Assembly: GCA_001000675.1 (NCBI GenBank)
Contig: LCHW01000002.1
Span: forward strand, 69,310 to 133,309
DNA length: 64,000 nt
Reading direction: 5' to 3'
Source of the DNA: Candidatus Wolfebacteria bacterium GW2011_GWE2_44_13
GTDB lineage: Bacteria; Patescibacteriota; Minisyncoccia; UBA6257; UBA9933
The translations under genes were made by a program, and so were the position numbers. The notes beneath the pieces were generated by a model. That model saw only the letters and a list, made by a program, of their open reading frames with translations. It had not been told where the DNA came from and did not search any database. This document shows positions 1 through 64,000 of this stretch, in pieces (the first letter of the stretch is position 1; every line of letters starts with the position of its first letter).

Positions 1-1876
1 TGGAGCAACCGAAGATCGCATCAGCATGATCGAGCTCGCAGGAAACGAAGCAACTGAAGAAGAAGTTGCGGAAGGGTTTGCCGAAGCACATGAAGCCATA
101 AAGAAAATGTGTGCATTCCAGAAGGAAGTGCAGGCAAAGATTGGTAAAAAGAAGTTAGAAGGCATCCTTGTTGAAACCAACGAAGCACTTGTAAAAGCAG
201 TGCACGATTTTTTGGAAGGAAAATTGGAAGCAGGAGTATATGGAACCGATAAGGCAGAATTAGGGCGCAAGATGCACGGTATTAAGACGGACTTAATTGA
301 GCACCTTAAAGAAGCGGGACATGAAGATTTAGGAAAAGTAGATGCAATACTTGAAGTGGAAGTTGATGCATTAATGCACAAAAACATTTTGGAGCAGAGC
401 CGCCGACCGGATGGACGCGCAATGGACGAAGTACGCGCACTCTATGGAGAAGTGGGTATGTTTAAACGACTGCACGGAACAGGATTGTTTATGCGTGGAG
501 CAACACAGGCACTCGCAGTAACAACATTGGGAGCCCCTGGAGACGAACAACTCGTAGAAACAATAGAAACATCAGGAAAAAAACGTTTTATGTTGCACTA
601 CAACTTCCCGCCGTATTCAACGGGTGAAGTAAAGCGCATGGGAGGAGTAGGACGACGCGAGCTCGGACATGGTGCATTGGCAAAAAAGGCCATCGAATGG
701 ATGCTTCCAACGCAGGAACAATTCCCGTATGTTATCCGCGTAGTTTCTGAAGTACTCGGATCAAACGGTTCTTCTTCAATGGCAACAACGTGCGCAACAA
801 CATTGTCGTTAATGGACGCGGGCGTACCATTAAAGAAAATGGTTGGCGGTATCGCAATGGGACTTGTTATGGATCACGCCGGAAATTATAAGGTGCTAAC
901 TGATATCCAAGGACCAGAAGATCATTATGGCGATATGGATTGTAAGGTAGCGGGGACGACCGACGGTATTACCGCCATGCAAATGGATGTAAAAATTGAA
1001 GGAATCACAATTCAAATCTTGAAAGATACATTAGCTGCTTCAAAGAAAGCGCGATTGCACATTCTCGATGTGATGCAGAATGTAATCGCAGAGCCACGCA
1101 AAGAGTTGTCTCCATTTGCTCCATCAATCATCTCTATGAAGATTGATCCAGAGCGCATTGGTGCAGTTATTGGTTCAGGAGGTAAGGTGATCAACGGTAT
1201 TATTGCCGACACTGGTGTTATTACAATAAATATCGAAGAGGATGGCATGATATCGATTGCAGCAATCGGTCATGAAAAAGCAGAAGCCGCAAGAAAGATT
1301 ATTGAAAGCATTTTGAAGGAATATGAAATAGGAGAAGTAGTACACGGTAAAATCGTGAAGCTGCTCGACTTTGGAGCTGTTGTTGATCTTGGGGGAGGAC
1401 GCGATGGCATGGTGCACATTTCTGAATTCAAAAACGGATTTGTGGAAAAGATTAATGATGTTGCAAAGATTGGTGATGAAGTAGTTGCGCAGGTTATCCG
1501 TGCAGAGCAGGGTAAGCTTTCGCTTTCCATTAAGGCAATGTTGCCAAAAGATGATCGTGCCCCAAAGCATGATGAGCTCTCACAGTCTGAGCACCAAGGA
1601 GGTGGGAGATCTGAAGGAGCGCGTCCATCGCATAGCGGAGGACCACGCGGAGGGCATGGTGGTGGACACACAGGAGGACGAGGTGATCGCCCAGGAGGAG
1701 GCGGAGGACATCAAGGAGGATTCGGTGGAAGCCGCAGACCACGCAACGAAGAACAAGAGCCGTATCGACCAGCTGAAATAAAGCCAGCCGAGTGGCCTCA
1801 TTCTGGAGGAAAAGACATAAAAGGAAAATCACTTGAAGAAGTGCTTAAAGAGTTAGAGGGCGGAATCTCGAACTAA
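1..1876 (+). CDS. pnp: Polynucleotide phosphorylase (PNPase). The 5' end is cut by the window edge (reading frame from position 2). KH and S1 domains are followed by a Gly/His-rich low-complexity C-terminal tail.
   Basis: Translation carries PNPase second-core motifs (RPDGR..., GTGLFMRGATQAL, FMLHYNFPPYSTGE, GSNGSSSMA, MDCKVAGT). A KH motif (VIGSGGKVI) and S1-like domain follow, then a GGHGGGHTGGRGDRPGGGGGHQGG tail. Confidence 0.9.
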   Translation, partial: GATEDRISMIELAGNEATEEEVAEGFAEAHEAIKKMCAFQKEVQAKIGKKKLEGILVETNEALVKAVHDFLEGKLEAGVYGTDKAELGRKMHGIKTDLIEHLKEAGHEDLGKVDAILEVEVDALMHKNILEQSRRPDGRAMDEVRALYGEVGMFKRLHGTGLFMRGATQALAVTTLGAPGDEQLVETIETSGKKRFMLHYNFPPYSTGEVKRMGGVGRRELGHGALAKKAIEWMLPTQEQFPYVIRVVSEVLGSNGSSSMATTCATTLSLMDAGVPLKKMVGGIAMGLVMDHAGNYKVLTDIQGPEDHYGDMDCKVAGTTDGITAMQMDVKIEGITIQILKDTLAASKKARLHILDVMQNVIAEPRKELSPFAPSIISMKIDPERIGAVIGSGGKVINGIIADTGVITINIEEDGMISIAAIGHEKAEAARKIIESILKEYEIGEVVHGKIVKLLDFGAVVDLGGGRDGMVHISEFKNGFVEKINDVAKIGDEVVAQVIRAEQGKLSLSIKAMLPKDDRAPKHDELSQSEHQGGGRSEGARPSHSGGPRGGHGGGHTGGRGDRPGGGGGHQGGFGGSRRPRNEEQEPYRPAEIKPAEWPHSGGKDIKGKSLEEVLKELEGGISN

Positions 1877-1888
1877 ATAGGGAAAACA

Positions 1889-1926
1889 AAAAGGCTCGCT
1901 CGTTGTATAATGAGTGAGCCTTTTTA
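1889..1926 (+). terminator. Intrinsic terminator after pnp: GC hairpin ggctcgctcg...cgagtgagcc followed by a T-run.
   Basis: Inverted repeat followed by TTTTT, seen directly. Confidence 0.6.
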
Positions 1927-2069
1927 TGGAGAACAACAGGTGCTATATATTTCGTCTTGCGATGACGGAATATGTCCAAATGTACGACCGTATATTTGGA
2001 CATAGGTATAAATGGAAGCTAAGTAAAAGTAAAAAAAGAGCGGCGCACATGTGCGTCGCTTTTTTGCGG

Positions 2070-2501
2070 TTATCGAATTCTTACGGGCAAGCCTTCTCGC
2101 GATAACGCTTCCATAGGGAAGCTACCATCGCGCAAGTCGCGGATACTACTGTTGTAGCTACTAGCAGTGATGGCGCGTTCTTTGCGAAGCCAGTGGAGGT
2201 TAGAGAGAATCGCATAATATTCAGCGATAGCACCCTTCGTTTCAAGCGGGCCTGCCTCAATCTGGTCAAGACGTAGTTCTTTCGCTGCAATCTCACTGTC
2301 GAATTTCTGAACAGTTCGTAGTAGCTCCGTAAACGTAGTAACCTGTGATTTCTCAAGTACCTCCGCTTGTGCAGAATCTATCGGCTTAAGGTAAAAAACA
2401 GCTGCAAGCGCAAGAGCAATAATAATGCCACATGCGGCGGCGCCATACGGGTTGCCGATAAAATTGCCAAACCGAGAGGGGATTTCCCTACGTTCAGACA
2501 T
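2070..2501 (-). CDS. Hypothetical small membrane-anchored protein (N-terminal TM helix, charged C-terminal part).
   Basis: ORF with internal ATG at 2501 preceded by a GGAAGG RBS. The longer ORF-track extension lacks an RBS. Hydrophobic stretch GAAACGIIIALALAAVFYL. Confidence 0.45.
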   Translation of the reverse strand: MSERREIPSRFGNFIGNPYGAAACGIIIALALAAVFYLKPIDSAQAEVLEKSQVTTFTELLRTVQKFDSEIAAKELRLDQIEAGPLETKGAIAEYYAILSNLHWLRKERAITASSYNSSIRDLRDGSFPMEALSREGLPVRIR

Positions 2502-2577
2502 GGTGATTCCTTCCGTGTGCAAAGATAAAGATACTGAGTATTGTATACAAATTTGTAAGAGATAAGTCAACAATAAA

Positions 2578-2611
2578 TTAAAACTCCTCCGCCAATTGGC
2601 GGAGGAGTTTT
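2578..2611. terminator. Bidirectional intrinsic terminator (aaaactcctccgccaattggcggaggagtttt) shared by the convergent genes 2070..2501 and rpsT.
   Basis: Perfect 12 bp stem flanked by an A-run and a T-run. Confidence 0.7.
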
Positions 2612-2614
2612 AAT

Positions 2615-2881
2615 TTATTTTGCAGGAGTTGCGATCTTCTTTGAAAGTCGTGACTTTAAGCGGCTTGCCTTGTTCTTCTTGATAATGTTGGTCTTAGCAG
2701 CTTTATCAAGCTTCTTGAACACTGTCGAAAGCTGTTTTTCAGCTGCCTCAGGATTCTTTGCGATAACAAGTTTCTTATATTCCTTGATGGATTCCTTTAA
2801 CGTGTCTTTCTGTTTAACGTTACGGATCTTGCGTCGGATATTCTGGCGATTTGCCTTTTCTGCTGTCTTTGTATTTGGCAT
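2615..2881 (-). CDS. rpsT: 30S ribosomal protein S20.
   Basis: 88 aa, MPNTKTAEKANRQNIRRKIRN... Lys/Arg-rich, typical of S20. Confidence 0.85.
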   Translation of the reverse strand: MPNTKTAEKANRQNIRRKIRNVKQKDTLKESIKEYKKLVIAKNPEAAEKQLSTVFKKLDKAAKTNIIKKNKASRLKSRLSKKIATPAK

Positions 2882-2904
2882 AGTGTCTGATAAATAGTGT
2901 CTCC

Positions 2905-2933
2905 ATACTACATTTTTTGGCCAGGGATGTCAA
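2905..2933 (-). promoter_or_regulatory. Putative rpsT promoter. Minus strand reads TTGACATCCCTGGCC (-35), 17 bp spacer, then TAGTAT (-10).
   Basis: Hexamers read on the minus strand. The extended -35 TTGACATCCCTGSC is shared with the promoter at 3590..3618. Confidence 0.4.
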
Positions 2934-2985
2934 CCGTACGCGCAGGAAACAAAAAACCGACAGATGCCCCTGTCGGTTTAAAGTA

Positions 2986-3525
2986 TTAAGAAGCGCGATT
3001 TTCTCGTTTAGTAAAAATATCAGCGCACTCCGCGCTCCCAAAGTCAACAAACGAATCAAACATTGCATGAAGTTTTAGGTCTGTGTCGCGAAGAAAGGAA
3101 GCTCCTTCAACTCGAACGCCTTGTTCGTGAAGATATTGTACGAGTGGTATGTAATCACCGTCTCCGCCGACAAGTATAGCAACGTCAATTCTAGAGGCGG
3201 TTCTAACCGCTGCAATTGCAAGGTCAAGATCGCAATTGCCCTTCATTACGCCTCCCGAATGTGCTTTAAGGGGCTTAGTGATTACTTGAAAGCCAATGTT
3301 GTGCATTACTTCAAAGAAAGCATTTTTAGAATCATCTTCCAGAGAGACATCGAAAAATTGTGCAGAGTGTAATGTCCTCTTTCCCAGTAATTTTGCAAGA
3401 ATTTTGCGGTAGTTAATATGTCCTGCGGGATAATTGCGCTTGGTGCTCTTGTAGACGTTTGCTGCGTCAACAAAGATAGCAACTCTAGCAAGTTCAGTTC
3501 GGTGAATGTAGGCTTGTGAGCTCAT
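2986..3525 (-). CDS. NYN-domain / LabA-like (PIN-like) protein.
   Basis: VAIFVDAANVY..., ILVGGDGDYIPLV and DLDLAIAAV motifs are typical of the NYN/LabA family. Start set at internal ATG 3525 with a GAGGAG RBS. The promoter motif lies inside the longer ORF-track extension. Confidence 0.65.
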   Translation of the reverse strand: MSSQAYIHRTELARVAIFVDAANVYKSTKRNYPAGHINYRKILAKLLGKRTLHSAQFFDVSLEDDSKNAFFEVMHNIGFQVITKPLKAHSGGVMKGNCDLDLAIAAVRTASRIDVAILVGGDGDYIPLVQYLHEQGVRVEGASFLRDTDLKLHAMFDSFVDFGSAECADIFTKRENRAS

Positions 3526-3589
3526 TCTAAAATACTCCTCTAATGTGGTGTATATCCCGAGGGCATTCGGGTTGGGAAAGAACATCCTC

Positions 3590-3618
3590 ACTATGATGAA
3601 TATTGGCAGGGATGTCAA
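3590..3618 (-). promoter_or_regulatory. Putative promoter of the NYN gene. Minus strand reads TTGACATCCCTGCC (-35), 17 bp spacer, then CATAGT (-10).
   Basis: Same extended -35 as the rpsT promoter, seen directly. Confidence 0.4.
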
Positions 3619-3665
3619 TATAAACAAAAAGGCCGCAACTTAGGGGTCGCGGCCCGAGAACACGC

Positions 3666-4031
3666 TCAATGATTGGTCTTGCAGATAGTGCGCATGAGTG
3701 TGGTTGTAATAAGCTGGTAGTCGAGTAACCACCACCCGCCTCCAGCTAATCCGCCAAAGAGGATGTCGCCAGAGAAATAGCCGACAGTGATGCCAATAGC
3801 AACGTCTCCAACAAAGAGGAGGAGGAAGTCAAAATGGATACAAAGAAAGAGATGCTTAAAGAACAGGAGTGAGATCTTCTTATTATGGCGATAAGCCTCA
3901 AAAAGGCAGAGGGCAAAACGAACGCCAAGAATAATAAGAGCGACGGCACAGATCCACTGAAAGATATGGAAATGTAATGCGATTGCGGAGCCAGTAAGGC
4001 TTGCCGCACATACAGCCAGAAATAGCTTCAC
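3666..4031 (-). CDS. Hypothetical polytopic small membrane protein.
   Basis: 121 aa with 3-4 hydrophobic segments. A hairpin terminator sits at 3628..3660 on the minus strand. Confidence 0.4.
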   Translation of the reverse strand: MKLFLAVCAASLTGSAIALHFHIFQWICAVALIILGVRFALCLFEAYRHNKKISLLFFKHLFLCIHFDFLLLFVGDVAIGITVGYFSGDILFGGLAGGGWWLLDYQLITTTLMRTICKTNH

Positions 4032-4088
4032 GGCAAACCCTCCTATAGTGGTAGCGTTGGATTAAAGGAATCTGATTTAAGTACATCA

Positions 4089-4104
4089 AATATGCCGGCA
4101 TATT
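4089..4104. promoter_or_regulatory. Perfect 16 bp palindrome AATATGCCGGCATATT in the divergent promoter region upstream of ruvA. Candidate operator.
   Basis: Exact reverse-complement symmetry, overlapping a TTGACA on the minus strand. Confidence 0.3.
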
Positions 4105-4149
4105 GTCAATGGCTTTCTATGCAGTAGGGGATTAGGTATACTTAAAAAA

Positions 4150-4731
4150 ATGATCTACTCGCTAAAAGGAAACGTTATCGTAAAAAAAGGGACATGGGCG
4201 GTTATTGAAACGAACGGGATTGGGTTTCGGGTTGCTTTGGCGAGCCGTGATAGCGCTCAGCTTCCAGCTATTGGATCTATTGCGCAAGTATTTTGTTCGA
4301 TGGCTGTTAAAAAAGATGGCATAGAATTGTATGGGTTTTTAAGTGAGCGCGATCTGGACATGTTCGATTTACTAACCACTATTAGTGGGGTTGGTCCTAA
4401 AACAGCACAAACTATTCTTGGCGCAGTGGGGACGGATATGTTATTGGCGACCGTTGAGCAGAAGAAGACAGACACATTAGCAGAATTTCCAGGAATCGGA
4501 AAAAAGAAAGCGGAACGTATTATTTTAGAATTACGAGATAAGATTAAAAAAATGGATGCTGGAGAAGCGATTGAGTTTCACGAGGGAGATAAGGATGTAA
4601 AAGATGCGTTGAAGCAAATTGGATATAAACAAGGAGAAATAGATGAGGCGCTTAAGGCATTGCCGAGTGATTTACAGGGAACGGAGGTGCGCTTAAAAGC
4701 AGCGCTCAAAATAATAGGAAAGCATAAATAA
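4150..4731 (+). CDS. ruvA: Holliday junction DNA helicase subunit RuvA.
   Basis: N-terminal OB domain (IYSLKGNVI...GIGFRV), two HhH motifs (ISGVGPKTAQTIL; FPGIGKKKAERIILEL) and the C-terminal domain III. Confidence 0.88.
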   Translation: MIYSLKGNVIVKKGTWAVIETNGIGFRVALASRDSAQLPAIGSIAQVFCSMAVKKDGIELYGFLSERDLDMFDLLTTISGVGPKTAQTILGAVGTDMLLATVEQKKTDTLAEFPGIGKKKAERIILELRDKIKKMDAGEAIEFHEGDKDVKDALKQIGYKQGEIDEALKALPSDLQGTEVRLKAALKIIGKHK

Positions 4732-4736
4732 GAATC

Positions 4737-6065
4737 ATGGAAAAACTTTTTAAATGGGGGAGAAAAATAATACCAAAATCAATTTTTGAGTTTTTTCAGC
4801 CGGCGTATCATTTTCTCTTGGCGTTTGCAGGCGCAGCGCTGTATTGGTTTCCATCGCGAAAAATGACAGTCATTGGAGTAACAGGAACAAAAGGCAAAAC
4901 AACAGCATGTAATATGATTGCGCATGTCTTGCAGGAAGCAGGACATAAAACAGGGATGACAACCACCGTCAATTTCCGCATCGGCGAAAAGGTGTGGACG
5001 AATGAAGCAAAGCAAACCATGCTCGGGAGATTCCAACTACAGAAAATGCTGCGACGCATGGTAGAGGCAGGATGCGAATATGCGGTAGTGGAAACATCTT
5101 CAGAAGGTATCATGCAATTTAGGCATACGTTTGTTGATTATGACATTGCCGTGTTTCTAAATCTTTCACCTGAGCATTTAGATCGACACAAAGGGTTTGA
5201 AAATTATCGCGCAGCGAAGATGAAGCTGTTTAAAAAAATTGCAAATAAGGGGACGGGTATCGGAATATTTAACCTGGACGATGAACATGTCGAGCACTTC
5301 ATAGGGATTTCACAAGCTGCACAGTATGGATATACCGTATCGCATAAAAAAGCGCATGACGCAGATGCAGTACGACGCATTGTAGAATTAAAAAATATAC
5401 AACTAAGCGGAGCAGGGTCTGAATTTGACGTGAATGATGAGCATTTCATACTGCCACTCGTTGGGGCATTTAATGTGCAAAATGCAGGTGCTGTCATTTG
5501 TGTGGCGCTTTCACAACACATTGCCCTAGACCAAGTGCGAAAAAGTCTGGCAACATTTAAGGGTGTTTCAGGGCGCATGGAAATTGTGCCGAACGATAAG
5601 GGGTTCGCCGTAGTTGTGGATTACGCACACGAACCAAAGAGTCTTGAAGCGGTATATAAGGCAGCCACGGATTGTGATTTGAAACAGGCGGGCGGGAGAT
5701 TGATTGGCGTATTTGGGGCAACGGGTGGTGGGCGAGACAAATGGAAGCGTCCTGTTATGGGTGAGATAGCCGCATATTATTGCGACGAAATAATTCTTAC
5801 CAATGACGACCCATATGATGAAGATCAAAAAAGCATTATTGCCGATATTCGCGCAGGCATCGAACATGCGCCATTTATAAAAGGAAACATCCATGAAATT
5901 GTTGACCGACGGGAAGCTATTCGCACCGCGCTAAGCCTTGCGAAACCAGGAGATGCCATTGTGCTTACCGGCAAAGGAGGGGAGACAGTAATGGTTGTTG
6001 AAAATGAAAAACGAATTCCGTGGGATGAACGGAAGATTGTCGAAGAAGAGCTTGGAAGGTTGTAA
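4737..6065 (+). CDS. murE: Mur ligase family protein, most like UDP-N-acetylmuramoyl-tripeptide ligase MurE.
   Basis: GVTGTKGKTT P-loop, Mur ligase middle-domain motifs (DYDIAVFLNLSPEHLDRH) and C-terminal DYAHEP...TNDDPYDED. Confidence 0.75.
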   Translation: MEKLFKWGRKIIPKSIFEFFQPAYHFLLAFAGAALYWFPSRKMTVIGVTGTKGKTTACNMIAHVLQEAGHKTGMTTTVNFRIGEKVWTNEAKQTMLGRFQLQKMLRRMVEAGCEYAVVETSSEGIMQFRHTFVDYDIAVFLNLSPEHLDRHKGFENYRAAKMKLFKKIANKGTGIGIFNLDDEHVEHFIGISQAAQYGYTVSHKKAHDADAVRRIVELKNIQLSGAGSEFDVNDEHFILPLVGAFNVQNAGAVICVALSQHIALDQVRKSLATFKGVSGRMEIVPNDKGFAVVVDYAHEPKSLEAVYKAATDCDLKQAGGRLIGVFGATGGGRDKWKRPVMGEIAAYYCDEIILTNDDPYDEDQKSIIADIRAGIEHAPFIKGNIHEIVDRREAIRTALSLAKPGDAIVLTGKGGETVMVVENEKRIPWDERKIVEEELGRL

Positions 6066-6150
6066 TAATTACTTTTGACTTTTGAGTTGGCGAATGGTAT
6101 GAAAGAGGTAGTAAATTTACGACAACCCCTTACGTGTGCAAGGAGGCGAC

Positions 6151-6675
6151 ATGAATGGAAAGCAATATGACGCAATCGTGGCTTTCCCGTTTGGGAAAGC
6201 GGTTAGGCACAAGTCGGCCAATTGGCACATAGCCATGAGGGCAATAATACTTGCCTCCATACACAGTGTGCCTGTTGTGGCGCACGAAAGACTTCCCATA
6301 AAGACAATTGCACGCAAGTATGCAGAAGGTGCGAAAGTGCGGGAGTTGTCGATTGAGCTGATCGGCGGGGAAACGATTCTTGATGCGGCAGGCAATTTCT
6401 ATGCGTTTGCTGGGCGTGAGACGTGGAAGAATATCCTGCTCGTTTCGATGCCCTTTGTTTCGGAGCGCTGTGTTCGCGATATCGGGAAGGCGAGCGGGGG
6501 GAGATTTAACGTGACTCCTGAAAGTGAGCTGCAAAGGCTGAGTGTGTCGACTTGGTTTAGTCGCAGCGAAAAAAGGCTTTCTGCTCGACACCCGCTGATC
6601 TTCGGCATGAGCGAGTTTGGTTTACGCATGTTGCCATGGGCTGCCTATGAAGCCTTGGCAAAATCAAAGCCGTGA
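6151..6675 (+). CDS. Hypothetical protein, first gene of a GC-rich island.
   Basis: AAGGAGG RBS before ATG 6151. A hairpin plus T-run terminator follows at 6690..6712. GC content is clearly above its flanks. Confidence 0.5.
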   Translation: MNGKQYDAIVAFPFGKAVRHKSANWHIAMRAIILASIHSVPVVAHERLPIKTIARKYAEGAKVRELSIELIGGETILDAAGNFYAFAGRETWKNILLVSMPFVSERCVRDIGKASGGRFNVTPESELQRLSVSTWFSRSEKRLSARHPLIFGMSEFGLRMLPWAAYEALAKSKP

Positions 6676-6741
6676 GCGCAGGTGACGCACGAGCCCGCCC
6701 TTGAAAAAGGGTGGGCTTTTTTGTGGATAAAAAATGCTCCC

Positions 6742-7143
6742 CTAGAAGGGGAGCTTTTTACCAAACAGGTCGAGTTGCTCAGTCGGCGAAGCCGGCTGAA
6801 CAACAGACTGAGGAATCTCCTTGGTAGTCACTGTGGTAGTGACCGTAACGATGACTTTGTCATCATCAAGAAGATCGACATCGGCATACCGCGGACGCTC
6901 GGCGGAGGGGGGGTGGAGTATAAATTGTGCCATCTTGCGGCACGCTTCGTACTCCGGGTCGGTCAGCCGCTGTGACGGGTTGCGAGCAATCGCTCGGTCC
7001 GACGCATAGCGTGACTCGACCTTGACCCCGCGCCCCATGGGGACGAAGTGGAGGATAAGTTCAACCTCCCCCTCAATCTCCACCCACTCCGGTGGAGTGT
7101 TCTCCGTATCTCGACGGAGCTCTTTCGGGCCGTTGTCGGGCAT
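6742..7143 (-). CDS. Hypothetical protein (GC-rich island).
   Basis: 133 aa ORF with a minus-strand hairpin terminator at 6722..6752. Co-directional with and 25 bp downstream of 7169..7483. Confidence 0.5.
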   Translation of the reverse strand: MPDNGPKELRRDTENTPPEWVEIEGEVELILHFVPMGRGVKVESRYASDRAIARNPSQRLTDPEYEACRKMAQFILHPPSAERPRYADVDLLDDDKVIVTVTTTVTTKEIPQSVVQPASPTEQLDLFGKKLPF

Positions 7144-7168
7144 GAGAGGACCTCCTTTCGGGTGGGGG

Positions 7169-7483
7169 TTAGTGGGCCATTTGCTTGGCGCGCTTGTCTT
7201 CAGCGCGCCAATTGAGCAGGCCGCCGATGCCGAGGATGCAGATACCGAGGTATCCGTTCCCGAATCGCTGGGTGTAGAAAAAGTGCGCCCAGGGGTCGAT
7301 TTCCATGCGTCCTACCGACATCGGCACCTTGAGGACGTCGATGAGGAGGACATGACCCCCTCCTGCGACGAGCAGGAGAAAGCCGGCTATCATGATCCAC
7401 ATGGCACGAATTTCGGCTACCGACAGCTTCGGGGCCAGGGTCGAACGAGTTGAGGTCTTCATAAGGGAAGATCCTCCTTTCAT
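7169..7483 (-). CDS. Hypothetical small membrane protein (GC-rich island).
   Basis: 104 aa with two hydrophobic segments (WIMIAGFLLLVAGG; YLGICILGIGGLL). AGGAGGA RBS before the ATG. Confidence 0.5.
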   Translation of the reverse strand: MKGGSSLMKTSTRSTLAPKLSVAEIRAMWIMIAGFLLLVAGGGHVLLIDVLKVPMSVGRMEIDPWAHFFYTQRFGNGYLGICILGIGGLLNWRAEDKRAKQMAH

Positions 7484-7598
7484 AATTTATTTAGTTGCTA
7501 ACTACTTTATACACTACTTGACATATTTTGTCAATAGTTGCGCAATATGGAGAAAGTGCCTCCTTGTAGCTTGTTATTTACCCCAGTATACTGAATAT

Positions 7599-8153
7599 AT
7601 GACCGAGTATTATACCGAGGCATTTGTGCTCGACAAAGAGGACTTTAAGGAACATGACGGCATGATCCACCTCTATACAGAAGAGCTAGGAAAGGTGTCG
7701 GCACGAGCAAGGGGGCTTAAAAAAATACTTTCGAAATCAAGCGCACACTTGGAACCGCTCAATTTTGTGCGTGTGCGGTTAATGCAGATGAAGAGCGGAT
7801 ACTTTCAAATAATAGACGTATTACCGCACCACGAAGTTTCAGTAACAGAAAAAAAGAAGAGCCAACAGCATTGGGGAATCTTATTCGCCATGGCAACATT
7901 TATTAATAAAATGACCCCTGAGTTACACCCCGATCAATACTTGTGGAATATGATTAAAAAGATTGCGGGAGTTGAGGTGGACGAAGCGACAATGTATCAA
8001 TTTCTATTAAAAGCATTTGGCTTTGATCCGCAGTACGCAGTGTGTAACGCATGCCAGCATTCTGATGTGCATTATTTCTTGCACGATGACCATGGGTTTT
8101 ATTGCAAGGGGTGTGCTTCAAATATAGGTTCAAATGCGGTATTATTAAGGTAG
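7599..8153 (+). CDS. recO: DNA repair protein RecO.
   Basis: N-terminal OB fold (YTEAFVLDKEDFKEHDGMIHLYTEELGKVSARARG) and C-terminal C4 zinc finger (CNACQ...CKGC). Start set at ATG 7599. The ORF-track extension overlaps the divergent promoter. Confidence 0.75.
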   Translation: MTEYYTEAFVLDKEDFKEHDGMIHLYTEELGKVSARARGLKKILSKSSAHLEPLNFVRVRLMQMKSGYFQIIDVLPHHEVSVTEKKKSQQHWGILFAMATFINKMTPELHPDQYLWNMIKKIAGVEVDEATMYQFLLKAFGFDPQYAVCNACQHSDVHYFLHDDHGFYCKGCASNIGSNAVLLR

Positions 8154-8227
8154 AAAACGGAAGAGAGATACGTATTCCCTCCATTGTATTGGTCGGTGCT
8201 TGTTTCTTGTAATCCGTTCTTTACCTT

Positions 8228-10045
8228 ATGTCATTAGAAGAATTGGAAAAAAAATTATACGGAGTTGATAGAAAAGAAGAGTCAGGCGAGCGGCCAGTAG
8301 AGGCGCATGTACCAAAACAAGAAGCTACTGAGGTGCAAACAGGGTGGAATGCAGAAGCTGCCTCGGGGGAGATACAGCCAAAAGGAAAAGCAGTAAAAAT
8401 GACCGTGATTGGGGTCGTTTTGGCACTGCTCGTTATTGGAGGAGTTTCTTATTATTACATTTCAGAATTTTATAAAACAAAAGATTTGCTGTTTGAGGCG
8501 GAAACGGTGGAGAATATTCTTATCGCACGACCGTTCGATGTTACTGTGAATGTAGAAAATAGATCGAGAACAAGATTACGGGATGCAAAGATTTTTGTAA
8601 CACTGCCCGATGGTGTTATTTCTACCGACACGGCAATGAATCGACAAACAATCGAGGAGTCGGTGGGAGATTTAAATGCAGGAGAGATGATCGAGCGAAC
8701 GTACTCGGTTATCGTAGTGAAAGACGAACAGTCGACCAAAAAGATGGACGTCAATTTTTCCTATTTACCCGAGAATATCAATACGCGGTTTGAGCGCGAA
8801 GAAACATTGGAAGTGCGTGTGGGGCAACCAGCAATCACGCTCGATTTTACAACACCGCAAAATGTGTTCAGCACAGAAAACTTTGACATAGGAATGCGCT
8901 ATAGAAACATTTCTGATATTGATTTTAGAAACGTGCAGGTTCGCTTAATTGTTCCGCCAAAAGTTTCAATCAAGAGTGCCTCAGTAAAGGCAACGACTGG
9001 CGATGCAACGTGGAATGTCGACATACTAAAGCCACAAGAAGAGCGGGCAATCGCAGTAAAGGGTGCTTTTGAAGGAGCGAATCAAGAATTCTTTGAGTTG
9101 AAGAGCCAGGTTGTGGTGATGATAAATGGCCAAGAATATATCATAGGAGAAAAAACGGCAAACCTCGGCATCGCAGCATCTCCATTAAGTCTTGCAATCA
9201 CCGCAAACAATAGAACGGATTATGTAGCAAACCTCGGAGAAGCAATTACCTATACATTAACGTATCGCAATAATACGGATGTGGGGTTGAGTGACGTAAT
9301 TATAAAAGCAAAATTAAAGGGAGAGCTGTTTGATATGGTATCGGTGCGAAGTGAGGGGGGATTTGATTCGCGCACAAATACACTTACGTGGAACACTGCA
9401 GGGATTCCCGCATTGAAATTAATTGGTCCTGGTGTTGAGGGAAGTGTTGAATTTACAATACAAACAAAAAAGGTATTTCCGATCAAACGAATGTTTGATA
9501 AGAATTATGTATTGCAGGTAGCGGGTGAAATCAATTCACCAACTGTTCCGTATAATGTAGCAAGTGATAAGACGGTTGGTTTTGCTGACAGTGAAACGAA
9601 AGTAGCGGGTAACATTACTATTGATACGAAAATAGCGCTCGCTTCTGGATCGGCAGCACCACAAGTAAACAAGCCATCAAAATATTTGGTTACGTGGACG
9701 ATTAGAAACTACGCAACCGATATGCGCGATATAAAAATAAATAGTTCTTTGCAGCCAGGAATAGTGTGGACAGGGGTTGCGAAGGGAAGCAACGGGTCGG
9801 TACCAACATACAATGACCGAACAGGAGAAATAGCATGGGCAATCGAAAAGATTGTTGCAACAAAAGGTGTGATCGGTGCCCCTACTGAAGCAACCTTCCA
9901 AGTGGAGATAACACCTAATATTACGCAGATAGGAGGCTCAATAGAAGTTACAAAAGACGGCATAATGACGGCGGTGGATGATTTTACGGGTATGAGCGTG
10001 ACGCGACAAGTTAAAGGGTTGTTAGCGCCTGGCGCATCTCGATAA
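8228..10045 (+). CDS. Large membrane-anchored surface protein with repeated beta-sandwich (DUF11-like) domains.
   Basis: N-terminal TM helix (VIGVVLALLVIGGVSYYYI) followed by ~500 aa of repeated Thr/Asn/Val-rich segments. Confidence 0.5.
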   Translation: MSLEELEKKLYGVDRKEESGERPVEAHVPKQEATEVQTGWNAEAASGEIQPKGKAVKMTVIGVVLALLVIGGVSYYYISEFYKTKDLLFEAETVENILIARPFDVTVNVENRSRTRLRDAKIFVTLPDGVISTDTAMNRQTIEESVGDLNAGEMIERTYSVIVVKDEQSTKKMDVNFSYLPENINTRFEREETLEVRVGQPAITLDFTTPQNVFSTENFDIGMRYRNISDIDFRNVQVRLIVPPKVSIKSASVKATTGDATWNVDILKPQEERAIAVKGAFEGANQEFFELKSQVVVMINGQEYIIGEKTANLGIAASPLSLAITANNRTDYVANLGEAITYTLTYRNNTDVGLSDVIIKAKLKGELFDMVSVRSEGGFDSRTNTLTWNTAGIPALKLIGPGVEGSVEFTIQTKKVFPIKRMFDKNYVLQVAGEINSPTVPYNVASDKTVGFADSETKVAGNITIDTKIALASGSAAPQVNKPSKYLVTWTIRNYATDMRDIKINSSLQPGIVWTGVAKGSNGSVPTYNDRTGEIAWAIEKIVATKGVIGAPTEATFQVEITPNITQIGGSIEVTKDGIMTAVDDFTGMSVTRQVKGLLAPGASR

Positions 10046-10095
10046 ACACAGTAGGCATAGACAAACACAGGTAAAGATTGGTATAAAGAATTACT

Positions 10096-11493
10096 ATGGA
10101 AAAGAAAGAAAACATGATTGATAAGATAGTTTCCTTGGCAAAGCGAAGGGGCTTTGTGTTCCCATCCTCTGAAATTTATGGAGGATTTGCCGCAATCTAT
10201 GACTACGGGCACTATGGCATCTTGTTAAAAAACAATATTCAGGCTGCATGGTGGAAGCATATGGTCCAGCTTCGTGACGATGTGCTTGGGCTTGATAGCG
10301 CCATATTTATGCATCCAACAACATGGGTTGCCTCAGGACATGTAGGCGGTTTTGATGATCCGCAAATCGATTGCCGTAAGTGCAAGAATCGTATGCGTGC
10401 AGACCACGTGTTGGAAGAGTTCGATATTAACGCTGATAAAGCGCCTATCGAATATATTAATGAACAGCTCGACATTCTTAAGGCAGCGGGTAAGGTAAAG
10501 TGTTCAAAGTGTGGCTCTACCGACCTAACGCCAGCAAAGCGTTTTTCATTGATGGTAAAATCGAATGTGGGTTCGCCAACCGATGCGTTGTCAGAAGACA
10601 ATGTTGTGTACTTGCGTCCAGAAACGTGTGGAGGTATTTATTTGGAATATAAAAATACCGTTGATTCATTGCATCCGAAATTGCCGTTTGGTATTGCGCA
10701 GGTAGGAAAGGCATTTCGTAATGAAATTGTTGCGCGACAGTTCATCTTCCGCACCCGTGAATTCGAGCAAATGGAAATGCAGTACTTCTTACACCCAAGC
10801 CAGATGGAAGAGAAATATGAAATGTGGCATCAGACACGGTGGAATTGGTACTTGAAATACGGGATACCAGAAGACAAATTAAAATGGCACAAGCATGATA
10901 AGCTTGCACACTATGCTTCACAGGCGTACGATATCGAATTTAATTTTCGATCACTCGGTGGTTTTAAGGAAGTAGAAGGTGTCCACGCACGAGGAGATTG
11001 GGATCTTTCACAGCACTCGAAGTTTTCTGGTGTAGCGTTGGATTATTACGATCAAGAAAAGAATGAGCGATTTACACCACACATCATGGAAACGTCGGTG
11101 GGGCTTAACCGGCTTGTGCTGATGTTCTTGGATAATGCATATACCGAAGAGGAGGTAGGCGAAGGAGATGTGCGCACCGTGCTTAAGCTCGACAAGCGTC
11201 TTGCGCCGGTAAAGATAGCTGTTTTTCCATTGTTAAAAAATAAGCCCGAGCTAATAGAAAAGGCGCGTGGCTTGTATGAAGCATTGCGCGAAGATTGGAT
11301 GACCGAGTTCGACGACAGCGGCAACATCGGAAAGCGATATCGCCGACAGGATGAAATAGGTACACCGTACTGTGTCACCGTAGACTTCGACACATTGGAA
11401 GACAATACGGTAACGGTGCGCGACCGCGACACCATGGAACAGAAGCGAATTAAAATAGAAGATTTGCAAACATTCTTTAAAGAAAATTTGTAA
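10096..11493 (+). CDS. glyQS: Glycine--tRNA ligase, homodimeric alpha2 type.
   Basis: Class II aaRS motifs (FRNEI..., TREFEQMEMQYF). Insertion domain with a CxxC...CxxC zinc motif. C-terminal anticodon-binding domain. Confidence 0.88.
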   Translation: MEKKENMIDKIVSLAKRRGFVFPSSEIYGGFAAIYDYGHYGILLKNNIQAAWWKHMVQLRDDVLGLDSAIFMHPTTWVASGHVGGFDDPQIDCRKCKNRMRADHVLEEFDINADKAPIEYINEQLDILKAAGKVKCSKCGSTDLTPAKRFSLMVKSNVGSPTDALSEDNVVYLRPETCGGIYLEYKNTVDSLHPKLPFGIAQVGKAFRNEIVARQFIFRTREFEQMEMQYFLHPSQMEEKYEMWHQTRWNWYLKYGIPEDKLKWHKHDKLAHYASQAYDIEFNFRSLGGFKEVEGVHARGDWDLSQHSKFSGVALDYYDQEKNERFTPHIMETSVGLNRLVLMFLDNAYTEEEVGEGDVRTVLKLDKRLAPVKIAVFPLLKNKPELIEKARGLYEALREDWMTEFDDSGNIGKRYRRQDEIGTPYCVTVDFDTLEDNTVTVRDRDTMEQKRIKIEDLQTFFKENL

Positions 11494-11497
11494 GCGT

Positions 11498-11547
11498 GTA
11501 AATTGACAAAGTAGCACCCACGGTGCTACTTTGTTTTTAGTTCGTAA
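11498..11547 (+). repeat. Copy 1 of a perfect 50 bp direct repeat (gtaaattgacaaagtagcacccacggtgctactttgtttttagttcgtaa) containing a terminator hairpin.
   Basis: Identical to 14248..14297. Hairpin gtagcacc/ggtgctac plus T-run, immediately after the glyQS stop. Confidence 0.85.
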
Positions 11548-11576
11548 GATATTCATTTCTCTCATGGGGAGGCAAT

Positions 11577-12122
11577 ATGAGCCGAAGAAAAAAGGCGCGA
11601 AGGCGCATGGAAGACCGTAGTGGAGGAGGGGAAGAAGGTTTCCATTTCAGCAGATACACATTCAGAGCGATGCGGCAGCGGGAAAATACGCATTACTGCT
11701 TTGTCTGTGGCGGTAAATTCGGATTCACGCCTGGAAGACAGGGGGAGGTGGAGAACGAAAAGGATAACAAAGTCACTCTCAGAAATGAGTGGGGCGAAGA
11801 AGTGCTCCTGCGCGACGCGCTTAGGGACGCACGCCTCGAAAAGTATATTGCCCAGGATGTTCGGTTGCATGAGCAGATAGCCGAAAAGGCCGTGTGGCAG
11901 TTAATGCTTAACCACGCTGCCGATTTTGAGCATACTGCTGAATTCGTGCAGTGGTGCAAAGAGAACGGGTACATTGTGCTCCAGCGCAATCCAATGGAGC
12001 ACCACGACCCTATAGCGCATGCCAATGCGGTTGTTGGAGGAGCTGACCAACACATGTTTGTCAGTGATTGGTTGCGGGCAAGGGCTCCGCAGGGCTTCCC
12101 CTATAGGGTTACGATTACATAG
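11577..12122 (+). CDS. Hypothetical protein, GC-rich (possible CxxC zinc-ribbon element).
   Basis: GGGGAGG RBS before ATG. Terminator hairpin at 12130..12157. Composition distinct from neighbours. Confidence 0.5.
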   Translation: MSRRKKARRRMEDRSGGGEEGFHFSRYTFRAMRQRENTHYCFVCGGKFGFTPGRQGEVENEKDNKVTLRNEWGEEVLLRDALRDARLEKYIAQDVRLHEQIAEKAVWQLMLNHAADFEHTAEFVQWCKENGYIVLQRNPMEHHDPIAHANAVVGGADQHMFVSDWLRARAPQGFPYRVTIT

Positions 12123-12225
12123 GGAACAAGCCGCCGATGCAATCGGCGGCTTTTTTGTGAGAGAGGTTTGCATGTAACGACTTGCGATGTCGTTACAGTA
12201 AACCCAAAGATTTACGGATAGGAAA

Positions 12226-13368
12226 TCATTTAATTTCGATAGGCTGCCCATCCTTAATGATACGCATAACAAGGCTTCTCTCCGCCTCGCAATCATTGTT
12301 GAATGTGATTGTTCCACCAATACCATTGTATGTATGTAATGTGTTTATGAGGTAGTTGGAAACGGACTCAGGTGTTTGCTCTGGTGCGTTGGCAAGGCCG
12401 ACGGCTAAGAGACGAATGCCGTCATACGTATTTGCCACAACCGGGGAGGCTGGTTGGTTGTATGTTTCAGTGAAGCGTTTTTTAAACGCAGCGGCTTCAG
12501 CTGAATCGCTAGTGGTCGGCGTAGCTGCCCACGTATAGCCGGCATACGCAATAGCATTAACCAGAGAGCGGGTTTTTATCTGAGCATTTTCAACGGTCCA
12601 GTTATCGCTGACAATAGGTTTAGAGAATTTAAGTTGGGCGATTTGCTTGAGCATTGGCTCTGTTGAGTTACTTGCATTAATCGCAACAAGAAAATCTATT
12701 TGATTTTGGAGCTCTTTGAGACGAGTTGCCTGCGAGCGAAAATCGGTAACGCTTTGCTCGAATAACTCGGTAGAAACGATTGTGCCACCTTGTTGCTTCA
12801 GAATGGCCTCGATAGATTTTTTCATAGAAACCCCGTAGTCGTTGTTAACGGCTAAAAATGCAATGCGTGGATTTTCAACCTGCGCGAGGAGATAGTTCGA
12901 GATTGCCACAGCATAATCTTCTGCCTTTAACGATATACGGCAAGTAAGCGGACTTCCGTCTGTATAAGAGGGGAGAACCGTATTACTGTTCATTGTAAAA
13001 TTTCCATCCTTTACAATAATCGGTGGCAAGATGCCAGATGCAGGCGCCCCCTCAATATCAAAAAATTTGATACTCCGTAGCTTGAGCGCCTCATAGGCAG
13101 GGATGGCTCGCTTTGGATCCCATGCATAATCTTCGACTATCAGTTCAAGCGGCCTGCCGTTAATGCCGCCCTCATTATTGATATCTGCGACAGCCATTTT
13201 GGCTGCGTTGAGCTGGATCTCTCCGAGAGAGGAGAACGCTCCAGTAGGAAAGGCAACAAAGCCGACTTTAACCGAATCTTTCGGAGAAGAATTTTTGTAA
13301 AAAACAGCGCCAGCGATTACTCCCGCCAGCAAAAGAGCCACTATCAGTAGAGTTATTTTTTTATTCAT
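12226..13368 (-). CDS. ABC-transporter substrate-binding protein, type-1 periplasmic-binding fold (Leu/Ile/Val-binding family-like). Membrane-anchored and orphan.
   Basis: N-terminal signal anchor. VKVGFVAFPTGAFSSLGE...GGINGRPLELIVEDYAW is typical of LivJ-like PBP1 proteins. No permease or ATPase genes adjacent. Confidence 0.7.
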   Translation of the reverse strand: MNKKITLLIVALLLAGVIAGAVFYKNSSPKDSVKVGFVAFPTGAFSSLGEIQLNAAKMAVADINNEGGINGRPLELIVEDYAWDPKRAIPAYEALKLRSIKFFDIEGAPASGILPPIIVKDGNFTMNSNTVLPSYTDGSPLTCRISLKAEDYAVAISNYLLAQVENPRIAFLAVNNDYGVSMKKSIEAILKQQGGTIVSTELFEQSVTDFRSQATRLKELQNQIDFLVAINASNSTEPMLKQIAQLKFSKPIVSDNWTVENAQIKTRSLVNAIAYAGYTWAATPTTSDSAEAAAFKKRFTETYNQPASPVVANTYDGIRLLAVGLANAPEQTPESVSNYLINTLHTYNGIGGTITFNNDCEAERSLVMRIIKDGQPIEIK

Positions 13369-13390
13369 ATGCCATAGTATGAAAGAGAGT

Positions 13391-13439
13391 GGTAACTATG
13401 TAAATCTGTTGTTGAAAATAAACAACAGATAGTGTTACC
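13391..13439. promoter_or_regulatory. 49 bp nested palindrome GGTAAC-TATGTAA-ATCTGTTGTT-gaaaata-AACAACAGAT-AGT-GTTACC in the divergent promoter region. Candidate TrmB-regulator operator.
   Basis: Exact inverted repeats seen directly, between the SBP start (13368) and the regulator start (13448). Confidence 0.45.
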
Positions 13440-13447
13440 ATGGGTAT

Positions 13448-14245
13448 ATGATGAAAAATGTATTAAAAGAACTCGGATTCGCAGATAACACAATTAACGT
13501 ATATGTGCGTTTGCTTCAGTTGGGGAGTGCCTCTGCGCGCCAGCTTGCAGAGAATATTGGCATGCCACGCCCCTCGGTGTACGTGCATTTAAATGCGCTT
13601 ATTGAAAAGGGTTTAGTTGTGGAACAAAACGAAGACAATAAGTCACTATTCCAGCCGAGCGATATAAAAAACTTAGAGCATTTAATGGAAGAAAAGATTG
13701 GAGCGCTTGAGGAGGAACGTAAAAAGTTGAGGCAATACGTTCCTGAACAGCAAGCAAAAAGTGTCGAACCAAAAATCAGACATTTTAGGGGATTAGAGCA
13801 AGTGAGAACAATTCTCAACGACCTCTATTGGTATAAGAACACGGAAATATTATCTATATGGCCAATGAAAGAAATGGTTGCTGTGTTTGGCGAAGAATAT
13901 CTTAGCGATTTTAATAGGAAAAGAATTAAAAATAATAATCCATTAAGAGGTATTTGGCCACAAGACAAGGCTGTAGATATAGATAACTATCCCTTCTCGG
14001 GGACAGGAGTAGGACACAAAAGAACAATGCGGGTTGCTCCGCTCCACATTACATGGAATATGGGATATACAATTTACGGAGATAAGGTTGCCTTTGTTTC
14101 TTCCCGAAAAGAGGCGTTCGGATATATTATCCAAAGCAAAGATTTTGCTGAGTTGATGCGCGCGCAGTTCGAAGTTATTTGGAATATATCCAAACCAATA
14201 AAATATAAGGCACCAGCAAAAGATACATTTTTAGAAACGTTGTGA
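13448..14245 (+). CDS. TrmB-family transcriptional regulator (N-terminal winged HTH plus a C-terminal effector domain).
   Basis: N-terminal LKELGFADNTINVYVRLLQLGSASARQLAENIGMPRPSVYVHLNALIEKGLV matches the TrmB HTH pattern. 265 aa. Confidence 0.6.
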   Translation: MMKNVLKELGFADNTINVYVRLLQLGSASARQLAENIGMPRPSVYVHLNALIEKGLVVEQNEDNKSLFQPSDIKNLEHLMEEKIGALEEERKKLRQYVPEQQAKSVEPKIRHFRGLEQVRTILNDLYWYKNTEILSIWPMKEMVAVFGEEYLSDFNRKRIKNNNPLRGIWPQDKAVDIDNYPFSGTGVGHKRTMRVAPLHITWNMGYTIYGDKVAFVSSRKEAFGYIIQSKDFAELMRAQFEVIWNISKPIKYKAPAKDTFLETL

Positions 14246-14247
14246 TA

Positions 14248-14297
14248 GTAAATTGACAAAGTAGCACCCACGGTGCTACTTTGTTTTTAGTTCGTAA
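14248..14297 (+). repeat. Copy 2 of the perfect 50 bp direct repeat with terminator hairpin.
   Basis: Identical to 11498..11547. Immediately after the TrmB-like gene stop. Confidence 0.85.
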
Positions 14298-14326
14298 CCC
14301 AAAAAAACAGAGAGAGGGAGGTGCGC

Positions 14327-14767
14327 ATGGCAGGAAAAATAATTATTATTGGGACGGGACAGATGGTGTCGCCTACGCCTACGCCTCAAGCGGCATGCTC
14401 AGTAATTGCAGTCTGGTTTTATACAGGGATACAGATTGTGCTCAAGTGTGATTCATTTCTATTCTTGTTTGAACATCCGTACGGAGGAAGGCGTATCGAG
14501 AGTGGGTATCGGCGTCGCGCACACTACGAAAACGATCCAAAATTGATAGGGGTGGGAGAGATTTTATTGCCTATCACTGGAATCAGAATGGCGTACGTGC
14601 GGGCCGACGGCATCGTTGCCATATGTGACAATCGGGAGGGGGCATCTGCTGCAGTGGGAGAAGTTGCGGAGTCATTACGAGCCTTGTTTAAAATTGGTGT
14701 CGGCGATGACATCATAATTGATGAGGTCGGTTATACCGCACTCACGCACTTCTTCAAGGTTATGTGA
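14327..14767 (+). CDS. Hypothetical protein.
   Basis: GGGAGGTG RBS, ORF of about 146 aa, hairpin plus T-run terminator at 14786..14812. Confidence 0.45.
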   Translation: MAGKIIIIGTGQMVSPTPTPQAACSVIAVWFYTGIQIVLKCDSFLFLFEHPYGGRRIESGYRRRAHYENDPKLIGVGEILLPITGIRMAYVRADGIVAICDNREGASAAVGEVAESLRALFKIGVGDDIIIDEVGYTALTHFFKVM

Positions 14768-14815
14768 TGGGAAGGTCACAGGTTTTAGGCCCCGACAAAC
14801 GGGGCCTTTTTACGT

Positions 14816-14848
14816 ATACTGGATACCCTATACCTGATACGCTATACT
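14816..14848 (+). repeat. Tandem heptad repeats (ATACCnn-like, 4-5 units) immediately upstream of a start codon.
   Basis: atactgg-ataccct-atacctg-atacgct-atac. Shares a 13 nt core (ataccctatacct) with 18829..18860. Confidence 0.5.
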
Positions 14849-14854
14849 TTGAAT

Positions 14855-15268
14855 ATGGAAATCGACCAAGCAATATTCAGGGCATATGATATACGTGGAA
14901 AATATCCTGCACAGATAAACGCTGAAGTTGTAAAAGCGGTTATTCCGGCGATATTGCGATGTATGGGCCATAAAAGCAATAAGAAGACCCTCGTTTTGGG
15001 CCATGACGCCCGTTTAAGCTCGCCAGAATTGTATAAGGCGTGTATTGAGGCTTTGGAGAAAGAAAAGGGCGTACGGGTCGTTCCCGCAGGGTTAATAACC
15101 ACTCCAATGCTCTATTTCCTAGTAAATAAGCACCAGGCAGCAGGGGGAATTACGGTGACCGCATCGCACAATCCAAAAGAATGCAATGGGCTTAAAATGG
15201 TGCGCGAGCAAGCAATACCAATAAGCGGAAAGGAGGTTTTGGAACAAATGAAGAAACAGAAGAAATGA
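14855..15268 (+). pseudogene. Phosphoglucomutase/phosphomannomutase fragment, N-terminal domain I only. Likely a truncated remnant.
   Basis: YDIRGKYP...TASHNPKECNGLKMV (catalytic-Ser loop) but only ~138 aa. Domains II-IV are missing. The stop overlaps the holB-like start (ATGA). Confidence 0.5.
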
Positions 15269-15954
15269 AAGAACGGCACGCAAAACTGCAAAAAGATTTT
15301 GAGGCACTTATATCTAAGGAGCAGGTATTTCATGCATATGTTTTTTTTGGCGAAGATGAACAGGCGATGGTGGATTTTTCTCGCCAACTTGGACATAGGC
15401 TCGAACACGGAACGTTTGAAAGCGAGGGGAAGTTTTTAAACGATTTTTTGTACGTTGAGCCGGTTGAAAAAGAAAGTATCGGTATCGATGCAGTACGCGC
15501 AGTACAAGAATTTTTATACCGAAAGCCGATTGTTTCAAAAAAACGAACAGCGGTTATTTGTCCTGCAGATGCTATTACCGACGAAGGACAAAGTGCATTA
15601 CTCAAGATAATCGAAGAGCCTCCCAAGGATGCGCTTATTATATTAATCGCACATGCAGCAGACAGCGTAATACAAACAATTAGTTCGCGCGTGCACGAAG
15701 TATATATTCCATCGGACATAGGGAAAAAAGAAGGGGAAGATTTTTTCTCAGAAACGCTTGGGGTGTTGCGAAAGCATCTGGTAAAAAACAGTGCGCTCGC
15801 ACATGAAATTATCAGAAGAAAGATGGCTATGGATCGCTATAATGTAAACAAGCCACTACAAATGCGTTTACTCGAAGGGTATGCAGAGCAATACGGAATA
15901 GCGAAAAAGCCAAAGGCAGTTGTAGAAAAAAGGAGAACAAGAAAGAAGGCATAA
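15265..15954 (+). CDS. holB: DNA polymerase III delta'-like clamp-loader subunit, without a Walker A motif.
   Basis: AAA+-like layout (HAYVFFGEDEQ...; ALLKIIEEPP...; SRV). 229 aa. Confidence 0.5.
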   Translation: MKERHAKLQKDFEALISKEQVFHAYVFFGEDEQAMVDFSRQLGHRLEHGTFESEGKFLNDFLYVEPVEKESIGIDAVRAVQEFLYRKPIVSKKRTAVICPADAITDEGQSALLKIIEEPPKDALIILIAHAADSVIQTISSRVHEVYIPSDIGKKEGEDFFSETLGVLRKHLVKNSALAHEIIRRKMAMDRYNVNKPLQMRLLEGYAEQYGIAKKPKAVVEKRRTRKKA

Positions 15955-15968
15955 GATACGATATACAC

Positions 15969-16541
15969 ATGCAGAGAAGAAATGAAAAAGAAAATAAAGG
16001 GCATGTGTGTAAGTATATTTACGAAACTTCTTGTGAATTATTTCATCAACAAGGAGAAGAAAAGGGAAGCCATATATTGCTTATTGGAGAATCGCCTGCG
16101 GCAAGCGGATGGCACGAAGGAAAAGCATGCAGGGCGGTAAGTGGAAAATTATTAGCATCGGGCAAACGACTCGATGAGTTACTAGAGCCGTTTGGACTAT
16201 CAACAGACATCTGCGGATTTACAGAACTTTCAAAATGCTGTGTGGATGATAGGCGGGATTTAATAGAATGTAGTGAGAAATGTTGGCCTCTGTTTATCGG
16301 ATTACTAGAACAACATAGTTATAAACTGCTTGTATTGTTGGGCGTGCATACAACAACACTTGCAACAAAGCTTTCGGGAATAGCGTTACCTATGGGAGAA
16401 ATAACAAATGCCACGGTAGGTAAAAAGACATACGCAATACTTCCCATCTATCATCCATCTCCAATAAATCCACAGGGAAGAGCGCGAAATAAGGCAATTT
16501 TCCTGAACAAAAAAGAAGCTATTGCAGAAATAATACAATAA
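15969..16541 (+). CDS. Uracil-DNA glycosylase superfamily protein (family 4/5-like).
   Basis: LLIGESPAASG (GE-P motif), Cys cluster and PIYHPSP C-terminal motif. Confidence 0.7.
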   Translation: MQRRNEKENKGHVCKYIYETSCELFHQQGEEKGSHILLIGESPAASGWHEGKACRAVSGKLLASGKRLDELLEPFGLSTDICGFTELSKCCVDDRRDLIECSEKCWPLFIGLLEQHSYKLLVLLGVHTTTLATKLSGIALPMGEITNATVGKKTYAILPIYHPSPINPQGRARNKAIFLNKKEAIAEIIQ

Positions 16542-16560
16542 ATGTGATATTATTATACTA

Positions 16561-17022
16561 ATGGTAGATACGAAAGAAGCCCTTCTTAAATATCTGAGTT
16601 CACAAAAGGTTATGGCTCTCGCAACATTTGGTAATCACGTGGAGTCTTGCACGGTGTATTTTTCTGTAGATAAAGATTTAAATTTTTTCTTTATCAGTAA
16701 TCCAGAAACCGAGCATTGTAAAAATATTGCAATAAATCCTAAGGTTGCTGCTTCTATAGCAGATGACGGGCAAGATGTACTGGATAAAAAGATTGGTGTA
16801 CAAATAAAAGGAATAGCGGAGGAATTATCGAGCATCGAAACAGTGCTTGCAGCACTTACCTTTTGGAACAAGGCAAACTTTATCTCAGACGAGCCAATTA
16901 GTGTTGAGCAAATGAAAAAGAAAGTCATGTCTTCGCGGGCATACAAAATAAAACCAACAGAAATTAAGTTTTTTAATGAAGCATTGTTTAGCCCAGGCGG
17001 ATACGATATTCTTGTGCCGTAA
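16561..17022 (+). CDS. Pyridoxamine 5'-phosphate oxidase-like, FMN-binding split-barrel protein.
   Basis: MALATFGNHVESCTVYFSVD...FFISNPETEHCKNIAINPKVAASIAD pattern typical of the PNPOx-like fold. Confidence 0.55.
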   Translation: MVDTKEALLKYLSSQKVMALATFGNHVESCTVYFSVDKDLNFFFISNPETEHCKNIAINPKVAASIADDGQDVLDKKIGVQIKGIAEELSSIETVLAALTFWNKANFISDEPISVEQMKKKVMSSRAYKIKPTEIKFFNEALFSPGGYDILVP

Positions 17023-17094
17023 AAAGAAATGTGTAGGAATGGAATAAAAAAAGTGGCTCCCCGAAGGGAGCCGTTTTGTTTTGCGCGACAGCGG

Positions 17095-18081
17095 TCACGA
17101 GGCCGGCGTGATGCCGGCGATCTCGCACAGCTTAGTTGTGTGAGATGCTAAAATGCTTTCAATCAACGCTCTCTGCGGGTCATTGTCGCTAAGTCCGGAG
17201 AGTGTGGTTAAAAGATATTCGGGAGAGCGCTCGGCGTATTTTTCGCCAAGCAGGACGAGAAACCATTCAGCTGCGTCGCTTAGCTGCTGACGACTAGCCA
17301 CAACAAGCCAGTAGCTAATTGAGGAGGAAGTGAAGTTGAACTGTCTGATTTTATTTGCGCAGGCCTCACGGATTTGCTCGAATTCCGTCTCCATCAGGAG
17401 ATGGAAAAAGATATCGCTTTGAACATCGACGATTGCATTGATGAAATCAAACTCATGCTGCGGGTCACCCTTAAATTGGGAAAATATCCAGCGCAAGTCA
17501 TCCACATCGATACCCTGGACTCTTCGCGCAGCAGTTTTTGCGAAGAGCAGCATCGAAGCATGATCCCTCGACTGTCGCATTAAATCCTGGATTTTGCTGA
17601 ATGTAAGCGACTGACGAACAATTCCTTCCGCAAGGAGCGGCGCAAGTTCGGGGTTGGCGGGGGCAAAGAACGCTCTGATAAGCGCGCCTTGGCCATCAGG
17701 GGCCTGAGCACATGCTTCGATAATGTAGCACTGGACGTCTTGGTTGACAGCATACTTGAGGTAGTCAGTGAGCCTACCCATGAGGTAGTCGTGGTTCCGC
17801 ACCATTGCACCGCTCAGTATGAGTTGATAATCGGCGTAATGCTTATCGGTGTACAGGGAGAATATGTGTTCGGGTGTAAAATCTTTGTGCCCGAATGCTA
17901 CTCCGAGTGCAGTGCGGACCTGTTTAGGGTCGGTGAGCATGGAAATAATCCAGAGCAAGTCGTCCAGTGGCTCGATACTGCGAAGCGCATTCCGCACCTG
18001 TTTTCTGGCAAGTTTGCCGAGGTTGGTAAGAACTATTAAAGCCATGTACCGCTGAATCTGGGAATGTTCGGCCGTGGTCAT
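17095..18081 (-). CDS. Hypothetical protein, GC-rich and probably alpha-helical.
   Basis: 328 aa ORF with GC markedly above neighbours. Bidirectional terminator at 17053..17083. Confidence 0.5.
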   Translation of the reverse strand: MTTAEHSQIQRYMALIVLTNLGKLARKQVRNALRSIEPLDDLLWIISMLTDPKQVRTALGVAFGHKDFTPEHIFSLYTDKHYADYQLILSGAMVRNHDYLMGRLTDYLKYAVNQDVQCYIIEACAQAPDGQGALIRAFFAPANPELAPLLAEGIVRQSLTFSKIQDLMRQSRDHASMLLFAKTAARRVQGIDVDDLRWIFSQFKGDPQHEFDFINAIVDVQSDIFFHLLMETEFEQIREACANKIRQFNFTSSSISYWLVVASRQQLSDAAEWFLVLLGEKYAERSPEYLLTTLSGLSDNDPQRALIESILASHTTKLCEIAGITPAS

Positions 18082-18200
18082 CTTCGTCTCCTTAAGGCTA
18101 TGGGTTATTGGGAATGATTCTGACTAATAAATACGATAAAATGCCCGCATTGTCAATATTTTTTGAAAGGGTGACTTTGATTTTTAGCTAAAACAACGCT

Positions 18201-18782
18201 ATGATAGGGAAAATAGTAAAGAAACATATGGACATTATAAAAGAATTAGAACAGAAAATGGGAAGTTTGGTGGAGTTTGTGCGGCAGGAGCTTTTGGGTG
18301 TGCGATCAAATAGGCCATCCCCGCGACTCGTAGAAGATATTTCGTTTGAGCTATATGGACAACGCATGACCGTTCGACAAGTAGGCGCAATTAGTATTCA
18401 GCCACCAACATCAATATTGATTTCCGTATGGGATAAGGAAGCGGTTAATGTTGTTGCTAAGGCAATTGAATCATCGAATTTAAATGTAGTCGCAAACGTA
18501 GACGGCACAACGATTCGCATCAATCTTCCAGCACTTACCGATGAGCGACGACAGCAGATTATCAAGATGGTTAAAAAGGAAATCGAAGAAGCAAAAATAA
18601 AGGTGCGTTCCTTGCGTGATGACGAGAACAAACGCGTAGCGCGCGAAGCAGAGGAGGGTAATCTTACTGAAGATGAAAAGTTTAAGCTAAAGGAACAAAT
18701 CCAAGCAGTTGTTGATAAGGGAAATAAAGAGCTCGATCAGTTACTAGAAAAGAAGACGGAGGAAATTATGGATGTGAATTAA
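18201..18782 (+). CDS. frr: Ribosome recycling factor.
   Basis: RRF pattern: LLGVRSNRPSPRLVEDISFELYGQRMTV...; ~190 aa; C-terminal coiled coil. Confidence 0.88.
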   Translation: MIGKIVKKHMDIIKELEQKMGSLVEFVRQELLGVRSNRPSPRLVEDISFELYGQRMTVRQVGAISIQPPTSILISVWDKEAVNVVAKAIESSNLNVVANVDGTTIRINLPALTDERRQQIIKMVKKEIEEAKIKVRSLRDDENKRVAREAEEGNLTEDEKFKLKEQIQAVVDKGNKELDQLLEKKTEEIMDVN

Positions 18783-18828
18783 AACGTATACCGTATGTTA
18801 CATACGGTATATTTAATGCAGACGACAG

Positions 18829-18860
18829 ATACCGTATACCCTATACCTCATACCTACTAC
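18829..18860 (+). repeat. Tandem heptad repeats (atacc-gt-atacc-ct-atacc-tc-atacc) immediately upstream of the rseP start.
   Basis: Four ATACCnn units. Shares the core ataccctatacct with 14816..14848. Preceded by a 23 bp perfect palindrome (ataccgtatgt-t-acatacggtat). Confidence 0.5.
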
Positions 18861-18867
18861 CACCCAC

Positions 18868-19899
18868 ATGCTCACTACTATTATCATCATCGCACTGTTA
18901 TCAATCCTCATTATTGTCCACGAGCTGGGGCATTTTTTGCTCGCGAAGCGGTTTGGGTTGTTTGTGAGTGAATTCGGACTCGGTCTTCCGCCACGCGCAT
19001 GGGGGAAAAAGATTGGGGAAACAATCTATAGCATCAACTGGCTACCCTTTGGAGGATATGTAAATATCGCCGGAGAAAACGGTGAAGAAGAAGTAAAAGG
19101 AGACGTGCCGAAAGAGCGAATATTCGGTAATATCGCACCGTGGAAGCGATTTTGTATATTAGTAGGAGGCGTGGCAATGAACTTTCTCTTAGGGTGGGCA
19201 CTTCTATCTATCGTACTCATGATCGGGGTAGCACCAGGAGTATTTGTAAGCAAGGTGGTAGAAAATGGGCCAGCAAGTGTGGCAGGGTTACAGGCAAATG
19301 ACCGACTACTCGACTTTACCCGCTCGGATGATTTTATAACGTTTACAAAGAGCCACGCAGGGGAGCAAATTGCAGTACGCGTAAGCCGATTGGGAGAAGA
19401 GGTGACGATTAACATGACTCCACGCAAGGATCCACCAGAAGGACAAGGTCCGCTCGGGATTATACTAGGCGATTCAGTGGGACGTGAAAAACAGGGGATA
19501 CTCGGTGCAGTACAAGGCGGGTTTATAGAATCGATTGCTATTGTAAAAGGAACATTTGTGGGTATCGGTAGTTTGATTAGCGCAACGGTAATGGGCAAAG
19601 GAAGTTTGGAAAACATGACTGGTCCAATTGGCATTGTTAAGATTACGGTTGATGCGAGCGAAGCAGGATTTATTTATGTGTTAAGTCTTATCGCATTAAT
19701 ATCGGTAAATCTTGCCGCGTTTAACGTGTTGCCATTTCCAGCCTTAGACGGAGGAAGAATATTATTCTTAGCCATAGAAAAGATAAAAGGTTCCCCCTTG
19801 CCGAAAAAGTTTGAACAGTATGCAAACGGCATAGGACTCTTGCTGTTGCTGGGCTTAATTTTGGTGATTAGTGTGAAGGATGTGATAAGGATATTTTAA
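18868..19899 (+). CDS. rseP: RIP (site-2) zinc metalloprotease RseP, M50 family with PDZ domain.
   Basis: HELGHFLLAKRFG (HExxH) in TM1, a PDZ-like middle region and C-terminal LDGG. Confidence 0.85.
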   Translation: MLTTIIIIALLSILIIVHELGHFLLAKRFGLFVSEFGLGLPPRAWGKKIGETIYSINWLPFGGYVNIAGENGEEEVKGDVPKERIFGNIAPWKRFCILVGGVAMNFLLGWALLSIVLMIGVAPGVFVSKVVENGPASVAGLQANDRLLDFTRSDDFITFTKSHAGEQIAVRVSRLGEEVTINMTPRKDPPEGQGPLGIILGDSVGREKQGILGAVQGGFIESIAIVKGTFVGIGSLISATVMGKGSLENMTGPIGIVKITVDASEAGFIYVLSLIALISVNLAAFNVLPFPALDGGRILFLAIEKIKGSPLPKKFEQYANGIGLLLLLGLILVISVKDVIRIF

Positions 19900-19908
19900 A
19901 TAAAAGAA

Positions 19909-20601
19909 ATGGAAGGACTGCCTAAAAACACAAAGGAAGGGGCGGGAGGAAGAGAAGCTCGTTTAAAAGAGGCTATTGAGCATTTTAAAAACGTAGGAGA
20001 TAGGTTAGGGCTAGAAATAGACAGGAATATCATTGAATGCGTCGCTGTTTTAAATGCACTAAAGATAAATACAGCAAGTTCGTGTGGAGGGCATACTGAA
20101 GAAGGTAAGGGGCGATTGGCATTCCCCTACCTCTACTTTGAAGCCCCAGAGAGTCCGATGTATAGGTTCGAAGGGGAGATGGAGGTGAGAGAGGAGGTTG
20201 CTAAAAAGCACAGTATAGCGCCAGAAGATGTTTTACGAGAAGATCCTTCGATAGCGAAAGAATTTTATAAAGCAATTGAAGAGAGGGGGAGCGGGGAGAG
20301 TATTGAATGGAAAGAGTGGATGATGAAAAATAAAGAATTGAAAGAGCGTGTTATGAAACTTCTTGTCGAGTTTAATACGAGAAGATCTGAAGAAGACGGC
20401 GTATACCTACGCTTCGAGAGAATCTTTCCAGGCTCTAGAATTGAGACAATAGAAAGGGAAGAAGATGAGCGGTTAAAAAGAGGGGTAAAAAAACAAGAAA
20501 TACCAAGAGTCGTTGTAGTAGAAAAGGTATTGTCGGCTCAGAAAGAGATGAAAGCATTTGAAGAATTTTTAAAAAGAAAGTATCTTTCTGAAAAGGAGTA
20601 G
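19909..20601 (+). CDS. Hypothetical highly charged protein.
   Basis: 230 aa ORF. Bidirectional terminator at 20606..20641. Confidence 0.45.
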   Translation: MEGLPKNTKEGAGGREARLKEAIEHFKNVGDRLGLEIDRNIIECVAVLNALKINTASSCGGHTEEGKGRLAFPYLYFEAPESPMYRFEGEMEVREEVAKKHSIAPEDVLREDPSIAKEFYKAIEERGSGESIEWKEWMMKNKELKERVMKLLVEFNTRRSEEDGVYLRFERIFPGSRIETIEREEDERLKRGVKKQEIPRVVVVEKVLSAQKEMKAFEEFLKRKYLSEKE

Positions 20602-20647
20602 TGTATAAAAAATCCCGACCAAATGGTCGGGATTTTTTATTACAGCA

Positions 20648-21846
20648 TTAGTAGATTAATAATCCAATAAGCTGAATGGCTTCGTAGATGATGCCTCCTG
20701 CAAACACGACAAGGAGAAGATTAATAATAAATGAAGGGATGGCAGCAACGATTGAGTACGTATGCCCTGAAACATAAAACGTTGAGAATTTAACGCTCGG
20801 AAGATGTACGCGTATAGCTTTTTTCCATGCAAGGATAATAAGAATACCCCAAATACTAAACAAGATGCCACCAATTGCGCTTACGAGGGTAATAAAATTT
20901 TGGAAGCCAAGAAAGTAAAGAATAAGAGGCGTGCTTGCGACAATAACAAGAGCATTTGCAGGAGTAACGAGCCATTCATATTCGAGAAGCTTGTTAATAT
21001 CTCGACCAACAGCAGAATAAGAATCCCACAGTGAAACAAAACCAAGAATACTTAGGGTAATTAAAATCGAAAAGGGAACGGTATCGACGAGGCCAGAAAG
21101 AGAATCAGGAGAAACAGAAGAAGACAGTCCCCAAATTGAAACAGTATAAAGAAAATAAAAGAATGCAGGGAGAAGGGAGCCCCAAATAATAGCACGCTTC
21201 ATGTGCACAAAAGAAACAGATTCTTTTCGCGTATAGGCAACAAGTGCGGGTATGGCAGAAAAGCCAATAAGAGAAAAGAGGACTGGGCCAAAGGGGAGAA
21301 ATGCATGCTCGAAATTAACAATAGGGAATAGGGATGCTTCAAACGGAAATGCGATTCCCCAATAGGCGAAGATTGTGCCAATTGCAATAATGGTTATGGC
21401 AGCTGTAATAGTATCGAAAATAGCGGTGTGCTTGATACTAATAAATATAGTAATTGTAGCAAGCGCCCAAAAAAGAAACATCGCAACAAGGGGCGAAAGC
21501 GCGGGGATAATAATATGAAGAAAGCTGGACGAAAGAACAAGATATGCGGTGAGTGTAAATAAAAGCGTTATGCAAACAAGTATGCTGGAAAAGAACCCCG
21601 CGTTCTTTCCGAGGTATTTTTTGATATAACCTGGGAATTGTAGGCGCGTTTCATTGGTACGGAGAACAATGTCAGCATAGAGAAGATGGATAATAGCAGC
21701 CAAAACGCCAAAGAAGACGAGATAAAAAATTCCCACAACAAGCCCCGATTGTTGGAATACAAAAGGCAATGCAAACATACCTGCGCCGATGATATTAGAA
21801 ACAAGGAAGCTTATAGGAAGAATAAGATTTTTTAAAAAGGTGATCA
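20648..21846 (-). CDS. Polytopic membrane transporter, amino-acid permease-like (APC/AAAP-like).
   Basis: ~11 predicted TM segments and an N-terminal SNIIGAGMFALPFVF motif typical of amino-acid transporters. Start moved to internal ATG 21846 (MITFLKNL). The 61-aa ORF-track extension looks non-coding. Confidence 0.55.
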
Positions 21847-21929
21847 TAGAATATATATAAGTATATACCGATTGTATTGTTTCGAAAACAAAAAGTCCGC
21901 CGAGTGGCGGACTTTTTAAAAGAATTCCT

Positions 21930-22544
21930 TTATCGGTTAAGTGTGTGGCTCTCGTGGGTGAGCTTTTTCTCAGCATCGAGGATGGCGCACAATTTATCAA
22001 GCAATTCCTTTGGGTCAGAAGAGAATACAATCTTGTCCTTCATTTCTTCTGCGCGATGGGATTTTTCAATCATCGTTCGCAATACTTCATCGGTTTCCCA
22101 ATCACCTTCGAGAATTCCAATCGGCTTACTGTCTTCAAATGCAATAGTAAATTCGTTCATCGTACCCATACGGCCACAGCCGATGATTACGGCATCGCAC
22201 GAGCGGGTTAAGATAAGGTTTCGTCCACTGTAGTGGAATCCAGTATAGACAATCATATCGTGATTATCGATTGGCAGGTTAAATCGGTCGATGTGCTCCT
22301 TTTCTGTAGAAGCAGGGGAGAATCCAAGAACAAAACCTCCCTCGAGCTTTGCACCCTTTGCAGCCCAATAAGGAAATCCTGTTGTTGCGCCAGTAACACA
22401 AACTGCATTGTGGCGGGTAATTTCGCGACCGATTTCTTGGCCCATTTCAAATGCCTTGTCTCCGCAGTGGCGAGTTTCTGCAGCTCCAGAAACGCAAATC
22501 TTATAGGATAGGTTTGTATGGCAAACTTGAGTTTCGTCAATCAT
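21930..22544 (-). CDS. LOG / TIGR00725-type Rossmann-fold nucleotide-binding protein.
   Basis: VCVTGATTGFPYWAAKGA... and IIGCGRMGTMNEF are typical of the LOG/SLOG family. Confidence 0.55.
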   Translation of the reverse strand: MIDETQVCHTNLSYKICVSGAAETRHCGDKAFEMGQEIGREITRHNAVCVTGATTGFPYWAAKGAKLEGGFVLGFSPASTEKEHIDRFNLPIDNHDMIVYTGFHYSGRNLILTRSCDAVIIGCGRMGTMNEFTIAFEDSKPIGILEGDWETDEVLRTMIEKSHRAEEMKDKIVFSSDPKELLDKLCAILDAEKKLTHESHTLNR

Positions 22545-22580
22545 AAGGGTGGATAATGAACAGTGTGGCTCTTCGAAGAA

Positions 22581-23621
22581 TCACAGTGTAGTTATTTTAA
22601 TTTTTAATTTTTTCCACCTCGGATTTTTCTCGAGCTGGCTTTTGGTTAGTATACCATGTTTTGCGCCAATATGCTCAACAACAGAGGCGCTATTTGCGGA
22701 GGCGGCACGTATCGCTTCGCGGATAGTTTCTTCTGAAAAGGTAGTTTCTTTTTTGACTTTTTGAGCGTGGATAAGTGTGCTTACAAATGCACTTCCATAC
22801 GCATCTCCTGCGCCAGTCGCATCAGCGACGACTTTTTTCGGGAATACAGTACAGTCATACCGATGATTTGGCGTTATCACATATGCCCCTGCGGGGCCGT
22901 CCGTTACAACAGCGATGCCCGCGTATGATGTATGTAATGTAGAAAGAATGCGTTCAATAGAATCGTATTGAATACCCGTTAGTATGGAAGCCTCTTCTCG
23001 ATTCATAAGAAGAACATCTATTTTTTTTAATAATGGAGCAAGCGCAAGGAGTCCTTTTTCAACAACGTGTTTAGATGGATTAAAGGCAACCATACTACCG
23101 TTTTTAGTAAAGATATTTACTGCGTGCATAATGGTCGGAAAAGGAATATTTCCAGGGACGATATACACCCACTTGCTTTTAGTGGCGACGCGCGTAATAT
23201 CAGCGGGTTTTAACTTATCCGAAGCGCCGCGATGCGCAAGAATGGTGCGTTCGCCTGCCACAGGAACAAGAATAACGGAGTATGCAGTAGAAAGCGCTTT
23301 ATCGCTGATGATAAGCGATTTAATACCCTCAGTCCTACATTCGGCAAGGATACGATCGCCACCGTCATCGATACCAATCTTGCCAATGATCCCAACGTGT
23401 AAGCCCATGCGAGCAAACGTAGTAGCGGTATTAGTTGCCCCACCTCCTGTTGCGAAAACAGGTTTTTCGATTTCAAGCTTTGCTCCGGGCATAAAGCACG
23501 TTGCATCGCCATCGAGAAAGCCAAGTTTTTTTAAATGTTTAGGATCATGCACATTTGTAAAGAGTGCACTCTTGATGAACACGTCTCGCGTTGCTGTTCC
23601 TATGGTTATGATGTCGTACAT
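22581..23621 (-). CDS. PfkB-family carbohydrate/nucleoside kinase (ribokinase-like).
   Basis: N-terminal GG motif (FATGGGATNTATTFARMG) and C-terminal DATGAGDAYGSAF anion-hole motif. Confidence 0.8.
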   Translation of the reverse strand: MYDIITIGTATRDVFIKSALFTNVHDPKHLKKLGFLDGDATCFMPGAKLEIEKPVFATGGGATNTATTFARMGLHVGIIGKIGIDDGGDRILAECRTEGIKSLIISDKALSTAYSVILVPVAGERTILAHRGASDKLKPADITRVATKSKWVYIVPGNIPFPTIMHAVNIFTKNGSMVAFNPSKHVVEKGLLALAPLLKKIDVLLMNREEASILTGIQYDSIERILSTLHTSYAGIAVVTDGPAGAYVITPNHRYDCTVFPKKVVADATGAGDAYGSAFVSTLIHAQKVKKETTFSEETIREAIRAASANSASVVEHIGAKHGILTKSQLEKNPRWKKLKIKITTL

Positions 23622-23749
23622 ATGTATAGTATAAAAGTTCTAATGACAAATTACTAATTTCTAATTATTGAGATTGGAGGCAGTAATTTTTAAAGTAAAA
23701 AACACCCTCCCGTATGAGGGAGGGTGAACTGATAAAGGTAGGCAATATA

Positions 23750-24052
23750 TTAATAGACCGTAACTACTTTTGCGGTAATCAGTGCCAGTGGCTCATTAAC
23801 TGCCTTCGTAATAACCCCGTGTGCTTGCAGGAGACGGCGCACAATCGGCCAAGCTCGGTGGGGCATTAAAGGGGTGTTGATGCAGATTGTGTCGTCGCAG
23901 CCTTCTCTAAGAGAAAGAAGAGTGCCTTCCCTAGCGACGGAGACATTGATAGTGTTGTTAGATCTGTAAACGTACACAGTGTCCCCGACCATAAATGAAG
24001 TTATCCGTGGCGGCCCATCTCCTTCAGGCCCAATGTTAACGATTGTAATCAC
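23750..24052 (-). CDS. Hypothetical small protein.
   Basis: 100 aa ORF. Hairpin terminator at 23698..23728. Confidence 0.4.
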   Translation of the reverse strand: MITIVNIGPEGDGPPRITSFMVGDTVYVYRSNNTINVSVAREGTLLSLREGCDDTICINTPLMPHRAWPIVRRLLQAHGVITKAVNEPLALITAKVVTVY

Positions 24053-24143
24053 GGCAGAATCCCTTCCTTGGGTGGGTTGATTGATAATAGCTAACTTTCT
24101 TATACCCTAGCGGAGGCGCAGAGTTAATGTAGGAAATGAACAG

Positions 24144-24884
24144 TTAATTTTCGATGTAGCCCTTAGATCTTTTCCAAATAATTTCAAATAAGGCAGACAG
24201 GGATTTTTTTATTTTTACATTTTCGATAACAATACAAAGGTTGTCTGCGGGAATTATGATAATTACTTTATTTGAAAAAAGATACAGCATAATTTTGAAA
24301 TCATTTAACATAGTACTGGTCCTCATTTGAATGTTATGATCATGAATAACAAACTCATTCTTTTCATTGGACGGAATAATAGTTCTTGATTGTATACCCA
24401 ACCTTTTCTTTTCAGCTAATAAATCTTTCCAAAAATCATAGCCGAGCTTAAAAGAAGAGCGAATATCGCCCTCAATCGTCAAAAGCTCTTCTTTTGTATC
24501 ATTAAGAGCAACCAATTCTTTGAACGTTTCTTTCATGCCGGCAATCGTATCATAGAAGCGTATTTTACTGGCAGCCGATTTTTGTTCAAAAATATCCTCC
24601 AGCTGTGGCATGAGTGCGTCGAGAAGATAATATTGTTCCCTAATTTGCGACAGAAGTGTCTTCGGATTTTTGATATAATATTTCTTCCGCTTCTCCTTAA
24701 TCTCAATATTGATTAAATTTTTCTCCAACATTCGCTCTATAATCAAATAAAGGGTTGTTCTCTTAATCCCAGTACTTTTGGATATCTCTTGAATAAATTG
24801 CGGCCCATTTTTTAATAAGGAGAGGTAAATATCGGCTTGTTGTTCCGGCAAGCCGATTTTTTCTAGCTGTTCTTTTGCTATCAT
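24144..24884 (-). CDS. TrmB-family-like transcriptional regulator (second paralogue in the window).
   Basis: N-terminal LEKIGLPEQQADIYLSLLKNGPQFIQEISKSTGIKRTTLYLIIERMLEKNLI has the same HTH layout as 13448..14245. Confidence 0.55.
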   Translation of the reverse strand: MIAKEQLEKIGLPEQQADIYLSLLKNGPQFIQEISKSTGIKRTTLYLIIERMLEKNLINIEIKEKRKKYYIKNPKTLLSQIREQYYLLDALMPQLEDIFEQKSAASKIRFYDTIAGMKETFKELVALNDTKEELLTIEGDIRSSFKLGYDFWKDLLAEKKRLGIQSRTIIPSNEKNEFVIHDHNIQMRTSTMLNDFKIMLYLFSNKVIIIIPADNLCIVIENVKIKKSLSALFEIIWKRSKGYIEN

Positions 24885-24966
24885 ATATGTGACGTCAAAA
24901 ATGACACTTAAAATGGATTATTTTCATATAAACCTTTCATTTAAGCTATGTTATATTGTTTAGTTT

Positions 24967-24981
24967 GTCAAATAGTTTGAC
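24967..24981. promoter_or_regulatory. Perfect palindrome GTCAAA-tag-TTTGAC in the divergent intergenic region. Candidate operator.
   Basis: Exact symmetry. Lies between the regulator start (24884) and the zinc-finger gene (25052). A TGACGTCA palindrome also sits at 24890..24897. Confidence 0.3.
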
Positions 24982-25051
24982 TTAACTCGTAAATATTGCA
25001 AACTAAGACCAGAAGTGGACCTTAATAACAAAATAAAGGGAGGAAAGGGCT

Positions 25052-25495
25052 ATGATTAAAACCGAGGCTTGTCCCTGCTGTGCAGGGAAAAAGAAAGTGG
25101 AGCGTAATGTATACGGTTTACCACCAAATGAAGATATGGTGACCACGACAGTCGAGGTTGGTTGCGAAATGTGCAGCAACCAAGGGACAATTCCAGTAAT
25201 GGAAATGTGCTTTACCTGCGGTGGGGAGAAAAAGTTTTTTATAGATCCCAGTTCATCTATTTGCAGTTGTGAAGTTAAATGTCCGACATGCAAAGGAAAT
25301 GGCTATGTTGAAAGAGGTGCGCGTAACAAAGAAGGGGGCTTATTGAACAGAATTCATAAAGACGCTCTTTCCATAGAATTGCTCCGAGAGCATACTACTC
25401 TTAGATGCAGAAGATGCGACAATGCAATATCGAAAAGGGAGGACTATAACTACAGGTACTCGAATGACAATCCTTCTTGGTGGAACTGGGACTAA
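25052..25495 (+). CDS. DnaJ-type zinc-finger protein with 4x CxxCxGxG-like motifs. No J domain.
   Basis: CPCCAGKK, CEMCSNQG, CFTCGGEK and CPTCKGNG. AAGGGAGG RBS before ATG. Confidence 0.6.
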   Translation: MIKTEACPCCAGKKKVERNVYGLPPNEDMVTTTVEVGCEMCSNQGTIPVMEMCFTCGGEKKFFIDPSSSICSCEVKCPTCKGNGYVERGARNKEGGLLNRIHKDALSIELLREHTTLRCRRCDNAISKREDYNYRYSNDNPSWWNWD

Positions 25496-25533
25496 TGGGG
25501 GATTAGTAAATAAAATCAAGAAAGGAGAAGGCT

Positions 25534-25674
25534 ATGGGATCGATGGCGGGAAGCAAAGGCGGAGTTTCTGAGGAGACAAGAGAGCAGGTAAAAGATTTAC
25601 GCAAACCTAAGAGTGCAGAGATAGCACAACCGAAGGAGGGCGTCTCTCCTCAGAAAACCAAAATTAAAAAGTGA
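25534..25674 (+). CDS. Candidate 46-aa small protein (Lys-rich), not in the ORF track.
   Basis: AAAGGAGAAGG RBS 5 nt before ATG. Intrinsic terminator follows at 25697..25732. Confidence 0.35.
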   Translation: MGSMAGSKGGVSEETREQVKDLRKPKSAEIAQPKEGVSPQKTKIKK

Positions 25675-25913
25675 CCCAGCACTATTTCAGGCAACCAGGC
25701 CGCGCTAAGTTTATTAGCGCGGCTTTTTTTCTAAAATTTGGAAAGGGTTAAAAATCAAATAAAAATACCAGCTACAGCTGGTATTTTTAGAGAAGTCCGT
25801 GTTTGGATGAAATACAAGGCGCGGGGAGGTTGTAGAGGAAGACGTGCTAATTGTACGGCGACCGAGGCAACGGGGACCCGCAACACAGTAGTTCGCCAAA
25901 CAGGGAATTCTCC

Positions 25914-26912
25914 TTATTTCTTGCGCGCAATAACTTTCTTCACTGCATCTGCAATCGCATTTTTATCAAGCTTATATTTTTTAAATAGTTCAGCCGATGT
26001 TCCACTTTCTCCAAACGTATCTTGCATACCAATAAATTCAATCGGGGTTGGCTGATGCTTTGCAAGGCATTCGGCAACTGCACCACCAAGCCCACCGAGA
26101 ACGCTATGCTCTTCGACGGTTACGACTGCTCCGTATTTTTTGGCCAGCGCCACAATTTTCTTTTCATCCAGTGGCTTTACGGTATGGCTGTTGAGTACAA
26201 GTGTGCCAATCTTTTCTTTTTCTAGTTCTTGTGCAGCAAGAAGTGCTTGATGGAGAAGAGGACCACACCCGATAATAACAACCTGTGGTTTTTTTGATTC
26301 CCAAAGCGTGTACGCTTTATCAGGAATAAACGGCGTTTCTTGTGTAGTTACAAGAGGAGACTTTTCGCGAGTAAAACGAAGATAGATTGGCCCCCAAATT
26401 TGTGATGCTGCAACAGTAGCTTTATGTGCCTCAAGGGCATCTACGGGAACGATAACACGCATATTGGGCATGGAGCGCATGGTGGCGATATCTTCGATTG
26501 CCTGATGTGTTGCTCCATCGGGGCCGGTTGAGATGCCTGCATGGTGGCCAGCTATTTTCACGTTTGCATCATTATATGCAATGGTTGTGCGAATTTGCTC
26601 CCAGTTTCTTCCTGGGGAAAATACTGCATACGATGCGGCGAAAGGAATTTTATTAGAAACTCCAAAGCCGGCCGCAAGGGTGATCATATTTTGCTCAGCA
26701 ACACCACACTCAAAAAAGCGTTTTGGATATTTAGTGGCGAATGCTTCGCAACGAGTGGATTCTTTTAGGTCAGCCGAAAGGACAACAACATCGGGGTTAG
26801 TTTCTCCGAGTTGCACCAAGCCAGTTCCAAATCCATCACGAGTTGCTTTTTGTTCAACGTCAGATTCAAACGTTTTTTCTGAAATAAAATTTTCTACGGA
26901 TAACATATGCAT
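25914..26912 (-). CDS. Transketolase C-terminal subunit (pyrimidine-binding plus C-terminal domains), as in split transketolases.
   Basis: ECGVAEQNMITLAAGFG and later motifs. 332 aa. No N-terminal (TPP-binding) subunit gene is adjacent. Confidence 0.75.
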   Translation of the reverse strand: MHMLSVENFISEKTFESDVEQKATRDGFGTGLVQLGETNPDVVVLSADLKESTRCEAFATKYPKRFFECGVAEQNMITLAAGFGVSNKIPFAASYAVFSPGRNWEQIRTTIAYNDANVKIAGHHAGISTGPDGATHQAIEDIATMRSMPNMRVIVPVDALEAHKATVAASQIWGPIYLRFTREKSPLVTTQETPFIPDKAYTLWESKKPQVVIIGCGPLLHQALLAAQELEKEKIGTLVLNSHTVKPLDEKKIVALAKKYGAVVTVEEHSVLGGLGGAVAECLAKHQPTPIEFIGMQDTFGESGTSAELFKKYKLDKNAIADAVKKVIARKK

Positions 26913-27037
26913 TATTATAAAAGATTTAAGAGAGAATTACGAATTACCACGTAAAGTCTTCTACGAGAGGCCCCGTGGCGCGTAAAAAAGCCCCTCGGTA
27001 AGCCGAGGGGGCAGGGGGTAAACGGGTAAAAACAGAT

Positions 27038-27310
27038 TCACCCGTCAATAGTAAACGCGAAGACGGCGTGTCCAGGAGAATAGTTCGTCTCCACATCAAC
27101 GAAACCGTTTTCACGCAAGAAGGTGCGAATCCGATCCGCGACCTGCTTCACGCTCTCTGCGGGCGTTTTCTGAAGAAAGTCCAGCTGTTTTGCAGAGAGG
27201 ACGGCAACTCCAGTGCCTGAGACGGTGGCTTTTTCCGAGGTCCCGTCGATCGAAATGCGACGAGCATTTTTCTCTGTGGTGTTGGCGCCTTTTTCAACAA
27301 TGATGTCCAT
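27038..27310 (-). CDS. Hypothetical small protein.
   Basis: 90 aa from internal ATG 27310 with an AGGAAAGGAAG RBS. Terminators flank it on both sides. Confidence 0.4.
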   Translation of the reverse strand: MDIIVEKGANTTEKNARRISIDGTSEKATVSGTGVAVLSAKQLDFLQKTPAESVKQVADRIRTFLRENGFVDVETNYSPGHAVFAFTIDG

Positions 27311-27443
27311 AGAGACACACTTCCTTTCCTGATAAGAGGTTATGAGAACTGAATAGATTATGCAACATTTCATAAAAAAGTCAAGGGGACAATAAAGACC
27401 GCTTCGGCGGTCTTTATAAACTATGTATTTGATTGTGCAATCG

Positions 27444-28808
27444 TTAATCGAGCGTAACTTTCATACCATGCTTTGGAATGATGGTATCGATAGCAAATTC
27501 ATCGCGTACCTTTTGAGCAAATGGTGTCATTTGGTCTACATCACCGTGGACGACGAATATCTTTTTAAGGGATTGTCGCATTGGATGAATCCATTGCAAG
27601 AGTAATGGCTGGTCTGCGTGCGCAGAGTATCCGGAGATAGTCGCCATCTTGCAGCGAACCGGAATTTCTTCGCCCATAATGCGAACAACCGGTGCTCCAT
27701 CAAGGATAGCACGACCCATGGTGCCACGTGCCTGATAGCCGATAAAGAGGATGGTGGTATTAGGGTCAGGAAGGTAGCGAAGTTCGTGATGGAGAATACG
27801 TCCACCGTTGGACATTCCCGATCCGGCGATGATTATCTTAGGTAACGATGCTTCGTTAATAGACTTAGATTGTTCGGAGGTTAGCGTAAAGCGAAGACGC
27901 GGGAAGTCGAATATTTCGCCACCTTGTTTTGCTTTTTCGATTGCCTCTGCATCGAAATACATCGGGTCTTGTGAGTATTTCTTGTAGAGAGCAGTAAGCT
28001 TAATCGCGAGCGGACTATCAACATACACAGGAGCACCTGGGATGCGACCCTTTTCTACGAGTTCGTCCATCTCGTACAATAATTCCTGTGTACGTTCCAT
28101 AGCAAAGGCAGGAATTAGGAGAACACCGTTAAGCATCATCGCATCTTCAATAACGTCTTCAAGGCGATCTCGGCGAGTGCCTGGGTTGTCGTGAACGCGA
28201 TCGCCATAGGTGGATTCAATAAGAAGATAATCAACATCCGCTAACTGCTCAGTATCTTTTACAAGAGGAGCAGGCTGGTTGCCGAGGTCTCCGGAAAAGG
28301 CAACGCTTTTGCCAGTAGCTTTTTCAGTAACCACAATAAATGCAGATCCAAGAATATGTCCCGCATCAAAAAATTCAACAGAAAAATCTTTCATGTCGAT
28401 TTTTTGGTGATAGCTGATGCCCTCCCACATTTTGAGAGTTGCGGTGATGTCGTTTAGATCATAGATAGGGGCACGGCCTTGTTCCAGGGAATCTTTATAA
28501 AGAAGATGCTCTGAATCGACAAGAAGTTGTTCTGCAAAATCCTTTGTAGGAGATGTTGAATAAATCTTACCGCGAAAGCCCTCCTTGTAGAGTTTAGGAA
28601 TTTTTCCCGTGTGGTCGATGTGTGCGTGGGTAACAAATAATGCGTCGATATTCTTTACGTCATAAGGGAATGGTTCGTAGTTTTCAGGATTAACAAAACG
28701 ACCACCCTGAATCAACCCGCAATCGATAAGAATCTTGGTATTAGGTGTTTCGAGCAGAAAGTTCGAACCGGTAACCTCTTCAGAGGCACCAAAAAAGGTA
28801 AGTTCCAT
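27444..28808 (-). CDS. Metallo-beta-lactamase / beta-CASP family ribonuclease (RNase J / CPSF-like).
   Basis: HAHIDHTG motif, beta-CASP motifs A-C, ESTYGD. Start set at internal ATG 28808 (MELTFFG). The 63-aa upstream extension is non-coding-like. Confidence 0.75.
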   Translation of the reverse strand: MELTFFGASEEVTGSNFLLETPNTKILIDCGLIQGGRFVNPENYEPFPYDVKNIDALFVTHAHIDHTGKIPKLYKEGFRGKIYSTSPTKDFAEQLLVDSEHLLYKDSLEQGRAPIYDLNDITATLKMWEGISYHQKIDMKDFSVEFFDAGHILGSAFIVVTEKATGKSVAFSGDLGNQPAPLVKDTEQLADVDYLLIESTYGDRVHDNPGTRRDRLEDVIEDAMMLNGVLLIPAFAMERTQELLYEMDELVEKGRIPGAPVYVDSPLAIKLTALYKKYSQDPMYFDAEAIEKAKQGGEIFDFPRLRFTLTSEQSKSINEASLPKIIIAGSGMSNGGRILHHELRYLPDPNTTILFIGYQARGTMGRAILDGAPVVRIMGEEIPVRCKMATISGYSAHADQPLLLQWIHPMRQSLKKIFVVHGDVDQMTPFAQKVRDEFAIDTIIPKHGMKVTLD

Positions 28809-28955
28809 GGCGTGATATAAATTAAGAATACGTATTACTCTATAGTATAGAGAAAAAGCGAGACAATGTGAAATAAACGCATTGACAGGGTATAGGGGTA
28901 GTGTTATATAGAAGATAGATACTATAAAAATCCATACAGAAAGAAGGTGATTTGC

Positions 28956-29498
28956 ATGGCGATGTTCCCGCAACGGGAAAAAGAAAAAGAGCAGCAAGAA
29001 CTTCCACTTATCTTTTCGCAGAGTCTGATTAGCGTAAGTGCTGACTTGTACAACGCATTGACGCGAGCAGCTGTCCGTAAAATGGGCGAGAAGCAGGTGA
29101 AAAATTTGCAGCTCAGTCTGTTACATCGGGTCGAACAGGAATTCATCCAGGAAAATCCCGAAGCAACGACGTTTGTCGTGCCACGGAAAGCGAGTGAGGT
29201 GTATCTACACCTCGTTGTGCTCGCAGTGGAAGATTGTCTGGATGCGTGGGAGCGACAAGCGCGCATAAAAGTACTCTTTCCGATTCACGGCACCACCGCA
29301 GTACAGAAAGAAGGTGAGCAGGATAGATTCCTGAGTGCTGTTCAGGAGGCAAGCGGAATCTACGGCCATATAAATGGCGGAGGCCTGCACCTCAAGGTGT
29401 CGTTATTCGGTGGAGATATTCCCGCCGAGCAAGTGAATCCCGACGAGCGACGGGGGAGATTGTACAAATATTTCGCCCGAAAAGGAGAAATACCATAA
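28956..29498 (+). CDS. Hypothetical protein, GC-rich.
   Basis: GAAGGTG RBS before ATG 28956. Terminator hairpin at 29500..29526. Confidence 0.45.
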   Translation: MAMFPQREKEKEQQELPLIFSQSLISVSADLYNALTRAAVRKMGEKQVKNLQLSLLHRVEQEFIQENPEATTFVVPRKASEVYLHLVVLAVEDCLDAWERQARIKVLFPIHGTTAVQKEGEQDRFLSAVQEASGIYGHINGGGLHLKVSLFGGDIPAEQVNPDERRGRLYKYFARKGEIP

Positions 29499-29616
29499 GG
29501 CCGCCCCAAAAGGCGGCCATTTTATTAGGGTTTTTAGGGTGTTGACAAAGTTTATTTTTCCTATATAGTGAAAAGGCTTCGCTTTGACATATAAGAGATG
29601 AGTGTGTTATAGCCTC

Positions 29617-29644
29617 TTGACAAATAAAATTTATCTGTTATAAT
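29617..29644 (+). promoter_or_regulatory. Near-consensus sigma70-type promoter TTGACA-N16-TATAAT driving the candidate ncRNA.
   Basis: ttgaca at 29617..29622 and tataat at 29639..29644, seen directly. Confidence 0.5.
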
Positions 29645-29650
29645 AAATTT

Positions 29651-29867
29651 ATAACGATAAGGAAATAGAGAGAAAGACTATTTGGTTCTGTGGGTTCTTA
29701 AGGAATTTCTTTTAGGCTCAGGATGTTCTGGTTCCGGCTGGGGCACTCCTCGAAGAAATTCTAAATTTCTTACTGGTGTAAGATTTCAAAAAATTTTTAC
29801 ACCCACAGAACCAAGGAGTGTTTCTCCGGTGAAAGTAACTAAAACCCCCGCGCAAGCGGGGGTTTTA
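29651..29867 (+). ncRNA. Candidate structured small RNA (~215 nt). A 13 bp closing helix encloses a multi-stem domain and is followed by an intrinsic terminator. Identity unknown.
   Basis: Perfect 13 bp helix (tggttctgtgggt at 29683..29695 pairing with acccacagaacca at 29801..29813). Internal 10 bp helix (ggaatttctt/aagaaattct) and a 6 bp hairpin (tcttac-tggt-gtaaga). Terminator cccccgcgcaagcggggg plus T-run at 29845..29866. No credible ORF. Confidence 0.4.
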
Positions 29868-29874
29868 GTATATA

Positions 29875-30273
29875 ATGAAGAATATGAAAAAGGAAAATAT
29901 CCCGCAGATCATAAAAGATGTCGGCTTTGATTTTAGCTGGGATGAGAAAAAAGTTTGGGCGTTGAACATACCGATAACGGAAATGGATATTTCCGAATTA
30001 GAGTGGCACTTTGATATACCGTTTCATTGGCATGGAGACGAAGTATATAATTTATCTTCACGTGAGATATTAGGCGACCCCGCGAGATACAAGAAAGAGT
30101 ATGATCGGACAATGAACGCCGATCTACAATACCCGATCGATATTATGCAGAATAAAGGAAGATGGCTGATATTGGACGGTCTGCATCGATTGATGAAAGC
30201 ATCAATTCTGGGAATGGGAAAAGTGAATGTCCGTATCGTTCCAAGAGAAAAAATATCCGAGATCGCGAAATAA
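29875..30273 (+). CDS. Hypothetical protein with a ParB/sulfiredoxin-like nuclease motif.
   Basis: LILDGLHRL resembles the ParB/Srx DGxHR motif. 132 aa. Bidirectional terminator at 30281..30318. Confidence 0.45.
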   Translation: MKNMKKENIPQIIKDVGFDFSWDEKKVWALNIPITEMDISELEWHFDIPFHWHGDEVYNLSSREILGDPARYKKEYDRTMNADLQYPIDIMQNKGRWLILDGLHRLMKASILGMGKVNVRIVPREKISEIAK

Positions 30274-30406
30274 ATTTACAAAATACCCGGTCCTATTAAT
30301 AGGACCGGGTATTTTGTTTGAATTCTGGTATAAACTATTGCGTGAGAATACTGGATTCCGACCTGCGCCGGAATGACAGATGCATTCTTCCTGTCGCATG
30401 TCGCTT

Positions 30407-32083
30407 TTACCCTGTCGCTGTCGTTGGCCATTCCACCGGTCCCGTAACTCCTTCTACTTCTTCAAACGTAGTCATACCGGCAATAACTTTTAAGATGCCA
30501 TCTTCTTGCATAGTAGTCATGCCATGCTCTCGTGCAAATTTTAAGAATACTTCTTCGCCAGCCATGCTCGCAATCAAATCTTCAAGTCCAGGCTGTTTGG
30601 TGAATAGCTCGTAGATAGCGACACGTCCTTTATATCCAGTGTTGTTACATACTGCGCAACCAACAGGAGCGAAAAGTGTTGGCGTCTTATACGTTTCACG
30701 ATTCACGCGTGCCGGCAATGCATTGATGAACGTGGTAAACTTTGTTTTTAAGTCATTATCAAGCGGCATAGGGACTTTGCATTCTTTGCACAGGCGGCGA
30801 ATAAGACGCTGTGCAATAACGAGGGTAAGTGCTGGCCCAATAGATTGTGGCTTTACGTTAAGATCGAGAAGGCGGGGAATAGCTCCAGCTGCCGAGTTCG
30901 TGTGGAGCGTAGAGAAGACCAAGTGTCCGGTGAGTGCTGCTTGAATAGCAATCTCAGCAGTTTCTTGGTCGCGGATTTCTCCGACAAGAATAATATCTGG
31001 ATCTTGTCGCATAAGTGAACGAAGTCCACTTGCAAACGTATACCCACTTCCTGTGTTAATCTGGGTTTGTTCAATGCCCTCGAGGTGGTATTCGATAGGA
31101 TCTTCAATGGTGATAATCTTTTCTTCTGGGTCCGCCTTTGCGCCAAGGAAGGTATAGAGCGTTGTCGTTTTACCAGAACCAGTAGGACCAGTATTGAGAA
31201 TCATACCGTTTGGGCGGTTAAGTTCAACATTAATAATTGCCAAGTCGTCCTCACGCAATCCTAGTTGGGGGAGGGTAATTTTAATCGAGTCTGGATCAAG
31301 AAGACGCATAACCGCTACTTCGCCAAATTGTGCTGGCGCAATGGCAACACGAACTTCCACATCTTTCTGTGGGAAACGGATAGTAAAACGACCATCCTGG
31401 GCTTCTTTTGTAACGTTCAGTTTTAAATTGGAAAGCAATTTAATACGGGTAAGAAGATACGGATAAAATTCTTTTGTGAACGTAAAAATGTCGTGCAGGT
31501 TGCCGTCAATGCGGAAGCGAAGCTTCCCGTCGTGTTCGCTCGGCTCTAAGTGGATATCCGAAGCACGTGTGCCCATGGCGCCACGCGAAATAATTTCAAG
31601 AATTCCCCCTGCCTTACTAGGGGAGAATTCTTCAGCGGCAAAAACTTCTTTTATACCATCGATAGAATTGAGCTTATCGGCAAGATCAATAATGCGTTGC
31701 TCGATTTGTACTTTTCCAGTAATTTTTTCAGTTGTTTTTGCTGTGTAGCGATAATAGCTCAGCGCGTATTCCATGCTAGCTGGACCTACAATATAATCGG
31801 TGACGGCATAGCCTTGTGCAGCTAGGTCATCAATGGCTTTCTTTGCGTTAGGAGTCGTCGGGTCAAGAGCTACGACAGCAACTTTGCTTGCTTTTCGTTC
31901 AATAGCAGCAACATGAGCGGCGCGTGCGATTTCTTCTGGAATCAATGAAAGCGCCTCGATACTAATAGGCGTTTTTGAAAGCGTGATATATTTTTTCCCG
32001 AGTGCAATTGCGCGATGTTGCGCTTCGCGCTCCTGTGCCTCCTTTCGTATGCGAGCAAGTTTTTGGGTTAGCGTTTCTTCCAT
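30407..32083 (-). CDS. pilB: Type IV pilus assembly ATPase PilB (GspE family).
   Basis: Walker A GPTGSGKTTT, Asp box, Walker B, His box and a tetracysteine motif (CKEC...CAVC). Confidence 0.9.
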   Translation of the reverse strand: MEETLTQKLARIRKEAQEREAQHRAIALGKKYITLSKTPISIEALSLIPEEIARAAHVAAIERKASKVAVVALDPTTPNAKKAIDDLAAQGYAVTDYIVGPASMEYALSYYRYTAKTTEKITGKVQIEQRIIDLADKLNSIDGIKEVFAAEEFSPSKAGGILEIISRGAMGTRASDIHLEPSEHDGKLRFRIDGNLHDIFTFTKEFYPYLLTRIKLLSNLKLNVTKEAQDGRFTIRFPQKDVEVRVAIAPAQFGEVAVMRLLDPDSIKITLPQLGLREDDLAIINVELNRPNGMILNTGPTGSGKTTTLYTFLGAKADPEEKIITIEDPIEYHLEGIEQTQINTGSGYTFASGLRSLMRQDPDIILVGEIRDQETAEIAIQAALTGHLVFSTLHTNSAAGAIPRLLDLNVKPQSIGPALTLVIAQRLIRRLCKECKVPMPLDNDLKTKFTTFINALPARVNRETYKTPTLFAPVGCAVCNNTGYKGRVAIYELFTKQPGLEDLIASMAGEEVFLKFAREHGMTTMQEDGILKVIAGMTTFEEVEGVTGPVEWPTTATG

Positions 32084-32184
32084 ATAAGTAAGTCAAATGT
32101 AATAACTCTATTGTATAGAATTTTATGCATCTTTGCGAGATGAGTAATATAAAACCGCTTCAGCGATGAAGCGGTTTTATGAGG

Positions 32185-32469
32185 TCACATTTCGGGCGAC
32201 TCTTGCGGGGCTCTTGTCGATCCTTCTGGCTCGACAATTTTGAGGTTTACTCGTGCGTGGTTTTTTACACCAACGATGCGGAGCAATGATCGAATCGCTT
32301 TTGCGGTAGATCCTTGTCGTCCAACGATTTGCCCCATGTCGAGCGGGTTCACTCGCAAACTAAGGAGGACACCCATCTCGTCAACTTTTCGTTCGATGAC
32401 CACCTCTTCTGGGTGATCAACAATTGCTTTGACGAGGAACTCGAGAAATATTTGGTCTTTTTCTATCAT
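32185..32469 (-). CDS. KH-domain RNA-binding protein (KhpA/YlqC-like).
   Basis: GQIVGRQGSTAKAIRSLL (GxxG KH motif). 94 aa. Upstream of rpsP as in rpsP-khpA operons. Confidence 0.7.
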   Translation of the reverse strand: MIEKDQIFLEFLVKAIVDHPEEVVIERKVDEMGVLLSLRVNPLDMGQIVGRQGSTAKAIRSLLRIVGVKNHARVNLKIVEPEGSTRAPQESPEM

Positions 32470-32649
32470 GTCTCTGATTACTTTTCTTGTACTTCGTGTG
32501 CGCTCTGCGACCTTTTATTTTTTATATAGATAAGTATACGGGCTATTGCAGGGGATTACAATGAACATGTAATAAGAGGTGCGAGATGTGAGAAAGAAAA
32601 AAGAAATAAAAAATTCTCCATCAAACGATGGAGAATTTTTATAAGAACG

Positions 32650-33108
32650 TTATTCAGCTGGAGTAGCTTCTTCTGCAGGAGCTGCTTCGGTTTCAGCCTC
32701 GGCTGCTTTTGCTGCCTCTGCTGCTTCTTTTGCTGCAGCTGCCTCTGCCTCCTTAGCTGCCTTTGCCGCTACAGCTGCTTCTTCATCGGCCTTTGCCTTT
32801 GCTTCAGCTGCTTTGCGAGGAGCATCAAGTGCTTCTGCGTGGGCTTTGATATCATGCGAAGACTTTTTCTTTGCTTTGATAACCTGATCCTTTACAAGAA
32901 TATTGTGAACAGTATCAGTTGCCTGAGCGCCTACGCTAATCCAGTAAGCTGCGCGTTCCTTGTTTACGGAATGCGTTTTTTCACGAGGATTCCAGAATCC
33001 AAGGTCTTCAACGTATTTTCCACCCATTTTAGATCGCTTTTCTGCGACTACGATACGGAAAGTTGGCTGGTTCTTCTTTCCTATTCGGTTTAACTTTATT
33101 GCTAACAT
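32650..33108 (-). CDS. rpsP: 30S ribosomal protein S16 with an Ala/Glu/Lys-rich C-terminal extension.
   Basis: MLAIKLNRIGKKNQPTFRIVVAEKRSK... S16 core (~80 aa) plus a ~70 aa AEAKAK low-complexity tail. Confidence 0.88.
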   Translation of the reverse strand: MLAIKLNRIGKKNQPTFRIVVAEKRSKMGGKYVEDLGFWNPREKTHSVNKERAAYWISVGAQATDTVHNILVKDQVIKAKKKSSHDIKAHAEALDAPRKAAEAKAKADEEAAVAAKAAKEAEAAAAKEAAEAAKAAEAETEAAPAEEATPAE

Positions 33109-33254
33109 AGTTGTAGTATAGTACTGAATAACGCCAGAAAATGCAAGGGCTAATCAGGCACTAGGGGAAATCAGCTAATTAGGTTGACGCAGAGGTATAA
33201 AGGTGGTATTTATGGGGTAGATCATACAATAATAAATAAGAGAGAGGACTGCAG

Positions 33255-33683
33255 ATGGAGACGCCGAAGAGAAAGAGAATTCTATTGATTGAGGGGACAG
33301 AATTACCGAGCAATACGGTGATTGAGCTGGTAAAGGCGGGGTACGTGCTCGAGTGGAATCTGCTCGACGAAACTACACCCGGGCGAATCAAACAGCAGTA
33401 TTCTCTGTACGATGTAATTGTCATCGGAGGAAGCGTAGAACGAGAAAAGCAGCACGAGCTGTTGCGAGCAATCTCGATTGTCGAGGGCGATGCCGTGAGA
33501 TTGCTTGTACCCGTGGTTTGCGTGGACCTTCGCGTTCCAAGGATAATTCGGCTCCAGGACCTCGTGTTGGTGCCGGATCAATTCGACGCCATTGCCGATG
33601 GAGTCAAAAGGGCGTTAGCCGATTTGGCTGGCGTAATGCGGCGCATGATGGAGCGCACTGCTGCGCGGGAGGCGAAGACATGA
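33255..33683 (+). CDS. Stand-alone pseudo-receiver (REC-fold) protein, array member 1. Phospho-acceptor positions degenerate.
   Basis: REC-like beta/alpha pattern: RILLIEG (beta1, DD replaced by EG), YDVIVIGG (beta3, Asp replaced by Gly), LLVPVVCVD (beta4). GC-rich. The overlapping frame 33353.. is Arg-rich off-frame. Confidence 0.55.
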   Translation: METPKRKRILLIEGTELPSNTVIELVKAGYVLEWNLLDETTPGRIKQQYSLYDVIVIGGSVEREKQHELLRAISIVEGDAVRLLVPVVCVDLRVPRIIRLQDLVLVPDQFDAIADGVKRALADLAGVMRRMMERTAAREAKT

Positions 33684-34024
33684 TAAAAAAGAAAACGCCC
33701 ACCATACCCGTATTGCTCGTCGGCAGCCGGGTGCTCGCAGAAATGTACAGGGAGCTGCTTGAAGTGCACAGCATTCAAGCCGATTGGGTGCGAAGCGATT
33801 TGACGGCATTTTCGATGCTTGAAATCGAAGGCGAGTACGACATTATCGTCGTGGACGGGTCGGCAATCTGCGGAGACTTCCTCGTCTTCATAGAAAGGTT
33901 GTACGAGGAAGTGCCTCCCTGGACATGGGTCGTTGGGTCGACGCAGATAAATGATGACACGCGTACGCAGCTTGTGCAGATGATAGTTGAAGATCTCGCT
34001 GCGCGAGGAAAAGTAATGCCATAG
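33680..34024 (+). CDS. Stand-alone REC-fold protein, array member 2 (retains Asp in the beta3 position).
   Basis: PVLLVGS (beta1), YDIIVVDGS (beta3), ATGA overlap with member 1, terminator gtggcggaccgaggtccgccac plus T-run at 34036..34066. Confidence 0.5.
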   Translation: MIKKKTPTIPVLLVGSRVLAEMYRELLEVHSIQADWVRSDLTAFSMLEIEGEYDIIVVDGSAICGDFLVFIERLYEEVPPWTWVVGSTQINDDTRTQLVQMIVEDLAARGKVMP

Positions 34025-34204
34025 TGCGAGCTACGAGTGGCGGACCGAGGTCCGCCACTTTTTTGTAAAAAGAAAATAATATGCAGCTTAAAAGATGCGT
34101 AAGATAGAAAAGTAGTATTCGATTGACAAAAGCTGACTGAAGCTGTATTAGATAATTAGTAAATAAAATCTCCGCACTACGCGGATCATAGAAAGGAGCA
34201 ACCC

Positions 34205-34555
34205 ATGAGGCGACTGCATATTTTGTTGATAACGAATCTGGAATGTGAGACGGAAATTGCCCAGCACCTACTTAAGGCGATGGGGCATGATCTTGATGAG
34301 GTGTATGATGCGATATGGGCGATTGAAAAAATTTCCCATAAAACATTTGACGCCATTATCGTTGCAGAATTTTCAGTAGAAGAGGCGGAGCTGATCGTGT
34401 GCGATATCAGGATGCAAACACAACAAAACATGTATAGTATTATCCTTAACAAGGAGGCTCAGCACAAAGAGCATAATGACTATGCTGATGAAGTGATTCC
34501 GTTAACTCGCCCGGCGCTGCGGGACGCATTGGCGCGCAAATTTAGCGGAGTGTAG
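34205..34555 (+). CDS. Stand-alone pseudo-receiver protein, array member 3.
   Basis: HILLITN (beta1), FDAIIVAEF (beta3, Asp replaced by Ala/Glu). Own TTGACA promoter. Terminator gtggcgagcccaggctcgccac at 34558..34587. Confidence 0.5.
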   Translation: MRRLHILLITNLECETEIAQHLLKAMGHDLDEVYDAIWAIEKISHKTFDAIIVAEFSVEEAELIVCDIRMQTQQNMYSIILNKEAQHKEHNDYADEVIPLTRPALRDALARKFSGV

Positions 34556-34663
34556 TAAGTGGCGAGCCCAGGCTCGCCACTTTTTTGTAGAAAATTTGAC
34601 CAACGCTTAGCTTTGTGTTATGAGTAATACAGTTCAAGTAAAATTCAATACAGAAGGGGAAGG

Positions 34664-35107
34664 GTGAAAATGAAAATTTTAGTTGTGGATGACGCGATGG
34701 CGAGTAAATACGTGGAAGCACTCATACTTGCCGGATACATGGTTGAGAGTGTACCAAGCGGAGAACAGGCATTGCGCAAAATTATGCAAGAGGGAGGGTA
34801 CGATCTGATGATTGTTACCCCGCGCATCTCTGACATGGAACCGGTTAAGCTTGTGAAGAAATGCCTAATGCCTTTACGAAGCAGGATGAAAACCATCGTG
34901 CCAATCATTTTGGCAGAGCGGCATGGCGACCGAATTACGCAAAATTGGTTTGTGATTGCTCCTGATGAAGTTGAGTCAGTGAAGCAAGCGATGAGAGATT
35001 GCCTTAACTTGCATCCGCCACAAAAAGAGAAGCCGGTGGAACAGCGAGAAGGGTTCTTTCATTGCTGGTTTAAAGATGTTTGGTGGCAACTGGGAATATC
35101 CTGGTAA
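34664..35107 (+). CDS. Stand-alone pseudo-receiver protein, array member 4 (keeps the beta1 Asp-Asp pair but lacks the phospho-acceptor Asp).
   Basis: KILVVDDAMAS (beta1), YDLMIVTPRISDMEPVKLVKK (beta3-alpha3, Asp replaced by Thr). Terminator gcggcgagcttaggctcgccg at 35130..35159. Confidence 0.55.
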   Translation: MKMKILVVDDAMASKYVEALILAGYMVESVPSGEQALRKIMQEGGYDLMIVTPRISDMEPVKLVKKCLMPLRSRMKTIVPIILAERHGDRITQNWFVIAPDEVESVKQAMRDCLNLHPPQKEKPVEQREGFFHCWFKDVWWQLGISW

Positions 35108-35257
35108 CCCCTCCTCCTTAATAAGAATGTGCGGCGAGCTTAGGCTCGCCGTTTTTTTAATAAATAAATCAGAAGGCTAACTTGACCGGATAAGAGATGA
35201 CGTGGTATGTATAAGATAGTTATTCAATTAAATAAATAGAGGGAAGGAGCTGAGCGG

Positions 35258-35659
35258 ATGCGTGCAAACGTGAAAAAGCCAAGGATCCTTATGGTGTGTC
35301 GAGGTATACGAGGATCACGACACAGGGAACATGCAACAGACCTGCGTAAGCGCGGATATATTGTCGAGTTTGTGGGTGATGTTAATAATCCGGAGGACCT
35401 ACTTGCAAGTGATTGGTATGAGGCAATCATAATCAATCGCGAAGTGGGATCCTTGTCTTGCAGAAAGGGTGATGGGTATGCATTTGCGAGGGAGGTTCGG
35501 GAAATCTATCCAGCGTTACCCATAATCGTAATTGATCGTAACTTAGCAAAAACACACGTCTACTCAGAAGACACACTGATGCAGATTGTGTGGGATGAGG
35601 CGGGATGGATTACAAATGCATTAGCAAAAATATTTCACCAAGAACCTTCTTTTGCATAA
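35258..35659 (+). CDS. Stand-alone pseudo-receiver protein, array member 5.
   Basis: RILMVCRG (beta1), YEAIIINRE...GDGYAFAREVREIYPALPIIVID (Asp replaced by Asn, then alpha3-beta4). GGAAGGAG RBS. Confidence 0.55.
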   Translation: MRANVKKPRILMVCRGIRGSRHREHATDLRKRGYIVEFVGDVNNPEDLLASDWYEAIIINREVGSLSCRKGDGYAFAREVREIYPALPIIVIDRNLAKTHVYSEDTLMQIVWDEAGWITNALAKIFHQEPSFA

Positions 35660-35684
35660 CATCGGTACGAAAGGATCTGAACGA

Positions 35685-36125
35685 ATGAGTGCGAGCGTGA
35701 AAAAGCCAAAGATTCTAATAGTATATCCAGTTCTGACGGAAGCCGAGAATGATCGATTCTGTATTGATTTGCGAGTTTTGGGGTACGACACGTACCTTAT
35801 GACAAGCGTGAGAGGTCTCGACAGAGATCTCGGCGCAACGAGATACGCCGCAGTTATTATTAGCAAGGCGATGCGCGACCCGCACCATGCGGGTAGCGAT
35901 GGCTATTCACTGGCCAGTCGCATCAAGAAAAGCAAACTTGCTATGCCGGTGATCGTGTTGGATCCGACGTGCGGGAATGCAGAAGATTGTATGCGGCTAG
36001 ACACGGGAGTGCGGGTCATCCCTGACACAGCGAGGAACCTCGAATACGTACTTGCAGAGTTATTCTACCCCGAGCGGGTAGAGCGTTTACGCATACATGC
36101 GGGCGCGATAGTCAAAGAGGGATAG
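35685..36125 (+). CDS. Stand-alone pseudo-receiver protein, array member 6 (closest paralogue of member 5).
   Basis: MSASVKKPKILIVYPVL resembles MRANVKKPRILMVCRGI. YAAVIISKAM...GSDGYSLASRIKKSKLAMPVIVLD (Asp replaced by Ser). Terminator at 36130..36163. Confidence 0.55.
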   Translation: MSASVKKPKILIVYPVLTEAENDRFCIDLRVLGYDTYLMTSVRGLDRDLGATRYAAVIISKAMRDPHHAGSDGYSLASRIKKSKLAMPVIVLDPTCGNAEDCMRLDTGVRVIPDTARNLEYVLAELFYPERVERLRIHAGAIVKEG

Positions 36126-36160
36126 TCGCAAAAAAGGCGCACCATACGGTGCGCCCCTTT

Positions 36161-38362
36161 TTATATCGTAGCGAGTGTTGGTGAATCAAACTTCACAGAC
36201 AATAATTTGGAAGTACCATCGTCATTCATGGTCACGCCGTAGAGTACGTCAGCTGTTTCCATAACGGTACGGTTATGCGTAACGACGATGAACTGCACTT
36301 TGTGTGCGAACTCTTTGATAAGGTGTGCAAATCGTTCCGAATTGCGTTCATCAAGCGGAGCGTCAATTTCATCAAGTACGAGAAATGGGGGAGGGCTTAC
36401 AGAAATAAGTGCAAAGAGTGCTGCGATAGAAACAAGACTCTTTTCTCCACCCGAGAGCACGTCAAGGCTGTTGATGCGTTTCTTCGGGAGGCTGAGTTCT
36501 ATTTCGATACCCGATTGCAATGGCTCTTCCGCCTGTTTCTGTTCTTCAAATTCAGACGTTTCTCCGCTTAGCTCTTCGACAATATGTTCAATGCTATGTG
36601 TCTTGATTTTCATCTTTGCCGAGCCACCGCCAAACATAAGACGAAAGAAGTGATTGAATTGATCGTTAATGTCTTTGAAGGCAGCATTGAATTTTCCGGT
36701 TACATCGCGCTTCAACTCTTCAACAAGCTCATTCAAGTCGGAAGATGCTTTTTCTAAATCGGCCGATTGAGTTACGAGATGTGCATGATGGGTCTCCACT
36801 TCGTTTGCTTCGGTGATAAGCGATTCATCTACGTCACCGATAGAGAGAAGTTCGGCACGGAGACGAAAAATCTGACGCTCTAAATCGGACAGTTGAAATT
36901 CAGAAAGAGATTCAGTGGAGCGAAGTGAGTCAAGCGCGGATTCTTCGTGTTCGTTTCGCACCCATTCAGCACGTAAATCAGTAAGACGGATAGAAACTTT
37001 TTCATTTTCAAAGGTAAGGTGCTGCACGCGATTTTCTATGGCACGAATTTCTTCGCGTTTAGCCTCTACAAGACTAAATGCTTCACGAAATCGTTGGTTA
37101 AAATCCGTAAGGCCTTGCGATAAAGATTCCTGCGCTTCCCTTACAAACTTAAGATTTTCATCAAGTCCAGCAAGAGCAAAAAGGAGATTATTTTTATCAT
37201 GTTCAATGTCTGCTTGTTCTGCGGAATAGTCAGGCTTTGGCAAATCAAGTTTTGGAGGGTTGAGATACGAATCTATTTTTGTGATAAGGGATTTAATTGT
37301 ATGGGAAAGTTGCGCAACATCATCTGATGAAGCATTTTCTTCAAGTGCATGCTTGATTTGGCGAATCAACGCGAGCATTTCTTCTTTGCGATAAACAACG
37401 CCTTGGTCCGATGTGGTGTCAGTAGAAAATTCAAGCTTCGCTTCGAGGCGGGCAACATCTTTTTGTAATTGAAAGCGCTTTGCGAGTAATGCGGTTTCCT
37501 CTGCCTTTAGCGTCGCAGCTTCCGCGTGTTGATCTTTCGTTGATTCAATTGTTTCGAGGGATTGTTGTAATTGTGAGAGTTCTTGTTGCTTGCGCGTGAT
37601 GTCTTCTTCTAACGCAAGAAGACTTGCTTTGTTTTGGCTTAGCTTGTCTTTAAGCGTAGAAACTTTTGTTCCGAAATACGATTGTTCTGCTGCAATTAAT
37701 TCATCGCGTTTTTGGTCGCGCGTTTGATATTTGGCAACTTGTCGCTTTAACATACGTAAGCGAGGAGTAACTTCTTCTATCATAATGCGGATCTTTTCAA
37801 GATTAAGCGCGGTGTTTTTTAGTTTTCGTTCAGCCTCAAGCTTTTTTAGTTGGTACTCTTTTAGGCCAAGGATTTCCTCAATCATAAAGCGACGCTCTTG
37901 GGGAGTTGCACGCACAAAAAGATCGCTCGAGCCCTGGTTGATGATCGTAAGGCCGCGCGTGCCCAAACGAGAGCGGGCAAAGAAGTCGATAATATCTTTT
38001 GCGCGCACATCAGATTTGTTAAGCCCATAGGTTGAGTTTCCATCGCGAGAGATTTCGCGGCTTACGGTAACCTCATCAAAATCAAGCGGGAAAAATTTAC
38101 CGCTGTTATCGAAGTTGATGCTTACTTGTGCCATGCCAGAGCGGGCGCGCTTAGGAGTGCCGGCAAAAATAAGATCTTCCGCTTTGCCACCGCGGAGATT
38201 CTTTGCCTCGCGTTCGCCGAGAATCCAACGAATCGCATCGATGACGTTTGACTTGCCGCTACCGTTTGGGCCTACGATGGCAGTAATGCCTCCGGGGAAT
38301 TCCAATACGGTTTTTTGTGCGAACGATTTGAATCCGTTCAGTTCGAGTGATTTCAGCAGCAT
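36161..38362 (-). CDS. smc: SMC-family chromosome segregation ATPase, short form (733 aa).
   Basis: N-terminal Walker A (GPNGSGKSN), long coiled-coil, C-terminal signature LSGGEKSL and Walker B/D-loop (FLVLDEIDAPLD). A hinge region is not obvious. Confidence 0.8.
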   Translation of the reverse strand: MLLKSLELNGFKSFAQKTVLEFPGGITAIVGPNGSGKSNVIDAIRWILGEREAKNLRGGKAEDLIFAGTPKRARSGMAQVSINFDNSGKFFPLDFDEVTVSREISRDGNSTYGLNKSDVRAKDIIDFFARSRLGTRGLTIINQGSSDLFVRATPQERRFMIEEILGLKEYQLKKLEAERKLKNTALNLEKIRIMIEEVTPRLRMLKRQVAKYQTRDQKRDELIAAEQSYFGTKVSTLKDKLSQNKASLLALEEDITRKQQELSQLQQSLETIESTKDQHAEAATLKAEETALLAKRFQLQKDVARLEAKLEFSTDTTSDQGVVYRKEEMLALIRQIKHALEENASSDDVAQLSHTIKSLITKIDSYLNPPKLDLPKPDYSAEQADIEHDKNNLLFALAGLDENLKFVREAQESLSQGLTDFNQRFREAFSLVEAKREEIRAIENRVQHLTFENEKVSIRLTDLRAEWVRNEHEESALDSLRSTESLSEFQLSDLERQIFRLRAELLSIGDVDESLITEANEVETHHAHLVTQSADLEKASSDLNELVEELKRDVTGKFNAAFKDINDQFNHFFRLMFGGGSAKMKIKTHSIEHIVEELSGETSEFEEQKQAEEPLQSGIEIELSLPKKRINSLDVLSGGEKSLVSIAALFALISVSPPPFLVLDEIDAPLDERNSERFAHLIKEFAHKVQFIVVTHNRTVMETADVLYGVTMNDDGTSKLLSVKFDSPTLATI

Positions 38363-38410
38363 GATGTTGTTACTATACTATAAAAAATGGCGTATTTCCA
38401 TGGGGAAAAC

Positions 38411-38578
38411 GAGGGAGGGTGTCATTCCCGCGGCCTGCTCCGTGTAAGAATAAATACTCCGCAGGCATTTCGGCACGTTGCACGCTTGCTTCGCTCGCTA
38501 GCAACGCCAAGTCAAGGCGGGAATCCATCCCCGCCAGTAAAATACTGGATTCCCGCCTCCGCGGGAATGACAGTAGGC
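38411..38578. repeat. Cluster of ATTCCC-N8-GGGAAT-type palindromic repeats: half-site at 38421..38433, IR GGCGGGAATCC...GGATTCCCGCC at 38517..38558, full unit at 38548..38574.
   Basis: Inverted repeats seen directly. Same family as 39098..39121, 39138..39160 and 40796..40821. Confidence 0.7.
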
Positions 38579-38707
38579 GGGGAGTTGGCAATATAGGAGG
38601 TTGACAGATTTGCAATATTATAGTAATGTATATAAATACAAATAAGGGTGGTAACGGCATTGTGCCAATAGGACTTTTCAAACCGAATAGTGAAAGGAAA
38701 AAAGAAG

Positions 38708-39043
38708 ATGGATAGCTATACGAAAAAGGTATTGCTGGTGATTGCACTTGCATTCGTGGTAGCAATAGCTTATCGGGTTGCTATTATGAAACCCGAAGCA
38801 GATGTGAAGGTCCAGCCGTATCCGGCGACAGTCCTGACGGATATGCAGATTGACAGGTACGGAAACATTATGTATCCCCTGTACTTTTGCATCGACGGAA
38901 GGTGTCGCACTCGAGTGACGTGCGGGAATGAATCCACCCCGCTATTCGAAAAAGGGAACAGGGTTACAGTGTGGCTTAAAACCAGCCCGCTGGAAGGGTC
39001 TGACTTGCTTTGCCTTGATAAGGTCGAGCTCGTCGGCCGATAA
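38708..39043 (+). CDS. Small membrane-anchored/secreted Cys-containing protein, paralogue A.
   Basis: N-terminal anchor LLVIALAFVVAIAYR. YPLYFCIDGRCRTRVTCGNESTPLFEKGNRVTVWLKTS aligns with paralogue B. Conserved TTGACAGATTTGCA promoter and 5'UTR. Terminator at 39058..39092. Confidence 0.6.
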   Translation: MDSYTKKVLLVIALAFVVAIAYRVAIMKPEADVKVQPYPATVLTDMQIDRYGNIMYPLYFCIDGRCRTRVTCGNESTPLFEKGNRVTVWLKTSPLEGSDLLCLDKVELVGR

Positions 39044-39097
39044 CTATTTCCGAAAAGTTCGTCGGGGCGCCACAAGGCGCCCCATTTTTTGTCCCGT

Positions 39098-39160
39098 GTC
39101 ATTCCCGCGGAGGCGGGAATCTAGTATTCAGCCAAATGGATTCCCACCTGTGCTGGAATG
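39098..39160. repeat. ATTCCC-N8-GGGAAT palindromic repeat (gtcattcccgcggaggcgggaatc) plus a degenerate partner copy.
   Basis: Seen directly. Same arrangement as 38517..38574. Confidence 0.7.
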
Positions 39161-39285
39161 ATAATACAAAAAGAAGAGAGTAATGAGAGATTGACAGATT
39201 TGCATTATTGATGTAATACATATTTATACAAATAGGCTAATGGCATCGTGCCAATAGGACATTTAAAAATCGAGAGGAATTCGAG

Positions 39286-39642
39286 ATGAGCGGTCGTGTG
39301 AAAACGTTTTTGTTAATAACTGCGCTGTTCTTGGTATTGGCGATAGCGTATCGCGATACCAGCCTCAAGCCCAAAGGAAGCTCTATTCACGAATACACGG
39401 TAACGATTATGAACAACGCGCAGATTGTAGATTTTTTCAAGGATAAGCCGTATCTGGCGTACCCTGTCTATGTGTGCGGAGACAGCAAAGAGTGTGCTAT
39501 GCGAATCCTTCCTGCTCGCGCAGTTCCGACTCCGCTCTATCAGGGGAATAAAATTAGTATCAGGACGAGCGAAGATATTAGCCAGACCGAAGGGCTGCTA
39601 TCGGTAGAGGACATTACACTGGTGATTATTGACACCCAGTAA
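39286..39642 (+). CDS. Small membrane-anchored/secreted Cys-containing protein, paralogue B.
   Basis: LLITALFLVLAIAYR anchor and YPVYVCGDSKECAMRILPARAVPTPLYQGNKISIRTS. Same promoter/5'UTR module as paralogue A. Terminator at 39643..39680. Confidence 0.6.
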   Translation: MSGRVKTFLLITALFLVLAIAYRDTSLKPKGSSIHEYTVTIMNNAQIVDFFKDKPYLAYPVYVCGDSKECAMRILPARAVPTPLYQGNKISIRTSEDISQTEGLLSVEDITLVIIDTQ

Positions 39643-39744
39643 AGTGAGGAGGCGCTGCAAGGCGCCTCATTTTTTACGGGGTTGCATTTATATTGCGAAA
39701 GGAGTATTACATATAGCTGTACAGCACATTAACAAAAGGCAAAA

Positions 39745-40177
39745 ATGCCTACTATGGGCCTTGGTGGGCCGTCGAACATACACCGCGCTTTCTTGTGTGA
39801 GAGCAGATGGAGAAAAAGTGGAACACATTATTGTGAGTGCAGTGGGGAATCTTTCGAGGCAATGCACATTTTCGTTTGTGCTGGTTGGCGTACATGGAAC
39901 AACGCCATGGAAGCCGCCGTACACAAAGGCATATGCTGTCATAATCGTACGGGTAAGCGGGCCTCCGAATGAGGTCGCCGCATTTTCAAAAGCGCTAAAA
40001 AGAGAAGCGAGCCGAACAAAGTCCTGTATTACGGTTGGGGCTGACGGTCGCTTCGACGCAGAAAGCGCTGAGAAAACGTACAGCGTCGAAATACTCGTGC
40101 CTGATAACTTTGGAACTCCACAGGAGTTCCTCAGTGGTAAGGCGAGAAAAATCGAAGACGCTTGCAAGAAACCGTAA
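39745..40177 (+). pseudogene. Frameshifted paralogue of 40300..40755. The conserved N-terminal peptide MPTMGLGGPSNIHRAF is in one frame. The homologous body continues in the -1/+2 frame to 40177.
   Basis: N-terminal 16 codons align with MPYLGLGGPSNMHRPF of the intact paralogue, mostly by synonymous differences. After ~39800 the frame with body similarity (LVGVHG..W...KAYAVIIVRVS vs LLGSHEW..KSDMVTVILAFSRS) is the other frame, which has no ATG. Terminator at 40195..40232. Confidence 0.5.
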
Positions 40178-40299
40178 AGGTTTTTGTAAGCATACAGAAT
40201 AAGCCGCGTCCTTGTGACGCGGCCTTTTTTAACTTGATAATTATTTTATGAAGTGGTATGACGTAGATAGTTACCTTATCAAAAGAAGCAAAGGCAGTA

Positions 40300-40755
40300 A
40301 TGCCTTATCTGGGCCTCGGTGGGCCGTCTAATATGCACCGACCCTTCGTAAGAAGGAGAAGAGGAGTTGCTATGACTGAGAAGAGAAGGCCAGGAAAGAA
40401 AGAGCGATTGGAAATGCCCTACAAGAGAATTTTTATCGAGGGCAACGAAGTGGGGCAGCTCTATTTACTAGGGTCTCATGAATGGGACGACAAGTCGGAT
40501 ATGGTCACGGTAATCCTTGCGTTTTCGAGAAGTAAATACGAAGGATATTTCATGGCGCTTATTCTCAGCGAAAATTTCTTTTTTATGAACGGAAGAACCA
40601 TTGAGGACTTCACGGGTAAAAGGAAGATGATGACTGGGACGTTGCGACAATTAGTCCCGCGGCAGGGCGACCAGATAGGGTTTATAGCAAATATTGCCGA
40701 GCGCATAGGGAAGGTCTTGGGAACGCACCTTCCGAGCCTCGAAGAGATGGGATAG
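40300..40755 (+). CDS. Hypothetical protein with conserved N-terminal peptide MPYLGLGGPSNMHRPF (intact paralogue).
   Basis: 151 aa. AAAGG RBS before ATG. Terminator at 40760..40795. Confidence 0.55.
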   Translation: MPYLGLGGPSNMHRPFVRRRRGVAMTEKRRPGKKERLEMPYKRIFIEGNEVGQLYLLGSHEWDDKSDMVTVILAFSRSKYEGYFMALILSENFFFMNGRTIEDFTGKRKMMTGTLRQLVPRQGDQIGFIANIAERIGKVLGTHLPSLEEMG

Positions 40756-40795
40756 TGCAAAAAGCCGCGAGTAATCGCGGCCTTTTTTTGTATTG

Positions 40796-40821
40796 TCATT
40801 CCCGCGGAGGCGGGAATGACA
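40796..40821. repeat. Perfect ATTCCC-N8-GGGAAT palindrome gtcattcccgcggaggcgggaatgac at the 3' end of rnc.
   Basis: Seen directly. Confidence 0.75.
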
Positions 40822-40823
40822 GA

Positions 40824-41531
40824 TTACACCTCAAACTTTTTCAGCGCATTCTTTGCTGATTCAATTTCTGCCTCTTGTTTGGAGAATCCTTTTCCGCGAG
40901 CAGCAAATGTTTCACCAAAGTACACACCAATTTCAAAAATTTTATTATGATCAGGGCCTTCTTCACCGAGTACGACGTAGCGAGGGGTTACCTTATGTTT
41001 TTCTTGCACAATTTCTTGCAGATGACTTTTTGGATCTTTGTGAAGATTGTTTGCAACAATGTCTGCTGAGTGACTAAGTACTTGGTCGGTTATAAATTTA
41101 GCTGCGGCAGCATATCCTTGATCAAGATAAATAGCACCGATAAGGGATTCAAACGCGTTTGCTAAGATAACTTCTTTTGCACGAGCAGTATCCTTTGCTT
41201 CTCCGCGGGAAAGTAAAATAGAGCTGTGCATTTTAATACTATCAGCGATACGTGCCAAAATTTGGTAGTTTACAAGCGCTGCGCGAATACTCGTGAGCTC
41301 TCCCTCAGGAGATTGAGGGTAGGTATGGAAAAGATATTCCGTTACGACAAGTTCAAGTACTGCATCACCTAAAAACTCGAGCCGTTCATTATGAGGAACA
41401 CCCCATTTAGGATTTTCATTAAGATACGAACGATGCGTAAGTGCTTCTTTAAGTAAGTCGAGATTAGTAAATTGAATCCCGATTGTTTGCTGTATTTTTT
41501 CGAAGTGATTCACGGTTGAATCATTATTCAA
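40824..41531 (-). CDS. rnc: Ribonuclease III.
   Basis: RNase III signature ERLEFLGDAVLELVVTEYLF and a C-terminal dsRBD. Confidence 0.9.
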   Translation of the reverse strand: MNNDSTVNHFEKIQQTIGIQFTNLDLLKEALTHRSYLNENPKWGVPHNERLEFLGDAVLELVVTEYLFHTYPQSPEGELTSIRAALVNYQILARIADSIKMHSSILLSRGEAKDTARAKEVILANAFESLIGAIYLDQGYAAAAKFITDQVLSHSADIVANNLHKDPKSHLQEIVQEKHKVTPRYVVLGEEGPDHNKIFEIGVYFGETFAARGKGFSKQEAEIESAKNALKKFEV

Positions 41532-41620
41532 TTACGAATTACGAATTGCGAATAAATATTCGTAATCCGTAATCCGCAATAAAACAATAAATAATGTTTA
41601 TTGAGTATGCGGTAATGGGC

Positions 41621-42106
41621 TTATTCAGCGGCTTCTTCTATAACAACTGGCTCAGCTACAGGTTCTGCAGGTGCTTGTGCCTCTTTTGCGAGTGCAATTT
41701 CCTTGAACACTGTTCCGAGTACACCATTGATAAATTTGCCAGAGTTTGGTCCGCCAAAGTTTTTAGCGAGTTCAATTGCTTCATTAATAGCAACTTTCTC
41801 AGGGATTTCAGCATGGTCTGCGAACAAAAGTTCATAGAGGCCGATACGAAGTACATTGCGATCAATGACAGGAATCTGTTCAAGCGGCCACTGCGGAGCA
41901 GCGCGGCGAATGATATCGTCTATCTCCGGCATGTGCGCAACAACACCGTTGATAAGTTTCCACGCAAATTCTGGTTCATCGATGCCTGCGCCAAATTCGG
42001 CGAGGTTGCGTTCGATAACCGTAGTTAATTCATCGCGTTGTTTGTAAAAATCCCACTCGTATAACGATTGCAATATGATTGATCGGATTAAGTGTCTAGT
42101 TGCCAT
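41621..42106 (-). CDS. nusB: Transcription antitermination factor NusB.
   Basis: [17 protein letters not shown]... all-helical NusB pattern plus an Ala/Glu/Pro-rich C-terminal tail. Confidence 0.8.
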
Positions 42107-42184
42107 AAAAGGTGCTGGTTAATGTACTGACTATATATAGTATAGTATAAAAATTGCCGACAGTAAAAACGGTCGGCAACTTCT

Positions 42185-42394
42185 TTACTGTGCAGTTTCT
42201 TTTTTCGCTGTCTTTAAGCGAGGTGCTTTTACAACCGATCCCTTATAGCTTCCACAGTTCGCGCAATAGCGATGTGGCATAACAGGGGACTGGCAGTTTG
42301 GGCAAACCGCGATCTGGCTTGGCTTAAGAGCCAAGTGTGAGCGACGGCGTCCTACTTTCGATTTAGTATGATGTTTGACTGGTACTCCACCCAT
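42185..42394 (-). CDS. rpmF: 50S ribosomal protein L32.
   Basis: MGGVPVKHHTKSKVGRRRSHLAL...CPNC...CANCG. 69 aa, zinc-ribbon L32. Confidence 0.85.
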   Translation of the reverse strand: MGGVPVKHHTKSKVGRRRSHLALKPSQIAVCPNCQSPVMPHRYCANCGSYKGSVVKAPRLKTAKKETAQ

Positions 42395-42520
42395 GGATAA
42401 TGATGTCTAGTGAATAAATGAGCCGTTAGGCCCGTATCTAGAGAATAATAGATAAATATGGGATAAAAGTCAATGGATAGAATAAAACAAAGCCCCGACG
42501 GAAGTCGGGGTAAAAAAGGG

Positions 42521-42868
42521 CTACAACGGGAGGCGCGAAGGGCCACGGCGCATAAAGGAGTCCTGCAAACAGTATGCGTACATGCAAATGCATGACACAA
42601 AGACGTAAAGGTTTCCAAACCTATGGAATCCGGGCGTTTCAGCAACAAACCACGCCTGCGCCGCGAAGAAAAGAGAAATCCACGCAACGAGAAGGAAATT
42701 TCCACCCGAATGGTGAATCGCATAGTAGCCTTCAGGAACTCGTTTACCCTGACGGTATCGAGAGTCGCAGAACCAAAGGCAACAAACAACTAAAGGGAAA
42801 AACCAGGTAAGAGCGTAGACGAATAGTAAAGCAAACAAATAGATGCTGCTAAGCGTAAGTTCGGACAT
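42521..42868 (-). CDS. Hypothetical small membrane protein.
   Basis: 115 aa with 3 hydrophobic segments. AAAGGGG RBS. Minus-strand hairpin terminator at 42483..42520. Confidence 0.45.
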   Translation of the reverse strand: MSELTLSSIYLFALLFVYALTWFFPLVVCCLWFCDSRYRQGKRVPEGYYAIHHSGGNFLLVAWISLFFAAQAWFVAETPGFHRFGNLYVFVSCICMYAYCLQDSFMRRGPSRLPL

Positions 42869-43037
42869 AGCGCAAACCCCTTTGTAAGATGTTTTTAGAA
42901 TAGTGAACTGGTAAAATAGTGCAATAAAAGAAGGGCTGTGTCAATGGATAGGGTTGACATATATAGCGGGAAAAGGTTATATGAACTCAGTAGCTTTAGT
43001 TGTATAAGAGATCCTCTAACCGAGAAGGAGTGTGAAT

Positions 43038-43439
43038 ATGTCGCAGCAAATACGGGTATATTTGGAGTATCCAGGGCAGACTGGGCCTGTAAGTTTTTGG
43101 AGTAAGGTAGCAAAAAGAAATACCGAGCCGGGGTGGCCAGGAACACACTATGTGGATTTTGACCTTGCACCGTTCTTCGTGGAATGCTCCCCTGTATTCA
43201 GAAAAGGAATCCGAGAGGAGATCGAGAAGAAAACAGAATTTGTTGCGGCGAGTATTGAGACGCCGGTTGATCGTTCGGAAGTTGTCAGGAATAGTAATAC
43301 TGCATATGACCATGGTGTAGGGGTGACGATAGACAGCTCTCAATGGCCATGTGTGGCCACGATATGGGCGCCAACAATGATAAGCGCCATCGAGAAATTG
43401 AGGGAGCTCGCTCCCCCTAAACAGGGGTGCTGCAGGTAA
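43038..43439 (+). CDS. Hypothetical protein.
   Basis: GAAGGAG RBS 8 nt before ATG 43038. Terminator at 43449..43482. Confidence 0.45.
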   Translation: MSQQIRVYLEYPGQTGPVSFWSKVAKRNTEPGWPGTHYVDFDLAPFFVECSPVFRKGIREEIEKKTEFVAASIETPVDRSEVVRNSNTAYDHGVGVTIDSSQWPCVATIWAPTMISAIEKLRELAPPKQGCCR

Positions 43440-43510
43440 AGGTTTAAGTACTGGCCCGTCTTCGACGGGCCAGCTTTTTGTTTTACGGTTGCTATGATAG
43501 GATACAGGAA

Positions 43511-44515
43511 ATGAATGGCGACCCAGCACAATTGAAAAAAGGAGAGGCAGACCTGCAAATAGATTCAGTTCTTCGCCCAGAGCAATGGGATGAATATATC
43601 GGGCAGGAGCGTATTAAGGCAAACGTAAAAATAATGATCGAAGCGGCACAAAAGCGAGGGGAGCGACCAGATCACATGTTGTTTTATGGCCCACAAGGGT
43701 TGGGCAAAACAACAATTGCAAACTTAATCGCGCGAGAGATGGGCGCACAAATGCGCGTGACTTCGGGGGTAAATCTAGAAAAGACAGGGGATTTAGTATC
43801 GACACTCGCAAATTTAGAAGAGGGCGATATTTTATTTGTCGACGAGGCGCATCGCATCAATCGTACGATTGAGGAAATTTTGTATCCAGCCATGGAGAGC
43901 CGCAAGCTGCATATGACGATTGGTAAAGGACCGGCTGCGCGCCAACTTACACTTGACCTTCCGGCATTTACGCTTATTGCGGCAACAACGCGCGTAAACT
44001 TATTGTCCGCTCCGCTCCGCTCGCGATTCGGTGCAATATTTAGCATGGATTATTATGCGCAAGAACATATCGAAGAAATCATTCGACGCTCCGCCCGCAT
44101 TCTCGGATTAACAATAGAACCGGCTGCGGTAACGGCAATTGCACGTGCAGCGCGCTTTACGCCTCGGACAGCGAATAGGCTATTAAAACGCGTGCGTGAC
44201 TATGCACAAGTAAAAGAGATGGCTGTGATTACAGAAGAGGCGGTGCTTGATACGCTTGAGCTGCTTGAGATAGATGAGCTCGGTCTTGAAAAGTGGGATC
44301 GCAAGCTATTGGAGAGCATTATTAAAAAGTTTAATGGTGGTCCGGTTGGTTTAAATACACTCGTCGCAATACTCGGGGAGGACAAGGGTACGGTTGAAGA
44401 AGTGTATGAGCCGTTTCTTATTAAGATGGGGTTACTACAAAAGACATCGTCTGGCCGCGCGGTAACCGAAGAGGCATATGCGCATTTGAATTTGAAGCAG
44501 TTTAAGGTACAATAA
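43511..44515 (+). CDS. ruvB: Holliday junction branch-migration ATPase RuvB.
   Basis: LRPEQWDEYIGQE, Walker A GPQGLGKTT, Walker B LFVDEAHR, sensor motifs and a C-terminal winged helix. Confidence 0.9.
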   Translation: MNGDPAQLKKGEADLQIDSVLRPEQWDEYIGQERIKANVKIMIEAAQKRGERPDHMLFYGPQGLGKTTIANLIAREMGAQMRVTSGVNLEKTGDLVSTLANLEEGDILFVDEAHRINRTIEEILYPAMESRKLHMTIGKGPAARQLTLDLPAFTLIAATTRVNLLSAPLRSRFGAIFSMDYYAQEHIEEIIRRSARILGLTIEPAAVTAIARAARFTPRTANRLLKRVRDYAQVKEMAVITEEAVLDTLELLEIDELGLEKWDRKLLESIIKKFNGGPVGLNTLVAILGEDKGTVEEVYEPFLIKMGLLQKTSSGRAVTEEAYAHLNLKQFKVQ

Positions 44516-44561
44516 CGAGTACGTAATAAGTGCCGATTAAGTTTTTTAAACGAATTTTACT

Positions 44562-45305
44562 ATGTTCTATATTTTTAACACCTACCTCTATCAGCCGCTC
44601 TTCAACGCACTAATCTTCCTATATGATAAGTTTTCTTTTGGCGATCTCGGTATCGCTATTATCGTATTGACAGTGCTTGTGCGCATCGTGCTATACCCAT
44701 TTTTCTATAAAGGAGCACGCGATCAGGCAGTGATGCAAAAGATTGCACCAACCATAAAGGATCTACAAAAAAAGCATAAAGACGACAAGCAAAAGCAGGT
44801 TAACGAGATGATGGCATTGTATAAGGAACATAAAGTGAATCCATTTTCCGCCTTCTTCCTATTGCTTGTAGTGCAGCTACCGATTTTACTTGCGATGTAT
44901 AAGGTATTCACGACTGGGCTTAAGACGATGCCACAGGAATTGCTGTATTCATTTGTTCCCCATGTGGATGCATTGAATTTCTCATTCATCGGGCTTATCG
45001 ATTTATCAGAGAAGAACGTATTATTGATTCTTCTTACTGCAATAGCGCAATATTATCAGGCAAAGCTTACGATTCCGAAGAGTAACAAAGCGTTCAAGGA
45101 TCTTGAAATGGCAGAGATGATGGGGCGGCAGATGATGTACATGGGGCCAATATTGACGGTTGTGGTATTAATGACCATGCCATCAGCGATTGCGTTGTAC
45201 TGGCTTACGACAACCTTGTTTTCCGTCGGACAACAGGTCATAATCAATAAAAAGATTAACATCGTTAAAGATCATGGAAAACTTGTCGTTACCGGAGATA
45301 ATTAA
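44562..45305 (+). CDS. yidC: Membrane protein insertase YidC/Oxa1, short form.
   Basis: Five TM segments and a conserved charged residue in TM1 (GIAIIVLTVLVRIVLYPF). 247 aa. Confidence 0.8.
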   Translation: MFYIFNTYLYQPLFNALIFLYDKFSFGDLGIAIIVLTVLVRIVLYPFFYKGARDQAVMQKIAPTIKDLQKKHKDDKQKQVNEMMALYKEHKVNPFSAFFLLLVVQLPILLAMYKVFTTGLKTMPQELLYSFVPHVDALNFSFIGLIDLSEKNVLLILLTAIAQYYQAKLTIPKSNKAFKDLEMAEMMGRQMMYMGPILTVVVLMTMPSAIALYWLTTTLFSVGQQVIINKKINIVKDHGKLVVTGDN

Positions 45306-45708
45306 AGGGCTAATCGAAAAGATGGGATTTCGCGATTATTCGGTCAGCTATGACGAAGAAGCACGACGATTTAGTATCCTTATTGAAGATGCACAGTTTC
45401 TCGAGAAGAGCTTGGCAAATTTTATTGCCGACCTTAACTATCTTGTAAAGTTAGTTACAAAGAAGTATGACTGGGCTCCCATTACGATCGATGTAAATAA
45501 TTATAGAAAGAAGCGAGAAGAGCTTATCGTTGAATTGGCAAAAGCTGCAGCAAGAAAAGTAGCCGCAACACAACAAGAAATCGTACTGCCTTCAATGAAT
45601 GCGTACGAACGCCGATTGATTCACGCAGAGCTTGCAGAGCGCCCAGACCTTAAAACAGAAAGTAAGGGAGAAGGAAAAGAACGCGCAGTAGTTATAAAAC
45701 CGTTATAA
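45274..45708 (+). CDS. jag: Jag/KhpB RNA-binding protein (Jag-N plus R3H domains).
   Basis: A Jag_N-like N-terminus and an R3H-type C-terminus ...ERRLIHAELAE...GEGKERAVVIKPL. Typical yidC-jag pair. The start may be the downstream ATG at 45319. Confidence 0.7.
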   Translation: MENLSLPEIIKGLIEKMGFRDYSVSYDEEARRFSILIEDAQFLEKSLANFIADLNYLVKLVTKKYDWAPITIDVNNYRKKREELIVELAKAAARKVAATQQEIVLPSMNAYERRLIHAELAERPDLKTESKGEGKERAVVIKPL

Positions 45709-45770
45709 ACATTAAAATGCCCCTGTGGGCATTTTTGGTTTTACGTAATCTTTTACGATAGAATAATACT

Positions 45771-47318
45771 ATGGAACGGCTAACTAAAATAGAAAAACAA
45801 TTTTCAAAACAAGAGTCGGCGGCGGAGCGTGCTACTCTTGCAGAACAGGTTCAAGAAAAAAGGGCGGCTTATTTTGCCCAAAAACGGGAGCAGGAAATGC
45901 GCAATGAGCAAGTTGCAGAAGTGGTGAAAGATGTCGAAGGGCTGCAAAAAAAGATAGAGGCGCATCATGCGAGTGGATTTTTCGAAAAGATAAAGAACGT
46001 AATTGCAATCAAAAAAGTAGAAGCAGAGCTGCGGGAAAAGTCGGGAGAAAAGACGACGTTGGAAGAGGCACTTGCAAAGCCAATGCCAGGAGCGAAGGGA
46101 ATGGAAGAGGCGCGTGAAATGCTGTCTAGTTTTTATCAACAAGAAAAACAAAAATGGGCAGAAGCGCCCTATTCAAAAGAAGACATTGCGAGCCTGTTTA
46201 GCGAAGAGCATTTAGCAAGTCTTTCCTTGGAGGATTATGCGGCGTTGCTGCGACGATTCCCCGGTGAAATGGTGACGCATGTGACGCGCCAAGGAGTGCG
46301 CGATCATGTTGGAATGTACGAGCATATGGCAGGGATGGGAGAGATGCATAATGGATTTAAAGGCATTACACAATCAGGGAGACTTACGACGCGGTTGGGA
46401 GCGGCGATGATGGAAGCACGGACCGCGCATGATATTTGCGAAGCGCTTAATGGTGGAAAGCCTGTAGTAACGGGAAGGGACGTTATGGGCAAACATATGG
46501 TGGAGTCTACAAGTCCGCAAGTATTAGTGGCGCGATTGCGTGGGTACACCGATAGGGCAAAAGAGTTTCACGATTCGACCGCTATTCACCTGGCAATGGG
46601 GAAAGTGCTTGACGAGATTTATGGCGGCGAGCGTGGTAACGAAGTGTTCATTGCGTACCCGGCTGCACATGTTGCATCTCAATATAATTTCTTGAATATT
46701 CAAGGAAAAGGAGTAACAAAAGCGCCGGACGACGATCGGTATAACGATCTGTATGTATGGGCGGAAAATGAATGGAAGGGGATGAATATAGATGCGGGTA
46801 TTGTATTTTTACCCAGTGGTGTGCAGGTAGATAAAATATCCGGTTCGCAATTCGCGCTTGACGAACAAGGCATGCCAATCGAGCGAGAATTTGAAGAGGG
46901 AGAAGATACAGTGAATAGACGTGTATATAAGAGGTCAGAACAGATAGTGGACTCAAAAGAATATTGGGAGGCATATTTTGCAGAACATCCCAACAACCGT
47001 CCATCAAAGATTATATATTATGATGGGCGCATGACACCGACCGAGGCGCTTTGGGAATGGAAAGGAAAAAATGGAATTGTAGATAAGGCGCAAGCGGCAA
47101 CGCTTGGGTTTGATGAATATGAATTGCATGAATTTGATCGGCCAGGCGCCGAAGAAGCTGCATTGCATTTTTATCGAACTGCGGTTGATGCACTAGTAAG
47201 GGAGTATGGGATGGGTATTATGTTGCCGTGTTTTGATCACCAAGTATTTACGAAGCCACAAGATGAATGGCAAAATTCTATCAATGACATGTATAAAGAA
47301 GATGGGATGAAGTGGTAA
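45771..47318 (+). CDS. Hypothetical 515-aa protein, GC-rich. Apparently inserted between jag and its original terminator.
   Basis: Long ORF with distinct composition. A relic jag 3'-end copy lies immediately downstream. Confidence 0.5.
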   Translation: MERLTKIEKQFSKQESAAERATLAEQVQEKRAAYFAQKREQEMRNEQVAEVVKDVEGLQKKIEAHHASGFFEKIKNVIAIKKVEAELREKSGEKTTLEEALAKPMPGAKGMEEAREMLSSFYQQEKQKWAEAPYSKEDIASLFSEEHLASLSLEDYAALLRRFPGEMVTHVTRQGVRDHVGMYEHMAGMGEMHNGFKGITQSGRLTTRLGAAMMEARTAHDICEALNGGKPVVTGRDVMGKHMVESTSPQVLVARLRGYTDRAKEFHDSTAIHLAMGKVLDEIYGGERGNEVFIAYPAAHVASQYNFLNIQGKGVTKAPDDDRYNDLYVWAENEWKGMNIDAGIVFLPSGVQVDKISGSQFALDEQGMPIEREFEEGEDTVNRRVYKRSEQIVDSKEYWEAYFAEHPNNRPSKIIYYDGRMTPTEALWEWKGKNGIVDKAQAATLGFDEYELHEFDRPGAEEAALHFYRTAVDALVREYGMGIMLPCFDHQVFTKPQDEWQNSINDMYKEDGMKW

Positions 47319-47320
47319 TA

Positions 47321-47380
47321 ATGCAAAGCCAAAGGGGCGGAAGCGGGAAAGAACGAGCAGTTGTTATTAAGCCATTATAA
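47321..47380 (+). pseudogene. Relic duplicate of the jag 3' end (encodes MQSQRGGSGKERAVVIKPL*), followed by terminator 47380..47413.
   Basis: The 13 C-terminal codons translate identically to the jag C-terminus (GxGKERAVVIKPL*). DNA identity is roughly 75-80%. Confidence 0.6.
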
Positions 47381-47499
47381 AAAAAGAACCGCCTTTATGC
47401 GGTTCTTTTTTTATAAATACGCAAGAGATATTCGTAATGCGAGTAGATTTATTGTACAATAGCTTTATTAAAAGCATGGTAACAGTAACATATAAAAAT

Positions 47500-49629
47500 A
47501 TGAAGCGTATTAAATTTTTTTTACTAGCAGTTTTATTACTGGCAGCAACGGGACAATCCACGCAAGCTGCGACTACAGAGGAATTGCAAAATCAGCTTGC
47601 ACAATTAATGGCACAACTGAGTGCATTGCAAGCACAAGTATCGACACCAAGCCAAGGATATGTGTTTGAGAGAAATCTTAAAATAGGTATGCGTGGTACC
47701 GACGTGCAAAAGTTGCAAGAGTTTTTAGTGGAGCAAAAATATTTGAAATTAACTAATACAACAACGTATTTTGGTACACAGACGAAGGCGGCGCTTATCG
47801 CGTGGCAAAAAGCAAAAAATATTTCTCCAGCAATAGGATTTTTCGGGCCGCTTACTCGGGCAAAGATGAATGCGCTATTGGCTGCCGTAGTACCCGCTAC
47901 ACCATCATCCGCAATAATGACAGGCTCTTCTGTTGCAATTAAATTTGCGAGTACGGGGGTGCGAAGAGTAAATGTTTATTTGTGTGATTTGCAAAATAAT
48001 TGCAATACGGTTATCGCAGCAAATATCGCAGTGGTTTCAGGGGATAATACAGTTACGTGGGCAGTTCCTGCAAATATTGTTGCAGGAGCATATAAAATAA
48101 AGGTAGAAGATGTTGCGAATTCGAGTTGGGTAGTATACGCGGAAGTGCCTTTAGTTAAGCCAGTTGCGACTGCAACGTCGACTCCTCCTGCAACACAGCC
48201 GACGATAGTTGCTATCTCGTTACAAACGCCAGTAGCGACGAAAGCGGGAGCATCGCTTGCTATTAAATTTGCAAATAACAATGCAAAGAATGTGAGTATC
48301 TCGCTTTGCTCGGATAGCACGTATTGCGATGTAGTTGTTGCGTCGCGATACGCAGTTACCGATGGTGCTAATAGTGTTTCATGGACGATCCCAAGTGCCA
48401 CACTTGCGAGGGAATATTTCGTTAGAATAAAGGATGCTGATGATGTGAATAGTGCCGAATTTAATAGTGGTCGGTTTGCTATTACAGCAGCTACCACCGT
48501 CGTACCGCCAACATCGGCAACATTTTCAGTACAAACGCCCGTGGCAACGAAAGCTGGTGAAGTGCTCTCAGTCGTATTTACAAGCAGTAAAGCGCGAAAC
48601 GCAAGCGTATCATTGTGCGTAGATGCGCAGAATTGTAGCATAGTGCTTGCGCCAAGAGTCTCCGTCGCATTCGGCACAAATAACTTTAAGTGGACGATTC
48701 CAAGTACCACTCCTGCGAAACAGTACTTTATAAAGATAAAAGATGCCGACAATGTAAATGATCCTATTGGGGCAAGTGGGTTGTTTTCAATTACGTTATC
48801 AGGAGCGCCAACTTCAACAACGCCCATTGCAACAACCTCTTCAATAATTGAGGTGGATACACCCCTTGCTGCCTATGTTGGTAGCCCACTTAACATAAAC
48901 TTTACGAGTGCAAATATACGAAATGTGAGTATTGTACTATGTTCCAATAGTGCGACGTGCGCCATAACAGCAGCTTCAAACTTTGCAGTGGTTGTTGACG
49001 GCTTCAATACATATGCATGGGCAGTTCCAACGACAACAAGTGTAGGTCAGTATTTTATAAAAATGAAAGATGTTAATAGTGCGAGTGGCGAAGAGTTTTT
49101 GAGCGATGTCTTTACGATAGGGGCTGCCATACCAGTACCATCAATTACAATAACACAGCCAGCGAATGTAGTTGTAGAAGGAACGTTGATTGTGAAGTTT
49201 ACTACAAGCAATATTGGTAGTGTGGATGTGTACCTTTGTCCAAGTAAGACCCAGTGCGGGAATGCAATAGAAAATGGGCTTCCTACTACGGATGGGGTTA
49301 ATACATTTAAATGGGTAGTCCCAACATCAACAACCCCAGGGGCATATTATATAAAAGTGGCTAAAGCAGGAAGTGTAACTGCGTATACGTTAACAGCAAA
49401 CACATTTTCAATTGTGGCAGCTCCAGTGGCACGCGTATGTCGTGATGTGAGTGGACTAAGTGAATTATATACAGTGTGTGACGAATCAGAGGAAGCAGTT
49501 TCGGGGCGGTGCGTTCTTTCAAAGGCCCCGTATAGAAGCTTCCCTGGAATTCCTACAATATATGAGAATGGAATGGGTATTATTTGTGGCCAATCGGTGG
49601 TATGGGTCGAGCTTCGATGTTGTAAATAA
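47500..49629 (+). CDS. Secreted/anchored surface protein: signal anchor, coiled coil, peptidoglycan-binding-like domain, six ~95-aa Cys-pair Ig-like tandem repeats and a Cys-rich C-terminal module.
   Basis: MKRIKFFLLAVLLLAATGQSTQA signal, a PG_binding_1-like segment (LKIGMRGTDVQKLQEFLVEQKYL) and six repeats of the form ...V.IKF....ARNVSV.LC.D...C..V.A....V..G.N...W.VP.....Y..KV.D. Start set at ATG 47500. Confidence 0.6.
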   Translation: MKRIKFFLLAVLLLAATGQSTQAATTEELQNQLAQLMAQLSALQAQVSTPSQGYVFERNLKIGMRGTDVQKLQEFLVEQKYLKLTNTTTYFGTQTKAALIAWQKAKNISPAIGFFGPLTRAKMNALLAAVVPATPSSAIMTGSSVAIKFASTGVRRVNVYLCDLQNNCNTVIAANIAVVSGDNTVTWAVPANIVAGAYKIKVEDVANSSWVVYAEVPLVKPVATATSTPPATQPTIVAISLQTPVATKAGASLAIKFANNNAKNVSISLCSDSTYCDVVVASRYAVTDGANSVSWTIPSATLAREYFVRIKDADDVNSAEFNSGRFAITAATTVVPPTSATFSVQTPVATKAGEVLSVVFTSSKARNASVSLCVDAQNCSIVLAPRVSVAFGTNNFKWTIPSTTPAKQYFIKIKDADNVNDPIGASGLFSITLSGAPTSTTPIATTSSIIEVDTPLAAYVGSPLNINFTSANIRNVSIVLCSNSATCAITAASNFAVVVDGFNTYAWAVPTTTSVGQYFIKMKDVNSASGEEFLSDVFTIGAAIPVPSITITQPANVVVEGTLIVKFTTSNIGSVDVYLCPSKTQCGNAIENGLPTTDGVNTFKWVVPTSTTPGAYYIKVAKAGSVTAYTLTANTFSIVAAPVARVCRDVSGLSELYTVCDESEEAVSGRCVLSKAPYRSFPGIPTIYENGMGIICGQSVVWVELRCCK

Positions 49630-49697
49630 AATACATAAAAATCCGTACGCCTTGGGCGTACGGATTTTTTGCGCTCGCTATCGAGCCGGTGCGCTTT

Positions 49698-51848
49698 TTA
49701 CAATTCTCCCCAATTGTCGCCAATTTCCAAATTCACCGTTAAGGGAACGTTAAGTGTATAGATAGATTCCATAATATCTTTAATTTCCGTAACAGTAGCT
49801 AGTAATCGATCGGTATCTTTAATTTCAAAAACAAGTTCATCGTGAATAGTAAGCAGCATCTTCACATCCGTACCCCAGATGCCCTTGCTAGAAAAATGTT
49901 CCTTAACTTTTACCATAGCAGATTTTATGATATCCGCGGCAACGCTTTGAATAGGAAAATTGATTGCCATACGCTCAGCCTCAGACTGAAGCATTTTATT
50001 GAACGACATAATTTCAGGAAGTGGGCGCATGCGTCCATTGATGTTTTCGACAAATCCTTGCGTGCGCACGGTCGCGAGTATCGTCTCTTGCCATTGCTTA
50101 ATAGTAGAAAAGTCTGAAAAGTATTCATCGATAAATAACTTTGCTTCCTTAGGGGTAAGGCCACTTTGTTGTGCGAGTGCACGAGCGCCCATACCGTAGA
50201 TCACGCCAAAGTTAAGTGTCTTGGCCACCTTGCGCATTACTGGAGTAACTTCTTCAAGGGAAACGTTATAAATTTTGCTCGCAGTGATTTGGTGAATATC
50301 CGCATTACTCTTGAATGCGCGTAACATTTCAGGATCTTCAGTAAGAGAAGCGAGAATGCGTAATTCGATTTGCGAGTAGTCGAGTGAAACAAGCTTATAG
50401 CCAGAGGAGGCGACGAATATTTCTCGTATCGATGGCGGAATATTTTGCAAGTTTGGATGCTCGCAGGTGATGCGTCCAGTTGCTGCCTTGAGCTGTACAA
50501 ATGTCGGATGAATGCGAGTATCTAATTCGCTCATGCGTTTGATCGGCTCAAGATACGTAGACTTTAATTTAAAAAGTTCACGATACTTAAGAATAAGATC
50601 AATAAATGGAACCGTAGAGCGAAATTGCTCAATTTTATCAATATTTGTCGACTTAATTTTAAGCTTGTACGTAGTCTTAAGTATTTCAAGAAGCTGCTTT
50701 GGAGAATTCGGATTAAAGACATGTCCTGCTTCTCGATACAACTCTTTCACAAGCGCATCAATATCGCGATCAAGAATAACTTCCTTTTCGGCAAGGCGCG
50801 TTCGATCGATCATGATGCCATATTGGTTCATTTCTTCGAGAATAGAAACGAGCGGGAGTTCAACATCATCGAGGAGTTGTTGCGAAAGGGTTGGCTGCGA
50901 AGTGAGAGAAAAAAGTTGCCCTTGGTTTTCTTGTGCTTTTTGTCGTGCAACACGAATTTCATTTTCCGCAGGAACGAGCCGTTTAAGAATACTCGTAAAG
51001 CCCATGTCTTTGAGGTAGGGGATAACGGTTTCAGTAGGAAACGCAGTGTAGGCAATTTCAGAAATAGATTGGATACCAATCGGTGCATCGCGACGAATAG
51101 TGGCGAGCGTTTTTGAAAGCAAGGCAATTTCTTCGTGTTCAATAAGCTTCTTATAGGAAAGCATCTTCTTTCCTGCGTCATCGGAAACCTTAATAGTCGC
51201 AAAAAAGTTTTCTAGTGAACCAAACTCTTGAATGATACCGCTTGCAGTCTTTGGGCCAACGCCGCGAACACCAGAAATATTGTCCGATGCATCGCCAACA
51301 AGGCCTTTGTAATCGGCTAGTTGCGAAGGAGAAATGCCATAACGAGCAACTACAGCAGTCTCGTCGTACGTAATCGTTTCAGAGATACCCTGTTTAAGTG
51401 TTTCAACAACTACTTTATTTCCTTCGACGAGTTGTAGTGCGTCAAGATCGCCCGTAAGAACAACAACCTGCACATCTTTTTCGCCTTTAAATTGTTCTGC
51501 GGCTGTGCCAATTAAATCATCACCTTCGAATCCAGGAATTTCGTAGGTCTTTACGCCGAAGACATCAAATAAGTGGTGCGCCTCGATAATTTGGGAAATA
51601 AGCTCGTCGGGAGCTTTCGGGCGATGTGCTTTATACTCCGCATACATTTCCTTGCGGAAGGTCGGCTCAGGGCGGTCAAAAAAAGCAACGGCATATTCAG
51701 GATGTTCTTCCTTGAATATCTTAATAAGAACGTTGGTTAGACCATAGAGCGCTCCACTTGGGCGTCCATCAGGAGTAGTTAAGTTCGGAATTGCATGAAA
51801 TGCGCGATGAATAAGTGCATTTGCATCAATAAGCAGAAGTTTCTTCAT
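49698..51848 (-). CDS. polA: DNA polymerase I, 5'-3' exonuclease plus polymerase domains. No 3'-5' exonuclease domain (716 aa).
   Basis: N-terminal 5'-nuclease motifs (LLLIDANALIHRAFHA...GFEGDDLIGT). C-terminal pol A motifs (DYSQIELRILA, motif B RRxAKxxNFGxxYG, HDE). Confidence 0.88.
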   Translation of the reverse strand: MKKLLLIDANALIHRAFHAIPNLTTPDGRPSGALYGLTNVLIKIFKEEHPEYAVAFFDRPEPTFRKEMYAEYKAHRPKAPDELISQIIEAHHLFDVFGVKTYEIPGFEGDDLIGTAAEQFKGEKDVQVVVLTGDLDALQLVEGNKVVVETLKQGISETITYDETAVVARYGISPSQLADYKGLVGDASDNISGVRGVGPKTASGIIQEFGSLENFFATIKVSDDAGKKMLSYKKLIEHEEIALLSKTLATIRRDAPIGIQSISEIAYTAFPTETVIPYLKDMGFTSILKRLVPAENEIRVARQKAQENQGQLFSLTSQPTLSQQLLDDVELPLVSILEEMNQYGIMIDRTRLAEKEVILDRDIDALVKELYREAGHVFNPNSPKQLLEILKTTYKLKIKSTNIDKIEQFRSTVPFIDLILKYRELFKLKSTYLEPIKRMSELDTRIHPTFVQLKAATGRITCEHPNLQNIPPSIREIFVASSGYKLVSLDYSQIELRILASLTEDPEMLRAFKSNADIHQITASKIYNVSLEEVTPVMRKVAKTLNFGVIYGMGARALAQQSGLTPKEAKLFIDEYFSDFSTIKQWQETILATVRTQGFVENINGRMRPLPEIMSFNKMLQSEAERMAINFPIQSVAADIIKSAMVKVKEHFSSKGIWGTDVKMLLTIHDELVFEIKDTDRLLATVTEIKDIMESIYTLNVPLTVNLEIGDNWGEL

Positions 51849-51917
51849 AAAAGAAGTATACCATATTTATCGAGAGCAATTATCTGTTTTGTGATTGTGT
51901 GATACAATAGTTATATT

Positions 51918-53831
51918 ATGAAATCAACGCGCGGTTTCTCATTACTCGAAACATTACTTTATATCGCTATCTTCGCCATCGTAGGGGGATCACTTTTCGG
52001 AATTCTTACAAACGTAGTGCGTGTTTCTACGACACAAGTATCCAACGATGAAGTTACGAGCCAATTACAATTCGCAATGGAAACAGTCACACGATTAGTG
52101 CGTGAATCATCTGCAATTGAAATTGCAACCACAACCGCAACAACCACGTTAAAGTTGCGCATGGCTAATCCATTAAAAGACCCAACTTGCATCAGCTTGT
52201 CAGGAGGCGTGTTAAAGCTTGCAGAAGGGCCCGATGCATTTCAGGCACAAAATTGTACTGCCGCGACAACTAACATAACGACAGATAACATTGTTGTGGA
52301 CACTGCATTTTTCAAACGCATTGAATTCCCGGGCGGACACGACCAGGTTGCTGTTGATTTACAGTTTTCTAATTTAGGGACAGGAGCGGGAAAGATATCT
52401 CGCGCATTGCGTTCGGGTATTTCACGTGTTTCTGCAGCAACGTTCGATTCCGACTTATTGCCAAGCACGGACAATAATTATGAAATCGGATTTTCTGGTA
52501 CAAAACGCTGGAAGAATATTTCTGTTTCAAATGTTCTAAATCTCGGCGTCATTGCAAGCGACCCAAGCGGAATTGATGGGTCTGTGTACTACAACTCAAC
52601 GAGCAAGACCTTTCGTGGTAAGGCGAACGGCGCATGGAGCGACCTAGGTTCTTCGCTGTGGATTTCTTCGGGCACAAATATGTATTCCAATGTGACGGGT
52701 AATACGGGGGTTGGGACGCTGGCGCCGGCGTATAAATTTGATGTTACCGGAGACGTTCGTTTGGATGGAAATATCGGCATAGCAAGTTCAACACCAAGCA
52801 CTACAAGAGCAATAAACATCGGCAAGACATATAGTGACACAACGGGGTATGGAATATACAACGCAACAACGATAACAGGAGCGCTAACAGCCGCAAGGAG
52901 TGGCTATGGAATGTATAACATACTTACTAGTACTGCCGACAATACTGCATTTGCAAACACCTTGTATGGAACATATAGCTTGGTAAGTAACTCGAGCGGA
53001 ACGGGTTATAACACGGGCTATGGTTCGTATAACAGGATAAATAATAATGATACAACGCTCACGAACGCAAGCTCCTACGGAGGGTATGACTATGTAAGCA
53101 ATGCATCAACTGGCATTCTTACGAATGCGTACGGCAACAATGGGCTTGTGGTTAATGAAACAACGGGAAGTATAGGAACAGCTCGCGGAGTGTATGGGTA
53201 TGTGCGAAACGACCAAGGGACAATAACAACGGCTCGGGCCGTGGACGGGACGGTTTCGCAAAGCGTGGCGGGGGGTACGATAACAACCGGCGTTGGGGGC
53301 TATTTTGACGTGAATCTTACAGCGGGCACACTTACGACTGGCTATGGCGTTTACATTGCGAGCATTGCGGGAACAACGAACTACGGCATATATCAGTCCG
53401 ACAGTACGAATAAGAATTATTTTGCGGGCAACGTCGGTATAGGAACAACAGCGCCAGGGCAAAAGTTATCAGTTGCGGGGACGGTTGAGTCAACTTCGGG
53501 AGGGTTTAAGTTTCCCGATGGGACAACACAAACGAAGGCGATAGAGCGTTCTGTGGTATGCCCGTTCTCGACGGCCAATAGTTGTAATTTTCAGCCGAAT
53601 GAAGGGGTATATTATTTAGCACTTAAGAAGACTGGGCTTTCATATATATGCACAATGAAAAGAGTGGACTATCTTGAAATGATCAACTTTAATGCATGTG
53701 CCGGATATGATTGGAGGTATAATCAAGATGTCGCAAAGCTACAACTATCTTCAGACAATGGATCCTCGTGGTCTAATGCGGGAGTAACATGGGAGTGGGC
53801 GATATATTATGAGCCATATGATTTTCTATAA
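51918..53831 (+). CDS. Type IV pilin-like protein with a large fibre-like C-terminal domain (pilus-associated adhesin candidate).
   Basis: Prepilin leader/cleavage motif MKSTRG|FSLLETLLYIAIFAIVGG. ~600 aa Gly/Thr/Asn/Tyr-rich repeats including GNVGIGTTAPGQKLSVAG, a motif shared with 55232..57319. Confidence 0.6.
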   Translation: MKSTRGFSLLETLLYIAIFAIVGGSLFGILTNVVRVSTTQVSNDEVTSQLQFAMETVTRLVRESSAIEIATTTATTTLKLRMANPLKDPTCISLSGGVLKLAEGPDAFQAQNCTAATTNITTDNIVVDTAFFKRIEFPGGHDQVAVDLQFSNLGTGAGKISRALRSGISRVSAATFDSDLLPSTDNNYEIGFSGTKRWKNISVSNVLNLGVIASDPSGIDGSVYYNSTSKTFRGKANGAWSDLGSSLWISSGTNMYSNVTGNTGVGTLAPAYKFDVTGDVRLDGNIGIASSTPSTTRAINIGKTYSDTTGYGIYNATTITGALTAARSGYGMYNILTSTADNTAFANTLYGTYSLVSNSSGTGYNTGYGSYNRINNNDTTLTNASSYGGYDYVSNASTGILTNAYGNNGLVVNETTGSIGTARGVYGYVRNDQGTITTARAVDGTVSQSVAGGTITTGVGGYFDVNLTAGTLTTGYGVYIASIAGTTNYGIYQSDSTNKNYFAGNVGIGTTAPGQKLSVAGTVESTSGGFKFPDGTTQTKAIERSVVCPFSTANSCNFQPNEGVYYLALKKTGLSYICTMKRVDYLEMINFNACAGYDWRYNQDVAKLQLSSDNGSSWSNAGVTWEWAIYYEPYDFL

Positions 53832-53937
53832 ATAGAAAGACAACGCGCGAGGAATTTCTAAAAATACAAAACCGCATGCATTTTGCATGCGGTTTTGATA
53901 TAATGGAGGAAAAGCGGGAATACCGCATATCACCTAT

Positions 53938-55167
53938 ATGAAGATACACGATATCATAATCAACATAATAAAGGATTCTCGAGGGCAAGATACGCTTGAA
54001 GCGACCATGTCTTGGGATAATAACGGGCAAAGTATGTCCGCAAGTGCGAGTGCTCCGAGTGGAAAGAGCACAGGATCACATGAAGCGTTTGTACTTGAGC
54101 CAGCCAAGGCGCAGGGAATGTTTGCAAGTATTAAGCAGGATGTGCTTGCTAAAGAATTTGCAGATCAAAAAGAATTTGATGAGTTCTTGATTACACTCGA
54201 CGGAACAGAAAACAAGAGCCGCCTTGGAGGTAATCTTATTCTGGTGTTGTCGTTGGCGTTTGCGCATATAAAGGCACAGCAGGAAGGAAAGGAACTGTTT
54301 CGTTATATCCGCGATATTAGCGGGTTGGAAATAGTAGGAACGCGCATGGTGCGCTATCCAATCTTCAATGTTATTAATGGGGGAGCACATGCAAACAATA
54401 AGCTCGACTTTCAAGAGTTTCAGGTTATTCCGATGGTGGAGAGTTTTGCAGAGGCGCTACGGATAGGAAAAGAATTTTATGAAAAGTTAGGTGAAGCAAT
54501 CCGGCAGAAATTTGGTGCAGAGAATGTCACGCTCGGAGACGAAGCAGGATATTCAGCACCGTTTGAAAGCAACGAAGAAGCAATTGCATTGATGAAGTCG
54601 GTAATCGCGGCAAATAATTACCCATTGCGCATTGGTCTTGATGTTGCAGCGACTGGATTTTTCCAAGACGGAGGATATATGGTAGAAGGAAAGCGCATTT
54701 CGGCACAGGAGCTATTGGGCATGCACTACGACCTAATATTCCGCTATAATATTCTGTCACTCGAAGATCCGTTTGAAGAGGAAGCATTTGGAGATTTTAA
54801 GACACTGTATACACGCATAAACCAAGGCAATTTGGACGCGATGCTTATAACAGATGATCTCACGACTACAAATCATACACGGCTTGAGCGGGCTATTACC
54901 GAACAGGTTGGAAACACAATCCTAATCAAGTTGAACCAAATTGGTTCGTTAACCGAAACGTTGCGGGTTATCCGCATGGCATATAGCAACAACTGGAAAG
55001 TTGTTGTTTCTCATCGCAGCGGAGAAACAATGGACGACTTCATCGCAGACCTTGCGGTGGCTGTGGGTGCATGGGGCTTGAAGTCGGGCGCACCAGGCAA
55101 GCCAGAGCGTCTTGTAAAATACGATCGCGTTATCGCAATCGAAGAAATGATTAAGCAGGGAAAGTAA
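53938..55167 (+). CDS. eno: Enolase (phosphopyruvate hydratase), divergent.
   Basis: SGKSTGSHEA..., SHRSGETMD and IKLNQIGSLTET motifs. 409 aa. Confidence 0.8.
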   Translation: MKIHDIIINIIKDSRGQDTLEATMSWDNNGQSMSASASAPSGKSTGSHEAFVLEPAKAQGMFASIKQDVLAKEFADQKEFDEFLITLDGTENKSRLGGNLILVLSLAFAHIKAQQEGKELFRYIRDISGLEIVGTRMVRYPIFNVINGGAHANNKLDFQEFQVIPMVESFAEALRIGKEFYEKLGEAIRQKFGAENVTLGDEAGYSAPFESNEEAIALMKSVIAANNYPLRIGLDVAATGFFQDGGYMVEGKRISAQELLGMHYDLIFRYNILSLEDPFEEEAFGDFKTLYTRINQGNLDAMLITDDLTTTNHTRLERAITEQVGNTILIKLNQIGSLTETLRVIRMAYSNNWKVVVSHRSGETMDDFIADLAVAVGAWGLKSGAPGKPERLVKYDRVIAIEEMIKQGK

Positions 55168-55231
55168 AAGTAATTTAAAATAGCCCGTCAGCATGCTGAC
55201 GGGCTATTTTTATTGTGATATACTTATACAC

Positions 55232-57319
55232 ATGAATACCCGCACAAGAAAGATTGTATATACATCGACTGGTATTGTAATAATAGTAGTAGGAGTTGTC
55301 GTTACACAACAAGGGTTTGCATGGACAAATCCAGCGAGCAACCCACCACTCGGGACGAACACCATAAACATTTCAGGAAGTAAAGTTGGGATAGGAACAA
55401 CAAATCCATTCGGAGTATTTGAATCGTTTACAAATCTCGATATCCCGGCTGTTCGAGGTAATAGCACGGGTGCTTCGGGCGTGGGGGTAAATGGAGAGAG
55501 TACGGCATCCGGAGCGGGAGCGGGCGTTTCGGCAAAGGGATGGAGGGGTGTATATGCGGAGTCAACTGATTTAGTTAATGGATGGGCAGGATATTTTCTC
55601 GGGAGGGGATATTTTAGTGGCAACGTCGGCGTTGGAACGGCAACACTTGATACAAACTATCGCATTACAACGAGCGGGGGAGGTGTAAAAGCAGGGAACA
55701 GTAGTGCAACCCAACCAGCAGGGTATTTTAGTAACGCGGGAGGAGGTCCTGCTATTACTGTGGGAACAGGGGGTATTACACTAGGCGGAGTAAACCAAAC
55801 CGCATGGCCAGTGAGTGCGAGTCAGTGGACGACTTCAGGAGATGATATCTACAAAGCAAATATAGGGAACGTTGGAATCGGAAAAACAAACCCACAAAAT
55901 GCCCTGCATATTTTCACAACGTTACCTGCGGGAGGTCTTGATATTGACGGGACCGCATCTAATTCTATTGTTCGATTTAAGAACAACGGGACATCAAAGG
56001 CGTTTGTTGGCATTGCTAATAGCGCGGGGGCTATTATAAATGGTTCTACTGCTAATGATACCGCAATTAGATTTGATGGTGGTAATTTATTATTTGGATA
56101 TGGAGCAACTGAAGTGGCACGCATAACATCAGGGGGTGATATGGGAATTGGAACGACAGCACCCGAAGCAAAATTGCATGTCGCGGGGAATATTGTTGTA
56201 AACGGAGTAAATATCGGAACAGGGAGTGGTAATATTTCTTCAAACACTGCCGTAGGACTCTATAGCTTATTTGCGAACAGTGGTGGCTATAGTAATAGTG
56301 CATTTGGATCGTCTGCTCTGTTTTCCAATACGTCGGGTATGTATAATACCGCGCTTGGAGGAGGTGCGTTATATTCAAACACCACGGGAGGTTATAATAC
56401 TGCAGTTGGACCAGATACTCTTCGTTTTAATACAACAGGAACATACAATACTGGAGTTGGTTTGGAAGTACTCACGAGCAATACAATTGGCACGGATAAT
56501 ACTGCGATTGGATCGCGTACGCTTCTTTTAAATACTTCCGGAAACCTAAATACCGCGGTTGGTTCAAGAGCACTCTATGCTAATACAGGGAGCTGGAACA
56601 CCGCGGTCGGTGGGTACGCTTTGGACTCGAATACTACGGGTAATTATAATGTTGCGAGCGGATATAATGCACTTACTGCGAATACATTAGGCAGCTTAAA
56701 TACGGCAGTTGGTCCTGGTGCATTGCAATCTAGCATGACTGGGTTAAGTAATACTGCGATTGGACAGAACTCAAATTCAAGCAATACTACGGGGTCATAT
56801 AACGTTTCACTTGGCGCAAGTTCACTTATGTCCAATAGTACCGGATCCAATAATACCGCAGTTGGTTATTTGGCAAACGTGGCGTCTGGTGCTCTTACGA
56901 ATGCAACGGCAATTGGTTACAATGCAATCGTTAACGCAAGTAATAAAGTTCGCATTGGTGGTACGGCAGTAACAGTTATCGAGGGCCAAGTGGGTTGGTC
57001 TATTGGCTCGGATATTCGCCTAAAGCACGACGTCGTAGATAGCGACCTCGGACTAGGATTTATCAATAAATTGCGTCCCGTTTCCTATAAGTTAAATAAT
57101 GGAGACGGCGGATTAAACTACGGATTTATTGCGCAAGAAGTTGAGGCTGCAGTAGGAAAGAAAACGAATATTGTCATGACAGACAATACTCCTGAGATGA
57201 TGAAGACAATGCGCTACACAGACTTGATTGCCCCAATGGTAAAAGCAATTCAGGAACAGCAATTGCAAATAAAAGAGCAAAAAGAGCGAATAGAAAAACT
57301 CGAAGCGCTCATAAAATAA
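55232..57319 (+). CDS. Membrane-anchored fibre protein with YadA-head/Hep_Hag-like NTAVG repeats and a C-terminal peptidase S74 intramolecular-chaperone domain (phage tail-fibre-like).
   Basis: N-terminal TM helix (IVYTSTGIVIIVVGVVV). More than 20 repeats of ..NTAxG..AL..NT.G. C-terminal SDIRLKHDV...GFIAQEVEAAV...DLIAPMVKAIQEQ typical of the S74 IMC domain. Confidence 0.65.
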   Translation: MNTRTRKIVYTSTGIVIIVVGVVVTQQGFAWTNPASNPPLGTNTINISGSKVGIGTTNPFGVFESFTNLDIPAVRGNSTGASGVGVNGESTASGAGAGVSAKGWRGVYAESTDLVNGWAGYFLGRGYFSGNVGVGTATLDTNYRITTSGGGVKAGNSSATQPAGYFSNAGGGPAITVGTGGITLGGVNQTAWPVSASQWTTSGDDIYKANIGNVGIGKTNPQNALHIFTTLPAGGLDIDGTASNSIVRFKNNGTSKAFVGIANSAGAIINGSTANDTAIRFDGGNLLFGYGATEVARITSGGDMGIGTTAPEAKLHVAGNIVVNGVNIGTGSGNISSNTAVGLYSLFANSGGYSNSAFGSSALFSNTSGMYNTALGGGALYSNTTGGYNTAVGPDTLRFNTTGTYNTGVGLEVLTSNTIGTDNTAIGSRTLLLNTSGNLNTAVGSRALYANTGSWNTAVGGYALDSNTTGNYNVASGYNALTANTLGSLNTAVGPGALQSSMTGLSNTAIGQNSNSSNTTGSYNVSLGASSLMSNSTGSNNTAVGYLANVASGALTNATAIGYNAIVNASNKVRIGGTAVTVIEGQVGWSIGSDIRLKHDVVDSDLGLGFINKLRPVSYKLNNGDGGLNYGFIAQEVEAAVGKKTNIVMTDNTPEMMKTMRYTDLIAPMVKAIQEQQLQIKEQKERIEKLEALIK

Positions 57320-57366
57320 CATTAAAATACCGTCAGCCTTGGGCTGACGGTATTTTTTATGTGCAT

Positions 57367-58920
57367 TTAGTCAACCATCAAATCCACTAAACTTTGCGCG
57401 GTCATTTCTTTTGGCTGCGGGATATGCATTAACTGGAGAATAGTCGGAGCAACATCCGCGAGAATGCCGATTGCGGCTTGCTCTGAAGACCGTACCTCAT
57501 CATCACTGCGCTCTCGTTTGTATTCATTCGCAACAAGATAAATCGGAACGGGATTCGCGTCATGCTTTGTTTCAGCTTCTCCTGTGAGCGGATTAACTAA
57601 GCGTTCCATATTGCCATGATCGGATGTGATAATAAGAATAGAGTCTGAAGCAAGCGTTGCCGTAACGACGCGATTGATCATAGCGTCTACAATCTCAACC
57701 GCCTTAATCGACGCATCCATATTGCCAGTATGTGCGATAATATCCGCGTTCGCATAGTTTGTGAGGATGAAATCATAGGCGCGTTCCTCAATTGCCTCAA
57801 CGAGGCGCGTCGTAATTTCTTCGGCGCGCATCTCTGGATGTTCTGCGGGCTTAAACTCTTGCCGAGAAGGAATAAGTACGCGGTACTCACCCTCAAACGG
57901 CGCTTCACGAAGGCCGTTAAAGAAGTAAGTGATGTGGGCATATTTTTCTGTTTCCGCAGTGCGCCACTGCGATTTATTATTATCCGCGAGTACTTTACCA
58001 AGTGGATTGCCGAGTTCTTCGGGTGGGAAGAGCACGGGGATGGCATAGGTAGGATCGTATTCGATAAACGAGCAACAATATAGATTGGAAAAATGCTTAA
58101 CAGGAAAGGCGGTAAATGTGGTATCAGTAAATGCTTTCACAATTTGCTTCATGCGATCTTCGCGGAAGTTGAAAAAGATAACCGCATCATTGTTGTGTAC
58201 AGGACGAGCTGTTTGTCCAACAAGTGTTGGTGCAATGTATTCGTCGTTAAGACCCTTTGCATAAAATTGTTGCGTGTACGCTGTAAGATCAGTAACAAGA
58301 TTGCCTGACTCAGTGATGGCAGTATAGAAAGGTTGAATGCGATCCCAATGATTGTCGCGATCCATACCATAATAGCGCCCGCCGATACTTGCAAGTTGTT
58401 CAGGGTAGGGGAGGCGAGAAAGAAGATGTATCGCCGATTGTGGAGGGCTGTCGCGTCCGTCTGAAATAAGATGCAGCTGCACGCGCTCTTTAGGAAACTG
58501 AATTTGGTCGGCGTATTTCAAGAGTGCTTCAAGATGCTCGAACGATGAATGTACGTTTGCCTCGCCAAGAAGACCGATAATATTAACCGATGAATTATTG
58601 GTGATTGCATGATCAAACGCAGCCTTTAGTACGGGATTAGTAAAAAATACCTTGTCACGAATAGCGAGGGTAATTTTAGGATAGTTTTGGTACACAACTT
58701 TTCCAGCACCCATATTTAAGTGCCCTACTTCGCTATTGCCCTCTTCTCCCCAAGGAAGACCGACGGAAATACCAGAGGCTTGCAAAGTGCCACTGGGGAA
58801 GTTGTGCTTCAAAAAATCAAACGTTTTCGGATTGACGGTGTGGATAGGGTTTGAAAAATCTTTTCGTCCGACACCCCATCCGTCGATAATAACAAGAATT
58901 ACAGTTCTGCGTGTTTGCAT
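57367..58920 (-). CDS. gpmI: 2,3-bisphosphoglycerate-independent phosphoglycerate mutase.
   Basis: MQTRRTVILVIIDGWG start, metalloenzyme motifs (SDGRDSPP..., TSDHGN). Start set at internal ATG 58920. Confidence 0.85.
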   Translation of the reverse strand: MQTRRTVILVIIDGWGVGRKDFSNPIHTVNPKTFDFLKHNFPSGTLQASGISVGLPWGEEGNSEVGHLNMGAGKVVYQNYPKITLAIRDKVFFTNPVLKAAFDHAITNNSSVNIIGLLGEANVHSSFEHLEALLKYADQIQFPKERVQLHLISDGRDSPPQSAIHLLSRLPYPEQLASIGGRYYGMDRDNHWDRIQPFYTAITESGNLVTDLTAYTQQFYAKGLNDEYIAPTLVGQTARPVHNNDAVIFFNFREDRMKQIVKAFTDTTFTAFPVKHFSNLYCCSFIEYDPTYAIPVLFPPEELGNPLGKVLADNNKSQWRTAETEKYAHITYFFNGLREAPFEGEYRVLIPSRQEFKPAEHPEMRAEEITTRLVEAIEERAYDFILTNYANADIIAHTGNMDASIKAVEIVDAMINRVVTATLASDSILIITSDHGNMERLVNPLTGEAETKHDANPVPIYLVANEYKRERSDDEVRSSEQAAIGILADVAPTILQLMHIPQPKEMTAQSLVDLMVD

Positions 58921-59012
58921 ACTGTTTATTGTAATAGAATGCAATGGAGCTGTCGAATTGTGGAACTAGGCTTTACATGTGGTACAATATAGAAAACTAA
59001 AGAAACGAATGT

Positions 59013-59774
59013 ATGAAAAAAACAATAACAATCACAATTATCGCAATCATTGTATTGGTAGGAGTTGGATATGGTGTATGGATGTGGCAAGGGAATCCCG
59101 ATGTAGCGTTGAATGAACAAGCTAGTACATCAACACAACAGGTGAGTGATGAATATGCTGATTGGAAAGTGTATAAAAACGAAACATACGGATTTGAGTT
59201 CAAATATCCCAAGGACTGGGGAATAAAAGAGGAAATTTACAATAGCAATATGGGGGAGGGAGCGTGTGAGACTATTGAGTCGATAGAGCTAATAAATAAA
59301 TCATTAGGCAAGCAAGTCTACGAAGCAGCCCCTCCTGGAGAAAATGTAAATACGTATGTTGAAAAATATGGGAGTGTGCCGATACTGGCGGTTAATGTTA
59401 GAAAAAATGATTGCAACAATGAGAAAAATTTAGGATCACAGGCGAAGGATATTTTAAGTAAGCTTAAAAATGAAGGCGTTAGCTCTCGGCTTGCGGTTGC
59501 TACGGTGAGTCTGCTCCCAGGGTATGGAGAATTAATTTCAGAGAAGCCTAATGTTTGGGAAATGAGAGATGGTTGTCGAGAGAACAATCTGCTAACAGTA
59601 AACGGCAGCAGGGTAATTAAAAGCATTGGTTGCATAGAGGGGGTGGTTCAGAATACATTTGCAACATTCGTGAGTGAGGATAGGTATATAATTCAAATTA
59701 GGGATAGTGCTTCGGAATACGAACGTAGCGGTTATTTTGATAAGATTCTCGCTACGTTTAAACTAACAAAATAA
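59013..59774 (+). CDS. Hypothetical membrane-anchored secreted protein.
   Basis: N-terminal anchor ITITIIAIIVLVGVGYGVWMW. Terminator at 59786..59816. Confidence 0.45.
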   Translation: MKKTITITIIAIIVLVGVGYGVWMWQGNPDVALNEQASTSTQQVSDEYADWKVYKNETYGFEFKYPKDWGIKEEIYNSNMGEGACETIESIELINKSLGKQVYEAAPPGENVNTYVEKYGSVPILAVNVRKNDCNNEKNLGSQAKDILSKLKNEGVSSRLAVATVSLLPGYGELISEKPNVWEMRDGCRENNLLTVNGSRVIKSIGCIEGVVQNTFATFVSEDRYIIQIRDSASEYERSGYFDKILATFKLTK

Positions 59775-59890
59775 GGTAGTGATAAAAAGGCATCCGGAAG
59801 GATGCCTTTTTTGTTGATTGCGCATATGTGAACTAGTGAGAAGTAAGAAAATTTGTTACTATATACACATATAACTAGTGAGAATATTTT

Positions 59891-61459
59891 ATGGATAAGA
59901 CACCATTGAAAAAAGTAAGAATGATGGATATTGTGCGTAAGCAGCCGCAGTCAGAGCGCAAAGAAATAAATCCGCTTTTGCGGAGTGAACAACGCGTTCC
60001 GTTTTCTATTGAAAAAAAAGAAGAGCCACTACGCGCAGAGTTACATGAAGAGCCTGTGAAAATGCATACACATGCAGCTATATCACATACTTCAACAGAA
60101 ACAATAGGCGAGGAACGGTACGAAAAAGAGCTTGTTACTGAGCACGTTCCACCACGCATATTGGAAGAACGCATACCTGCAGAAGCGTCTTCACTAGAAT
60201 TAGATAGGCCAATCGCGTATATTCCGAAGGAAAAGCCATCAAAAGAAGAGAAGAAGATGTTCGAGCGCATCGAAAAGAGGGAGCGCTCACAACGAAAAGA
60301 AAAAGAAGGCTCACGAGGAAAAGGGAAAAGTATTTTTGTGTGGGCAACGTCATGTATCCTGCTCGGCTTAGGTGCGTACATTGCTCTTGCTGTTTTGCCG
60401 CGCGCAGAGATAATGCTTATTGCTAAAAAAGTAGAGTGGGGCTATGCCAATACAATCGGCGCGAATACAAAAATAGCAGAGGTAGATGTGGCTACTCGAC
60501 AAATTCCCGTTGCAGTATTTTTGGAAAAGAAAACAAACTCGTTTAAATTTCCAGCAACTGGAGCGGGGAAGAGCATTGAACGAAAAGCTACGGGGAAAGT
60601 AACAATTTACAACGAGTTTAGTGAAAGTACGCAGCCACTTGTTGCGGGTACGCGATTAGAAACTCCTGATGGGAAAATATTTCGTTTAGTTGAGCGTATA
60701 GTCGTTCCAGGAGCAAAAAAGACTGGAGGAGAGTTTGTCCCAACAGGCATAGAGGCGGACGTAGTAGCAGATAAGGCGGGTGAATCGTACAACATAAGCG
60801 CAGTAAATAAATTTACGATTCCAGGGTTTGCAGGGACTACGAAATTTGACGGCTTCTACGCAAGCTCAAAAGATGCAATGACGGGCGGGTTTATCGGAGA
60901 AGGTAAGTATCCAACCGCAGAAGATATTAAAACAGCAAAAGAAAGTGCAAAGAGTCAGATGCAGGGAGTGATTGAGTCGTTCTTGCAAACGCTAGTGCTC
61001 GATGGATTCAAAACAATAGAAAGTAGCAAAAGATACGCCGTTACCAAGGAAATGGTAAACGAGGCTGTTGATGCAGAGGGGAATTTCTCTGTATATATAG
61101 AAGCCGAAGGAGGTATTGATGCGCTTAAGGAAGAGCATGTATTAGAGCTCATGACCGCTTTAGCACGACAGGTAAACGGAGAAGAATACGTGATAAAGGA
61201 ACACACACTTTCCTATGGAGATATCGCCATAGATGCAAAAGCGGGGACTATATCACTTCCGGTTGATTTTAAGGGAACATTTTGGAAGCCAGTTAATCTG
61301 GAAGAGTTCAAAAGCGCGGTTATGGGGAAGACGCAGGACGAACTAAAAGCATATATATTCAGCTCAACAAGTATAGAGCGAGCCGATGTCGCCTTGTGGC
61401 CAGGATGGGTGCAAAAAGTCCCAACCGACATTGAACGAGTAAAAGTGGAATTGCAGTAA
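59891..61459 (+). CDS. Hypothetical protein with a charged N-terminal region, one TM helix and a large extracytoplasmic domain.
   Basis: 522 aa ORF with TM segment FVWATSCILLGLGAYIALAVL. Terminator at 61466..61495. Confidence 0.45.
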   Translation: MDKTPLKKVRMMDIVRKQPQSERKEINPLLRSEQRVPFSIEKKEEPLRAELHEEPVKMHTHAAISHTSTETIGEERYEKELVTEHVPPRILEERIPAEASSLELDRPIAYIPKEKPSKEEKKMFERIEKRERSQRKEKEGSRGKGKSIFVWATSCILLGLGAYIALAVLPRAEIMLIAKKVEWGYANTIGANTKIAEVDVATRQIPVAVFLEKKTNSFKFPATGAGKSIERKATGKVTIYNEFSESTQPLVAGTRLETPDGKIFRLVERIVVPGAKKTGGEFVPTGIEADVVADKAGESYNISAVNKFTIPGFAGTTKFDGFYASSKDAMTGGFIGEGKYPTAEDIKTAKESAKSQMQGVIESFLQTLVLDGFKTIESSKRYAVTKEMVNEAVDAEGNFSVYIEAEGGIDALKEEHVLELMTALARQVNGEEYVIKEHTLSYGDIAIDAKAGTISLPVDFKGTFWKPVNLEEFKSAVMGKTQDELKAYIFSSTSIERADVALWPGWVQKVPTDIERVKVELQ

Positions 61460-61712
61460 ATAAAAAATCCGCCAAATGGCGGATTTTTTGATCACGAACG
61501 ACAGCATACAAACTGTTTTCCTCTTGTATTTATCTCAATACAGTGTACTATACCTACATACCGCATCACAGTTGCTGCACGAGAAGGTAGGTATTACATA
61601 AAAACCGTAAAAGCGGTGAATTACAGTTGACTCTACATATCAAACGAATATCAATTCGCTTGATAGAGATGGGTTGACTATTCGGCATTTTTAGTCTAAT
61701 ATCTATATCTAC

Positions 61713-61952
61713 ATGCGACCCAGGATGCAACCGAGACAACCAAAGGATCAAGGCAAGTTACTCGTGAGAGGGATTGTTGTTGAATCGCTGCCCGCGACAA
61801 CCTTCCGCGTCAAACTAGAGAAAGGCGAAGAAATCCTTGCGTATCTATCGGGGAAGATGCGGATGCACTATATCAAGATACTGCCTGGCGACACGGTGAC
61901 GCTCGAATTGAGCGAAGACGGCGCGCGAGGGAGAATCGTGAGGAGATTGTGA
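61713..61952 (+). CDS. infA: Translation initiation factor IF-1.
   Basis: S1-like [48 protein letters not shown]...GRIVRR. The true start may be the second ATG at 61725. Confidence 0.85.
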
Positions 61953-61983
61953 GGAATTTACTATTTAACCAATACATAAAAAG

Positions 61984-62100
61984 ATGAAGGTTCGAGCTTC
62001 AGTTAAAAAAATTTGTAAAGATTGTAAATCCGTACGCCGACAAGGCCGCGTATTTATCATCTGCAAGAAAAATCCAAAGCATAAACAGCGCCAAGGATAA
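61984..62100 (+). CDS. rpmJ: 50S ribosomal protein L36 (not in the ORF track).
   Basis: [38 protein letters not shown]. 38 aa with the L36 zinc-ribbon pattern. Confidence 0.85.
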
Positions 62101-62115
62101 TAATTATTCAATACC

Positions 62116-62499
62116 ATGCGATTAGTCGGTGTAAACATTCCAGATAATAAGAGGGTAGAGTATGCGTTGACATACATTCACGGCATCGGAAAGACTTCCT
62201 CAGATGCTATTTTGGCTGCAACAGGAATCCCTGCTGATAAAAAAGCAAAGGATTTGACGCCAGAAGAGATGAAGAAGATTCAAGAATATGTTGAAAAGAA
62301 CTGCAAGGTCGAAGGTGAATTGCGACAGGTAATCAAAACAAACGTTGCTCGATTGAAGGAAATCAATTGTTACCGAGGAACTCGGCACATGAAGAAGCTT
62401 CCAACACGCGGACAGCGAACGAAAACCAATTCGCGAACAGTACGAGGAAACGTACGTAAGACTGCGGCAAGTGGAAAGCGTAAGTCATCATTGAAGTAA
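62116..62499 (+). CDS. rpsM: 30S ribosomal protein S13.
   Basis: MRLVGVNIPDNKRVEYALTYIHGIG...CYRGTRH..LPTRGQRTKTN. Confidence 0.9.
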   Translation: MRLVGVNIPDNKRVEYALTYIHGIGKTSSDAILAATGIPADKKAKDLTPEEMKKIQEYVEKNCKVEGELRQVIKTNVARLKEINCYRGTRHMKKLPTRGQRTKTNSRTVRGNVRKTAASGKRKSSLK

Positions 62500-62516
62500 T
62501 CTAAACTCCTCTAACT

Positions 62517-62972
62517 ATGGGTAAGAAAAAAGTCATAAAACAAACTGAAGCGCAGGTGTTGAAAGAAAGTGACACCCTTGAGAAGACCATGACCAAGGTC
62601 TCTGGAAAAGGAGGGGGATCACGCAAGATCGAAGCAGGTAAGGTATATATCAATGCTACGTATAACAACACGTTGATTACCGTTACCAATAAAGGTGGCG
62701 ATGTTATCGCATGGGTCTCTGCCGGAAGCCTTGGTTTTGCAGGACCGAAAAAGGCAACCCCGTTTGCTGCCTCAAAAGCAGTTGCAGCGTTGGTTGAAAA
62801 ATTGAAGAAAGTCGGTTTGACCGAAGTCGAAGTAGTTGTAAAGGGTGTTGGTTCGGGTCGCGATTCCGCAATTCGATCATTCGCAACACAAGGGTTCAAC
62901 ATTACATCTGTTAAAGATGTAACACCGATTCCGCACAACGGACCTCGTCCAAAGAAACCGCGCAGAATCTAA
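62517..62972 (+). CDS. rpsK: 30S ribosomal protein S11.
   Basis: ...YINATYNNTLITVTNKGGDVIAWVSAGSLGFAGPKKATPFAA... Confidence 0.9.
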   Translation: MGKKKVIKQTEAQVLKESDTLEKTMTKVSGKGGGSRKIEAGKVYINATYNNTLITVTNKGGDVIAWVSAGSLGFAGPKKATPFAASKAVAALVEKLKKVGLTEVEVVVKGVGSGRDSAIRSFATQGFNITSVKDVTPIPHNGPRPKKPRRI

Positions 62973-63014
62973 TCACTCGCATTTAGCATATAACATTTTA
63001 CTTTTAAAGAACTT

Positions 63015-63629
63015 ATGATGGGTCCAAAAGAAAAAAAAGAACGGGCACTAGGAGTGCACCTCTTCCTCAAGGCAGAGCGATGCAACTCCGAAAAGTGCGC
63101 ATTGATCCGACGACCATATCGTCCGGGTGTGCACGGGAAATCCCGCAGAAAGCAGCTATCCGAATACGGTCTACAGCTCGCTGAAAAGCAAAAAATCATG
63201 TTTAGCTATGGCCTAAGAGAAAAGGCTATGGAACGCATCTTCACCGAAGCGTTGCATAAAAAGGAAGCTATTACGACAACAATCGTAAATCTCCTTGAGC
63301 GACGACTTGATAACGTAGTATTTCGCATGGGGCTTGCTCCATCGCGCATTACCGCAAGACAGTACGTAAGCCATGGTCACATCTTGGTAAATGGACGACG
63401 CGTAACTATCCCGTCTTTTCAGGTAAAAGCGGGGGAGGTGATTGCGGTACGGGAAAAGTCAAAGACTTCACCGTTGTTTAAAGATCTTGCAGAAAATCTT
63501 AAGAAATATGACACTCCAGTTTGGCTTCAGCTCGACAGGGAGAAGCTCGAAGGAAAGGTAAAATCTCTTCCATTCGACGTTGAAATTCCTTTTGATATTA
63601 ACTTGGTCGTTGACTTCTACTCAAAATAA
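63015..63629 (+). CDS. rpsD: 30S ribosomal protein S4.
   Basis: N-terminal zinc-binding region (CNSEKCALIRRPY), S4 domain (LERRLDNVVFRMGLAPSRITARQYVSHGHILVNGRRV). Confidence 0.9.
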   Translation: MMGPKEKKERALGVHLFLKAERCNSEKCALIRRPYRPGVHGKSRRKQLSEYGLQLAEKQKIMFSYGLREKAMERIFTEALHKKEAITTTIVNLLERRLDNVVFRMGLAPSRITARQYVSHGHILVNGRRVTIPSFQVKAGEVIAVREKSKTSPLFKDLAENLKKYDTPVWLQLDREKLEGKVKSLPFDVEIPFDINLVVDFYSK

Positions 63630-63644
63630 TCATTTTTCTTTTCT

Positions 63645-64000
63645 ATGGAATATACACGATTAAGCGAGTCAGTAAAAATCAATACGATATCGGAAACTGA
63701 TACAGAAGGTGTGTTCGAAATCGAAGGGTTGTACTCGGGCTATGGTCTAACCGTTGGAAACTCATTGCGCCGCGTGTTGCTGTCATCGCTTCCAGGTGCG
63801 TGTGTAACACAGATAAAGATCAAGAACGTAAAGCACGAATTTACAACAATCGATGGCGTTATGGAGGACATCGTTGAGCTCGCGCTTAACATGAAGAATG
63901 TACGCTTCGCATTGCACACCGATGAACCACAGTTACTCACCCTCGACGTAAAAGGAGAGAAAGAAGTAACTGCAGGGGATATCAAAACAAACGCACAGGT
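63645..64000 (+). CDS. rpoA: DNA-directed RNA polymerase alpha subunit, N-terminal part (3'-truncated by window edge).
   Basis: MEYTRLSESVKI...GYGLTVGNSLRRVLLSSLPGA. Confidence 0.85.
   Translation, partial: MEYTRLSESVKINTISETDTEGVFEIEGLYSGYGLTVGNSLRRVLLSSLPGACVTQIKIKNVKHEFTTIDGVMEDIVELALNMKNVRFALHTDEPQLLTLDVKGEKEVTAGDIKTNAQ

Follow-up and report, generated by a model that had tools for sequence, protein, structure and literature searches.

A candidate family of structured small RNAs encoded convergently with pilB in Wolfebacteria and related CPR bacteria

Introduction

The genomes of CPR/Patescibacteria are tiny and contain very little spare DNA, and to our knowledge almost no non-coding RNAs have been characterised in them beyond the universal ones. 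In the stretch of DNA studied here (64,000 nt of contig LCHW01000002.1 from Candidatus Wolfebacteria bacterium GW2011_GWE2_44_13; its full length is referred to as the window), a consensus promoter is followed by a segment that seemed to contain no credible reading frame and to be rich in inverted repeats, which raises the question of what is made from this locus. An earlier note on the same DNA had read the segment as a new small structured RNA that has both a promoter and a terminator to itself and, as a fallback, as a cis-acting leader of the ParB/Srx-like gene that follows. The first of these readings was borne out by the Rfam search and by the comparative tests described below, and the locus is very probably a genuine functional structured RNA gene.

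Distribution and genomic context

The gene order in the window is an RNase J-like beta-CASP enzyme (minus strand), a 183-aa protein encoded upstream of the RNA and labelled ORFan183 (plus), the RNA (plus), the 132-aa ParB-like protein (plus; identical to one encoded by Candidatus Wolfebacteria bacterium GW2011_GWC2_39_22) and, beyond it, PilB, a KH-domain protein and ribosomal protein S16 (all minus). The contigs of close PilB relatives (79–89% identity) have the order S16, KH, PilB, a variable segment, RNase J and transketolase, and the RNA has a homologue in all those examined (nhmmer E = 1e-64 to 1e-76). The RNA was also found in two contigs with a PilB identity of 61–62% (L096 and L097; nhmmer E about 1e-20) and in a contig of Harrisonbacteria (L107; PilB 56%). 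A pattern scan of metagenomes with strings invariant in the RNA matched 7 contigs, all of them true homologues, and gave the new distinct copies L099, L100, L101 and L102 (L098, L103 and L104 are duplicates of L088, L097 and L099, respectively). The resulting set comprises 14 distinct copies from Wolfebacteria and relatives, as far as Harrisonbacteria; the contigs L083–L087 come from the same organism, are identical across the intergenic region and are therefore uninformative.

In the window copy, 6 nt separate the end of the terminator from the ParB-like ORF. Leaders that act by transcription attenuation are typically arranged in this way, and the RNA could accordingly be read as a leader of the ParB/Srx-like gene downstream, or as a riboswitch controlling it. 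The comparison of loci makes this highly improbable, and the fallback of the earlier note did not hold. In L092, L093, L097 and L107 the RNA is present without a ParB-like gene or any co-oriented gene downstream (ORFan183 is missing as well). Conversely, ParB-like loci occur without the RNA: 1185 relatives of the protein were detected at E <= 0.001 (identity is 64–78% among the 120 best listed), and at the 82 loci sampled (80 genome loci plus L081 and L082) no copy of the RNA was found by nhmmer/blastn, nor by the covariance model at the 81 that were also searched in this way. None of these 82 loci shares the gene order of the window. The ParB-like genes often overlap a co-oriented upstream gene, the median gap upstream of them is 44 nt, and no conserved alternative antiterminator pairing was found in the RNA. 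The ParB-like gene is a lineage-specific insertion beside the RNA.

The association with pilB is constant. In 14 of 14 distinct loci the RNA lies on the opposite strand and converges on the 3' end of pilB, including 4 distinct loci to which the RNA pattern alone had led and L107, in which both outer neighbours differ. In L092, L093, L096, L097 and L107 the end of the RNA is ~0–30 nt from the pilB stop codon. Such an arrangement would fit a cis element that tunes expression of the type IV pilus ATPase, be it through strong convergent transcription, by way of a bidirectional terminator used by both genes, or by antisense pairing with read-through transcripts of pilB. We consider this reading improbable: in the window the RNA is separated from pilB by a 399-nt gene and by another strong hairpin (30278–30317), a gene has also been inserted at this place in L091 and L094, and in all three the RNA is unchanged. 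A role as terminator or in interference needs neither a covarying three-way junction nor 160 nt of invariant sequence, and the adjacency itself may be inherited, since a rearrangement would find very little intergenic DNA in which to break.

Promoters and terminator

Transcription of the RNA would start from the proximal of two promoters, at 29617..29644 on the plus strand (TTGACA-16-TATAAT, 12/12 matches, with a TG extension), which is the consensus promoter that the earlier note had pointed to at this place. It is the only perfect consensus match within the 64-kb window (0.05 expected by chance) and the strongest promoter of the region. From the promoter spacing, the transcription start is predicted at ~29651–29653. 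Of the 13 copies scanned, 12 have a TTGACA-N16-TATAAT promoter with 12/12 matches 12–67 nt 5' of the core (11/12 matches in the L094 copy); L107, which was read directly, has a TTGACA-N17-TATATT promoter and a U run after the closing helix P1.

The earlier note had listed a single promoter; the proximal one is present as described, and a conserved second one in tandem with it had been missed. This distal promoter is at 29542..29569 (plus strand; TTGACA-16-TATAGT, 11/12 matches), and among the 13 copies scanned L096 alone lacks an upstream second promoter with 11/12 matches. The -10 box of the distal promoter reads TATAGT in the close group and TATATT in the diverged group. Between the two promoters lies a third conserved TTGACA box (29584..29589, plus strand), which corresponds to the direct repeat D4, is invariant in the alignment of homologues and has a weak -10 partner, TGTTATAGC. 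The first part of the predicted transcript is a 5' leader (29652..29669, plus strand) that differs in length and sequence among copies, with ~30 extra nt in L088.

At the other end, the strong Rho-independent terminator reported earlier was recovered as a perfect 14-bp hairpin (29838..29869, plus strand; stem 29838–29851/29856–29869) that is capped by a GCAA loop and followed by a U tract; with a T run of just 4, it escaped a simple terminator scan. The hairpin is kept in the close group, in which the loops are the GNRA variants GCAA, GAAA and GUAA and a C-G pair is replaced by A-U through a double change in L092. The terminator of L096 is a different hairpin followed by U6, and in L097, L100, L102 and L107 a U run stands directly 3' of P1. 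All 13 copies scanned end either in a terminator hairpin or in P1 with a U run.

Secondary structure

The core of the RNA is ~160 nt long, and the transcript counted from the proximal promoter ~215 nt. The transcript of the window copy has a minimum free energy of -91.4 kcal/mol (z = -8.2), a value that none of 200 dinucleotide shuffles attained, and its reverse complement folds 12.8 kcal/mol more weakly. In the structure model the RNA is a three-way junction with a closing helix P1, a long arm P2 (P2a and P2b) and a side hairpin P3 (all elements on the plus strand).

P1 is a helix of 26 nt, 88% complementary, in which 29670..29695 pair with 29801..29826. Its core is the perfect 13-bp long-range helix (29683–29695 with 29801–29813) that had been noticed in the sequence, and which proved to be part of this longer helix. 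P1 has 23 modelled pairs, 11 of which are changed on both sides among the homologues, and 97.5% of its cells are paired. It is joined to P2 by the U-rich junction J1/2 (29696..29701, UCUUAA), whose length varies (6–7 nt in most copies, ~0–1 nt in L107).

The inner helices that the earlier note had placed within P1 were confirmed, as an 11-bp helix (29702–29712/29752–29762) and a distal hairpin rich in G/C and G.U pairs (29721–29732/29737–29749). The former is P2a, with the 5' strand GGAAUUUCUUU at 29702..29712 and the 3' strand GAAGAAAUUCU at 29752..29762; 4 of its 11 pairs are changed on both sides (e.g., U-A to C-G in L088), and several further changes from U-A to U.G are compatible with the plus strand only. 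P2a is followed by an asymmetric internal loop, with the variable sequence UAGGCUCA on the 5' side (29713..29720) and UC on the 3' side (29750..29751); the latter belongs to a CUCCUC string (29746–29751) that is invariant in 14/14 copies. The distal hairpin P2b (29721..29749) has an invariant GGA/UCC base, a bulged C29746, an upper 9-bp helix rich in G.U pairs (29724–29732 with 29737–29745) and the loop UCCG (29733–29736), which is variable in the homologues (UCCG, UUCG, UUUG, UCAG, UUAG). Three of the 12 pairs of P2b are changed on both sides, 98.8% are paired, and a tandem U.G/G.U is near-invariant (U.G in 14/14 copies, G.U in 13/14, the position being unpaired in L107).

Beyond the short junction J2/3 (29763..29767, AAAUU) stands P3 (29768..29783, UCUUAC-UGGU-GUAAGA), with 6 bp formed between 29768–29773 and 29778–29783. 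It best corresponds to the 6-bp hairpin that, according to the earlier note, follows the long-range helix: the hairpin exists, and it sits inside that helix, not after it. The P3 stem is invariant in 13 of the 14 copies with a variable loop (UGGU, UGGC, UCCU), and in L107 it is replaced at the same position by an unrelated 11-bp hairpin and an extra hairpin. The A/U-rich linker J3/1 (29784..29800), single-stranded and variable in length, leads back to P1.

Covariation and strand

RNAalifold, run on a plain MAFFT alignment of 13 sequences and thus independent of any covariance model, returned the same helices (P1 with 23 bp, P2a with 11, P2b with 12 and P3 with 6), with compensatory changes in 17 of the 52 pairs. 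A covariance model (R1) was built from 13 copies, L107 being left out of the building. R1 matches true copies only, the 13 copies scoring 133–186 bits on the proposed strand vs 30–53 bits for their reverse complements; L107 scored 65.7 bits (E = 2e-17) vs 30.3 bits for its reverse complement. In the model alignment of 14 sequences (alignments A6 and A7 are fitted to the structure of the covariance model), 97.8% of the pair cells are canonical vs 42–56% when the partners are slid by 1–3 columns. Changes on both sides were found in 19 of the 52 pairs vs 3–8 in the slid alignments and a mean of 7.6 in shuffled ones, in a sample of ~5 diverged lineages and a tight cluster of 9 and hence with few independent events; none of 500 shuffles attained the observed value on any of five covariation measures. 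P1, P2a and P2b alike contain such changes, including 3 of the 13 pairs of the long-range helix given in the earlier note. The predicted three-helix fold (P1, P2a/P2b and P3) is thus supported by covariation, and the comparative check, for which the earlier note had called, gave both strong conservation and covariation across the 14 copies.

Folded singly, the diverged copies again give this architecture (z = -5.4 to -9.8), with folds 10–20 kcal/mol more stable than those of their own reverse complements, and many G.U pairs are conserved on the plus strand. These comparisons indicate that the RNA is read from the plus strand. They also bear on the possibility that selection acts on the DNA, i.e., that the locus is a MITE, a recombination site or a protein-binding palindrome, as might be suggested by its 26-nt inverted repeats around about 105 nt and by the surrounding interval, which is a gene-insertion hot spot. 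We give this possibility hardly any weight: G.U wobbles work on one strand only and the plus strand is strongly preferred, the element is present in a single copy within the 64-kb window and at the same syntenic position across genomes, and it has dedicated promoters and terminators that are conserved.

Non-coding status and search for known RNA classes

The earlier note had seen no credible ORF in the segment, and the homologues agree with this. The frames considered, one of 82 codons with a TTG start and one of 13 codons with an ATG at 29723, are not kept: the former is broken in homologues by single-nucleotide indels in J3/1 (its 82-aa translation had no match in Pfam), and the ATG of the latter is lost in L097, L100 and L102. 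A small peptide or type I toxin was rejected on these grounds, as no ORF is conserved among the homologues. A phage or viral origin found no evidence either, blastn against phage records giving only short AT-rich matches to the promoter region and the pattern scan of viral contigs two matches, both false positives.

Searches with the 4227 covariance models of Rfam 15 at gathering thresholds gave no match in the whole window or in 8 sister loci. At E <= 10 the core matched only generic long-hairpin miRNA models (16–20 bits vs thresholds of 80–180), and every match obtained when the terminator was included was driven by the terminator hairpin. No family could thus be assigned at gathering thresholds or credibly at E <= 10. 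Nowhere in the window did ARAGORN detect a tRNA or tmRNA gene, and the failure of the earlier note to match the structure by eye to SRP RNA, 6S RNA or tmRNA was upheld by both programs (Rfam 15 for all of these, ARAGORN for tmRNA). No RNA like this one is described in the literature searched.

The locus has the generic features of a stand-alone structured sRNA, i.e., a conserved promoter and terminator of its own, a covarying structure and no coding capacity. On these comparisons it appears to represent a new RNA family within a familiar category, the lineage-specific structured sRNAs of unknown function. To this category belong the orphan motifs Chlorobi-1 and Bacteroidales-1, which are listed in Rfam and were recognised by comparative genomics. 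The RNA resembles them in being a stand-alone gene of about 100–250 nt with a promoter and an intrinsic terminator, in having a covariation-supported fold and in its narrow phylogenetic range. It differs from them in its unusually strong sequence constraint and in having the strongest promoter of its neighbourhood, and the Rfam match to Chlorobi-1 concerns the terminator hairpin only (25.9 bits vs a gathering threshold of 50).

Sequence constraint

The RNA core of the window has 95.1–98.8% identity to those of the close group. For the same pairs of genomes, pilB is 78.5–88% identical as protein, 70.6–77.7% as DNA and 38.5–47.1% at third codon positions, and the third codon positions of pilB are saturated between genomes in which the RNA core is 95–99% identical. 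Nearly every nucleotide of the core is therefore under constraint. By this measure the core seems to be conserved as tightly as ribosomal RNA, i.e., at a housekeeping level. In the next clades the identity of the RNA decreases to about 65% and the fold is retained. Within the close group, loops and linkers are conserved as well as the helices, which fits contacts over the whole surface of the RNA; across all 14 copies, J1/2 and J3/1 vary in length and sequence and are the least conserved parts.

This distribution of constraint is relevant to the question of whether the RNA might be a base-pairing regulatory sRNA that pairs in trans with target mRNAs and controls their translation or stability. 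Its layout, with a stand-alone promoter and terminator, is typical of bacterial sRNAs, and two candidate seeds are available: the P3 stem with its 5' flank AUUUCUUACU and GUAAGA, invariant without covariation in 13/14 copies, and the CUCCUC string, invariant in 14/14 copies and presumably anti-Shine-Dalgarno-like in its resemblance to the 3' end of 16S rRNA. Both candidates, however, are paired inside the conserved fold, and L107 has an unrelated hairpin in place of P3. Conservation is lowest in the linkers that are truly single-stranded, no conserved single-stranded seed was found among the 14 copies, and conservation over 160 nt goes far beyond the needs of a short seed. A duplex scan against 65 translation-initiation regions of the window, a test of low power, gave no outlier (the top match was the terminator palindrome overlapping itself). 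We therefore regard base pairing in trans as rather unlikely, and the RNA does not appear to be a base-pairing regulator or a cis-regulatory leader.

Proposed role and comparison with known RNAs

The alternative that we favour for the function of the RNA, with about an even chance of being correct, is that it acts by binding a protein. We infer this because conservation extends over the whole surface, has its peaks at the junction ends, the internal loop and the tandem U.G, and leaves the linkers variable. According to this proposal, the two tandem sigma-70-type promoters would drive expression and the intrinsic terminator would end the transcript, and the independent gene would yield an abundant, stable, trans-acting structured RNA. 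In the folded RNA the P2 arm could stack coaxially on P1, and the resulting shape would serve as RNA partner, scaffold or decoy for a conserved protein. The recognition surface would likely comprise the junction-proximal ends of P1 and P2a, and likewise the internal loop with GGA/UCC and CUCCUC and the near-invariant tandem U.G/G.U of P2b.

A particular form of such binding would be a 6S-like decoy of RNA polymerase, in which P1 and P2 would imitate the two duplex arms of an open promoter, and the junction its transcription bubble, and which would sequester the sigma-70 holoenzyme. The general layout of 6S RNA, in its size and its arrangement of two helices and an asymmetric loop, is akin to that of the present RNA, which has a core of ~160 nt, two long irregular helices, a large asymmetric loop and a hairpin on the 3' side. 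E. coli ssrS has tandem promoters (P1/P2), as does the RNA gene studied here. In addition, an alternative hairpin of GGUGUAAGAUUU with AAUUUUUACACC (I13) could serve in the manner of the bubble-collapse helix that has been described for B. subtilis 6S-1 (PMC8876501). The alternative hairpin is nevertheless not conserved in L096 or L097, whose sequences were inspected, and the 5' side of the putative bubble has only 6–7 nt, and ~0–1 nt in L107, in which P1 runs straight into P2 and leaves no open bubble. The Rfam model of 6S RNA (RF00013) did not match even at E <= 10 in any of three scans. Moreover, 6S RNAs conserve shape more than sequence, unlike the present RNA with its 95–99% sequence identity. 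We thus think a 6S-like decoy improbable; the likeness to 6S RNA (ssrS, RF00013) lies in a similar size, strong tandem promoters and a probably abundant and protein-binding product, and the main difference in that the present RNA is modelled as a genuine three-way junction.

The protein-binding reading can also be set against two other RNAs that bind proteins. Like SRP RNA, the RNA is rod-like, has its most conserved nucleotides in internal loops near the tip of the long arm and is conserved at what seems to be a housekeeping level, and in the close group CAGG...GCAC superficially resembles SRP helix 8. These nucleotides, however, are not conserved (UCGG and UCUC, CUUC or UUUC in diverged copies), and no SRP model of Rfam matched, including Bacteria_small_SRP (RF00169). 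Relative to SRP helices 6 and 8, the arms of the present RNA come in the reverse order, and its distal helix has 9 bp and a UNCG-like (UYNG) loop vs 3 bp and GNRA in SRP RNA. With the bacterial Y RNAs (YrlA) the RNA shares a long stem formed by its 5' and 3' ends, a structured inner module and a presumed role as protein-binding scaffold; it differs from YrlA in lacking an Rfam match and a tRNA-like module (ARAGORN), and no Rsr/Ro gene was found among the called genes of the loci examined.

Because the RNA has the sole perfect promoter in 64 kb, a covarying fold and a far slower sequence evolution than the conserved ATPase gene pilB, it is unlikely to be peripheral to the cell. It may be, and we propose this tentatively as the less probable case, that it is the RNA subunit of, or regulates, a housekeeping ribonucleoprotein that has so far escaped recognition and is confined to CPR bacteria of the class Paceibacteria. 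If so, it would be essential enough for rRNA-like sequence conservation, and might be, e.g., a functional stand-in for a global regulator such as 6S RNA with a different architecture or, alternatively, an RNA connected with the type IV pili, on whose machinery these CPR episymbionts rely. With 14 sequences, a consensus fold and a covariance model that works, the family is well defined and searchable in CPR metagenomes and metatranscriptomes, and the RNA itself could be used as bait for its partner.

Neighbouring genes

The slot upstream of the RNA is occupied by two protein families that align marginally with each other (hhalign E = 0.01, probability 4%), and no Pfam domain was found in either of them. 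A word-index search with ORFan183 matched only the protein itself; a relative with 50% identity is encoded in L090. The protein of this slot was considered as an obligatory partner of the RNA and rejected, as it is absent from several loci that carry the RNA. The whole interval from pilB to the RNase J-like gene is a hot spot in which small genes have been inserted on either side of the RNA.

Variable genes around the structured RNA

The interval between pilB and the gene for the RNase J-like protein is a hot spot for variable small hypothetical genes. At 28998-30406 of the window and in the corresponding pilB-to-RNase J interval of related loci (L088-L097), such genes vary on either side of the RNA, which is itself invariant. 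The pattern is reminiscent of insertions beside tRNA or tmRNA genes. In the 64-kb window as a whole, ARAGORN found no tRNA or tmRNA gene, and no Rfam family was matched at the gathering thresholds. GC skew is positive across the entire window (1-64000).

The slot upstream of the RNA is occupied in the window by the gene of ORFan183, a 183-aa protein (28947-29498), for which a word-index search returned no relatives. A protein 50% identical to ORFan183 is encoded in the same slot of L090 (2736-3371, minus strand), and three further loci carry there a second protein family of about 180 aa (L088, 9471-10034; L091, 6684-7229; L094, 6280-6666; all on the minus strand). The ORFan183 family and the second family gave a collinear but marginal alignment (hhalign E = 0.01, probability 4%), and no Pfam domain was found in either.

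Downstream of the RNA lies the gene of a ParB/Srx-like protein of 132 aa (29875-30273, annotated start at 29884), which had no match in a Pfam search. This is a small gene that is strongly conserved yet mobile in position. The protein has 1185 relatives (the best 120 of the 1185 at 64-78% identity), and the loci recovered by tblastn encode proteins of 52-74% identity; the hosts of these relatives are CPR bacteria and metagenome-assembled genomes labelled as DPANN archaea. Gene order around it is not conserved among L001-L082, and overlap with a co-oriented gene upstream of it is frequent (SecA in 4 of the 14 tight cases).

A TATAAT box stands directly 3' of the RNA terminator, 7 nt before the ATG at which the ParB-like gene is annotated to start (29871-29884). 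In L091 and L094, whose inserted gene differs from the ParB-like gene of the window, the terminator is likewise followed by a similar TATAAT. Expression of the genes inserted after the RNA terminator may rely on leaderless mRNAs or on read-through. The ParB-like gene and the 3' end of pilB are separated by a strong palindromic hairpin of 18 bp, bordered by runs of A and T (30278-30317), which is probably a bidirectional terminator serving these two convergent genes.

Alternative pairing within the RNA

The segment AAUUUCUU is present twice in the RNA, and either copy is able to pair with AAGAAAUU of the 3' strand of helix P2a (repeat and pairing sites at 29704-29711, 29753-29760 and 29764-29771). 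The pairing would permit an alternative small hairpin (I20) that competes with P2a, and the two forms make a candidate conformational switch. In the diverged RNA copies of L096 and L097 a comparable alternative pairing is possible, solely via G.U pairs.

Peculiarities of individual loci

In L101 (385-475), an insertion of about 36 nt lengthens the stem of the terminator hairpin and leaves the RNA core unaltered. In L103, the RNA and its flanks are doubled by an exact 2089-nt repeat (2535-4623 and 4628-6716, offset 2093), which is probably an artefact of assembly or storage because L097, from another assembly of the same organism, has a single copy of the region. About 3 kb from the RNA, L097 also carries a reverse transcriptase (RVT_1) adjoining a bAvd accessory protein (11534-12940); the pair, which looks like a diversity-generating retroelement, was found near the RNA only in this locus among the relatives examined.

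Follow-up and report, generated by a model that had tools for sequence, protein, structure and literature searches.

Gene layout and transcription units

Six consecutive small open reading frames, G1 to G6, lie at positions 33255–36125 on the forward strand of the 64-kb stretch of DNA that was analysed (the window). As the original prediction had it, they encode proteins of 114–146 residues. All six are intact and have Shine–Dalgarno sequences, and independent gene callers return the same genes; the NCBI record differs in the starts of G3 and G6. Coordinates are given in Table 1.

The genes form four promoter-to-terminator units (G1–G2, G3, G4 and G5–G6) rather than the six independently transcribed genes that had been proposed. 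The stop codon of G1 and the start codon of G2 overlap as ATGA, and the gap between G5 and G6 is 25 nt long and has no hairpin. At both junctions the sequence folds no better than shuffled sequences. Every unit has a promoter-like TTGAC-N17/18-TAT site on its 5′ side and a strong terminator on its 3′ side. The site of unit 1 ends 42 nt 5′ of the G1 start and was not listed by a generic sigma-70 scan because its −10 hexamer is weak. The three terminator hairpins described previously exist and a fourth follows G6; for these four hairpins no more than one in 200 shuffles folds as well. The terminators had been described as paralogous; those of units 1 and 2 share 83% identity across 36 nt that include the tail.

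Table 1. Genes and putative regulatory sites of the cluster. Promoter-like sites come from a pattern scan and reading, and their function is putative.
Feature	Position	Strand	Details
Unit 1 (G1–G2) promoter-like site	33184..33212	+	TTGACG, 17 nt, TATTTA
G1	33255..33683	+	142 aa
G2	33680..34024	+	114 aa
Unit 1 (G1–G2) intrinsic terminator	34035..34066	+	11-bp stem and T tract; −21.3 kcal/mol, z −4.5
Unit 2 (G3) promoter-like site	34123..34151	+	TTGACA, 17 nt, TATTAG
G3	34205..34555	+	116 aa
Unit 2 (G3) intrinsic terminator	34557..34588	+	−20.9 kcal/mol, z −6.3
Unit 3 (G4) promoter-like site	34596..34624	+	TTGACC, 17 nt, TATGAG
G4	34670..35107	+	145 aa
Unit 3 (G4) intrinsic terminator	35131..35159	+	−18.9 kcal/mol
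Unit 4 (G5–G6) promoter-like site	35182..35211	+	TTGACC, 18 nt, TATGTA
G5	35258..35659	+	133 aa
G6	35685..36125	+	146 aa
Bidirectional terminator, common to unit 4 and convergent smc	36136..36160	.	−17.0 kcal/mol

The array had been described as GC-rich throughout. This is true of G1, G2 and G6 (GC 0.52–0.54 and GC3 0.57–0.63, against a mean GC3 of 0.43 ± 0.08 for the genes of the window) but not of G3 to G5, which have ordinary GC; other genes of the window without any domain match are equally GC3-rich.

Receiver ancestry and relatives

The beta-strand and alpha3 motifs quoted in the original prediction are present in the sequences, and a receiver (REC) fold had been assigned to all six proteins. 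The assignment is supported for G4, G5 and G6 and is not borne out for G1; for G2 and G3 there are suggestive signs. All matches obtained with the six proteins score below the curated family thresholds.

For G4, which of the six stands closest to a canonical receiver, REC ancestry has good support. Its match to Pfam Response_reg (E = 3.5e-4, 21 bits, under the gathering score of 30.2) is the only Pfam match of note. Among NCBIfam models, 14 of its 15 matches are response regulators or receiver-containing sensor kinases, and 47 of 48 weak PDB matches are receivers, aligned in register. The protein shares 35% identity with Escherichia coli CheY over 66 residues and has a Trp-rich C-terminal tail. 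Comparison by hhalign with a hand-typed receiver reference profile that was validated against the PDB, where it matches about 0.2% of distinct sequences (335/177,635), gives 95.6%. When 782 ORFs from the window and related loci were ranked with a receiver HMM, the first four places went to G4 (E = 5.6e-7), G5, G6 and G3.

The ancestry of the G5/G6 family is likewise well supported. G5 matches Response_reg with E = 0.03 and reaches 84% against the receiver profile. The family profile of G5, G6 and their relative P0003 matches PDB receivers and gives 94.6%. The AF2 model of G5 (pLDDT 58, pTM 0.58), for which G6 was the sole other alignment row, has the element order beta1-alpha1-beta2-alpha2-beta3-alpha3-beta4...alpha5; in a Foldseek search of the PDB all 50 of its 50 best matches are receiver domains, with TM scores of 0.47–0.65. 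Confidence in both AF2 models, this one and that of G1, is low to moderate (pLDDT 58 and 61), and both come from very shallow alignments. G5 and G6 keep the Asp-Gly typical of receivers at the start of alpha3, and G6 has a conserved C-terminal FYPER motif.

For G2 and G3 the evidence is suggestive: all their matches are sub-significant, but almost all align with receivers in register. G3 is a probable pseudo-receiver: its weak NCBIfam matches are in register with CheY and the receivers of ArcB, TorS and EvgS, and five of its seven weak PDB matches are receivers, including the pseudo-receiver of FrzS over residues 17–109. It scores 17% against the receiver profile, compared with at most 0.4% for shuffles. 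Ten of the 11 weak PDB matches of G2 (five of six independent proteins) are receivers, and its sole NCBIfam match is VanR-O. Asp59 of G2 falls on the phospho-acceptor Asp in the alignments with 3i42, PmrA and 2qxy. The protein is probably a truncated receiver derivative that extends from beta1 to alpha4.

G1 is an alpha/beta protein whose beta-alpha pattern resembles that of receivers, the fold being uncertain. It has no receiver match by Pfam, NCBIfam, PDB or hhalign. The model, the C-terminal half of which is unreliable, resembles generic alpha/beta folds, with type II periplasmic-binding-protein/LysR effector domains slightly above receivers; an AF2 run with receiver-like paralogues as the alignment still gave no receiver signal. 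Stand-alone receiver proteins from structural genomics (for example 3i42, 2qxy, 2rdm and 2b4a) are among the best matches, by sequence or structure, of G2, G5 and G1. They too are small, receiver-only and without an assigned function or partner, but each comes from a single gene that clearly belongs to a Pfam family, unlike the clustered orphan set described here.

The cluster had been viewed as a tandem array of paralogues. The demonstrable paralogues are G5 and G6 only (28% identity, E = 8e-15, hhalign 97%), the 5′ ends of which share a 60-nt repeat with 78% identity. Apart from themselves, G1 and G2 are both most similar to G4, weakly and in register. For G2 the hhalign score is 24.4, a value reached by none of 120 shuffles, the significance being overstated since the shuffles used for G1 and G2 break the hydrophobic periodicity common to alpha/beta proteins. 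The cluster seems to have grown partly through local duplication, of G5 to G6 and of terminators, and to have evolved very fast.

Outside the cluster the proteins are near-orphans. G1, G2 and G5 found only themselves among 5.8 billion clusters, as did G2 in a word-index search. When 1.84 billion protein representatives were searched in full by HMMER with the G5+G6 profile, the search returned one true relative, P0003 (in L022), which is 41–43% identical to G6 over its full length. It is encoded in a higher-GC organism with the same regulatory layout and is preceded by the same promoter hexamers as unit 4, which argues for a maintained gene. Metagenomic copies of the cluster differ little or not at all (a single mismatch, in L004) and therefore provide no population evidence for purifying selection.

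Active-site residues

The alignments place the following residues at the acidic pair, the putative beta3 end (the phospho-acceptor site), and the Thr/Ser and Lys positions: Glu13 Gly14, Gly58, Asp91 and Val106 in G1; Thr10 Asn11, Ala54, Asn82 and Ile98 in G3; Asp7 Asp8, Thr50, Glu83 and Ala97 in G4; Cys14 Arg15, Asn60, Asp93 and no Lys in G5; and Tyr14 Pro15, Ser60, Asp93 and Ile112 in G6. G2 keeps the Asp (Asp59) and a Ser (Ser87), has Gly15 Ser16 in place of the acidic pair and lacks the beta5/Lys region. The acceptor Asp is thus replaced in five of the six and the acidic pair, kept in G4 and half-kept in G1, is gone elsewhere, both as predicted. An Asp stands at the end of beta4 in G1, G5, G6 and P0003. 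The active-site Lys is missing from all six.

None of the six has a full DD-D-T-K active site, and in none does an acceptor Asp accompany the Mg2+-binding acidic pair. Because none keeps all five catalytic residues (acidic pair, acceptor Asp, Thr/Ser and Lys), all six are pseudo-receivers by the current definition, five of them aspartate-less, and canonical Mg2+-dependent phosphotransfer is therefore not possible. The description of the products as stand-alone CheY-like proteins without canonical phosphorylation fits most of the cluster.

Genomic setting and interpretation

The cluster is a species-specific insertion at the conserved junction of convergent smc and divergent rpsP in one groundwater Candidatus Wolfebacteria species (CPR/Patescibacteria). 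Related genomes carry zero or two genes at this place. The junction is empty in five related loci (L008, L009, L019, L020 and L021); L007/L013 have two small, unrelated genes there, and L010/L018 an aminoacyl-tRNA synthetase. Roughly 45 nt upstream of rpsP, similarity to the relatives ends. In the remainder of the 64-kb window there is no Pfam match to HisKA, HATPase_c, Hpt, Response_reg or an output domain, in agreement with the earlier statement that such genes are not nearby; the count covers Pfam-matching genes, and several genes of the window match no Pfam family.

We consider it probable that these genes represent diverged pseudo-receivers in a lineage-specific accessory cluster. Inserted at the smc/rpsP junction, the cluster would produce six small cytoplasmic alpha/beta proteins from four sigma-70-type units. 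G4, G5 and G6 at least, and probably G2 and G3, would be extremely diverged, single-domain descendants of CheY-like receivers.

Small flavodoxin-like or Rossmann-like proteins that mimic the periodicity of CheY might account for some or all of the products. The idea is serious mainly for G1, with its failure to match receivers and a model slightly closer to LysR effector domains, and less so for G2, where support is sub-significant. It is improbable overall, since the weak matches of G3 to G6 are consistently to receivers, in register and in several independent databases, G1 and G2 are most similar to G4, and the half of the G1 model that is C-terminal is unreliable. We regard as very improbable the proposal that the proteins are working phospho-acceptors with non-canonical chemistry, G2 through Asp59 and G1, G5 and G6 through the beta4-end Asp (equivalent to Thr87), served by a kinase elsewhere in the genome. 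The alignment of Asp59 with the phospho-Asp of solved receivers and the recurrent beta4-end Asp are compatible with it, and the search for kinases covered the window only. Nevertheless, the only protein with an acidic pair carries Thr in place of the acceptor Asp, all six lack the Lys, no kinase lies within the 64 kb, and CPR genomes have the lowest kinase frequencies, with 19% of them kinase-less (PMC10805038).

The genes may alternatively be evolutionary debris, either decaying response-regulator remnants or neutral young ORFs in a permissive intergenic hot spot, with no current function. Extreme divergence, loss of catalytic residues, orphan status, the apparent truncation of G2, occurrence in one of four closely related species and the orphan genes accumulated at the neighbouring smc–rnc junction of the same genome could all be explained in this way. 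We find this unlikely given six intact ORFs with Shine–Dalgarno sequences, a promoter-like site and strong terminator for each unit, retained hydrophobic beta-alpha periodicity and the G6 homologue in a different organism; a streamlined genome of about 1 Mb would also be expected to purge 2.9 kb of junk. Somewhat less likely again is a hypervariable conflict or host-interaction cassette, in which the receiver scaffold would serve as a fast-evolving binding module rather than in housekeeping signalling, for instance by providing decoys or inhibitors that target proteins of phages or hosts, or by regulating the nearby type IV pilus ATPase. Such a cassette would be consistent with a conserved junction of species-specific content (zero, two or six genes among genomes with SMC 82–84% identical), neighbours diverged beyond recognition, self-contained promoter-gene-terminator modules and the raised GC3 of G1, G2 and G6, a possible sign of foreign origin. 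A PilB-like T2SSE ATPase is encoded 1.2 kb from the cluster, and type IV pili are a target of pseudo-receivers, FrzS among them (PMC9811614; PMC1974792). That ATPase also adjoins the junction in relatives without the cluster, which makes a coincidental linkage probable. Against the cassette, PADLOC and PHROG gave no meaningful match, viral contigs and phage genomes gave no match to the queries used, namely G4 and the alignment of G5 with G6, and integrase, tRNA and flanking repeats are absent.

Returning to diverged pseudo-receivers, the original view that the array fits no described arrangement went too far. Pseudo-receivers, like receivers without the aspartate, belong to a class that has been described and is common, comprising about 4% of REC domains or about two per bacterial genome (PMC4395418; PMC12632262), with examples that include the FrzS N-terminal domain, ShkA Rec1, KaiA-N, RitR, HP1043 and ChxR (PMC12632262; PMC4395418; PMC1974792). 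Their modes of action are dimerisation and the binding of ligands or partners (PMC12632262). The present proteins resemble them in having no adjacent kinase, most characterised members also being orphans, and FrzS itself is among the best PDB matches of G3. Known members, however, match the Pfam receiver models and in most cases form fusions with output domains, whereas these are single-domain, score below all curated thresholds, are almost without homologues and number four to six at one locus. With canonical single-domain response regulators (CheY, Spo0F, DivK and CpdR) they share size (about 115–145 residues), stand-alone character and predicted order of secondary structure, together with the Asp-Gly of G5/G6 and the acidic pair of G4. 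Those regulators are phosphorylated on a conserved Asp and need DD, T and K, a set that is incomplete in all six proteins, and the cluster has no chemotaxis, phosphorelay or kinase genes nearby.

By analogy with characterised pseudo-receivers we tentatively suggest that the proteins might function independently of phosphorylation, serving as adaptors or binding modules, through homo- or hetero-dimerisation or by binding a partner protein or ligand. The cluster would then represent a known kind of protein, the divergent stand-alone pseudo-receiver, in an unusual clustered and lineage-specific arrangement.

Organization and transcription of the gene cluster

The six small genes between smc and rpsP (G1–G6) are also called by the NCBI, JGI, ENA and Logan gene callers, with G3 starting later (91 aa) and G6 earlier (157 aa) in the NCBI record. 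The original prediction treated them as six independent units. We find four. The stop codon of G1 overlaps the start codon of G2 in the sequence ATGA, only 25 nt separate G5 from G6, and shuffled versions of either junction fold no worse than the real sequence. Terminators comprising a hairpin and a T-tract follow G2, G3, G4 and G6 (−21.3, −20.9, −18.9 and −17.0 kcal/mol, respectively; at most one in 200 shuffles folds equally well), and promoter-like TTGAC(G/A/C/C)-N17/18-TAT sites are located 42–70 nt upstream of the start codons of G1, G3, G4 and G5. From the overlap, the close spacing and the placement of these elements it follows that the cluster consists of four self-contained transcription units for small soluble proteins.

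Coordinates of the features discussed (positions in the window unless a contig or locus is named)
Feature	Position	Strand	Length	Remark
G1	33255-33683	+	142 aa	Shine-Dalgarno-like sequence
G2	33680-34024	+	114 aa	Shine-Dalgarno-like sequence
G3	34205-34555	+	116 aa	Shine-Dalgarno-like sequence
G4	34670-35107	+	145 aa	Shine-Dalgarno-like sequence
G5	35258-35659	+	133 aa	Shine-Dalgarno-like sequence
G6	35685-36125	+	146 aa	Shine-Dalgarno-like sequence
G5 5' direct repeat	35244-35303		60 nt	
G6 5' direct repeat	35671-35730		60 nt	
G1 D91, putative β4 end	33515-33527			
G5 D93, putative β4 end	35522-35536			
G6 D93, putative β4 end	35949-35963			
P0003 D96, putative β4 end	in L022			
P0003 contig	L022 1-939		939 nt	Logan SRR22387861
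GWB1_47_1 junction genes	L007 12265-13090			CP011209.1; 120 and ~121-138 aa
Ribosomal protein S16	32650-33108	-	152 aa	
SMC homologue	36161-38362	-	733 aa	
smc-rnc junction	38363-40823			
smc-rnc junction gene	38690-39043	+		no domain match
smc-rnc junction gene	39286-39642	+		no domain match
smc-rnc junction gene	~39764-40177	+		no domain match
smc-rnc junction gene	40300-40755	+		no domain match
Pfam-less gene	6136-7143			
Pfam-less gene	11577-12122			
Pfam-less gene	17095-18081			
Pfam-less gene	28947-29498			
Peptidase_S74 protein	55193-57319		708 aa	

Two features point to local duplication within the cluster, as had been proposed from paralogous terminators. Over 36 nt, counting the tail, the G2 and G3 terminators share 83% identity; for the third, which follows G4, the figure is 61%. 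In addition, a direct repeat of 78% identity spans the ribosome-binding site and first 15 codons (M-x-A-x-V-K-K-P-x-I-L) of G5 and G6. This segment is much more alike than the remainder of the two genes, which share 28% amino-acid identity, and suggests gene conversion or a constrained N-terminus.

Evidence for receiver identity among the encoded proteins

None of the six proteins reaches a curated family threshold in Pfam or NCBIfam. The gathering score of PF00072 (Response_reg) is 30.2 bits, and the best scores against it, all lower, are 21.1 bits for G4 (E 3.5e-4), 14.9 bits for G5 and 14.3 bits for P0003, a homologue of G5 and G6 from outside the cluster; G1, G2, G3 and G6 have no match to this family. 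Profile and sequence comparisons bear out the receiver reading in part, with remote homology for G4 and the G5/G6 family, suggestive matches for G2 and G3 and none for G1.

The case is best made for G4. Response_reg is its top Pfam match, 14 of 15 NCBIfam matches are response regulators or receiver-containing sensor kinases, and 47 of 48 sequence matches in the PDB are receivers, aligned in register. Comparison by hhalign with a receiver profile gave 95.6%. That profile was built from seven sequences; it is validated by its retrieval of PhoB, NtrC, Spo0F, CheY and KdpE from the PDB with E values of 1e-44 to 1e-48. G5 and G6 are paralogues (E 8e-15; hhalign 97%). Their family profile, which includes P0003, gave 94.6% against the receiver profile; in the PDB it had 26 matches, of which about 21 are receivers, the best being those of NtrC, a hybrid kinase and RcsC. 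Response_reg is the sole Pfam match of G5 and of P0003, in the same register. These alignments argue for remote receiver homology of both G4 and the G5/G6/P0003 family.

Receiver homology of G3 and G2 is suggestive. Five of the seven weak PDB matches of G3 are receivers, among them the FrzS pseudo-receiver over residues 17–109, and its NCBIfam matches are the ArcB, TorS and EvgS receivers together with CheY; hhalign against the receiver profile gave 17%, with shuffles at 0.4% or below. For G2, ten of 11 weak PDB matches are receivers in register, corresponding to five of six independent proteins. At E ≤ 0.001 the receiver profile matches just 335 of the 177,635 distinct sequences in the PDB, so the dominance of receivers among these weak matches is not a matter of chance. 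Among 782 ORFs taken from the window plus five related loci, the receiver HMM placed G4, G5, G6 and G3 in ranks 1–4.

G1 and G2 are joined to the other cluster proteins only by in-register similarity to G4 (hhalign 25.0 for G1 and 24.4 for G2, against 12 ± 2.2 for residue shuffles, none of 120 as high), a control that erases the alpha/beta periodicity and hence overstates significance. Neither hhalign nor PDB matches identified G1 as a receiver, and an alternative reading gives G1 and G2 some other fold.

A word-index search of 5.8 billion protein clusters returned for G1, G2 and G5 only the query itself, and with no deep alignments to draw on the AF2 models stay at a pLDDT of about 60. The G5 model is of modest quality (pLDDT 58, pTM 0.58). 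It follows the order β1-α1-β2-α2-β3-α3-β4...α5, with α4/β5 unmodelled, and its best 50 Foldseek matches in the PDB are all receiver domains (TM 0.47–0.65). The G1 model is credible in its N-terminal half only and its structural matches are generic. A TIR or other flavodoxin-like fold was considered for G4–G6 and rejected, the sequence and structure matches being specifically to receivers.

Active-site residues and class

The equivalents of CheY Asp12, Asp13, Asp57, Thr87 and Lys109 were taken from alignments, in which the β4 and β5 assignments fall in low-confidence regions. None of G1–G6 carries the full set of acidic pair, β3 Asp, β4 Thr/Ser and β5 Lys. In no protein, P0003 included, does the acceptor Asp occur together with the metal-binding acidic pair, and the Lys is absent from all. 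The original prediction that the acceptor is replaced in five of six copies is upheld, G2 being the exception. A side observation is that an Asp at the putative β4 end, the position of CheY Thr87, is common to G1, G5, G6 and P0003, which lack the β3-end Asp.

Alignment-based equivalents of the CheY active-site residues
Protein	D12-D13	D57	T87	K109
G1	E13-G14	G58	D91	V106
G2	G15-S16	D59	S87	no β5
G3	T10-N11	A54	N82	I98
G4	D7-D8	T50	E83	A97
G5	C14-R15	N60	D93	W112
G6	Y14-P15	S60	D93	I112
P0003	Y17-P18	G63	D96	V114

Most of the cluster proteins are receiver-derived and lack the catalytic residues. On the alignments, G4, G5 and G6 fall within the definition of a pseudo-receiver (PMC12632262), and G2 and G3 probably do so; the label would extend to G1 if G1 is a receiver. 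By the same alignments G3, G4, G5 and G6 qualify as aspartate-less receivers (PMC4395418), as would G1, provided that it is a receiver. G2, which keeps its Asp, does not belong to this class.

Pseudo-receivers are common, making up about 4% of receiver domains or about two per bacterial genome (PMC4395418), and most of those characterized are orphans with no adjacent kinase (PMC12632262). The earlier statement that the array fits no described arrangement was therefore too strong. We classify the cluster as new, very divergent members of this well described class. What sets G1–G6 apart is the combination of stand-alone genes, divergence below thresholds, a near-total lack of homologues and clustering, four to six genes of this kind sitting together in an insertion specific to one species of the Patescibacteria (CPR).

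Origin and possible role of the cluster

The region is matched in DNTT01000008.1 (GCA_003508115.1) and in groundwater metagenome contigs, including Rifle 'ACD_81C' bins. Six further copies (L001–L006) show next to no variation, L004 having one mismatch. The closest genomes are Candidatus Wolfebacteria, with SMC 82–84% identical. In five loci of relatives and outgroups (L008, L009, L019, L020 and L021) rpsP comes straight after the smc stop, 56–563 nt away, and in a more distant lineage (L010/L018) the junction holds an aminoacyl-tRNA synthetase. The similarity between window and relatives stops about 45 nt upstream of rpsP and no relics of the cluster were found in the empty junctions; the cluster is therefore a derived, species-specific insertion.

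At this junction Wolfebacteria GWB1_47_1 (L007/L013), a close relative, carries a pair of small genes in the same orientation as G1–G6. Inspected by eye, their hydrophobic residues are spaced much as in receivers, and one of them has ...VIIDGG... where β3 would end. They were rejected as orthologues, BLAST, phmmer and hhalign detecting no similarity to G1–G6. Nor are they claimed as receivers: the receiver HMM put them in ranks 5 and 6, though only at E > 1, and they have no detectable similarity to receiver profiles.

An exhaustive HMMER search of 1.84 billion representatives with a G5+G6 profile gave one real relative, P0003 (150 aa, E 4e-27, 41–43% identical to G6); a 2,516-aa repeat protein was rejected as low-complexity. 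The P0003 contig (55% GC) carries promoter hexamers TTGACC-N18-TATGTA, as before G5, and flanking terminators, so that a similar cluster may exist in another organism. A gene fragment upstream of P0003, with the end ...IACTVIDVVP...GVIFVPNMLGVAAELKKIRPGQ, resembles the C-terminus of an alpha/beta protein.

The array had been described as GC-richer than its flanks. This applies to G1, G2 and G6, in which GC is raised and GC3 is 0.57–0.63, compared with 0.43 ± 0.08 for window genes, and does not apply to G3–G5. Related genomes have 49–55% GC, and the pattern would fit acquisition from a relative of higher GC but does not prove it. Four Pfam-less genes elsewhere in the window have GC3 of 0.53–0.66; a high GC3 seems to be a general mark of this genome's accessory or orphan genes and not one specific to the receiver-like cluster. 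Signs of a mobile element were sought and no tRNA genes, Rfam families, integrases or convincing flanking repeats were found; the short inverted repeats detected fall within rpsP and probably reflect chance. PADLOC gave only noise-level matches and PHROG no meaningful match, G4 matching phrog_731 (of unknown function) over its receiver-like N-terminus. Viral contigs searched with a G5+G6 alignment and phage genomes searched with G4 gave no match.

Orphan genes seem to gather at core-gene junctions of this genome, on the strand opposite the core genes. The smc-rnc junction holds four small genes, the first two of which look paralogous and membrane-anchored, each followed by a GGCGCC-type terminator (39066 and 39651); only one homologue is present at this junction in L008 and L009, and L007 shows a ~600-nt gap. 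Domain-less small genes at 28947, 29875, 38690, 39286, 39764, 40300 and 43032 are not receiver-like and were rejected as cluster members. Bacterial SMC is usually much longer, at about 1,150–1,200 aa, than the homologue here, which has only 733 aa; a short form is kept in all related Wolfebacteria loci. Ribosomal protein S16 has a long Ala/Glu/Lys-rich C-terminal extension, conserved in close relatives. Elsewhere in the window, a protein with a C-terminal Peptidase_S74 domain (E 1e-11), an intramolecular chaperone of endosialidase and tail fibres, may be phage-tail-fibre-like or a surface-fibre protein.

As originally predicted, no kinase, output-domain or Hpt gene is nearby: among the called genes elsewhere in the 64-kb window there is no HisKA, HATPase_c, Hpt, CheA, CheW, receiver or output-domain Pfam match. 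By analogy with known pseudo-receivers, canonical phosphorylation would not be possible for the products of G1–G6 and, if functional, they would work by binding or as adaptors, using dimerization surfaces and conformations that are either constitutive or under the control of a ligand or partner (PMC12632262). Candidate interaction sites in G5, G6 and P0003 are the Asp-Gly-Tyr that opens α3 and a FYPER motif conserved at the C-terminus. Binding modules have to be weighed against non-functional debris, against a non-canonical phosphorylation and against a diversifying cassette for conflict or host interaction. It is tempting to link the cluster to the neighbouring PilB-like ATPase, since FrzS is among the receiver proteins that control type IV pili (PMC9811614, PMC1974792); the link is weakened because the ATPase adjoins the same site in relatives that lack the cluster.

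A bolder proposal, which we regard as improbable, is that the Wolfebacteria smc|rpsP junction is a hot spot at which a fast-diversifying, phosphorylation-independent binding module has been made out of the receiver scaffold. The cluster would then represent a new class of accessory cassette, with a promoter and terminator for each unit, serving host interaction, pilus control or conflict in an episymbiotic CPR bacterium rather than a signalling relic, and the GWB1_47_1 pair would be diverged members.

The original observation is confirmed in part and its interpretation supported in part. The value of the cluster is limited by its occurrence in one species and by pseudo-receivers being well described as a class. 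What turns bacterial pseudo-receivers on and off is a question acknowledged as open (PMC12632262), and small stand-alone proteins such as these are handy for structural work and binding experiments. Because proteins of receiver descent can diverge past the threshold of every curated model, Pfam-based censuses under-count pseudo-receivers. CPR bacteria have the fewest two-component genes, with about 0.29 kinases per 100 genes and none in 19% of genomes (PMC10805038), so four to six genes of receiver descent are out of proportion for a genome of about 1 Mb. The cluster provides a concrete case of stand-alone pseudo-receivers gained, duplicated and diversified at a defined core-gene junction.

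Follow-up and report, generated by a model that had tools for sequence, protein, structure and literature searches.

In Candidatus Wolfebacteria, a bacterium of the Candidate Phyla Radiation (CPR), the interval between rnc and an SMC-like gene holds four small genes and several copies of a palindrome with an ATTCCC-N8-GGGAAT core. The locus raises the question of which family these palindromes belong to and how they relate to the variable genes around them. We analyzed the window, which is the whole 64-kb stretch of DNA (64,000 nucleotides; positions are counted from its first letter), together with related loci. Judged from sequence, the repeats are of a known kind, found here in Ca. Wolfebacteria. 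The palindromes are probably members of the pan-bacterial NTS/SRM hairpin-repeat family (Ssn sites) that lie as non-coding passengers in an rnc-smc insertion hotspot. A conserved folded leader RNA upstream of two of the small genes looks new, and it appears to be the more novel item of the locus.

The rnc-smc interval and its genes

The interval covers positions 38363-40823, with the SMC-like gene on its left and rnc on its right. Flanking genes, small genes, and transcription signals are as follows.

36161..38362, minus strand: short SMC-like gene (733 aa), core gene of the left flank; Pfam SMC_N, 3e-68, residues 3-718
38601..38629, plus strand: putative promoter of gene A, TTGACA-17-TAATGT; sequence by eye, direct repeats D3 and D7
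38708..39043, plus strand: gene A, 111 aa; N-terminal transmembrane helix and small beta-barrel, paralog of B
39064..39090, plus strand: intrinsic terminator of gene A; terminator scan, 8 G-C pairs and a T run
39191..39219, plus strand: putative promoter of gene B, TTGACA-17-TAATAC; sequence by eye, direct repeat D3 shared with the A promoter
39286..39642, plus strand: gene B, 118 aa, membrane-anchored paralog of A; ORF, BLASTP against A
39649..39675, plus strand: intrinsic terminator of gene B; terminator scan
39682..39710, plus strand: putative promoter of gene C, TTGCAT-17-TATTAC; sequence by eye, upstream regions of relatives
39818..40177, plus strand: gene C, 119 aa, orphan protein, GTG start at 39818; ORF
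40203..40230, plus strand: intrinsic terminator of gene C; terminator scan
40234..40262, plus strand: putative promoter of gene D, TTGATA-17-TATGAC with an upstream TG; sequence by eye, conserved in relatives
40372..40755, plus strand: gene D, 127 aa, convergent with rnc; positionally conserved, rapidly diverging small gene
40764..40788, no strand assigned: bidirectional terminator common to D and rnc; terminator scan, stem between an A run and a T run
40824..41513 (alternatively to 41531), minus strand: rnc (RNase III), core gene of the right flank; Pfam Ribonucleas_3_3, 1e-38, and dsrm

The Pfam matches to SMC_N and to RNase III with dsrm confirm the placement between smc and rnc that the initial annotation proposed. 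The SMC-like gene is 84% identical to its ortholog in CP011209. Terminator-like sites were found nine times in the scan, compared with 2.7 expected, and a strong intrinsic terminator lies 3' of each island ORF (4/4; scan positions 39064-83, 39649-68, 40203-23, and 40764-81). The putative promoters were recognized by eye, and a strict consensus promoter scan detected none of the four. The proposal that each gene has its own promoter and terminator holds for the terminators; the promoters are putative. The promoter block of gene A is 81% identical to the block upstream of B, and the promoter type of gene C is also found 5' of the rnc-adjacent gene in relatives.

Genes A and B are paralogs (30% identity, E=1e-13 in BLASTP). 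Repeat spacings in their region are 585-591 nt, so a putative tandem duplication, with a unit length of about 590 nt, can explain the pair. The AF2 model of A (pLDDT 75) has a helix at residues 3-26 plus strands, and it has weak OB-fold structural matches with PriB, CcmE, and SSB (E about 5e-3, TM 0.38-0.46). No homologs of A were found besides A itself and B. Gene C has no Pfam or NCBIfam match. Gene D matches only 4 clusters among 1.84 billion representative proteins, and its AF2 model (pLDDT 46) is unusable. Almost nothing homologous to the orphan proteins A, B, and D was found, and a role in niche or host interaction, as in the hypervariable islands to which the layout had been likened, would be hypothetical. 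Of the two paralogous pairs first proposed, A and B form one; C and D are not detectably homologous (BLASTP E=0.5; hhalign of C against the D-superfamily profile, probability 0.1), and they have only a 5' leader in common.

Variability of the interval among relatives

The rnc-smc interval is 75-86 nt long and empty in the more distant Wolfebacteria L214 and L130, and in nine close relatives it is 603-2461 nt long and holds differing sets of small genes. Each related genome examined has a different content there, in agreement with the description of the locus as an accessory, hypervariable island. The genes that occupy the position of D in relatives are 16-67% identical to it and have a common N-terminal motif, KI.V.G.E.G.L.LLG. 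The gap would be a recombination and insertion hotspot that holds lineage-specific small genes. Its cargo would include the tandemly duplicated, membrane-anchored pair A and B, and also D, which has a fixed position and appears to evolve very fast behind a conserved structured leader. A second copy of that leader seems to have been fused to the unrelated ORF C.

Palindromic repeats

NTS (Neisseria Transformation Sequence) is an extended, 28-nt form of dRS3 and serves the GIY-YIG nuclease Ssn as its ssDNA target (PMC11893778). Four NTS-related features were located in the window.

38420..38572, no strand assigned: R1, inverted NTS doublet; inverted repeats I9 and I11, reverse NTS 26/28
39097..39162, no strand assigned: R2, inverted NTS doublet of about 65 nt; forward NTS 39097-39124 (26/28), degenerate reverse NTS 39137-39162
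40795..40820, no strand assigned: R3, perfect 26-nt palindrome GTCATTCCCGCGGAGGCGGGAATGAC; exact match, 3 nt from the rnc stop codon
30351..30378, minus strand: diverged NTS copy TGTCATTCCGGCGCAGGTCGGAATCCAG, downstream of pilB and outside the island; 24/28 NTS match

The core occurs exactly three times between 38.4 and 40.8 kb (38549, 39101, and 40798); from 100 shuffles, the expectation for the whole window is 0. The 26-mer GTCATTCCCGCGGAGGCGGGAATGAC is exact in R3 and matches at 23/26 positions at 38546-38571 (minus strand) and 39098-39123 (plus strand). With the half sites at 38420-38433 and 38515-38527 and the degenerate copy in R2, there are five repeat units including half copies, arranged as two inverted doublets and a single palindrome. 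In R1, an 81-nt insert (38434-38514) separates the two half sites of the forward NTS, and the intact reverse NTS (38545-38572) follows after an 18-nt spacer; the inner 13-nt arms are 18 nt apart and the outer 14-nt arms are 125 nt apart. The spacer of R2 is 12-13 nt. The five copies or half-copies and the two larger inverted structures described earlier were thus both recovered.

All copies can form stem-loops as ssDNA in folds with DNA parameters (z from -2.8 to -7.8). The values are -39.9 kcal/mol for R1 (z -4.9), -15.7 kcal/mol for the R2 hairpin (z -3.8), -14.9 kcal/mol for R3 (z -7.8), and -6.8 kcal/mol for the pilB copy (z -2.8), which keeps the hairpin. Repeat density is low, with two loci in 64 kb, and the pilB copy means that the repeat is not confined to the interval. 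In independent assemblies of the same strain, contigs break off at 38544 and 38602 (R1) and at 40782 and 40829 (R3), which is the behavior expected of multi-copy sequence.

Bracketing of genes by palindromes could indicate an integron-like or site-specific cassette array, in which the palindromes would be the recombination sites that bound each cassette. The four small genes are in the same orientation, R1 and R2 form a 32-nt inverted repeat (I1, 97% complementary) around gene A, and the interval differs among relatives. However, no repeat lies in the B-C or C-D gap, the 64 kb contain no integrase or recombinase, and the repeat does not have the R'/R'' organization of attC-type sites. The genes also have their own putative promoters and their own terminators, unlike promoterless cassettes, and tandem duplication of the 590-nt unit accounts for A and B. 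This explanation is disfavored and very improbable.

The repeats had also been placed next to terminators, and R2 and R3 do lie directly 3' of intrinsic terminators. The hairpins could therefore be host-selected RNA or transcription elements (auxiliary terminators, protectors of mRNA 3' ends, or insulators between convergent or divergent genes) that are not mobile. R3 begins 3 nt past the rnc stop codon, the stems are G+C-rich and stable, and the terminator scan also detects the NTS stem at 38549-38568. However, each gene already has a canonical terminator. Palindromes are also missing at orthologous sites: R3 is absent at the corresponding spot downstream of D in relative L203, and the window does not have the NTS copy that L129 carries upstream of pilB. 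In L129, NTS copies lie both upstream and downstream of pilB, and one is within the pilB 5' UTR, not at a 3' end. An identical 31-mer in contigs of 31-72% GC fits a mobile or enzyme-constrained element rather than local selection. Host selection is quite unlikely as the origin of the hairpins. We prefer to regard the repeats as passengers that would settle in intergenic gaps, between divergent promoters or just 3' of terminators.

Probable assignment to the NTS/SRM family

NTS encompasses dRS3 and is found far outside Neisseria, in many phyla (PMC11893778, Nat Commun 2025). The copies at 39097-39124 (plus strand) and 38545-38572 (minus strand) match the NTS consensus CGTCATTCCCGCGMAVGCGGGAATCYRG at 26/28 positions. 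They deviate from it at the first base and at one base of the loop, and the authors' tolerance is one mismatch. Since the family is pan-bacterial, a resemblance to Neisseria is expected and not odd, as it had first seemed; the dRS3 lineage itself is borne out by the consensus match and the identical core. The initial annotation also likened the layout to NIME, which does not fit, as the locus has short inverted doublets plus one singlet and no arrays of 50-150-bp RS units flanked by dRS3.

The positions that matter for cleavage and binding are GTC before the palindrome and C after it (PMC11893778). Three copies have both flanks intact and correctly oriented, with the C directly adjoining the palindrome: the reverse unit of R1, the forward unit of R2, and the copy at pilB. 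R3 has no C after the palindrome and reads GGGAAT-G on both strands; because of this, canonical Ssn may not bind R3. The simplest account of R3 would be a doublet that collapsed through deletion between two GCGGGAAT direct repeats. The degenerate SRM pattern HGTCWY..YYVSBRH..WNVSBRG..RNCYNB has 0 matches in the window, and it fails at a single loop position, with G where H is required. The loop here is GGAG, which is outside the published M-A-V loop. Loop identity is dispensable for cleavage (PMC11893778). In the described system, the cognate ssn gene codes for a single-domain GIY-YIG protein (cd10448 type) and usually has the repeat on both sides. Pfam and related searches found no ssn, RAYT, transposase, or integrase genes in the 64-kb window.

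Repeats and associated enzymes in other genomes

More than 120 IMG/VR contigs carry GTCATTCCCGC-N4-GCGGGAAT, Neisseria-type arrays among them. In metagenomes, the exact 31-mer recurs in 67 contigs (31-72% GC), mostly with the same doublet architecture. GIY-YIG genes directly adjoin the motif in L050, L111, L011, and L184. In L212, a sister Wolfebacteria lineage whose Rnc is 86% identical, the rnc-smc interval has a 96-aa GIY-YIG gene (PF01541, 2e-16) between inverted NTS copies (2254-2281 and 2584-2611), right beside the smc start. Its product and the protein encoded beside the NTS in L050 are 55% identical. This is a probable NTS-ssn-NTS module at the same locus, and in L207 an NTS doublet occupies this position. 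Several close relatives have no NTS copies in 8-17 kb.

The enzyme that mobilizes these repeats is disputed, since the identical Neisseria core has also been attributed to Group 2 RAYTs (REP-associated Y1 tyrosine transposases). The repeats could be REPINs mobilized by a RAYT, as proposed for that core, with no relation to Ssn. ATTCCCGCGCAGGCGGGAATC is the Neisseria REPIN seed tied to Group 2 RAYT (Bertels & Rainey), R1 and R2 have the defining REPIN layout of two inverted REP units less than 130 bp apart, and relative L222 has an IS200-like Y1 transposase gene (Y1_Tnp) in its rnc-smc interval. However, the L222 transposase is of the ordinary IS200 type, with its own hairpins and no NTS-like sequence nearby. 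A tblastn search with it gave 0 matches in the window and about 190 NTS-bearing loci, although an IS200-type query may miss divergent RAYTs; four of the same loci have an adjacent GIY-YIG gene. Pfam finds no Y1_Tnp in the window, and among enzyme genes of the clade, only the GIY-YIG gene has NTS copies on both sides. Mobilization by a RAYT is unlikely.

The copies at this locus are better read as NTS/SRM elements, that is, as candidate ssDNA recognition and cleavage sites of small GIY-YIG Ssn nucleases in the form of REPIN-like inverted doublets (R1 and R2) and one singlet (R3). We infer that a cognate Ssn acts, or formerly acted, on the copies in this genome. Presumably the hairpins also drive turnover of the island and do not just collect at places that tolerate insertions.

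A structured leader upstream of C and D

The 5' leaders of C and D share 73 nt at 74% identity (direct repeat D1) within a structured region of about 85 nt.

39735..39817, plus strand: leader copy 1 (gene C); direct repeat D1, alignments A3 and A4, pair counts, single-sequence folds
40290..40371, plus strand: leader copy 2 (gene D); direct repeat, alignments, pair counts, single-sequence folds

Copy 1 has helices P1 (39738-39749), P2 (39761-66 with 39781-86), and P3 (39788-92 with 39799-803), and a P2a pairing of GGCC at 39757-60 with 39767-70; its P3 ends just 5' of the Shine-Dalgarno sequence. Copy 2 has P1 (40293-40304), P2 (40316-21 with 40336-41), and P3 (40343-47 with 40352-56), and its P3 has a GUAA loop and overlaps the Shine-Dalgarno sequence. 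The three helices are supported by compensatory changes (alignment pair counts), and the leader lies upstream of the rnc-adjacent gene in all related loci that have such a gene (10/10). It was seen only in one narrow Wolfebacteria clade. Rfam gave no gathering-level match in the window, and the leaders had no match at E<=5. Whether the leader is a genuine new class of cis-regulatory RNA is an evenly balanced call.

A more far-reaching proposal is that the interval is a dedicated diversification locus. A conserved promoter and the apparently new three-helix leader, with a possible P2a/P2 switch gating the Shine-Dalgarno hairpin, would drive expression of a small protein that, from one near-identical genome to the next, is either replaced or diverged beyond recognition. 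The ssDNA breaks or recombination substrates for duplicating and exchanging the cassettes would come from NTS hairpins and Ssn, for example during natural transformation, on which CPR bacteria are thought to depend. We consider this speculative and improbable.

The Ssn/NTS hairpin system was characterized in Neisseria only in 2025, and its probable placement in CPR bacteria has the nuclease gene and repeats landing repeatedly in one intergenic hotspot. For annotators, it explains a sequence that breaks metagenome assemblies and gives spurious ORFs (in the island, the translations SFPRRRES and IPASAGMT). The constancy of the 31-mer over such a range of GC poses the question of whether it is horizontally mobile or held constant by enzyme specificity. 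A leader RNA with compensatory support 5' of a gene that evolves unusually fast gives a testable lead for organisms whose regulation is almost unknown.

Comparison with known systems

Leaders that sequester the Shine-Dalgarno sequence include riboswitches, thermometers, and protein-binding leaders. The C/D leader is similar in that its last hairpin overlaps the ribosome-binding site and that its competing P2a and P2 could act as a switch. It differs in matching no Rfam family and in its restriction to the narrow Wolfebacteria clade. The hypervariable protein downstream would be unusual for a metabolite riboswitch.

Integron cassettes are unlike this locus, as the window has no intI and no attC sites, and the genes here have their own transcription signals.

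REPIN-RAYT and REP/BIME elements of enterobacteria and pseudomonads are similarly inverted doublets, extragenic, often beside terminators, and patchy among relatives. Two inverted units lie less than 130 bp apart in R1, in R2, and in most of the 67 metagenome instances. In contrast, there is no RAYT in the window and no GTAG-type 5' tetranucleotide, and the repeat-bracketed enzyme gene of the clade is GIY-YIG, not a Y1 HUH transposase.

Neisseria dRS3/NIME elements have the identical 20-bp core and lie beside variable genes. They differ from the repeats here in host and in RS unit arrays (the Neisseria-type arrays of L020 and L026 look different from these doublets with 12-18-nt spacers). Neisseria genomes have hundreds of dRS3 copies; the 64 kb covered here hold two loci. 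No link to filamentous-phage integration was seen.

For NTS/SRM with Ssn, differences are the CPR host (the CPR terms searched for do not occur in the main text of PMC11893778), the GGAG loop, the few copies, the absence of an ssn gene from the 64-kb window, the insert at the loop position of R1, and the perfect palindrome of R3 without a 3' C. Similarities are the 26/28 consensus match with oriented GTC...C flanks, the ssDNA hairpins, the intergenic clustering around particular genes, and the NTS-ssn-NTS module at the same locus in the sister genome.

Repeat elements of the rnc-smc interval

The interval between rnc and the smc-like gene (38363-40823) carries four small plus-strand genes, A to D, and five units of a palindromic repeat, grouped in the elements R1, R2, and R3. 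These elements were delimited by repeat analysis and folding.

Features of the locus (window coordinates)
30351-30378: diverged repeat copy TGTCATTCCGGCGCAGGTCGGAATCCAG, downstream of pilB; hairpin kept (-6.8 kcal/mol, z -2.8)
36161-38362, minus: SMC-like gene, left flank (733 aa, Pfam SMC_N 3e-68)
38420-38572: R1, forward unit split by an 81-nt insert, 18-nt spacer, intact reverse unit
38708-39043, plus: gene A
39097-39162: R2, forward unit, 12-nt spacer, degenerate reverse unit
39286-39642, plus: gene B
39735-39817: leader before gene C (~85 nt)
39818-40177, plus: gene C (GTG start)
40290-40371: leader before gene D (~85 nt)
40372-40755, plus: gene D
40795-40820: R3, perfect palindrome
40824-41513, minus: rnc, right flank, with nusB directly past it

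The initial annotation described ATTCCC-N8-GGGAAT repeats in this island, and a scan of the 64-kb window bears this out with three exact copies (38549, 39101, and 40798). The pattern never arose when the window was shuffled 100 times with dinucleotides preserved, and chance origin was rejected because three copies stand against zero expected. The 26-mer reported in that annotation is exact at 40795-40820 and matches at 23/26 positions at 38546-38571 (minus) and 39098-39123 (plus).

The Neisseria Transformation Sequence (NTS) is a 28-nt sequence, CGTCATTCCCGCGMAVGCGGGAATCYRG, that encompasses dRS3 and forms a hairpin (PMC11893778). SsnA, a 94-aa GIY-YIG nuclease, binds and cuts NTS only as single-stranded DNA (PMC11893778). 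The GTC 5' of the palindrome is critical for cleavage and the C 3' of it for binding, while loop identity is dispensable and loop extensions are tolerated (PMC11893778). Units in the window match NTS at 26/28 positions, with mismatches at base 1 and at one base of the loop, and both the GTC and the C are intact in these units; the earlier lead to dRS3 was correct. By sequence, the repeats appear to belong to the Ssn-related hairpin repeats, an already known family, here in a CPR bacterium.

Hairpin potential is indicated by predicted single-stranded DNA folds of -39.9 kcal/mol for R1 (z -4.9), -15.7 for R2 (z -3.8), and -14.9 for R3 (z -7.8). The insert in R1 (38434-38514), which has no match among the fetched loci, splits the forward NTS exactly at the loop, so the tolerance of loop extensions bears on this element. 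R3 has the 3' C on neither strand, and would most simply derive from a doublet through deletion between its two GCGGGAAT direct repeats. FtrB, a Francisella sRNA, has a weak Rfam match overlapping R2 (39074-39221, 20.6 bits; gathering score 66), and the NTS core sequence is also present in a Francisella sRNA paper; together these hint that FtrB may contain an NTS-like hairpin. No tRNA or known ncRNA was found at the island edges. GC content of the island is 45-50% compared to a window mean of 44%, and there is no sharp break in composition, which is uninformative as to a foreign origin.

The NTS repeat family is very widespread. NTS-like repeats, termed Ssn-related motifs (SRM), and ssn homologs co-occur in many phyla, often as NTS-ssn-NTS (PMC11893778). 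The pattern GTCATTCCCGC-N4-GCGGGAAT has at least 120 matches in IMG/VR. The exact 31-mer GTCATTCCCGCGGAGGCGGGAATCYAGTATT was found in 67 metagenome contigs with GC of 31-72%, mostly as doublets of the same forward-spacer-reverse layout. A small GIY-YIG gene directly adjoins the motif in four of the fetched motif-bearing loci. An identical 31-nt sequence, GTCATTCCCGCGGAGGCGGGAATCCAGTATT, is shared by the metagenome loci L136-L202 across GC contents from 31% to 72%. Conservation of 31 nt over so wide a GC range is unusually strict for non-coding repeats.

Assemblies carrying the locus

NCBI contig DNTT01000008.1 (GCA_003508115.1) and contigs of several groundwater metagenomes match the window at 100% identity. 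Gene B is on record under Ca. Wolfebacteria bacterium GW2011_GWC2_39_22, and genes A and B are both on record on Wolfebacteria contigs. Contigs of other assemblies stop at 38544, 38602, 40782, and 40829, inside or beside R1 and R3, which is where multi-copy sequence would be expected to break an assembly. An assembly artefact or a chimera formed through a promiscuous repeat was rejected because at least four independent assemblies are 100% identical across R2, R3, and the genes. Further against it, the largest contig carrying A and B is 789 kb. Among complete genomes, CP011209.1 (Ca. Wolfebacteria GW2011_GWB1_47_1) is nearest, with Rnc and SMC 88% and 84% identical, respectively.

Variation of the interval among relatives

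Gene order nusB-rnc-smc-rpsP is kept across relatives, and the rnc-smc gap varies from 75 to 2461 nt with differing gene sets.

The rnc-smc gap in the window and in related loci (locus, Rnc identity, gap, content)
L130, 62%, 86 nt, empty
L214, 71%, 75 nt, empty
L129, 88%, 603 nt, one gene
L206, 85%, 705 nt, one gene
L209 and L210, 86%, 795 nt, one or two genes
L211, 90%, 840 nt, two genes
L207, 84%, 880 nt, one gene and an NTS doublet adjoining smc
L212, 86%, 1211 nt, three genes, including a GIY-YIG gene
L204, 87%, 2030 nt, three genes, one of 383 aa
Window, 100%, 2461 nt, genes A to D and five NTS units

The interval is hypervariable. Its content is clearly not identical in all relatives, so the proposal of a variable island stands. 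In another relative (L222), the gap holds two small genes and an IS200-type Y1 transposase of 145 aa (3701-4138, HUH motif, own flanking hairpins) between a D-like gene and rnc, indicating that unrelated mobile elements also land here.

The sister lineage L212 has a 96-aa GIY-YIG gene (PF01541, 2e-16) in the homologous interval, with TGTCATTCCCGTGAAAACGGGAATCCAG on one side and an inverted copy of it on the other. Its product shares 55% identity (E=3e-35) with the protein encoded next to NTS in L050, another NTS-bearing locus. The gene lies ~50 nt from the smc start, in the gap between smc and the first island gene, where R1 is found in the window. This arrangement identifies a predicted NTS-ssn-NTS module. 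The NTS doublet of L207 occupies the same place. L203, another relative, has no R3 at the orthologous position. NTS copies lie both upstream and downstream of pilB in L129 (15549-15574 and 17351-17376); the upstream copy is absent from the orthologous window site, and the downstream copies are placed differently relative to the terminator. These comparisons (L212, L207, L129, and L203) indicate gain and loss of NTS elements within the clade, with rnc-smc as a site where they land repeatedly. Along with the leader RNA described below, this recurrent insertion at rnc-smc is the most novel finding.

These results bear on whether the hairpins act in place as functional terminators or stabilizers. 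Such a role is quite unlikely, as it is contradicted by the presence/absence differences among relatives and by the pan-bacterial sequence identity of the repeat.

NTS-type hairpins flank pilB, which encodes a type IV pilus/T2SS ATPase, in two related genomes, the window copy being that at 30351-30378. One NTS copy in L129 lies within the pilB 5' UTR, downstream of the -10 box and upstream of the start codon. In Neisseria, clusters of NTS copies surround certain well-known genes for virulence determinants (PMC11893778).

Genes A to D

Four same-strand ORFs fill the island, and the terminator scan placed a strong intrinsic terminator after each. Promoter-like hexamers were seen by eye (TTGACA-17-TAATGT for A, TTGACA-17-TAATAC for B, TTGCAT-17-TATTAC for C, and TTGATA-17-TATGAC for D), while a strict consensus scan called none of them; of the promoter and terminator first assigned to each gene, the terminators hold and the promoters are putative. 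An integron-like cassette array is extremely improbable, given the absence of an integrase from the 64-kb window, the lack of repeats between some genes, and the apparent promoter of each gene.

Two pairs of paralogs had been proposed, and this holds for one pair. A and B are paralogs (30% protein identity, E=1e-13), with promoter and UTR blocks that are 81-87% identical. Direct repeats between the A and B units are spaced 585-591 nt apart, showing that the genes arose by tandem duplication of a ~590-nt unit, which includes the reverse repeat unit, promoter, 5' UTR, gene, and terminator. C and D were rejected as paralogous proteins because their homology is not detectable; what they have in common is a 73-nt leader at 74% identity.

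None of the four proteins matched Pfam or NCBIfam. A and B have no relatives beyond themselves in 5.8 billion clustered proteins, a word-indexed search for homologs of A to D returned just self and one relative, and a full HMMER scan of 1.84 billion representatives placed the D family in only four clusters. The AlphaFold model of A (pLDDT 75) combines a membrane helix at the N-terminus with a small beta-barrel and weakly resembles the OB-folds PriB, SSB, and membrane-anchored CcmE (E about 5e-3, TM 0.38-0.46). These results neither support nor contradict the host-interaction role first suggested for the island.

Proteins encoded downstream of the leader form three subfamilies that share an N-terminal motif, KI.V.G.E.G.L.LLG. 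Mutual identity of the subfamilies is 16-22%, compared to 84-92% for the core proteins flanking the island. In several relatives, a gene for a 60-70-aa hydrophobic protein lies just 5' of the leader and D-like gene, apparently in an operon (L204 10409-10621, L210 1441-1623, L211 2204-2413, and L212 1973-2173), and the leader is thus intercistronic. Most of these proteins have a strongly basic C-terminal tail. In their place, the window has the membrane-anchored proteins A and B (111-118 aa).

Leader RNA before C and D

The leader is present in two copies in the window by duplication. All close relatives examined also carry it 5' of the small gene next to rnc, with one copy per relative and none elsewhere in 1.83 Mb of fetched sequence. 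It had no Rfam match, and searches for its core in viral contigs gave just chance matches in high-GC coding sequence. A conserved upstream peptide (MPxxGLGGPSN) was rejected: an indel between D and L129 changes the reading frame while the nucleotides remain conserved, so conservation is of nucleotides.

Four helices are predicted. P1 is a hairpin, GGCA-GNAA-UGCC; some genomes have GGCG...CGCC instead, and in L211 another hairpin takes its place. P2a is an invariant GGCC/GGCC helix, and its loop is the 5' strand of P2. P3 is a hairpin overlapping the Shine-Dalgarno sequence, closed mostly by a GNRA tetraloop. Four versions of P2 were seen, all of them fully complementary (UCGGUG/CACCGA, UCAGCG/CGCUGA, UCGGCA/UGCCGA, and UCAGUG/CACUGA). 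In one alignment of the leader (A4), both partners vary at three of the six P2 pairs (AU:5/GC:4, CG:6/UA:3, and GC:7/AU:2). The structure submitted for A4 comprised P2a, P2, and two further positions. As a whole it paired 88.6% of cells compared to 27-53% with the partners slid, and its covariation score was reached by no shuffle, on nine sequences for which the controls do not fully exclude phylogenetic effects. P3 also has compensatory versions (CCUUC/GAAGG, CUCUU/GAGAG, CCCUA/UAGGG, and CCUC/GAGG), taken from single-sequence folds because MAFFT misaligns P3. We read the leader as a genuine structured cis-regulatory element, in which P3 would gate translation and P2a and P2 would compete. 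A covariation-supported leader RNA ahead of a hypervariable orphan gene looks new here.

Other regions

The smc-rpsP interval (33255-36125) is also expanded, with six small same-strand genes in 3 kb. In L130 this interval is 85 nt long, in L129 about 1 kb, and gene number and content differ in every relative. Some of the genes are paralogous (28% identity, E=3e-14), and one has a weak response-regulator receiver domain match below cutoff (E=3.7e-4). In the SMC-like protein, SMC_N covers all 733 aa with no hinge-domain match, and this short length (724-733 aa) is kept across the clade. Between rpmF (L32) and a 133-aa ORF, ~640 nt (42395-43037) hold no convincing gene; ORF calls differ among assemblies, and Rfam gave no match (best RsmY, 15.8 bits, E=0.4). 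Peptidase_S74 domains are typical of phage tail-spike or fiber proteins. A 708-aa protein encoded at 55193-57319 in housekeeping surroundings carries this domain (intramolecular chaperone of endosialidase, 1e-11). L214, a more distant relative without the island, has a reverse transcriptase gene (3351-4445, RVT_1, 364 aa) between an NYN-domain gene and ruvB.

Relation to known repeat systems

The same core in Neisseria has been described as REPINs tied to Group 2 RAYT, a REP-associated Y1 transposase (Bertels and Rainey), and REPINs have the same architecture as the window doublets. A REPIN-RAYT system is nevertheless a rather unlikely source of the repeats, because no RAYT is associated with them here. 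The 64-kb window contains no ssn, RAYT, transposase, or integrase gene.

Doublets may either accumulate where insertion is harmless, between divergent promoters and after terminators, or actively promote rearrangement. In Neisseria, cleavage of the hairpin in single-stranded DNA by Ssn lowers integration of NTS-bearing transforming DNA (PMC11893778). For the window, we propose that the doublets are "empty" derivatives of an NTS-ssn-NTS module, which would relate to it by analogy as MITEs relate to insertion sequences.
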